DNA of 24,000 nucleotides from an uncultured Rhodospirillaceae bacterium (GTDB lineage Bacteria > Pseudomonadota > Alphaproteobacteria > UBA8366 > GCA-2717185): assembly GCA_964386465.1 (NCBI GenBank), contig CAYLTU010000006.1:5781-29780 (forward strand), given 5' to 3'. Made by a program: the position numbers and the translations under genes. Below, in pieces: positions 1 to 24,000 of the stretch; positions within the stretch are counted from its first letter, which is position 1, and each line of letters begins with the position of its first letter. Under the pieces are notes generated by a model. The model did no database searches, was not told the DNA's origin, and was given only the letters and a program-made list of their open reading frames with translations.

Positions 1-120
1 CGGCTCGATATTTGCGCTGCGAATGTCGAGCCGGATTTCAGCCCTCGAAGCGGAAACAAATATCGTCAAACAAAAGATCAGCCCAAGTAGGCACGTGCGG
101 CACATATTAACCCTCGGCAT
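1..120 (-). CDS. tolB: TolB periplasmic protein, first 40 codons only (partial, runs off the window start)
   Basis: Not in the ORF track because it is too short. A reverse-strand ATG at 120..118 lies 2 nt after the tolA stop (123..125). Translation is MPRVNMCRTCLLGLIFCLTIFVSASRAEIRLDIRSANIEP: a hydrophobic signal-peptide-like stretch, then an AEIRLDI...IEP start typical of mature TolB. Its position after tolQ-tolR-tolA matches the canonical order. An alternative start is the ATG at 105. Confidence 0.6.
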   Translation of the reverse strand, partial: MPRVNMCRTCLLGLIFCLTIFVSASRAEIRLDIRSANIEP

Positions 121-122
121 GT

Positions 123-998
123 TCAATACATCTCCCTGGGGTCGAAGCTTACGACTAAGTCGCGCCATTCCTCGTATTTGGCGAATGGCAAGCGCAGTGG
201 TTGGCATCTTGGGTCCCGGACTGCCCGTCTGGCGCTTTCCGCCATCGCCCGGAAAAAAGGATCGCTATTCATCCGGCTTTTTTCCATGATTTCCGCCGTG
301 CGGACGGTTCCGTCGGGGCTCAAAATAGCGCGTATCCATACAATCATCGCTTCCGCGCCCTGGGCGCCAACCGGTGGGCTCCAGCAGGGGATGAACTGAC
401 CCTCGATCGCGCTGAGTTCGCTTTTCGTCAGTTTGCCCGTGCTGGCAAGCGTCGGCTTCGCACGTTTGAGCGCATCGGCGACTTGTTGAAGCGGTGAAAC
501 ATTCTTCTTTGGCTTTTTCGGTGCGCGCTTCTTCGGTTTCGGCGGCGGTGGTTTTCGCTCGAGCTTCTTGACCGTTTTCAAAACGGAAGAAAAATCGTGC
601 TTCGGCGGCGGCGGTTTGGGTTTCGATTTCGGGCGCGGCCGCTGCACGAATTTCTTGGGTTTCTCTTTCGGCGGTTTCTTCGCTTTCGGTTTGGGCTTTG
701 GTTTCGGAACGGGGGGAACATCCGGCGGCGGCTTCGGCGTTGGAACCGCCTCGGGTTTTTCCACGACCTGCGGCTTTGGCGGCGGTTCCCGTCGCGGCGG
801 CGGTGGCGGCGGCGGCTTCGGCTTCTGTTTCGCGACCGGTTTCGATTTCGGCGCCGGTTTCTCGAGCTCCGTCATGACTTCTACGTCGATCACCCGTACC
901 TGCGTGATATCCGGACGCGACATCGGTATCACGCCAATCCAGGCGATTACGAAGACCGCAATATGTAACGTTGCGGATATGAAGGCGGTTATTTGCAT
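123..998 (-). CDS. tolA: TolA-like cell-envelope integrity protein (TM anchor, Lys/Pro-rich spacer, TolA/TonB-type C-terminal domain)
   Basis: 291-aa ORF. The N-terminal TM is FISATLHIAVFVIAWIGV, with the Ser/His pattern of the TolA/TonB SHLS-type anchor. A long KP-rich low-complexity spacer follows (KPKPPPPPPPRREPPPKP...), then a globular C-terminus. It lies directly downstream of tolQ-tolR. Confidence 0.75.
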   Translation of the reverse strand: MQITAFISATLHIAVFVIAWIGVIPMSRPDITQVRVIDVEVMTELEKPAPKSKPVAKQKPKPPPPPPPRREPPPKPQVVEKPEAVPTPKPPPDVPPVPKPKPKPKAKKPPKEKPKKFVQRPRPKSKPKPPPPKHDFSSVLKTVKKLERKPPPPKPKKRAPKKPKKNVSPLQQVADALKRAKPTLASTGKLTKSELSAIEGQFIPCWSPPVGAQGAEAMIVWIRAILSPDGTVRTAEIMEKSRMNSDPFFRAMAESARRAVRDPRCQPLRLPFAKYEEWRDLVVSFDPREMY

Positions 999-1007
999 CC
1001 ACGCGCA

Positions 1008-1460
1008 CTATTTCTTGCTTGTCTTCGTCTCTGGCAATTTCGCGAGCAACGAAACCTTGCGAAATCCAGCCGCGCTGAGCTCGCCCATCACGCCCATCAC
1101 GGTGCCGTAGGGCAGGGTTTCGTCGCCGCGGATGAAGATCCGCAGATCCGGATTGGCTTTGACGATTTCGCCCAATCGGGCGATCAGCCTTTCCAACGTC
1201 GTTTCTGTTTCCTGCAGAAATAATTTGCCGGCCGCATCGATCGTGACCACAAGCGGCTCCTGGGTGTCGTTGATCGTCGCCGCACGTGTTTTCGGCAGAT
1301 CGACGGGAACACCCACGGTCAAGAGCGGCGCGGTAATCATGAAAACGATCAGCAAAACCAGCATGACGTCGACGAACGGCGTGACATTGATTTCAGCCAT
1401 TTTCGCGTAGCGGTACTTCCCGTTGCCTCGAAAACCACCGGTCGGCATCTGCACGCTCAT
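1008..1460 (-). CDS. tolR: TolR / ExbD-family protein
   Basis: 150 aa. Contains the ExbD/TolR signature AEINVTPFVDVMLVLLIVFMI with the conserved TM Asp, followed by a periplasmic domain. It starts 4 nt after the tolQ stop. Confidence 0.85.
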   Translation of the reverse strand: MSVQMPTGGFRGNGKYRYAKMAEINVTPFVDVMLVLLIVFMITAPLLTVGVPVDLPKTRAATINDTQEPLVVTIDAAGKLFLQETETTLERLIARLGEIVKANPDLRIFIRGDETLPYGTVMGVMGELSAAGFRKVSLLAKLPETKTSKK

Positions 1461-1463
1461 GGC

Positions 1464-2195
1464 TCAATCGGCCTCCTCGAGTTGTCGGGACAGAATACCG
1501 CTGAATTCGTGCGCGAAGGCCTCGAGCCGGCCGGCGTACCGCGTCAGGTCCGTTGAAATCTTGTTGTAGGCGACCACCGCAGGTATGGCCGCGACAAGGC
1601 CCAGCGCCGTCGCGAACAGCGCTTCGGCGATGCCCGGCGCAACGACGGCGAGGCTCGTCTGCTTGGTGATCGCAATCGATTGGAAGCTGTTCATAATACC
1701 GTACACCGTACCGAACAGCCCGATAAACGGCGCCGTGGAACCGACAGACGCGAGAAAGGTCATATACCGTTCGAGGTGCTCCATCTCGCGGCCCAAGCTT
1801 ACCTGCATGACGCGATCGATACGCTGTTGGAGACTGGTATGCGAGGTCTGGGTCCGCTCGAGACCACGCGACGCCGTTCGGCGCCATTCGCGCATCGCTG
1901 CGGTAAAGACGGCCGTCATCGGGTCGGATGGCCGTTGTCCGACCTGCTCGTAAAGTCCGTCCAGCGTCCCTCCCGACCAAAACTCATCTTCGAATGCCGT
2001 TGCCGCGCGGCCCAACCGACGCAGGCGCCAGACCTTTTCGAATATGATCGCCCAGGTCCAGATCGAGGCAAGAACCAATGCGACCAGAACGATTTTGACG
2101 ATCATGGTCGCCTGTATGAACAGGGCCCAGACCGAGAGATTTACGTTCTCGATAGAGCCGGCAAGCCTCGTGGCTTCTATTAAGCTTTGATCCAT
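1464..2195 (-). CDS. tolQ: TolQ, MotA/TolQ/ExbB-family proton channel
   Basis: 243 aa. Contains the family motifs APFIGLFGTVYGIMNSF and GIAEALFATALGLVAAIPAVVAYN. Gene order is ybgC-tolQ-tolR-tolA. Confidence 0.9.
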   Translation of the reverse strand: MDQSLIEATRLAGSIENVNLSVWALFIQATMIVKIVLVALVLASIWTWAIIFEKVWRLRRLGRAATAFEDEFWSGGTLDGLYEQVGQRPSDPMTAVFTAAMREWRRTASRGLERTQTSHTSLQQRIDRVMQVSLGREMEHLERYMTFLASVGSTAPFIGLFGTVYGIMNSFQSIAITKQTSLAVVAPGIAEALFATALGLVAAIPAVVAYNKISTDLTRYAGRLEAFAHEFSGILSRQLEEAD

Positions 2196-2206
2196 TCAAC
2201 TACTTC

Positions 2207-2632
2207 CTACTGAACGTCGTGCCTGTATGTTTCGAGTGCCTGGCGCAGCGTCGACGGTAACCGGGCGGGACGGCCCTGACGGTCGATGCAAGCCAGGCGC
2301 ATCGTCAAGCGCACGAGATCTTCGTCATTACGGCGAACGATTTGCTCGGCGGACATCGAGGCGCCGCGCAGTGCAAGCAACCGGCTATGAACGGTTAGCG
2401 CGTCATCGAGTTTGGCCGGCCTAATGTAATCGGCGGACATATTGCGAACCGCGAAGGCGATGCCGTGATCCGCCAACAGAGCCCGGTGCCCGATACCGGC
2501 TTCACGCAGCATTTCGGTTCGGCCGCGCTCGGCGAATTTCAGATAATTGGCATAGTAGACGATGCCTTCCGCATCGGTATCTTCGTAGTAGACCCGCACG
2601 GGACAGACATGTATCGCGGGACCGTCAAACAT
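2207..2632 (-). CDS. ybgC: YbgC-type acyl-CoA thioesterase (4HBT hotdog fold)
   Basis: The motif [23 protein letters not shown] matches the YbgC/4HBT N-terminus. The ORF track starts at 2665, but the ATG at 2632 gives [20 protein letters not shown], the same spacing before [10 protein letters not shown] as E. coli YbgC. That ATG forms an ATGTTTGA overlap with the ruvB stop, and AAGGA lies upstream. Confidence 0.8.
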
Positions 2633-3695
2633 CGCGCGCTTCGTCCTTGTCATCCAAACCCGCATTGAGCAAGTCCGGTTGAACTGCCTGTCCAGCCGGT
2701 GCTTCGAGGCCCAGATACCGCCAGCCCTGCAACGTCAGCATCCGGCCGCGCGGCGTACGCTGCACGAAACCGCGCTGAATGAGATAGGGTTCGATAACCT
2801 CTTCGATCGCATCGCGCTGCTCGGCCAGCGCAACCGCCAGCGTGTCTGCGCCGACAGGGCCGCCGCCGTAATTTTCCGCCATGCAGGTCAGAAAGCGCCT
2901 GTCCATCGCATCGAGACCCTCGACATCGACTTCGAGCCGGAGCAGAGATTTGTCGGCGATCGCCGCATCGACCGTCGATTGATTTTCGACCATCGCAAAG
3001 TCCCGGACCCGGCGCAGCAGTCGTCCAGCGATCCGCGGCGTGCCCCGGCTCCGCCGCGCGATCTCTTGTGCACCGTCGGGCGTAAGGTCCATTTTCAAGA
3101 CGCGCGCGCCCCGTTCCACGATACTTTGCAGGTCTTCGATGCCGTAGAAGTTCATCCGGAGCGGAATGCCGAACCGCTCGCGCAGCGGCGTGGTGATCAA
3201 GCCCGTGCGGGTCGTCGCGCCGACCAGGGTAAAAGGCGGCAAATCGATTCGGATCGATCGCGCCGCAGGTCCTTCCCCGATAATTAAATCAAGCTGGAAG
3301 TCCTCCATCGCCGGATAGAGAATTTCTTCGACCGCCGGGTGCAGCCGGTGAATTTCATCGATGAACAACACGTCCCGCGGCTGCAAATTCGTAAGCAATG
3401 CGGCCAGATCGCCCGCCTTCGCCAGCACGGGGCCGGATGTCGCCCGGAAGCTCACGCCGAGCTCCCGCGAGACGATCTGCGCGAGAGTCGTTTTCCCAAG
3501 ACCCGGCGGTCCGAAAAAAATCGTGTGGTCGAGCGCTTCATTTCGGCTTCTCGCCGCTTGGATGAAGACCGACAGGTTCTCCCGGACGCCCGATTGCCCG
3601 ATGAACTCGGCGAGGGTCTGCGGCCGCAGCGATGCTTCATCGATATCCGCATCGACGGCATCCGGCGCGACAACACGGCTTGCCGGTTCGTTCAT
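2625..3695 (-). CDS. ruvB: Holliday junction branch-migration ATPase RuvB
   Basis: 356 aa. Walker A motif [20 protein letters not shown], and the N-terminal [12 protein letters not shown] are typical of RuvB. The start overlaps the ruvA stop by ATGA (3692..3695). Confidence 0.95.
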
Positions 3696-4294
3696 TGCGT
3701 CATTTCCTTAAGGCCGAACCGGATCAGGGATTCGAGGGGTGCTCCCTCACCCAGTTGCTTGCCGGCCTTGGCGATTACGTTGAATGCGTCGCCCCTTGAA
3801 TAGCCGAGATTGACCAGGGCGGAAATCGCCTCTTCGCTATCCGCATGCGTTGCTGTGGTAATTTCCGCGATCCCGGCACTGCCAAGGGCCATGCCGCCGA
3901 CCTTGTCGCGCAGTTCGGTGACTATACGGCTCGCCAATTTTGGGCCCACGCCGTTCGCGCGGGCAACGGCCGTCTTGTCTTGCGCGGCAACTGCTTGGAC
4001 CAATTCGTCGGCCGTCAATGCGGAAAGGATTGCGAGCCCGACGCGCGCGCCAACACCTTGCACTGTCGTCAACAAACGGAACCAGGCCCGCTCGGCCGTA
4101 TCGATGAAACCGTATAGGTGGATATGATCTTCGCGGACATGGGTTTCGACCTCGACCCGGATCGCTTCGCCGACCGCTGGCATTCGCCCGAGTGTCCGCG
4201 ACGAGCAGAACACGAGGTAGCCGACACCGCCGACGTCGATTACCGCGAAGTCTTCCGCCAACTCGCCCACAATTCCGGAGAGCCGCGCGATCAT
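3692..4294 (-). CDS. ruvA: Holliday junction DNA-binding protein RuvA
   Basis: The true start is MIARLSGIV... at 4294. The ORF-track start at 4399 adds 35 Arg/Gly/Cys-rich residues. The ATG at 4294..4292 overlaps the ruvC TGA at 4293..4291 (ATGA). HhH regions ([27 protein letters not shown]) are present. Confidence 0.9.
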
Positions 4295-4794
4295 TGTGCC
4301 GCCGCGGCCTTGTTCAATCGCCTGGCGGTCTCCCCGTAATGCGCGTGGCAGATCGCCACGGCCAGCGCATCCGCGGCATCCGCGCTCGAAAAGACACAAC
4401 CGGGCAAAATGCGGCCGACCATCATCTGGACCTGCTCTTTTGCGGCGTGCCCAGCGCCGACGACCGATTTCTTTATCCGGTTGGCCGAATATTCCGCGAC
4501 CGGAAGTCCGGCGAGCGCCGGGGCGAGAACGACGACGCCGCGGGCCTCACCAAGACGCAGCGTCGTTCCCGGATTTTTGTTCACAAACGTTTCTTCGACA
4601 GCCGCTTCATCCGGGTCGAAATCGGCCAAAACACGAGCAAGTCCTTCGTGGAGGTCGCGGAGCCGACCGGCGAGATCCTGCTTCGGATCCGGCGAAACCG
4701 TGCCGTCCGCCACATAGGTCAGCCGATTGGCGTGGACGTCGATGACACCCCACCCCGTGTTGCGAAGTCCCGGATCCAGTCCGATTAACCGCAT
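4291..4794 (-). CDS. ruvC: Crossover junction endodeoxyribonuclease RuvC
   Basis: 167 aa. [18 protein letters not shown]... is the RuvC N-terminal catalytic motif, and the C-terminal [11 protein letters not shown] is also typical. Confidence 0.9.
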
Positions 4795-4809
4795 ATCACC
4801 CGGCCGGCC

Positions 4810-5559
4810 TTACGTTGTCAGCCGTTCAAGAACGTCATCGGCGATGTCGTAATTCGCCGATACGGTCTGAACGTCATCGCTGTCGTCAAGCGCTTCGAGG
4901 AGCTTTAGAAGCGTCGCCGCCGCCGGCTCTTCGATCGGAATGTTGTTTTGCGCCTTCCAGACGAGCTTCGCCGATACGGGCTCGCCTAGCGTTTCCTCAA
5001 GAACCCCGCAGACTTCATGCAAGGCGCCCGGTTCGCAAACGACCTCATGACCATCCTCCGTCGACTCGACGTCGTCGGCTCCCGCTTCTAGAGCCGCTTC
5101 GAAGACGGTATCCGAGTCCGCTTTATCCGGTGGAAAACGAATCTCCCCGATGTGGTCGAACATGAAAGAAACCGCACCGGTTTCGGCAAGGTTCCCTCCG
5201 TTTTTGCTGAACGCGGCGCGTATCTCGGACGCCGTCCTGTTGCGGTTGTCGGTCAAGGTTTCGACGATGATCGCAACACCGCCCGGACCATATCCTTCGT
5301 AGCGAATTTCTTCGAAGTCCTCTCCCTCGCCGGTGCCCGCGCCCTTCTTGACCGCACGATCGATATTGTCCTTTGGCATATTTCCCGCGCGCGCCGCGAT
5401 GATCGCCGTCCGCAAGCGCGGGTTCATTTCCGGATCGGCTCCCCCCAATCGGGCGGCAACGGTTATTTCACGTCCGAATTTGCCGAATAGGCTTGCCCGT
5501 CGTTTATCCTGAGCGCCTTTTCGGTACATAATGTTTTTAAATTTTGAATGGCCGGCCAT
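4810..5559 (-). CDS. yebC: YebC/PmpR-family DNA-binding transcriptional regulator
   Basis: [21 protein letters not shown] is the family's invariant N-terminus, so the start is re-called to the ATG at 5559 (the ORF track starts at 5613). The conserved yebC-ruvC adjacency is present. Confidence 0.9.
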
Positions 5560-5853
5560 TTCGCTCCGTTGAGATAGCAATTGATGATCACGCCGTTGGG
5601 CAAGTATATGCATACCTGCTAGTCTGTTATACCAGATGTTGTGGTTACGTGCCCAGCGGTGAAAGAGCCGCTTGAGGATGCATAGGCCACCAATATGGCG
5701 ATAATGCGGCGCAAACTCGCATTACAATGGTGTTATCTATTGGTTAAACAGACTAATGGTAATCTTCACCCGAGACGGAAAGCAGGTCGTGTCTCGTTGA
5801 TTGGGACCAATTAAGTACTCGACTAATTTATTTTGAGGCCTGTTGACCCTGGC

Positions 5854-6342
5854 ATGGCATACGATCTTGAACAGCTGAACATCCTACTCATCGAAGATGA
5901 CGCTTCGATGCGCGCGCTTATTCGCGACATGATGTATGCGTTCGGTATCAGCAACATTCAAACGGCGCAGGAAGGCAGCAAGGCCTATGCCGAATTGCGG
6001 CACTTTCCGGCCGATATCGTTATCACGGATTGGGAAATGGAGCCGCTCGACGGTATTGATTTTACCAGGATGGTTAGAACCGCCCCCGATAGCCCGAACC
6101 CTTTCGTGCCGATCATTATGCTCACCGCCCATTCATCTATGGAACGTGTCATTCAAGCGCGCGACAGCGGCGTAAACGAGTTTTTGACCAAACCGGTAAC
6201 GGCCAGAGGCCTTTACACCAGAATCTCGACCGTCATCGAAAGCCCGCGGCAGTTCGTGCGTGCGTCGGAATATTTCGGGCCGGACCGCCGGCGAACGGTT
6301 AAGGAGTTCATGGGACTGGAACGGCGTGGCGACGATGAGTAA
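5854..6342 (+). CDS. Single-domain response regulator (REC domain) with a short C-terminal extension
   Basis: Receiver-domain motifs: LLIEDD, the phospho-acceptor context IVITDWEMEPLDG, MLTA, and KP in EFLTKPV. The C-terminal tail FVRASEYFGPDRRR has no output domain. The ORF-track start is a TTG at 5833. The ATG at 5854 (MAYDLEQLNILLIEDD) gives the usual REC spacing, but neither start has a strong SD. Confidence 0.8.
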   Translation: MAYDLEQLNILLIEDDASMRALIRDMMYAFGISNIQTAQEGSKAYAELRHFPADIVITDWEMEPLDGIDFTRMVRTAPDSPNPFVPIIMLTAHSSMERVIQARDSGVNEFLTKPVTARGLYTRISTVIESPRQFVRASEYFGPDRRRTVKEFMGLERRGDDE

Positions 6343-6477
6343 TCGGTATATTGTCGAAACGATCGGTAAAAAATCCGGGATATGACGAACGTGCGGGAAA
6401 TAATGCGAGAGTCGCCACAATGCGCGCGACCTGATAGTAACGTAGAAAGTTGCTCGATGTTTTCGGGAGAGTAGGCG

Positions 6478-7032
6478 ATGGCCGAAACCGAAGGAAATGA
6501 GGATCGTAAGCATAAGAAGGGCGGCAAGGCTGAGTACATTACGCCGCCGCATACGATCCGCACGAAAGTTAGCGGCGGCGGTCCGCTGTCCACTCAAATG
6601 CTTAAAAAAGCCGAAGAAGTGGTTCAGCAACATGCGGAAAAATATATCGAGCGGGCGCAGGATCAAGTCGACGGTCTCGTCGAAGTCGTGCGCGAGGCCG
6701 AAGCCGAGACCGGTGACAAGTCAATAATTTTCGAGAAAATTTTCCTGCAGGCACACGATATACGCGGTCTCGGCTCTACGTTCGGCTATACGCTCGTAAC
6801 CAACATTGCGGCATCCCTGTGCAATTTCGTCGAATCCGTGAACAATTACGACGAAGGCGTCATGGAAGTCCTGAACGCCCATGTCGATGCCGTGCGCGGG
6901 ATGATCGGCAACGACGTAAAGGGCGATGGCGGGCCGATCGGGCGCGAAATTCTCGACGGTCTCATGCAAGCGGTCGCCAAGAATTCACCGCAACCGCCGG
7001 AAGACCCGGTCGAAGAAGCAAACACGCAGTAA
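6478..7032 (+). CDS. Putative Hpt-type histidine phosphotransfer protein
   Basis: 184 aa, helical. The motif FLQAHDIRGLGSTFGY (His93, codon 6754..6756) fits the Hpt consensus AHxLKGxxxxxG. GGGAGAG lies 6-12 nt upstream of the ATG. It is immediately downstream of the response regulator. Confidence 0.55.
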   Translation: MAETEGNEDRKHKKGGKAEYITPPHTIRTKVSGGGPLSTQMLKKAEEVVQQHAEKYIERAQDQVDGLVEVVREAEAETGDKSIIFEKIFLQAHDIRGLGSTFGYTLVTNIAASLCNFVESVNNYDEGVMEVLNAHVDAVRGMIGNDVKGDGGPIGREILDGLMQAVAKNSPQPPEDPVEEANTQ

Positions 7033-7036
7033 ATTT

Positions 7037-7852
7037 TTATTCCGGTATCTGTTCGGCAAGTCTTCCGCCGCAGCGAACCGGAGACACGCGCGTTGCAAGT
7101 CCCGTGGCGGTGTCGCTTTCGACGAAAACGCCGCAAAAGGTCCCTTCCCCGTCCGCCGGTTGCATTCGCTCGCGGGGCAGTTTTCTCAGGAAGTTGCCGA
7201 TCGACGATTCCTTTTGCATGCCGATCACGGAGTCGTAATCGCCGCACATCCCAGCATCGGTCTGATAAGCCGTGCCCTCGTTCAAGATAAAGGTGTCCGC
7301 AGTCGGAACATGCGTGTGGGTACCGACAACAAGGGTCGCCCGTCCATCCGACAGGTGGCCGATCGCCATTTTCTCGCTGGTCGCTTCGCCATGAACATCG
7401 ACGATCACGGCATCAAACCCCGATTTCTTCGGATCCGCCGGCGGTAATTGTCGTTCGAGTTCTGGAAAAGGATCATCCAGTAACTCCATGAAAAGTCGCG
7501 TCATTATATTTATGACCTTGATTCTTCGCCCGGCCCCATCGGTAAAGATCCCCGCGCCCCGACCCGGCGTGGAAGGTGGAAAATTTGCAGGCCGCAATAG
7601 CCGTTCGTCGCTGTTCATCAGCGGAATGATATCAGGCTTGTCCCAAGTGTGATTGCCACCGGTAATGACGTCGACTCCCGCACCGAACAGTTCCTTGCAG
7701 GTTTTCTCGGTCATTCCAAAACCGTGCGCGGCATTTTCGCCGTTGGCTATTACGAAATCGAGCCGGAGCCGTTCCCGAAGCATCGGAACATGCTGGACCA
7801 GAGCCTCCCTGCCGGACCGGCCAACGACGTCGCCGCAGAACAGTACTCTCAT
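7037..7852 (-). CDS. YmdB-type (B. subtilis YmdB / TIGR00282-like) calcineurin-family metallophosphoesterase
   Basis: 271 aa. MRVLFCGDVVGRSGR...DFVIANGENAAHGFG...ITGGNHTWDK are the metallophosphoesterase metal-binding motifs of this family. The start overlaps the upstream gene's stop by ATGA (7849..7852). Confidence 0.85.
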   Translation of the reverse strand: MRVLFCGDVVGRSGREALVQHVPMLRERLRLDFVIANGENAAHGFGMTEKTCKELFGAGVDVITGGNHTWDKPDIIPLMNSDERLLRPANFPPSTPGRGAGIFTDGAGRRIKVINIMTRLFMELLDDPFPELERQLPPADPKKSGFDAVIVDVHGEATSEKMAIGHLSDGRATLVVGTHTHVPTADTFILNEGTAYQTDAGMCGDYDSVIGMQKESSIGNFLRKLPRERMQPADGEGTFCGVFVESDTATGLATRVSPVRCGGRLAEQIPE

Positions 7853-8433
7853 TGCATTCCACTCTCCGGCGCTATTGCGCCGTTCTCCGTAAGGATATGG
7901 TCGAGGGGCGTATCGGAAGCGTCATGCGGAACCGCTGGAACTTCCTGTGCAGCATATGCGACCCCAACGGCGAGTACCGGCTGATGATGGCGAATAGATT
8001 CTATCGACAAATCGTAAAATCCCCCACCATAACCCAATCGGTTCCCTTTCCGGTCGAAGGCGAGCAGCGGCGCGAGAATCAGGTCGGGCCGATCTGCCTT
8101 CGCATCCGTGCCCGGTTCCAGGATCCCGTAGGGTCCACTGCGCATTTCGCTCGACGGCGACCAACGGCGAAAAAGAAGCGGCTTTTTAGGTTCCAGTACA
8201 ACGGGCAGAAGTACATCGTAACCCTTGTCCCTCAAGTTTTTCAGAAGCGGTAGGATGTTTGCCTCAGCCCCTATCGGGTAGTAGCCGGAAATAGCCGTCC
8301 CCCTCGGCGGATCGAATGTCCGTTCGAATGTTTCGATGAGCTTCTCGCCGATATCGTTGTCTGCCGCCGCCGCCTCGCGACGTTTCGCGGCTTCGGTCCG
8401 CAAGAGCCGCTTTTGCGCCGCGATCGAAGGCAT
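7849..8433 (-). CDS. ygfA: 5-formyltetrahydrofolate cyclo-ligase
   Basis: 194 aa. The motif LILAPLLAFDRKGNRLGYGGGFYD is characteristic of MTHFS. It lies directly downstream of the 6S RNA locus, as in the E. coli zapA-ssrS-ygfA arrangement. Confidence 0.85.
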   Translation of the reverse strand: MPSIAAQKRLLRTEAAKRREAAAADNDIGEKLIETFERTFDPPRGTAISGYYPIGAEANILPLLKNLRDKGYDVLLPVVLEPKKPLLFRRWSPSSEMRSGPYGILEPGTDAKADRPDLILAPLLAFDRKGNRLGYGGGFYDLSIESIRHHQPVLAVGVAYAAQEVPAVPHDASDTPLDHILTENGAIAPESGMQ

Positions 8434-8449
8434 GTGTGGAATCCACTAG

Positions 8450-8620
8450 AAAAGAAGTTGGCGGCGCCGCAACGGCCGTCGGCTAGGTCAAACCCTCAAG
8501 GACCTGATTTAACAGGTGGGCGCCGTGTACCGAAACCAGGGCTCCGACAGTGACAGCTCCCTAAGAGCACTTATCGCCCCTGGGGTATGGTGGCCTAACG
8601 TACCGTGCAGCAACCGCCAA
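8450..8620 (-). ncRNA. ssrS: 6S RNA (RNA polymerase-sigma70 regulatory RNA)
   Basis: A 194-nt non-coding gap sits between zapA and ygfA on the same strand, matching the known synteny. On the minus strand, 5' TTGGCGGTTGCTGCACGG (8620..8603) pairs with 3' CCGTTGCGGCGCCGCCAA (8474..8457). That is 7 perfect closing pairs plus about 10 more with G-U pairs and one bulge. Pairing continues with TTAGGCCA / TGACCTAG, giving the long irregular helix expected for 6S. A U-rich tract (CUUCUUUUC) follows the closing stem. The ends are approximate. Confidence 0.7.
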
Positions 8621-8627
8621 GTAATAC

Positions 8628-8966
8628 CTAAGGCGCTTCCAGCCTCGCGGCAATAGCTTCCACGCGTTCGGCGAGGCCATCCAACTTCTCGGCCAAGCCC
8701 TCAGCCTCGACAACAACGGGCTCAGCGGTCGCTTCCCCGCCGGTTTGCGCGGCCGCAAGCTCGGCATAAGCATCCGATAATTCGTCGGAGACAAGCAGGC
8801 TGGCCATAAGCAACAGACGCGCATCGCCAATCTGCCCCACCGATTCGACCAACTCTTCAACGCGGACCTTCACATAGCCGGCAAGACGGCCGATATGCTC
8901 CTCTTGCCCTTCTTCGCAAGCGATTGCGTAATTTCGGTCGTTGATGGTGACGTTCAGCTCGGACAT
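8628..8966 (-). CDS. zapA: Cell division protein ZapA
   Basis: 112 aa. VTINDRNYAIACEEGQEEHIGRLAGYV...ARLLLMASLLVSDEL matches the ZapA family pattern, and it sits upstream of ssrS-ygfA. Confidence 0.85.
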   Translation of the reverse strand: MSELNVTINDRNYAIACEEGQEEHIGRLAGYVKVRVEELVESVGQIGDARLLLMASLLVSDELSDAYAELAAAQTGGEATAEPVVVEAEGLAEKLDGLAERVEAIAARLEAP

Positions 8967-8972
8967 CGCGAA

Positions 8973-9191
8973 TTACCGCGTTGTTAGAATGTGTTGCAAT
9001 CGCGCGATCGCCTGATCCAGTCGGCCGGCGATTTCATCGTGCTGTTCTCGAAGCGCCGCATTCTCTGACTCGAGCGTTACGATGCGCCCGCCGGCGGTCG
9101 CTGAGCTTACGGACCGCGCCGAGACGGCATCGATCCGAGCCAATGCTTTTTCAAGGCGTTCCTCGGCGTTTTTAAGTTTTGGGTTCATCAA
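8973..9191 (-). CDS. Small coiled-coil protein upstream of zapA (DUF4164 / ZauP-like)
   Basis: 72 aa, entirely heptad-like helical (EERLEKALARIDAV...LESENAALREQHDEIAGRLDQAIARLQHIL). It ends 6 nt before zapA. In Alphaproteobacteria a DUF4164 coiled-coil gene (ZauP in Caulobacter) occupies this position. The family assignment rests on position and composition only. Confidence 0.55.
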   Translation of the reverse strand: MMNPKLKNAEERLEKALARIDAVSARSVSSATAGGRIVTLESENAALREQHDEIAGRLDQAIARLQHILTTR

Positions 9192-9341
9192 ATTCCGTAT
9201 GCATTACCGCCAGCGGCAAGCCGAACGCCCAGCCCTATTCCGACCCGGTGCGCGAAACCTTAAGCGGCACATTCATGAACGTCAACCAACGCCTTGCTTA
9301 TCCGCGGAATACGCGATTCCGGCGACTTTATAAATTTCACA

Positions 9342-9440
9342 GAGGAGAACCTCATGCACCGGCAAAACATCGTTGACGCATCCGATGTCGCTGGGCATGT
9401 TGCCGCGTGATCGCGATTGTTCACGCGGTCGTTCTTTTTC
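9342..9440 (+). promoter_or_regulatory. Candidate leader upstream of tkt: SD plus 18-codon uORF ending inside a hairpin followed by a T-run
   Basis: GAGGAG (9342..9347) lies 6 nt before the ATG at 9354. The ORF encodes [18 protein letters not shown] with TGA at 9408..9410. The stem CCGCGTGA (9403..9410) pairs perfectly with TCACGCGG (9421..9428) around a 10-nt loop, followed by TCGTTCTTTTT (9429..9439). tkt starts at 9460. Confidence 0.25.
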
Positions 9441-9459
9441 CAATGCTAAGGCCCCAAAG

Positions 9460-11463
9460 ATGACGCGCGCCGACCCGACGACGACAGCAGCCGTCACACA
9501 TAGCGAAATGGCCAATGCGATACGCGCCCTCTCGATGGATGCGGTACAGGCCGCGAACAGCGGACACCCCGGTATGCCGATGGGCATGGCGGATATCGCA
9601 GTCGTGCTCTTCAAGGATTTTCTCAAGTTCGATCCCAACGACGCAAACTGGCCTGACCGGGACCGGTTTGTGCTCTCCAACGGACACGGGTCGATGCTGC
9701 TTTACGCGTTACTCTATCTGACCGGATATCCCGACATGGATATCGACCAGATTCGAAATTTCCGGCAGCTCGGCAGCCGAACCGCGGGGCACCCCGAATT
9801 CGGACACGCGCAAGGTATTGAAACCACGACGGGGCCGCTCGGCCAGGGTATCGCTACGGCGGTTGGAATGGCATTGGCCGAACGGATGCTTGCGGCCCGC
9901 CACGGCGCGGAAGTCGTCGACCATTACACCTACGTCTTCGCCGGCGACGGTTGTCTGATGGAAGGGATCAGCCACGAAGCGGTTTCGCTCGCCGGTCACC
10001 TGAAACTGGGCAAGCTGATCGTCCTGTTCGACGACAATGAAATTTCGATCGATGGACCGACGAATCTCTCCGTGCGCGATGACCAAATCGCGCGCTTCGA
10101 GGCCTGCGGTTGGGAAGCGTGCCAAGTGGACGGGCATGATCCGATAGCGATCGCGGGTGCTATCGAAGACGCTCGAAAAAACGACCGGCCGTCTTTGATC
10201 GCGTGCCGAACGGTCATCGGCTATGGCTCGCCGAATAAGCAGGGCACGGCGGGCACGCATGGCGCGCCACTGGGCGACGAAGAAATCGCGGCCACACGCG
10301 AACAACTCGGATGGCCGCACGCGCCGTTCGTCATCCCCAATGAAATAATCGATACTTGGAGGGCGATCGGCGAACGCGGGGCGAATGCACGCCGAGCCTG
10401 GCAGTCGCGGGTCGATACGCTGACAGCCGAAGAAAAGGCTGCGTTCGAGAACGCCGCCACTGGAAAGCTGCCAGAAGGCTGGGAGATCGCTTTTCAGGCC
10501 TACATCGATACCGTGGTCGCCGAACAGCCCAAGATCGCGACTCGTCAGGCATCGCAGAAAGCCTTGGACGCCTTGGCCGGGATCATTCCCAATTTAGCGG
10601 GCGGTTCGGCGGATTTGACCGGTTCGAATCTGACCAAGGCAAAGGGCATGGAAGTGATCGCCCCAGATAATTACGCTGGCGGCTACATCTACTATGGCGT
10701 TCGCGAACACGGTATGGCCGCGGCGATGAACGGCATCGCCCTCCATGGCGGATTGATTCCTTACGGTGGTACCTTTCTGATCTTCACCGACTACGCCCGG
10801 CCCTCCATACGGTTGGCGGCACTGATGGGACAACGGGTGATCTACGTGATGACCCACGACTCCATCGGGCTGGGAGAAGACGGCCCGACGCATCAGCCGG
10901 TCGAGCAGTTGGCGAGTTTGCGGGCGATACCCAACCTGAATGTCTTCAGACCCGCGGACGCGGTCGAAACCGCCGAGTGCTGGGCCTTGGCGCTGCAATC
11001 GGATGCGACACCGTCGGTCCTCGCTTTGACCCGTCAGGGAGTCCCGACACTCAGAGCCGCTGCTTCTGCTGAAAATGGCTGCGCACGCGGCGCATACGTT
11101 CTAGCGAAAGCGGAAGGCGATCGTCAGGTGACGCTGCTGGCAACGGGCTCCGAGGTGAGCCTTGCGTGCGACGCGCGCGACCTCTTGCAAGCGGACGGTA
11201 TCGGAACGGCCGTCGTATCCGTGCCGTGCCAGGAACTGTTCGACGCTCAGGATGCAGCCTATCGAGATAACGTACTTGGCGCCGACACGGTCAGGATCGC
11301 CGTAGAAGCGGCAGTGGCTCAGGGTTGGGAGCGGTATATAGGCTGCAAAGGCGGCTTTGTCGGCATGTCGGGGTTTGGCGCCTCGGCCCCGGCCGGAGTG
11401 CTTTACGAGCATTTCGGAATTACGGCGCAGGCAGTCGCGGATGCGGCACGAAAACGCCTGTAG
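9460..11463 (+). CDS. tkt: Transketolase
   Basis: Motifs: [26 protein letters not shown], the TPP motif [13 protein letters not shown], and [16 protein letters not shown]. The start is re-called to the ATG at 9460 ([22 protein letters not shown]). The ORF-track start at 9373 is a TTG that reads through the upstream hairpin. Confidence 0.9.
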
Positions 11464-11493
11464 ACGAAATCTAAGAATTCAGGAGAGAGTTAA

Positions 11494-12501
11494 ATGGCAG
11501 TTCGAGTGGCAATCAACGGTTTTGGACGGATCGGACGGCTCGTGCTACGCGCGGCGATGGAATCCGGCCGCGATGACATCGAGTTCGTCGGCGTCAACGA
11601 TCTAGGGCCTGTCGCGACCAATGCCCATCTCGTAAAGTACGATTCGGTCCACGGCACATTCCCCGGCGACGTCACGAATGGCGAAGACTGGATGGACCTC
11701 GGCCGCGGCAAGATAAAGGTTTCGGCGGAACGCGACCCGACCAAACTGCCCTGGGGCGAGCTTGGGGTCGATATCGCGTTGGAATGCACCGGTATCTTCA
11801 CCAGTCGCGATCAGGCCGCGATGCACCTGGAAGCGGGCGCCAAGCGGGTTCTTGTCTCCGCGCCGGCAAGCGGCGCCGATCTGATGGTGGTCTACGGCGT
11901 CAACCATGAAGAACTGACCGCCGACCATACGGTCGTTTCCAATGCGTCCTGTACGACCAACTGCCTGGTCCCGGTTGCGCACGTTCTGCACCAAGCCGTC
12001 GGCATCGAGCGCGGTTTCATGACGACCGTGCACGCCTTCACGGGGGATCAGGCAACGGTCGATACGCTTCATTCCGATCTGCGCCGGGCGCGGTCCGCCT
12101 CTCAATCTCTCATTCCGACCTCGACGGGCGCTGCAAAGGCCGTCGGAATCGTTCTGCCGGAGTTGGCCGGTAAGCTGGACGGCACCTCTATCCGGGTGCC
12201 GACGCCGAACGTATCGCTGATCGATTTAAAGTTCGATTCCTCCAGGGAGACCGATGTCGCCGAGATTAATGGTGCGATCTCGCAAGCCGCGGGTGGCGCG
12301 CTCAAAGGCGTCCTCGAAACGAATGACGCGCCCTTGGTTTCCTCGGATTTCAACCACAATCCGGCAAGTTCGACATTCGATTTGACCCAAACTCAAGTCA
12401 TCGACGGTACTTTGGTTCGTATCCTGTCCTGGTACGACAACGAATGGGGTTTCTCCAACAGGATGTCGGATACGGCAGTGGCGATGGGGAATCTCGGCTG
12501 A
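11494..12501 (+). CDS. gap: Glyceraldehyde-3-phosphate dehydrogenase
   Basis: 335 aa. Motifs: [12 protein letters not shown]-binding, the active site [10 protein letters not shown], and the C-terminal [20 protein letters not shown] lies upstream of the ATG. Confidence 0.95.
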
Positions 12502-12914
12502 AGAAATACGGCAAAGCCGTAACCGTCATAAGCCTAGCCCAGGCTGAGGCTGCGCTATCCGCTGCTGAATCGATGGATGTCGGGGTCCTTCTGATCAGCG
12601 CGCCGGATGCCGCCGCGAACGTCGGTCCAGGATGGTTCGATGCCTTGGTTGTACTGGCGTCGAGCAATTTTCCGGCGGCAAGATATGACGCCCTTCTCGA
12701 TTGTGGCGAAGCGCCAGGTGACGCCATGGCGGCATTGCGGCACGGCTTCAAGCACATCCGGTACAAGGGTACAAAGCAAGCCGCGATTTCCGATATCGCG
12801 CGTAAACACGGTGCCCATATTGTAGAGAACAGGCCGGATGCCCTCGATCTGCAGAAGGTTGAGGTCAACTGCGAAAACGTTGCAGATGCTTGCCGCTCCT
12901 GGCTTTCCGACTAG
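12444..12914 (+). CDS. Hypothetical protein (no recognisable family); start uncertain
   Basis: The open frame has coding-like codon usage, while the opposite-strand ORF 12398..12868 is Ser/Arg/Cys-rich junk. The only canonical in-frame starts are the ATG at 12444, which overlaps gap by 58 nt, and the ATG at 12573. Neither has a clear SD. Confidence 0.45.
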
Positions 12915-12964
12915 GTTAAGAGACCTAAATAAACAGCAACAGTTCGATTTTTGGAGTTGCCGCC

Positions 12965-13414
12965 ATGCTTACGGATCAAATGCTTAAACTGATCAGTGAA
13001 CACCGCGCCGGAATGGTTGCGACGATAAATGACGACGGAACCCCATCCGTATCGCCCAAAGCGATGTTCGTCATTTTGGACGAAAAAACAATTGCTTTCG
13101 GTAATCTGCGTTCGCCCGGCACGATCAAGAACATCAACCAGCGACCGGGTACTGAAGTCTGCTTTATAGATGTTCTGGCGCGCACGGCGGTGCGCGTAAC
13201 CGGTAGCGCGCATTACCTGAAGAACGACCAGATGTCCGACGCCTTGCGCGCGGCGTTCGCCGAAGTCTGGGCCGACTATCTCGAAAAATTCGCGGGCGTC
13301 ATCGAGATCCGCGTCTCCGCCGCGGAGTTCCTTCTTTCGCCGGCTTACGATTTGGGTCTGACCGAGGCGGAACTGCGCGAGGCGAACCTCGCACATCTGC
13401 AAAGCCTTTCGTGA
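12965..13414 (+). CDS. Pyridoxamine 5'-phosphate oxidase-like FMN-binding (split-barrel) protein
   Basis: 149 aa. The motif MVATINDDGTPSVSPKAMFVILDEKTIAFGNLRSPGTIKNI... is typical of the PNPOx-like / general stress protein 26 split-barrel family. GGAG lies 8 nt upstream. Confidence 0.7.
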   Translation: MLTDQMLKLISEHRAGMVATINDDGTPSVSPKAMFVILDEKTIAFGNLRSPGTIKNINQRPGTEVCFIDVLARTAVRVTGSAHYLKNDQMSDALRAAFAEVWADYLEKFAGVIEIRVSAAEFLLSPAYDLGLTEAELREANLAHLQSLS

Positions 13415-13424
13415 GGCGGAGCGG

Positions 13425-13883
13425 TTAGAGCGAAAGCAGCCCGCTGACGCCGATCAGCGTGCTGGCCACGAAGCAGACTCCCGAAAAACTGAGCAATTTA
13501 AACCCGTTTTTCGCGCGCTTCATTGCAGCGGCGTTCATATCGGCAGCCACGGAATCTCTTTCTCCCTCTTCGTCCTCGTCTTTCGCCTTCGCGGCTGCTT
13601 CGCGCGACATCGCGACAACGCTCCGAAACATAAAATAAGCGAGAATCGTGGGTATCAAGCCGATCGCAAATATCATTCCCGAACTCAGCATCAAACCCTG
13701 TACGCCTTCGATGTCCGGGTATTGCTGATGGATGGCGATGCAACTCAGCAAGCCGATCGTATGGGCGAGGAATACGTAGCCGAGAATTTTTATAAACGGC
13801 GCATGTTCGGCCGCGGTTTCCTCGGCGCTGTACTCCCGGTCTACCCGGAGGCCCTTGCTGCTGGATTGGTTATCGTTTTCCAT
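13425..13883 (-). CDS. Hypothetical integral membrane protein
   Basis: 152 aa with 3-4 hydrophobic segments (ILGYVFLAHTIGLLSCIAI, LMLSSGMIFAIGLIPTILAYFMF, LLSFSGVCFVASTLIGVSGLL) and an acidic loop (KDEDEEGERD). No family was recognised. Confidence 0.5.
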   Translation of the reverse strand: MENDNQSSSKGLRVDREYSAEETAAEHAPFIKILGYVFLAHTIGLLSCIAIHQQYPDIEGVQGLMLSSGMIFAIGLIPTILAYFMFRSVVAMSREAAAKAKDEDEEGERDSVAADMNAAAMKRAKNGFKLLSFSGVCFVASTLIGVSGLLSL

Positions 13884-13956
13884 CGTAAAGCCGATCGTAA
13901 CTAAGGCGGAGTCAGTATCGATTTGTCATGCGCGCCAGCGAACCGCGTGTACTTTA

Positions 13957-13985
13957 TTGAAAAAACCGCGGGCGTCGAGTATTGA
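13957..13985 (+). promoter_or_regulatory. Candidate sigma70-type promoter for the aldolase gene
   Basis: TTGAAA (13957..13962), a 17-nt spacer, then TATTGA (13980..13985), about 30 nt upstream of the ATG at 14017, with AGGAG in between. Confidence 0.25.
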
Positions 13986-14016
13986 CTCCTGAACGATCCA
14001 ATTAGGAGCACCCGTC

Positions 14017-14937
14017 ATGAGAATCACGCAGCGCGTCAAGAAAATCCTATCCAACTACGAAAGCGACTGCCCGGGAACGAAAGCAAACCTTGCACGGATT
14101 CTCATGCATGGCCGACTCGGCGGCACCGGCAAGCTCGTCATCCTACCCGTCGACCAGGGATTCGAGCATGGCCCGGCACGCAGTTTTGCCAAGAACCCGG
14201 CTGGCTACGATCCGCATTATCACTATCAATTGGCGATCGACGCCAACCTGTCAGCCTACGCCGCGCCGCTCGGCCCGCTCGAAGCGGGTGCGGATACCTT
14301 CGCCGGCGCGGTTCCAATGATCCTGAAGTGCAACAGTTCCAACAGTCATGCAACAGAGAAAGACCAGGCTGTTTACGGCTCGGTTGACGACGCTTTGCGG
14401 CTTGGTTGTTCCGCGGTCGGTTTCACCATCTATCCCGGTGCGGACGATCAGTTCGAGATGATGGAAGAATTCCAGGAGCTCGCGGCCGAAGCGAAATCCG
14501 CGGGACTAGCCGTGGTGCTGTGGTCGTATCCGCGCGGCGGAAACCTTTCAAAAGAAGGCGAATCCGCGATCGACGTCACCGCCTATGCGGCGCACCTGGC
14601 GGCCCTGCTCGGCGCCCACGTCATCAAGGTGAAGCCGCCGACGGCTCATATCGAGCAGGCGGACGCCCAAAAGGTGTATGAAGCCGAGGGCATTCCGATC
14701 GCCACCTTGACGGAACGCGTTGCCCATGTCGTGCAGTCCGCCTTCAACGGCCGTAGGATCGTCGTCTTCTCCGGCGGTGCGGCGAAGGATACCGAAGGCG
14801 TACTCAACGAAATTCGCGAAATTCGAGATGGCGGCGGGTCCGGCTCCATCATCGGCCGCAATTCGTTCCAGCGACCGAAGGCGGAAGCGCTTGAACTGCT
14901 GGGTACGATCGCGCAAATCTACCAGGGCAAGGCTTGA
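14017..14937 (+). CDS. fbaB: Class I fructose-bisphosphate aldolase (DhnA/FbaB type)
   Basis: 306 aa. [35 protein letters not shown] parallels E. coli FbaB ([35 protein letters not shown]). IKVKPP contains the Schiff-base Lys context. Confidence 0.85.
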
Positions 14938-15199
14938 TACCAAGGAGCGCTGATAGTGACCCATGGAGACGTCTTCCCAGGGTTTTCGGCAAGGAGCGTG
15001 CGCCGCACCGATGCCGGGCATCGGAAGGCGTGCGCGACGCTGCCCGAAAGCCCTGGGAAGGCGCCGTTTCGGTCGCGTATGCGGCCCGTCGGAGTGCGTC
15101 GGAACGCCTTGACGATGCGCCACATCGCCTGCGGTGTCCCTCCTACCCGACGGACCGCATACGCGATCTCCAGGGGTCACTATCAACGCTCCTTGGTAT
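14937..15199. repeat. 263-bp nested-palindrome intergenic element (MITE / RIME-like)
   Basis: Terminal inverted repeats ATACCAAGGAGCGCTGATAGTGACCC (14937..14962) and GGGTCACTATCAACGCTCCTTGGTAT (15174..15199) match at 25 of 26 positions. Internal hairpin 1 spans 14973..15060: arms CTTCCCAGGGTTTTCGG... / ...CCGAAAGCCCTGGGAAG with a central CCGATGCCGGGCATCGG. Internal hairpin 2 has arms 15071..15092 and 15147..15168, complementary at 20 of 22 positions. The element fills the fbaB-thiE gap exactly. Confidence 0.7.
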
Positions 15200-15836
15200 G
15201 AGCCCGTCCGAGCGCTGCCGCCTGTACCTGATCACACCGCCGGCGTTCGAGCCGGCGGCATTTCAGGATACGCTTGCCGAAGCGCTCGACGCCGGCGATG
15301 TCGCCTGCGTCCAGTTGCGGCTCAAGGACATGGATGACGACGTCATTCGCGCCGCGGCGGACATCTTGCGGCCGGTCGCGCAGGAACGCGAGGTCGCCTT
15401 CATCATGAACGACCGGCCGGACCTTGCCGTTGAAACCGGGTGCGACGGCGTTCACGTCGGTCAACAGGATGCCGGGTACGATGAAGCCCGCCGGCAGATC
15501 GGTCCCGAGGGAATCGTCGGGGTTACCTGTCACGAGTCCCGCGAGCTCGCGATGCGGGCAGCCGAGCGGGGCGCGGACTACGTTGCGTTCGGCGCCTTCT
15601 TTCCGTCCGGTACGAAACAGCCGAAATTCAGGGCGAATCCGGAGATTTTGTCCTGGTGGCAGGAAATGATGGAACCGCCCTGTGTCGCAATCGGCGGCAT
15701 TACCGTCGAAAACTGCCCGGAACTTGTTTCCGCGGGGGCGGATTTCCTGTCCGTGGTTGCCGGTGTCTGGGACCATCCGCAAGGGCCGGCCGCGGCGGTG
15801 AAGCAATTCAACGAGGCCATGGCGGCGATTGCCTGA
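15198..15836 (+). CDS. thiE: Thiamine-phosphate synthase
   Basis: The start is re-called to the ATG at 15198 ([15 protein letters not shown]...). The ORF-track start at 14934 reads through the palindromic element. [21 protein letters not shown] and [11 protein letters not shown] fit ThiE. Confidence 0.85.
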
Positions 15837-15890
15837 GTACCGCGAAGCCGCTATAACGCCGCCGCAATTCAATTACCGAAAATCGAGACC

Positions 15891-16460
15891 ATGAAAATCA
15901 ATGGGAATGCCGTTCGCCCCGGCAATGTGATCGAGCATCAGAACCGGTTATGGCGCGCCACGAAGATCCAACACACCCAGCCCGGCAAGGGCGGTGCCTA
16001 TCTCCAGGTCGAATTGAAGGACATCCGCGACGGAACCAAGCTCAACGAACGGTTCCGTTCGTCGGAAACCGTAGAGCGCGTGCGCCTCGACCAGCGGGAA
16101 TACCAGTTCCTGTTCAAGGATGGAGACGATTTCACCTTCATGGACAACGAGACATACGACCAGACCACATTGCACATCGATTTCATCGGCCCGGACGCCG
16201 CCCAGTTCCTGCAGGACGGCATGACCGTACAGATTGAATCGTTCGAGGGTTCGCCTATCGGTGTCATGCTGCCGGAATCGGTGACCATGGAAATCACCGA
16301 GGCCGACCCGGTCGTAAAAGGGCAAACCGCTTCGTCGTCATACAAGCCGGCCCTGCTCGAAAACGGCGTTAAAATCATGGTGCCGCCGCATATCGAAGCC
16401 GGAACGCGGGTCCAGGTGAATACGGCCGACGCCACTTATGTCGGCCGAGCCAAGGACTGA
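15891..16460 (+). CDS. efp: Translation elongation factor P
   Basis: 189 aa. The loop [17 protein letters not shown] has Lys33 at the tip, and the full three-domain length is present. Confidence 0.95.
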
Positions 16461-16497
16461 ACGGAAAAATTCAGCGCGAAGCGAAAGGTAACCGCCG

Positions 16498-17310
16498 ATG
16501 GCGTTGCGATCCGCGATCATTAACGTCATGGCCATGGCCGCGGACAAAGCCGGCCGCCGGCTGGTCCGCGATTTCGGCGAGGTCGAACAGCTGCAGGTGA
16601 GCCGTAAAGGCCCAGCCGATTTCGTATCGAGCGCGGATATGCGCGCGGAAAAGATACTGCGCGAATCTCTGAGCAACGCACATCCTGATTTCGGCATGTT
16701 AATGGAGGAATCCGGTGAGACGGCTGGAAAGGACGACCGCCACCGCTGGATCGTCGATCCACTCGACGGCACGACGAATTTTCTCCACGGCCTGCCCCAT
16801 TTTTGTATTTCGATCGCACTGGAGCGGGATGGTCAGGTCGTAGCCGGAATTGTCTACGATCCAGTCAAGGACGAGCTGTTCTGGGCCGAACGCGGCCTTG
16901 GAGCCTACGTAAATGACAGGCGCCTTCGGGTCTCCGGCCGCGGACGGATGCGCGATGCGGTTTTCGCGACTGGAATTCCCTTTCTGGGAATCCAGGACGG
17001 TCCGGGGCACGAGATGTTTCTCGGGCAGCTTGGCAGCGTCATGGCAGAGTGCGCGGGCGTGCGACGGTTCGGATCCGCCGCTCTGGATCTCGCCTATGTC
17101 GCCGCAGGACGTTACGACGGATACTGGGAGAACGGGCTCAACCCGTGGGACGTCGCTGCAGGGGTCTTGCTGGTCCGGGAAGCCGGCGGTCAGGCGTCCG
17201 ACATATCCGGTCGACGCTATGAGTTGGGCGCACCCGATATTTGCGTCGGAAACGAGCAGCTTCATCAGCCTCTACGCAAACTGCTGCGCGGCGCGGCGCG
17301 CCCTGACTAG
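16498..17310 (+). CDS. suhB: Inositol monophosphatase family protein (SuhB-like)
   Basis: 270 aa. Motifs WIVDPLDGTTNFLHG and the C-terminal WDVAAG are typical of the IMPase family. Confidence 0.85.
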   Translation: MALRSAIINVMAMAADKAGRRLVRDFGEVEQLQVSRKGPADFVSSADMRAEKILRESLSNAHPDFGMLMEESGETAGKDDRHRWIVDPLDGTTNFLHGLPHFCISIALERDGQVVAGIVYDPVKDELFWAERGLGAYVNDRRLRVSGRGRMRDAVFATGIPFLGIQDGPGHEMFLGQLGSVMAECAGVRRFGSAALDLAYVAAGRYDGYWENGLNPWDVAAGVLLVREAGGQASDISGRRYELGAPDICVGNEQLHQPLRKLLRGAARPD

Positions 17311-17408
17311 CGGTTGTCTGCCGTTCAGCCCTGAGCTATGGTCGGGGCGTAATAAAATTTGCGCAATTCGCGCGATAAAACACAAACGGATAGGCTTCCG
17401 AATTGGAA

Positions 17409-18542
17409 ATGTGTGGTCTGGATTTGGGACGGCACCGGGGCATTCTAACTTGGCGAGTTGGCGTCTTCGCTTGTACGCTCGTGGTGGCGGTATTACCGGC
17501 TAGCGCTCAGCAGCAATATTACGTATTCCCGCCAGGTTCTAGCCGCCCCAGTGTCATCGTCGATTTAGGCGTATTGGACAAGCTTGGGCCGCAACCGACC
17601 CTGCCGGGTATGCTTCGGTCGGGCCGTGCGCCTGTCGCCCCCGCGCCGAAAAGTGGCTTGCTTCCGCCACCGGCGGAACCGCCACGATCGCAACTTTCAC
17701 TGCCGCGGAGCTTCGCCTCGCGAGGCGCACCGCCGCGGCCGTCGCAGCGGGCAGCTTTAAGTGCGCCTCCGCCCCGACCCAGCATTGCACCACCGCCACA
17801 ACCGAAACGGCCCTCTTCCGCGGCGCTGGCTCCAAAGGCGACCGCGCGTCCGAAGGCGATGCCGCCGCCAAAAATCGCGCCCCCAACGCCAAGACCTCCG
17901 GCGGCGACCAGTGCTGCGCGCGCTATGCCGAAGGCGCCGCCGCCAAAGCGTGCACCGGTTCCTCCAAGGCCCGCCGTTCCGATAGTCGCGAATCCCACAC
18001 CCCCCGCACCCAAAACGGCGATGGCAACGCCCGCCGCCCCTAAGGCGAGACCACCAAGACCCGCCGCGGTACCGCCGCCGCCGGTCACACCTCGCGTACC
18101 GCCACCGCCGCGCAAGACAGTGTCGGGCATCGCCAAACCTCGGCCAAGCGTTCCGTCGCCGCCGAAAGCCACCCCCAAGACGCCGGCGCCGCAGGTTGCG
18201 TCAGTCCCACCGCCGACCAATACGGATGCGGATGGAACAATCCGGATTGGTTTCAATTCTACCTCGTCGGATTTACCGTCCTCCGCGACGGGCGCGCTGG
18301 ACAAACTCGTCGCTCGGATGAGCAGCGACACGGATATTCGCGTCCAGCTGCATGGTTACGCGAGTGGGGCGAGCGATTCACCGAGCCAAGCCCGCCGCCT
18401 TTCTCTCTTCCGTGCGCTGTCGGTGCGGACCTATCTGATGAAGAAAGGTATCCGCAGCACTCGTATCGATGTGCGTGCGCTTGGAAAAAAGGCCGACGGC
18501 GAGGACGCCAATCGCGTCGACGTAATTATCCGAAGATCGTGA
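17409..18542 (+). CDS. Secreted Pro/Ala-rich protein with C-terminal OmpA-like domain
   Basis: Signal-peptide-like N-terminus (WRVGVFACTLVVAVLPASA-QQ). About 230 aa of Pro/Ala/Lys-rich low complexity follows. The C-terminus IRVQLHGYASGASDSPSQARRLSLFRALSVRTYLMKKGI...RVDVIIR matches the OmpA_C pattern (NxxLSxxRAxxV), but GYAS replaces the canonical GHTD. The ORF track starts at the TTG at 17403, and the first ATG is 17409. Confidence 0.7.
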   Translation: MCGLDLGRHRGILTWRVGVFACTLVVAVLPASAQQQYYVFPPGSSRPSVIVDLGVLDKLGPQPTLPGMLRSGRAPVAPAPKSGLLPPPAEPPRSQLSLPRSFASRGAPPRPSQRAALSAPPPRPSIAPPPQPKRPSSAALAPKATARPKAMPPPKIAPPTPRPPAATSAARAMPKAPPPKRAPVPPRPAVPIVANPTPPAPKTAMATPAAPKARPPRPAAVPPPPVTPRVPPPPRKTVSGIAKPRPSVPSPPKATPKTPAPQVASVPPPTNTDADGTIRIGFNSTSSDLPSSATGALDKLVARMSSDTDIRVQLHGYASGASDSPSQARRLSLFRALSVRTYLMKKGIRSTRIDVRALGKKADGEDANRVDVIIRRS

Positions 18543-18591
18543 CCTCGGCTGTCATGGCTGCAATTGGAATTAACTACCGCCGGCGGAGGGT

Positions 18592-19752
18592 ATGATGGAC
18601 GTCCAGAGCGTGACTCAGCCCTCCCGGTATCTTACGCGCATGGCGTTCTTTCTCGGCGTCGTCGCCGCGACCGCCGCACTGCTGTTTCCCCAACTTCGCG
18701 CCGCGTTCGTCGCGAATACCGTTCTAAACGGTGTCATTCTGGGCGTTCTTTTGATCGGTATCATTCACGCGTTCAGGACGGTGACGATGCTGCGCGGCGA
18801 AATTGCCTGGATCGAAAGTTTCCGCCGCGAGAATATGGTCGTCACCAGCGCGGCGACGCCCCGGCTCCTGGCGCCGATGGCGACCATGCTGGGCGAAAGC
18901 TCGGACAAGATCAGCCTGTCGACCATCGCGATGCGCACCCTACTGGACGGAATCGCGGCACGTCTCGACGAAAGCCGCGAAATTTCCCGCTATATGATCG
19001 GATTGCTGGTTTTTCTTGGTCTTTTGGGCACGTTCTGGGGCCTTCTGGAGACTGTCCAGGCCATCGGCAGTGTCGTCGGGGGGCTGAACATCGCGGGTGC
19101 CGATCTAGGCTCCGCGTTCAACGATTTAAAGCAAGGTCTGCAGGCCCCGATCTCGGGGATGGGAACGGCGTTCAGTTCCTCTCTGTTCGGTCTCGCGGGC
19201 TCTCTTGTCCTCGGTTTTCTCGAATTGCAGGCCGGACAGGCGCAAAACAGGTTCTACAACGAGTTGGAAGAATGGCTCTCCGGCCTGACCCGGCTGGGCA
19301 GCGGCGCGATCGGCGGTATCGAAGGCGGCGACCAGTCGGTGCCCGCCTATATTCAAGCGCTCCTCGAACAAACCGCGGACGGTCTCGAAGGCATGCAGCG
19401 CGCGCTTGCCCGAAGCGAAGATAACCGAACGGATTATAGCCGCAATATATTCGAGCTAACCGAGCGTATCGGCGCCCTCTCCAATCAGATGGCGACCGAA
19501 CAGAAGCTGATGCTTAAGCTAGCGGAAAGCCAGTCGGAACTTACGCCGATTTTGGGCAAGCTTGCCGAATCGGGCGGACACTCGTCGTCGGATGAAGTCA
19601 CGCATGCCTATCTGCGAAATATCGAAACCTACTTGAGTCGCATCCACGAGGATACAGGACCCGGCCGCGCCGATGCTGTTCAGGAAATTCGCAATGAAAT
19701 CAGATTGCTGGCGCGTACGATCGCGGCATTGGCCGAAGAACCGGAACGCTAG
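18592..19752 (+). CDS. MotA/TolQ/ExbB-family channel protein, 4 TM, with about 170-aa helical C-terminal tail
   Basis: GGAGGG lies 4 nt upstream of the ATG. LVFLGLLGTFWGLLETVQAI aligns with TolQ APFIGLFGTVYGIMNSFQSI in this same window. GMGTAFSSSLFGLAGSLVLGFL aligns with TolQ GIAEALFATALGLVAAIPAVVA. There are two N-terminal TMs, a loop of about 80 aa, two core TMs, then a long helical tail (…ELTERIGALSNQMATEQKLMLKLAESQSEL…). Confidence 0.8.
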   Translation: MMDVQSVTQPSRYLTRMAFFLGVVAATAALLFPQLRAAFVANTVLNGVILGVLLIGIIHAFRTVTMLRGEIAWIESFRRENMVVTSAATPRLLAPMATMLGESSDKISLSTIAMRTLLDGIAARLDESREISRYMIGLLVFLGLLGTFWGLLETVQAIGSVVGGLNIAGADLGSAFNDLKQGLQAPISGMGTAFSSSLFGLAGSLVLGFLELQAGQAQNRFYNELEEWLSGLTRLGSGAIGGIEGGDQSVPAYIQALLEQTADGLEGMQRALARSEDNRTDYSRNIFELTERIGALSNQMATEQKLMLKLAESQSELTPILGKLAESGGHSSSDEVTHAYLRNIETYLSRIHEDTGPGRADAVQEIRNEIRLLARTIAALAEEPER

Positions 19753-19855
19753 GAGCCTCTCCGGTCGATACAGTTCGTAAGAATTACTCGGACAGGCTCC
19801 TGGTCGACGCAGAAGGGTCGGATGAGCGCAAGACGTAAGAAGGGACGATAAACCG

Positions 19856-21121
19856 ATGCCAGCTCAGGCGCGGCGTGCGCGAAGTGCGACGAACATCTGG
19901 CCCGGTTTCGTCGATGCGTTGGCGACGCTTCTCATGGTCATCATCTTTCTGCTGATGATCTTCGTCGTCGCGCAATTCTATCTCAATGACGCGCTCATAG
20001 GACGCGATAAGGCCCTGGACAAGCTCAACCAGCAAGTCGTCGAACTTGCCGAGCTGCTTTCCCTGGAACGCCGCGAGAGTCGCGATCTCCGCAACAACGT
20101 GGCGCAGATTTCAACGGAGCTGCAAAGTTCTTTGGCGGAACGGGACAATCTTTCGACACAGCTCAACAATTTGTTGGGGATAAAAGCCAATTTCGACGCG
20201 GCTCAATCGGAACTTGCCGAAATTCGGAAGGAACGCGAGACCCTTGCCGCCGAACGCGCAGCCCTTTCGGGTGAGTTGGAGGAAACCTATAAGCGACTGG
20301 AGGACGCGCACAAGACGATAACCGTGGACAAGGAGACGATAGAAGTCCAACTCTCGAAACTGGCGACCTTGCAACAGGACATCGTGGCGCTTCAGGCCTT
20401 GCGCGACGAACTCAGCAGCAGAATCGGTGCGGCGATGCGGGCCGCGGAATCGAAGGCCAAATCGCTTAGCGAGGAGCGTAAAGTGTCGCTTGCAGTGAAA
20501 GCCCAGGTTGCGCTGTTGAACCGCCAGTTGGCGGAAATTCGCAGGCAAGTGGCGACGCTAAACAAAGCATTGGATGCCTCGGAGGTGCGGGACAAGGAAT
20601 CACAGGTTAAGATAGCCAATCTCGGGCAGCGCCTGAACGCCGCCCTGGCAAGCAAGGTTCAGGAACTTGCACGCTATCGGTCGGAGTTTTTTGGACGACT
20701 GCGAAAGGTCCTCGGTAACCGGCGCGATATCCAGATCGTCGGCGACCGGTTTGTTTTCCAATCCGAAGTACTGTTTGCGTCGGGTTCCGATATTCTCGCG
20801 CCGGCCGGCCGGCTTCAGATGGCGAAACTGGGCAAGACGCTGACGGCGATAACGGCCACCATTCCGCCCGACATCAATTGGATTCTGCGGGTCGATGGCC
20901 ATACCGACAGGGTGCCGATCAAGACGAAGCGGTTTCCGTCGAATTGGGAACTGTCCGCCGCCCGAGCTATCTCGGTGGTCAAGTTTCTGATGGCGCAAGG
21001 CATTTCGGCAAATCGTTTCGCGGCGGCCGGTTTCGGTGAATTTCAACCACTCGACGCCCGCAATGATGAATTCGCCTACCGTAGAAACCGGCGCATCGAA
21101 CTCAAACTCGACCAGCGCTAG
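19856..21121 (+). CDS. MotB-like protein: TM with conserved Asp, about 230-aa coiled coil, C-terminal OmpA/MotB peptidoglycan-binding domain
   Basis: The N-terminus [31 protein letters not shown] carries Asp20 (codon 19913..19915), in the position of the MotB/TolR proton-binding Asp. Compare TolR PFVDVMLVLLIVF in this window. Residues ~50-285 are heptad-rich ([36 protein letters not shown]...). The C-terminus [10 protein letters not shown]...[11 protein letters not shown]...[16 protein letters not shown]...[10 protein letters not shown] is a canonical OmpA_C/MotB domain. Confidence 0.8.
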
Positions 21122-21149
21122 TGGACACAATCCAGCAAATGGTACACCC

Positions 21150-21178
21150 TTGCCTTCAACTTCAGTCTCCGCTATACC
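21150..21178 (+). promoter_or_regulatory. Candidate sigma70-type promoter for rpmE
   Basis: TTGCCT (21150..21155), a 17-nt spacer, then TATACC (21173..21178), 29 nt upstream of the rpmE GTG. Confidence 0.3.
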
Positions 21179-21206
21179 CGCGCTCTGTTTTGCCGGGAGT
21201 CAGACC

Positions 21207-21431
21207 GTGAAAAAAGAAATCCACCCCGAATATCATGAGATTACCGTCGAAATGACGGACGGGACCACTTACAAGACGCGCTCGACGTGGGGTGAACCCG
21301 GCGCAACGCTCAAGCTTGAAATCGATCCCTCTTCGCATCCGGCGTGGACCGGCGTGCATCGCCTGATCGATTCCGGTGGCCAGCTCGCCAAGTTCAATAA
21401 GCGCTTTGAGGGTTTTGGGCTGAAGTCGTAA
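21207..21431 (+). CDS. rpmE: 50S ribosomal protein L31
   Basis: A GTG start at 21207 is preceded by GGGAG (21195..21199). The product (V/M)[28 protein letters not shown]...HPAWTG is the L31 signature. The ORF-track start at 21036 overlaps the preceding gene and adds non-L31 residues. Confidence 0.9.
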
Positions 21432-21903
21432 GGGGCCTTAAATCCGGCTTTTCCCCGGCAGGCAGGCGTACCGGTTTGCCGCCGGCGGCCAATCGAACAC
21501 CAATTTGACTTTCCAGACGGTTGACCCTGCAATAAAGGTCATAACTGCGCTGCAGTAAGGCGCGAAGCTGCGGCGGCAAATGATCCGCCTGCCCCGTTTC
21601 GTTATCCAGACAGACCGCCTGGCCCGATAGCCTGTAAACCCTCGACGCGCCCTGTGCCGGTGTCAGTTCCTTACTGTGTACCGCTTTTTGCGCCAGGATC
21701 CAGGCCATGACCTGGGTCAACCGCGTCGTAAGGCGCATCGTTTCGAGCGTAAAATCGAGGTAGTCGGGTTTGCTCTGCGCATCCAGGGACCATTGCCGCC
21801 GCGCTGCCGCGATATAGTTGCGGGCCTCGACCAGCAACGAAAACGCTTCATCATGCAAAGCGGAGAAGTATGTCGGCGTTACGCTACGGTCCATCTTGCC
21901 CAA
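21394..21903 (-). CDS. rcdA: DUF1465 family protein (RcdA-like proteolysis adaptor)
   Basis: 169 aa. The core [22 protein letters not shown] matches the DUF1465 signature (E.MRLTTRLMQ..SWLL.QRAV) whose founding member is Caulobacter RcdA. The N-terminal [11 protein letters not shown] is also typical. The 3' end overlaps convergent rpmE by 38 nt. Confidence 0.6.
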
Positions 21904-22031
21904 TTCGAAGAAGTATTAATTTTCAATCGTCCCGAATATCCTACCATAATTTCCTTTCATCTCCTACGAAACGATCAATTTTGGTTAATTTCCAATACGT
22001 TGGGATGTCGATCTTGGCATTCCGCCATACT

Positions 22032-22059
22032 CTTGAACAGGCTGAAATCATGCCTACAT
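22032..22059 (+). promoter_or_regulatory. Candidate RpoH (sigma32)-type heat-shock promoter
   Basis: CTTG (22032..22035), 17 nt, then CCTACAT (22053..22059). The published alphaproteobacterial consensus is CTTG-N17-CYTATNT, so there is one mismatch. It lies about 100 nt upstream of the hsp20 start. Confidence 0.4.
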
Positions 22060-22137
22060 GTTGCTTGCGCTTGATGCCGATCTCGGGTCCAGCGCGGTTA
22101 AATCAGGGCTTGGCCATGGTGGCGGGCCCGCTGAAAT

Positions 22138-22163
22138 CCATGTCGCTTGCAAGGAGGATATGG
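22138..22163 (+). promoter_or_regulatory. ROSE-like RNA thermometer hairpin masking the SD of the hsp20 gene
   Basis: Pairs: C38-G63, C39-G62, A40-U61, U41-A60, G42-U59, U43-A58, C44-G57, G45 bulged, C46-G56, U47-A55, U48-G54, with loop GCAAG. The 5' arm contains UCGCU, which fits the ROSE anti-SD motif U(U/C)GCU, and there is a bulged G opposite the SD AAGGAGG (22151..22157). Confidence 0.5.
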
Positions 22164-22165
22164 CA

Positions 22166-22621
22166 ATGCGCACGTTTGATATGACCCCCCTATTTCGAAA
22201 TTCCGTTGGATTCGACCGGATGGCCCGGCTGCTGGACGGCGTCGCCGCCGACCAGGCACCGACCTATCCGCCCTATAACATCGAAAAGGTCGACGAAGAG
22301 GCCTATCGGATAACGATGGCTGTCGCCGGTTTCGCCGAAGCCGATCTCGATGTTCAGGTGAAAGACAATCAGCTGACGATTTCCGGAAACGTCGGAAGCC
22401 AGGGCGAAAAAGGCGAAGAAATGCAGTATCTGCACCGCGGGATAGCCGAGCGCGCCTTCGAGCGCCGCTTCAACCTGGCAGATCACATCAAGGTTGCGGG
22501 TGCGAACCTCGTCAACGGCCTGCTGCACGTCGACCTTGTCCGTGAAGTTCCGGAAGCGATGAAGCCCCGGAATATCGCCATCAACAACAACGTAAAGGTG
22601 ATCGGCGACAAAGCGGCCTAG
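22166..22621 (+). CDS. ibpA: Small heat-shock protein, Hsp20/IbpA family
   Basis: The start is re-called to the ATG at 22166, 8 nt after AAGGAGG. MRTFDMTPLFRNSVGFDRMARLLDG parallels E. coli IbpA [24 protein letters not shown]. The alpha-crystallin core is present (YRITMAVAGFAEADLDVQVKDNQLTISG...RRFNLADHIKVAGANLVNGLLHVDL). Confidence 0.9.
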   Translation: MRTFDMTPLFRNSVGFDRMARLLDGVAADQAPTYPPYNIEKVDEEAYRITMAVAGFAEADLDVQVKDNQLTISGNVGSQGEKGEEMQYLHRGIAERAFERRFNLADHIKVAGANLVNGLLHVDLVREVPEAMKPRNIAINNNVKVIGDKAA

Positions 22622-22642
22622 ATCCGATCGAAGACCGCGAAG

Positions 22643-22675
22643 ACGGGCGCGCCGAAATCACCGGCGCGCCCGTTT
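22643..22675. terminator. GC-rich hairpin between convergent genes (likely intrinsic terminator, mainly for ibpA)
   Basis: ACGGGCGCGCCG (22643..22654) pairs perfectly over 12 bp with CGGCGCGCCCGT (22662..22673) around the loop AAATCAC. It is followed by TT(T) on the plus strand. It sits between the ibpA stop (22621) and the thioesterase stop (22674). Confidence 0.6.
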
Positions 22676-23156
22676 AGCATTCACTGCCATTGGCGACTAA
22701 GGGCTGCAGCGCGGCCCTGATCGCGTCGGGAACGGGCTTGGGACGGCGACTTTCGCGATCGATCCAGACATGGACGAAGTGACCGAAGGCCGCAGGCTCT
22801 TCATCCCCCTCGCGGAACAAACCAATTTCGTAGCGTACGCTGCTGTTTCCCAATCTAACGACCTTGATCCCGGCGTCGATTGTCTCGGGAAATCCGAGCT
22901 CCTTTCGGAACTGGCATGCAGTTTCGACGACGACGCCGAAAGCCTGTGATTCCTGCGATTTTAAACCGCCTTCGCGGACCAGATGCTCGGATACCGCTGT
23001 ATCGAAATAGGAGTAGTAGACGACATTGTTTACGTGACCGTACACGTCGCAATCCTGCCAACGTGTCGGAATGGAGAGGAATCGGGCGAAATCATCCCGT
23101 TTCGGATCGGTAATATCGGTCAACCGGCTATCCCCGAAGGAAACCGACAAGCGCAT
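22674..23156 (-). CDS. Acyl-CoA thioesterase, 4HBT/hotdog superfamily
   Basis: IPTRWQDCDVYGHVNNVVYYSYFDTAVSEHL is the 4HBT catalytic-region pattern. The start is uncertain: the ATG at 23156 overlaps the upstream gene by 29 nt, and an alternative TTG at 23123 follows GGGGA. Confidence 0.75.
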   Translation of the reverse strand: MRLSVSFGDSRLTDITDPKRDDFARFLSIPTRWQDCDVYGHVNNVVYYSYFDTAVSEHLVREGGLKSQESQAFGVVVETACQFRKELGFPETIDAGIKVVRLGNSSVRYEIGLFREGDEEPAAFGHFVHVWIDRESRRPKPVPDAIRAALQPLVANGSEC

Positions 23157-23922
23157 CAAGCGTCTCGCCGGGTGCCTCGACCATCATCATATGGCCCGAT
23201 TCAGGCAGAATAGTTCGTTCGCTATTCGGTAAGGCCTCGACCAGGGGTGCCGCCGCCTTGACGGGAGTCATCTTGTCTTTGCCACCAAGCAAGCAAAGCG
23301 CGGGGCATTGGACGCGTGTAGCGGCTTCGAGCGCATTGGAATAGGCGTCGGACGCGGCCAGGTCATTCGCCAGGACACCAGGGGCCGCCCGCTCCAGTAA
23401 CCTCGTTCCGGTCTGGATCAGCCAAATTCCCGAAGCAATATTGCCGCCACGGTGCGCGCGCGCACCATGTCCCCAATCGGTAATCAATTCAAAGGCTTTG
23501 GGATCGTTCGCGCTTGCCGCCGCCAGCAAATCCGGATGCACCGGCATCTTCGCGGCGATGCCCAGTAAAGCGATCCTGCCGATCTTCCCGGGATGGCGGG
23601 CAGCAGCCTCCAACGCGGCCAAAGCGCCCATGGAATGTCCGACAATCGAGGCGCGGTCGGCGCCGACCGCGTCGATGGTGTCAGCGATCCAATCGCCCAC
23701 ACCCTGAATGTCGGCGATCGGATCGCCATCGCTGATGCCATGCCCTGGCAAGTCCACCGCCAAAACACCGTAGCCGTGATGCGCGAAATAGCGCGCCTGC
23801 TGCTGCCAGACGCTGTGATCCATACCGGCGCCATGCACGAAAAGAACGGTCGGCAATGCCGGATCGAACGTCTTGCCGCCGGTCGATGCGAAAACATCAT
23901 GGCCGCGTACGGAAAACTTCAT
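23128..23922 (-). CDS. Alpha/beta-fold hydrolase
   Basis: 264 aa. VLFVHGAGMDHSVW, the nucleophile elbow GHSMGA, and the C-terminal SGHMMMVEAP (catalytic His region) are present. Confidence 0.8.
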   Translation of the reverse strand: MKFSVRGHDVFASTGGKTFDPALPTVLFVHGAGMDHSVWQQQARYFAHHGYGVLAVDLPGHGISDGDPIADIQGVGDWIADTIDAVGADRASIVGHSMGALAALEAAARHPGKIGRIALLGIAAKMPVHPDLLAAASANDPKAFELITDWGHGARAHRGGNIASGIWLIQTGTRLLERAAPGVLANDLAASDAYSNALEAATRVQCPALCLLGGKDKMTPVKAAAPLVEALPNSERTILPESGHMMMVEAPGETLDALVGFLRG

Positions 23923-23925
23923 GAC

Positions 23926-24000
23926 TCAGACCCTTCCAGCAGCGCGGAGCGCCCGGTTCAGATCGGAAATCAGATCGTCGGTATCTTCCAGCCCGACGGA
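23926..24000 (-). CDS. C-terminal 24 codons of a Cys/Met-metabolism PLP-dependent enzyme (partial, runs off the window end)
   Basis: Not in the ORF track. The reverse-strand translation SVGLEDTDDLISDLNRALRAAGRV* matches the conserved C-terminal (R)LSVG(L/I)ED..DLI.DL..AL of the cystathionine lyase/synthase and O-acylhomoserine sulfhydrylase family. The stop lies 3 nt before the hydrolase start. Confidence 0.5.
   Translation of the reverse strand, partial: SVGLEDTDDLISDLNRALRAAGRV

Follow-up and report, generated by a model that had tools for sequence, protein, structure and literature searches.

Three co-directional genes, here called g1, g2 and g3, lie between suhB and rpmE on the + strand of a 24,000-nucleotide stretch of contig CAYLTU010000006.1 from an uncultured Rhodospirillaceae bacterium (the window), and they raise the question of whether a stator-like membrane protein pair placed among housekeeping genes belongs to one of the known ion-driven envelope motors. 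On balance, we consider it probable that g2 and g3 form a non-flagellar ion-driven inner-membrane complex of the 5:2 type, encoded in the core genome of Alphaproteobacteria. The stator-like nature of the pair is supported by the matching fold of g2, the MotB-type domain of g3 and the conservation of candidate ion-path residues; we infer the 5:2 stoichiometry, the ion flow, the rotation, the fixed part and the functions of g1 and of the whole module in the cell.

Locus organization and conservation

The intergenic distances are 98 nt for suhB-g1, 49 nt for g1-g2, 103 nt for g2-g3 and 85 nt for g3-rpmE, in agreement with the first-pass annotation, which had been made from the sequence alone and had described three co-directional genes with short gaps. 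This annotation had also treated the three genes as one module, which holds for the synteny of g2 and g3 but not for an obligate trio. From Rhodospirillales to Sinorhizobium, the g2-g3 pair retains its location within thiE/efp-suhB ... rpmE-rcdA. About 80 loci, as well as S. meliloti, preserve the synteny with efp, suhB and rpmE, and g2 is followed by g3 in 77/80 loci and also in S. meliloti. By tblastn, the OmpA part of g1 was located directly upstream of g2 in 64/80 loci, whereas S. meliloti and loci L022, L027, L028, L062 and L075 lack g1.

The GC content of the module is ordinary, the viral contigs searched yielded no confirmed relative, and the matches in the plasmid collection were restricted to five non-mobilizable Sinorhizobium/Shinella records of 3.5-4.6 Mb. 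Thus, synteny, GC content, viral contigs and plasmid collection gave no sign of a mobile or viral origin, which bears out the earlier suggestion of a conserved core function rather than a mobile island and supports a vertically inherited module of the Alphaproteobacterial core genome. No Zorya effector, flagellar or Ton/Tol partner genes accompany g2 at the locus, and none of the loci examined has partner genes for gliding, adhesins or pili. The window contains a separate canonical TolQ-TolR pair at 1008-2195. Members of the family are found in flagellated genera too, Magnetospirillum and Sinorhizobium among them.

The membrane subunit g2

The g2 gene (18592..19752, +) encodes a four-TM A-subunit-like protein that was assigned from its Pfam, PADLOC and Foldseek matches to the MotA/ExbB/TolQ/ZorA superfamily as a very divergent member, with hydrophobic segments at residues 17-35, 40-58, 134-152 and 192-210. 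More than 8000 homologues were found, and those with E<=1e-30 form 580 clusters at 50% identity. The Pfam MotA_ExbB model gave 19.4 bits (E=9e-4), under the curated cut-off of 22.9, which is passed by the S. meliloti orthologue and by P0307 (23.9 and 28.1 bits, respectively). Of the profile searches that had been recommended for this locus, those with OmpA succeeded for g1 and g3, whereas MotA_ExbB stayed sub-threshold for the g2 of the window itself. In a Foldseek search of the PDB, the best 49 matches were all ExbB, TolQ, ZorA or MotA chains, the best fold matches being ExbB, TolQ and ZorA, with weak E-values (2e-3 at best).

By sequence, g2 appears nearer to ZorA than to MotA, TolQ or ExbB. 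The PADLOC ZorA1 model matched it with E=2.2e-11 and another ZorA HMM with 1.2e-5, while no MotA model matched at E<=0.1. When a diverse family profile was compared with the PDB, ZorA (8vvn_C, E=9e-4) was the sole motor subunit retrieved, and a profile built from close homologues found no motor subunit there. The ZorA signal may partly reflect coiled-coil bias.

The channel core (18991..19227, +) comprises TM3 (LGLLGTFWGL, with Thr147), a periplasmic loop of about 35 residues and TM4 (GMGTAFSSSLFGLAGS). T147, S197, G143, G146 and P186 are invariant in 82/82 orthologues spanning 35-90% identity. This core is the only part of g2 that is alignable to the TolQ of the window, although the residue-for-residue correspondence of two motifs previously described between them was not reproduced: BLASTP aligned one motif only (13/39 identities, E=0.002), hhalign recovered 30 columns with 23% probability, and the second motif, AP...T/S...GL.A, is matchable by eye only and requires an indel.

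Behind the core lies a cytoplasmic heptad-rich tail (19228..19752, +), which ends in the conserved EIRLLARTIAALAEE. Its 175 residues (213-386) display heptad periodicity with z=7.3 against shuffles, with Gly-rich breaks near residues 234-255 and 327-334, and AlphaFold2 placed helices at 172-238, 250-327 and 334-382; both the four TM segments and the helical C-terminus of about 170 residues had been correctly anticipated. Tail length differs among homologues, which reach 646 aa and contain internal repeats.

The coiled-coil subunit g3

The g3 gene (19856..21121, +) encodes a B-subunit-like member of NCBIfam NF006543 (PRK09039.1-2, 'peptidoglycan -binding protein'; 465.5 bits against a cut-off of 305). 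An Arg-rich cytoplasmic N-terminus precedes its TM helix (19904..19975, +; KD hydropathy 3.12), which carries Asp20 (GAT, 19913-19915). Among the aligned orthologues, W15 and D20 are retained in 71/71 and P16 in 70/71.

The helix is followed by a periplasmic coiled coil (19988..20725, +) with conserved ends and a variable middle. Residues 45-290 contain no Pro and show heptad periodicity with z=8.4, in accordance with the heptad-rich coil of about 230 aa noted before, and the coiled coils of both g2 and g3 are statistically real. In the AlphaFold2 monomers of g2 and g3, which are mediocre (pLDDT 62 and 67, respectively), g3 forms helices at 15-191 and 208-286 separated by a break at residues 192-207, a predicted hinge at which 7-residue indels occur. 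Since orthologues range from 342 to 645 aa and the model is broken at this point, the fold-back or oblique geometry previously envisaged for the coil is plausible.

The C-terminal MotB-type OmpA-like peptidoglycan-binding domain (20729..21121, +) matched Pfam OmpA with 52.3 bits (E=7.8e-14) and contains GHTD...NWELSAARA, so that the transmembrane Asp and the wall-binding domain initially read from the sequence were both recovered. The PDB profile matches of this domain were MotB (6ysf, 3e-20), MotS and PomB, then Pal (4e-6), and the Foldseek matches were PA0833, MotS, DVU_2228 (MotB-like), MotB and PomB. The peptidoglycan site residues D351 and R370 are conserved in 71/72. It was also verified that g3 matches MotD, MotS and MotB models via the OmpA domain, as well as the ZorB3 HMM, while Pfam MotB_plug gave no match at E<=0.1 and the TolQ, TolR and ExbD models matched neither g2 nor g3.

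The secreted protein g1

The product of g1 is secreted and rich in Pro and carries a divergent OmpA-like domain at its C-terminus, as had been recognized at first. The start of the gene is more likely the ATG at 17409 than the TTG at 17403 chosen earlier, giving an ORF at 17409..18542 (+) that scored 43.1 bits with Pfam OmpA (cut-off 27.2; E=5.7e-11). The N-terminal hydrophobic segment, MCGLDLGRHRGILTWRVGVFACTLVVAVLPASA (17409..17507, +), is probably a cleavable Sec signal peptide with predicted cleavage before QQQ (...PASA↓QQQ), and the AxA↓Q pattern is seen in orthologues as well. The TolA/TonB-type anchor with which this segment had been compared was rejected in favour of such a signal peptide.

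Right behind the signal peptide, most full-length orthologues contain the motif V-x-V-D-x-S-V-L-D/E-x-L-G-x-x-P-T-L-P, represented here by PSVIVDLGVLDKLGPQPTLPGML (17547..17615, +), a candidate partner-binding peptide. A Pro/Ala-rich linker follows (17619..18212, +), Pro accounting for 31% of residues 41-280. The linker differs in length between orthologues, and the reading frame is intact from the signal peptide through the OmpA-like domain. This region is mis-split in public gene calls, and a spurious antisense ORF, rich in Gly, overlaps it (17519-18331). In the OmpA-like domain (18243..18542, +), the canonical Asp is missing (GYAS for GHTD) and the Arg is kept (LSLFRA); alignment of about 50 orthologues revealed [A/G][Y/F]A in place of GHTD and the conservation of LSLxRA, RSTRI, DVRALG and DRVD.

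Orthologues in Komagataeibacter hansenii

The MotA and MotB of K. hansenii (Jacek et al. 2018, 2019; 348 and 321 aa, shorter than g2 and g3) are, judging by their primer-encoded termini, orthologues of g2 and g3, and they were the only family members with experimental data found. The motA primer encodes the start VTRPTTY (GTG, read as Met), which fits the family start MTRPxRYL, and the motB primer encodes ...EFRLTDR followed by a stop, which fits the Acetobacteraceae-specific ending NRRIELRLTDR. Flagellar genes are absent from this species (PMC6570709). Overexpression of motA/motB resulted in elongated or chained cells, with polar GFP fusions (PMC6570709, PMC6315621), and in a threefold increase of colony spreading (PMC6570709). 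Disruption mutants were reportedly viable, with reduced colony spreading and cellulose (PMC8873821, PMC7347698), and deletion mutants are reported to have lost spreading and movement (PMC8873821).

The module is therefore less uncharacterised than it had been called, given the overexpression, localisation and reported disruption phenotypes of these orthologues (PMC6570709, PMC6315621, PMC8873821). These applied studies dealt with the material properties of cellulose and not with mechanism, the phenotypes could be indirect, and the papers do not mention a g1 equivalent. The K. hansenii data would point to a role in envelope, pole or division-linked organisation rather than in flagellar rotation, nutrient import or phage defence.

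Proposed assembly and alternative explanations

In the proposed complex, five g2 subunits would encircle the TM helices of a g3 dimer, and protons would pass along g3 Asp20 and the conserved Thr147 and Ser195-197 in TM3 and TM4 of g2. The g3 pair would extend beyond the membrane as a parallel coiled-coil stalk and, because its MotB-type domain would be attached to peptidoglycan, g3 is proposed as the stationary part. Ion flow would then rotate or switch the g2 ring, including its cytoplasmic loop and flexibly tethered helical tail, in a presumably PMF-driven coupling mechanism. In most lineages, g1 may act as a soluble periplasmic accessory that docks on the complex via its conserved N-terminal peptide and spans to the wall or outer membrane via its Pro-rich spacer and altered OmpA-like domain.

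It is conceivable, though rather unlikely, that the module is instead a Tol-Pal-like force transducer, in which the g3 coil would act as TolA domain II and PMF-driven g3 would pull g1 as a Pal-like wall- or outer-membrane-associated partner, with tethering or invagination of the outer membrane at poles and septa in partial redundancy with canonical Tol. The spacer, OmpA-like domain and N-terminal peptide of g1 (a possible binding box) and the long periplasmic helix of g3 are consistent with it, as are the chains and filaments formed upon overexpression, which the K. hansenii authors likened to E. coli mutants implicating TolA and Pal in outer-membrane invagination (PMC6315621). However, g3 has a fully canonical peptidoglycan-binding site of its own and would therefore act as an anchor, not as a moving transducer, g2-g3 persist without g1 in S. 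meliloti and several further lineages, neither g2 nor g3 matches TolQ, TolR or ExbD models, g1 has a predicted cleavable signal peptide and no TolA/TonB domain, and the window already has a canonical TolQ-TolR pair. A passive tether, with the g3 coil joining inner membrane to peptidoglycan and g2 as a mere scaffold performing no ion-driven work, would tolerate the strongly variable coil length and would fit the very weak similarity of g2 to functional channels. Nevertheless, it is improbable, since the membrane-embedded Asp20 present in every aligned orthologue and the invariant g2 core residues are hard to account for without an ion pathway.

The K. hansenii authors themselves spoke of 'motility-related genes', and a non-flagellar surface-movement motor would explain the tripled spreading (PMC6570709) and its reported loss, together with movement, in deletion mutants (PMC8873821). 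We regard this as quite improbable, considering that gliding, adhesin and pilus partner genes are lacking at the loci examined, that spreading changes may stem from altered cell length and cellulose output, and that flagellated Magnetospirillum and Sinorhizobium carry the family as well. Moreover, K. hansenii couples its movement to the extrusion of cellulose. A Zorya-type anti-phage sensor with effectors encoded elsewhere is very improbable: despite the best HMM affinities of g2 (ZorA1, ZorA3, ZorA_2), the ZorB3 match of g3, the recovery of ZorA as sole PDB motor subunit by sequence and the helical cytoplasmic tail, every score is far under the curated cut-offs (24.5 vs 100 bits), zorC-G are not adjacent, viral or true plasmid copies were not found in the viral contigs and plasmid collection, the g3 coil of 245 residues is absent from ZorB, and the fixed core-genome position from Rhodospirillales to Rhizobiaceae is contrary to what a defence island would show. 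That the pair is a genuine (second) flagellar stator, as the NCBI names 'flagellar motor protein MotA' and 'chemotaxis protein MotB' imply, is hardly credible, even with the MotA-like topology of g2 and the MotD, MotS and MotB matches of the g3 OmpA domain, in view of the failure of MotA and MotB_plug models at E<=0.1, the absence of flagellar neighbours and the presence of orthologues in K. hansenii, a species devoid of flagellar genes (PMC6570709).

Comparison with known systems

The earlier statement that the module fits no characterised stator system stands as regards MotAB, Tol, Ton and Zorya when HMM cut-offs and gene context are considered, but has to be tempered by the closeness of g2 to ZorA in sequence. 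SiiAB of Salmonella SPI-4, AglRQS and GldLM are likewise non-flagellar MotAB-like proton-driven modules, and SiiA has a MotB-like peptidoglycan-binding domain. These modules adjoin their clients, namely a T1SS with giant adhesin, Glt proteins and T9SS, respectively, whereas no such client genes lie beside g1-g3.

In ZorAB (PDB 8vvn, 8qyd), as in g2, a MotA/ExbB-type TM core precedes a cytoplasmic helical tail, and the B subunit, like g3, combines a TM Asp with a peptidoglycan-binding OmpA-like domain; g2 has its best matches, by HMM and by PDB sequence, in ZorAB, and ZorB aligns with g3 over 213-245 columns. However, g2 scores far under the family cut-offs, its short tail of about 175 aa is broken up by Gly-rich stretches whereas that of ZorA is continuous, g3 has a periplasmic coiled coil of about 245 aa inserted relative to ZorB, and the module shows core-genome synteny without ZorC/D/E/F/G genes rather than a defence island. 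MotAB, PomAB and MotPS share with the module the four-TM A subunit, the A-then-B gene order and the W/P...D of the B-subunit TM helix, and the peptidoglycan-binding domain of g3 has its nearest sequence and fold matches in MotB, MotS and PomB. In contrast, g2 leaves MotA family HMMs unmatched and has a short cytoplasmic loop (about 75 aa), g3 has a long coiled coil in place of the linker and no plug helix (Pfam MotB_plug unmatched), and the family lacks flagellar context and occurs in a non-flagellated genus (PMC6570709).

The module resembles TolQR-TolA-Pal and ExbBD-TonB in its general plan, in which a putative motor of the inner membrane is combined with a long helix in the periplasm, a Pro-rich spacer and a wall-binding OmpA-like domain; the fold of g2 is closest to ExbB and TolQ (Foldseek), and its GLLGT(x)G TM motif is common to the TolQ of the window. 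On the other hand, g3 is not of the ExbD/TolR fold and carries coil and peptidoglycan domain on the B subunit itself, and g1, unlike TolA/TonB, is secreted without a membrane anchor and without their C-terminal domain. Altogether, g1-g3 represent a conserved housekeeping-locus module, distinct from flagellar, Tol, Ton and Zorya motors, that looks like a wall-anchored proton-driven motor.

The locus and its neighbourhood

The three-gene, stator-like module proposed by the first-pass annotation was confirmed, for the most part in the form described there. Three open reading frames in the same direction on the forward strand make it up, namely g1 (17403/17409-18542, +), encoding a secreted Pro-rich protein, g2 (18592-19752, +), encoding an A-subunit-like membrane protein, and g3 (19856-21121, +), encoding a B-subunit-like protein, and it is flanked upstream by suhB (16498-17310) and downstream by rpmE (21207-21431), with gaps of 98, 49, 103 and 85 nt for suhB-g1, g1-g2, g2-g3 and g3-rpmE, respectively. 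With 0.57-0.64 in the module and 0.54-0.64 across the window, the GC content does not point to an island. Promoter and terminator scans across the module stayed at shuffle level, with nothing convincing between the genes, and the Rfam search returned zero families within it. The g2-g3 gap (19753-19855), in which neither an RNA family nor a terminator was detected, measures 103 nt in the window versus 0-30 nt in many orthologous loci, where the two genes abut or overlap, and 2 nt in Sinorhizobium meliloti.

In the window and in the examined loci, the neighbours of the module are exclusively housekeeping genes (thiE, efp, suhB, rpmE and rcdA). RcdA is known as a polar adaptor in CtrA proteolysis. 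The window DUF1465 gene (21394-21903, -), which converges on rpmE with an overlap of about 38 nt at the rpmE 3' end, encodes a homologue of Caulobacter RcdA (PDB 3ctw, E = 2e-14), and a DUF1465 gene was found downstream of the module in 7 of 80 orthologous loci by tblastn, as well as in S. meliloti. Elsewhere in the window, a 6S/SsrS RNA was identified at 8460-8616 (-) over the full model length (Rfam RF00013, 60.6 bits versus a gathering threshold of 46.4), and the ORF at 123-998 (-), downstream of tolQ-tolR, was taken as TolA by position only, since it had no Pfam match at E ≤ 1e-3.

The B-subunit-like protein g3

The clearest of the three module proteins is g3, which passes the NCBIfam model NF006543 (PRK09039.1-2, 'peptidoglycan -binding protein') with 465.5 versus 305 bits, a family whose name carries no functional assignment. 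Its Arg-rich N-terminus is followed by one very hydrophobic segment holding Asp20. In an alignment of 72 orthologues, S. meliloti included, W15 and D20 were found in 71/71 and P16 in 70/71, and the peptidoglycan-site residues D351 and R370 were conserved in 71 of the 72. The C-terminal domain is of the MotB type: a PDB profile search retrieved MotB (3e-20), MotS (1e-19) and PomB (2.5e-12) far above Pal (4e-6), and Foldseek concurred, full-length ZorB aligning as well. Neither MotB_plug (E ≤ 0.1) nor ExbD was matched in the Pfam search.

The heptad-rich coil previously noticed between the membrane segment and this domain was borne out, residues 45-290 being proline-free with strong heptad periodicity (z = 8.4 versus shuffles). 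In the AlphaFold2 model (pLDDT 67), a helix running from the transmembrane (TM) segment (15-191) is followed by a low-confidence break (192-207), where the family alignment has 7-residue indels, then by a second helix (208-286) and the OmpA-like domain. Orthologues range from 342 to 645 aa, so the coil would span roughly 165-465 residues. This suggests a spacer rather than a ruler, because the ends are conserved, the middle is variable, a hinge is predicted and the length exceeds the periplasm.

The A-subunit-like protein g2

Four hydrophobic segments were recognised in g2, and the distribution of charges speaks for a MotA-like, N-in topology with a cytoplasmic loop of about 75 residues, a periplasmic TM3-TM4 loop of about 35 residues and a cytoplasmic tail of 175 residues. 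Family models place the protein only at a distance. Pfam MotA_ExbB (PF01618) covered residues 111-162 alone with 19.4 bits, below the 22.9 cut-off, which was exceeded by the S. meliloti orthologue (23.9 bits) and by another family member, P0307 (28.1 bits). In NCBIfam at E ≤ 0.1, only ZorA_2 (E = 1.2e-5, 24.5 bits) and ZorA_4 (16.4 bits) were retrieved, and none of the MotA, TolQ or ExbB models; PADLOC gave ZorA1 and ZorA3 at about 1e-11, as a partial match of 41 bits over profile positions 105-228 of 683. A PDB sequence search with a profile of close homologues (A1) returned zero motor subunits, and one with a diverse profile of 63 members (A3) returned a single one, Shewanella type I ZorA (8vvn_C, E = 9e-4), amid coiled-coil noise. 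By structure, the top 49 Foldseek matches in the PDB were all ExbB, TolQ, ZorA or MotA chains, with a target-normalised TM-score of up to 0.60, a best E-value of only 2e-3 and a monomer model of mediocre confidence (pLDDT 62); g2 is thus predicted to adopt the A-subunit fold.

The initial reading that g2 aligns residue-for-residue with the window TolQ did not hold, since hhalign and BLASTP align one motif only: the significant alignment is restricted to GLLGT(x)G, and the match of the second motif is a purely visual one. Within the family, T147, S197, G143, G146 and P186 are invariant in 82/82 orthologues and S195 is present in 80/82, the equivalence of the g2 Thr to the TolQ/ExbB Thr residues being a matter of motif alignment only. 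The tail is heptad-rich (z = 7.3), with two low-confidence Gly-rich breaks in the AlphaFold2 model, closes with a conserved EIRLLARTIAALAEE and differs in length among homologues through internal repeats. Much longer tails (485-614 aa) were seen in the homologues P0032, P0241, P0242, P0275, P0298 and P0357, built by repetition of a roughly 30-residue unit, xxTHLRNIExYLxRIxEExxxGR; a scan of the longer homologues for domain fusions found extra tail alone and no further Pfam domain.

The secreted protein g1

Despite wrong public gene calls, g1 is a genuine gene. In its orthologues, one reading frame runs from a signal peptide ending in AxA|Q, through a conserved motif (in the window, PSVIVDLGVLDKLGPQPTLPGML) and a linker rich in Pro and Ala, whose length varies, to a C-terminal domain that matches Pfam OmpA (PF00691) with 43.1 bits in g1 (cut-off 27.2). 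The Pro-rich linker defeats gene callers, and for this reason the public calls on identical contigs (L082-L085, positions 664-1687) show, in place of g1, an OmpA fragment of 74 aa together with an antisense ORF of 185-203 aa. In the window, an antisense ORF of 270 aa (17519-18331, -) was likewise discarded, its Gly-rich sequence being a shadow of the linker. Since the signal peptide is of the cleavable type and no TolA or TonB domain was matched in Pfam or NCBIfam, g1 is most simply read as a soluble periplasmic protein rather than one anchored in the manner of TolA/TonB.

In OmpA-like domains, an Asp and an Arg bind diaminopimelate. The Arg of LSLxRA is retained in g1, whereas the Asp of GHTD is substituted in all orthologues ([A/G][Y/F]A; AYAxG), and peptidoglycan binding by g1 cannot, judging from these residues, be assumed.

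Distribution and inheritance

More than 8000 database homologues were found for g2 and more than 8000 for g3. When sequences are clustered at 50% identity, the relatives of g2 number 2836 at E ≤ 1e-3 and at least 580 at E ≤ 1e-30, most of the 150 matches listed being about 350-420 aa long. Directly downstream of g2, g3 was found in 77 of 80 genome loci, which span Rhodospirillales, Acetobacteraceae, Magnetospirillum, a 'Rickettsiales' MAG and marine clades, and in S. meliloti; Rhizobiaceae homologues are numerous. By tblastn, g1 was detected in 64/80 loci, and further copies were recognised by eye; it is truly missing where suhB abuts g2 (L022, L027, L028, L062 and L075) and in S. meliloti. 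Across loci, the upstream side holds efp-suhB and the downstream side rpmE, an rcdA-like DUF1465 gene and hsp20, and the S. meliloti chromosome shows the order thiE-sel1-suhB-g2-g3-ABC-rpmE-DUF1465. Two genes of the latter are not in the window, namely that of a Sel1-repeat protein (381 aa) between thiE and suhB (3436-4581, +, in L081, the S. meliloti record) and that of an ABC ATPase between g3 and rpmE.

The only PLSDB matches were five Sinorhizobium/Shinella 'plasmid' records of 3.5-4.6 Mb, classed as non-mobilizable, which is consistent with chromosomes filed as plasmids. L081 (CP090106.1, 3.72 Mb) is filed there as 'pSymB', and its size and housekeeping content (purE, thiE, suhB, rpmE) suggest a chromosome instead. 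No relatives were found in viral contigs, and a mobile or defence origin of the module is rejected on this absence together with synteny and GC content. In many Alphaproteobacteria, among them the tractable Sinorhizobium, Magnetospirillum and Komagataeibacter, the chromosomal neighbourhood that holds the family is conserved.

Published data from Komagataeibacter hansenii

In the literature searched for a characterised homologue, applied work on Komagataeibacter alone deals with the module family; it is not covered in the 5:2 motor reviews and phylogenies consulted, one on MotAB evolution among them, nor dealt with in papers on S. meliloti Rgs/Tol, R. rubrum PapS and alpha-proteobacterial signature proteins. 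K. hansenii lacks flagellar genes (PMC6570709) and carries a 'motA' of 348 aa with four TM helices and a 'motB' of 321 aa (PMC6570709, PMC6315621). Translated, the published primers give VTRPTTY (from a GTG start, read as Met), MARRSRR and a final EFRLTDR before the stop; these ends agree with the N-terminus of the family, MTRPxRYL, and with the g3 ending specific to Acetobacteraceae, NRRIELRLTDR before the stop. Given this agreement of termini, the two genes are orthologues of g2 and g3.

It was reported that overexpression of motA/motB yields elongated or chained cells, wider colony spreading and a looser cellulose network, and that C-terminal GFP fusions are polar or bipolar (PMC6570709, PMC6315621). 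As summarised in reviews, disruptions of motA, motB and motAB in ATCC 53582 are viable, with loss of colony spreading, thinner cellulose fibres and less cellulose, which falls from 6.28 to 1.36-1.73 in the review's yield column (PMC8873821, PMC7347698). Such phenotypes speak for a role in the envelope, at the pole or linked to division.

Interpretation and comparison with known motors

The evidence supports g2-g3 as a stator-like A/B pair, in which ions would pass via the conserved Asp/Thr-Ser pathway and g3 would be fixed to peptidoglycan by its MotB-type domain. Beyond this, the geometry and stoichiometry of the module, the division into fixed and moving parts, the part played by g1 and the identity of the cellular client are all matters of inference. 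A speculative reading, to which we give a low probability, casts g2-g3 as a housekeeping relative of the ZorAB core that is inherited vertically: a 5:2 motor anchored to the wall, in which the long coiled coil of the periplasm and the tethered tail in the cytoplasm would link the state or distance of peptidoglycan to a cytoplasmic process at the pole or division site. On this reading, Zorya defence systems could have been recruited from an ancestral envelope motor of the kind that the pair represents. Once found, the client process would extend the 5:2 motor repertoire by one function and could account for Alphaproteobacteria-specific features of the envelope, of polarity or of division, and the conserved Asp20 and Thr147 offer an immediate genetic handle on the module.

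The known 5:2 ion-driven motors (MotAB, ExbBD, TolQR, AglRQS, GldLM and ZorAB) each drive a distinct envelope machine. The alternatives to an ion-driven complex with an envelope, pole or division role are, in descending rank, a Tol-like transducer acting on g1, then a passive tether, a motor for surface motility, a defence sensor and, last, a flagellar stator. Compared with Tol-Pal and Ton, g3 has no ExbD/TolR-family (PF02472) match, whereas the window TolR scores 105 bits, and the module has no membrane-anchored TolA/TonB transducer, the signal peptide of g1 being of the cleavable type. In the case of Zorya, g2 falls below the curated cut-offs (ZorA_2 24.5 versus 100 bits; ZorA_4 16.4 versus 500), and synteny is conserved with neither adjacent effector genes (ZorC/D, ZorE, ZorF/G) nor a variable defence-island context. 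Comparison with the long continuous tail of ZorA is less clear-cut, the g2 tail of about 175 aa being heptad-rich with Gly-rich breaks, and longer through repeats in some homologues. With the flagellar stators MotAB/PomAB, g3 shares the OmpA-like, MotB-type peptidoglycan-binding domain; unlike them, g2 has no MotA family model match (NCBIfam, E ≤ 0.1), the MotB plug/linker after the TM helix is replaced in g3 by the continuous helix and coiled coil, the flagellar context is absent among the neighbours, and orthologues occur in the non-flagellated K. hansenii (PMC6570709). The database labels of the family, 'flagellar motor protein MotA' and 'chemotaxis protein MotB', are almost certainly wrong.

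The proposal that the module fits no characterised system thus stands for the flagellar, Tol/Ton and Zorya systems, with the qualification that ZorAB is nearest by sequence. To our knowledge, no other system combines its features: an A subunit that is ZorA-like and tailed, a MotB-like wall anchor borne by a coiled coil of about 165-465 residues, and a Pro-rich secreted partner in which the OmpA-like domain is altered. With the MotA/ExbB/TolQ/ZorA superfamily, the module shares the polar Thr/Ser residues in the last two TM helices of the A subunit (g2 T147, S197, S195) and an adjoining B-subunit gene encoding one TM helix in which an Asp is conserved (g3 D20). The family is not a categorically new system but a distinct, widespread, mis-annotated and mechanistically uncharacterised branch of the 5:2 motor superfamily.
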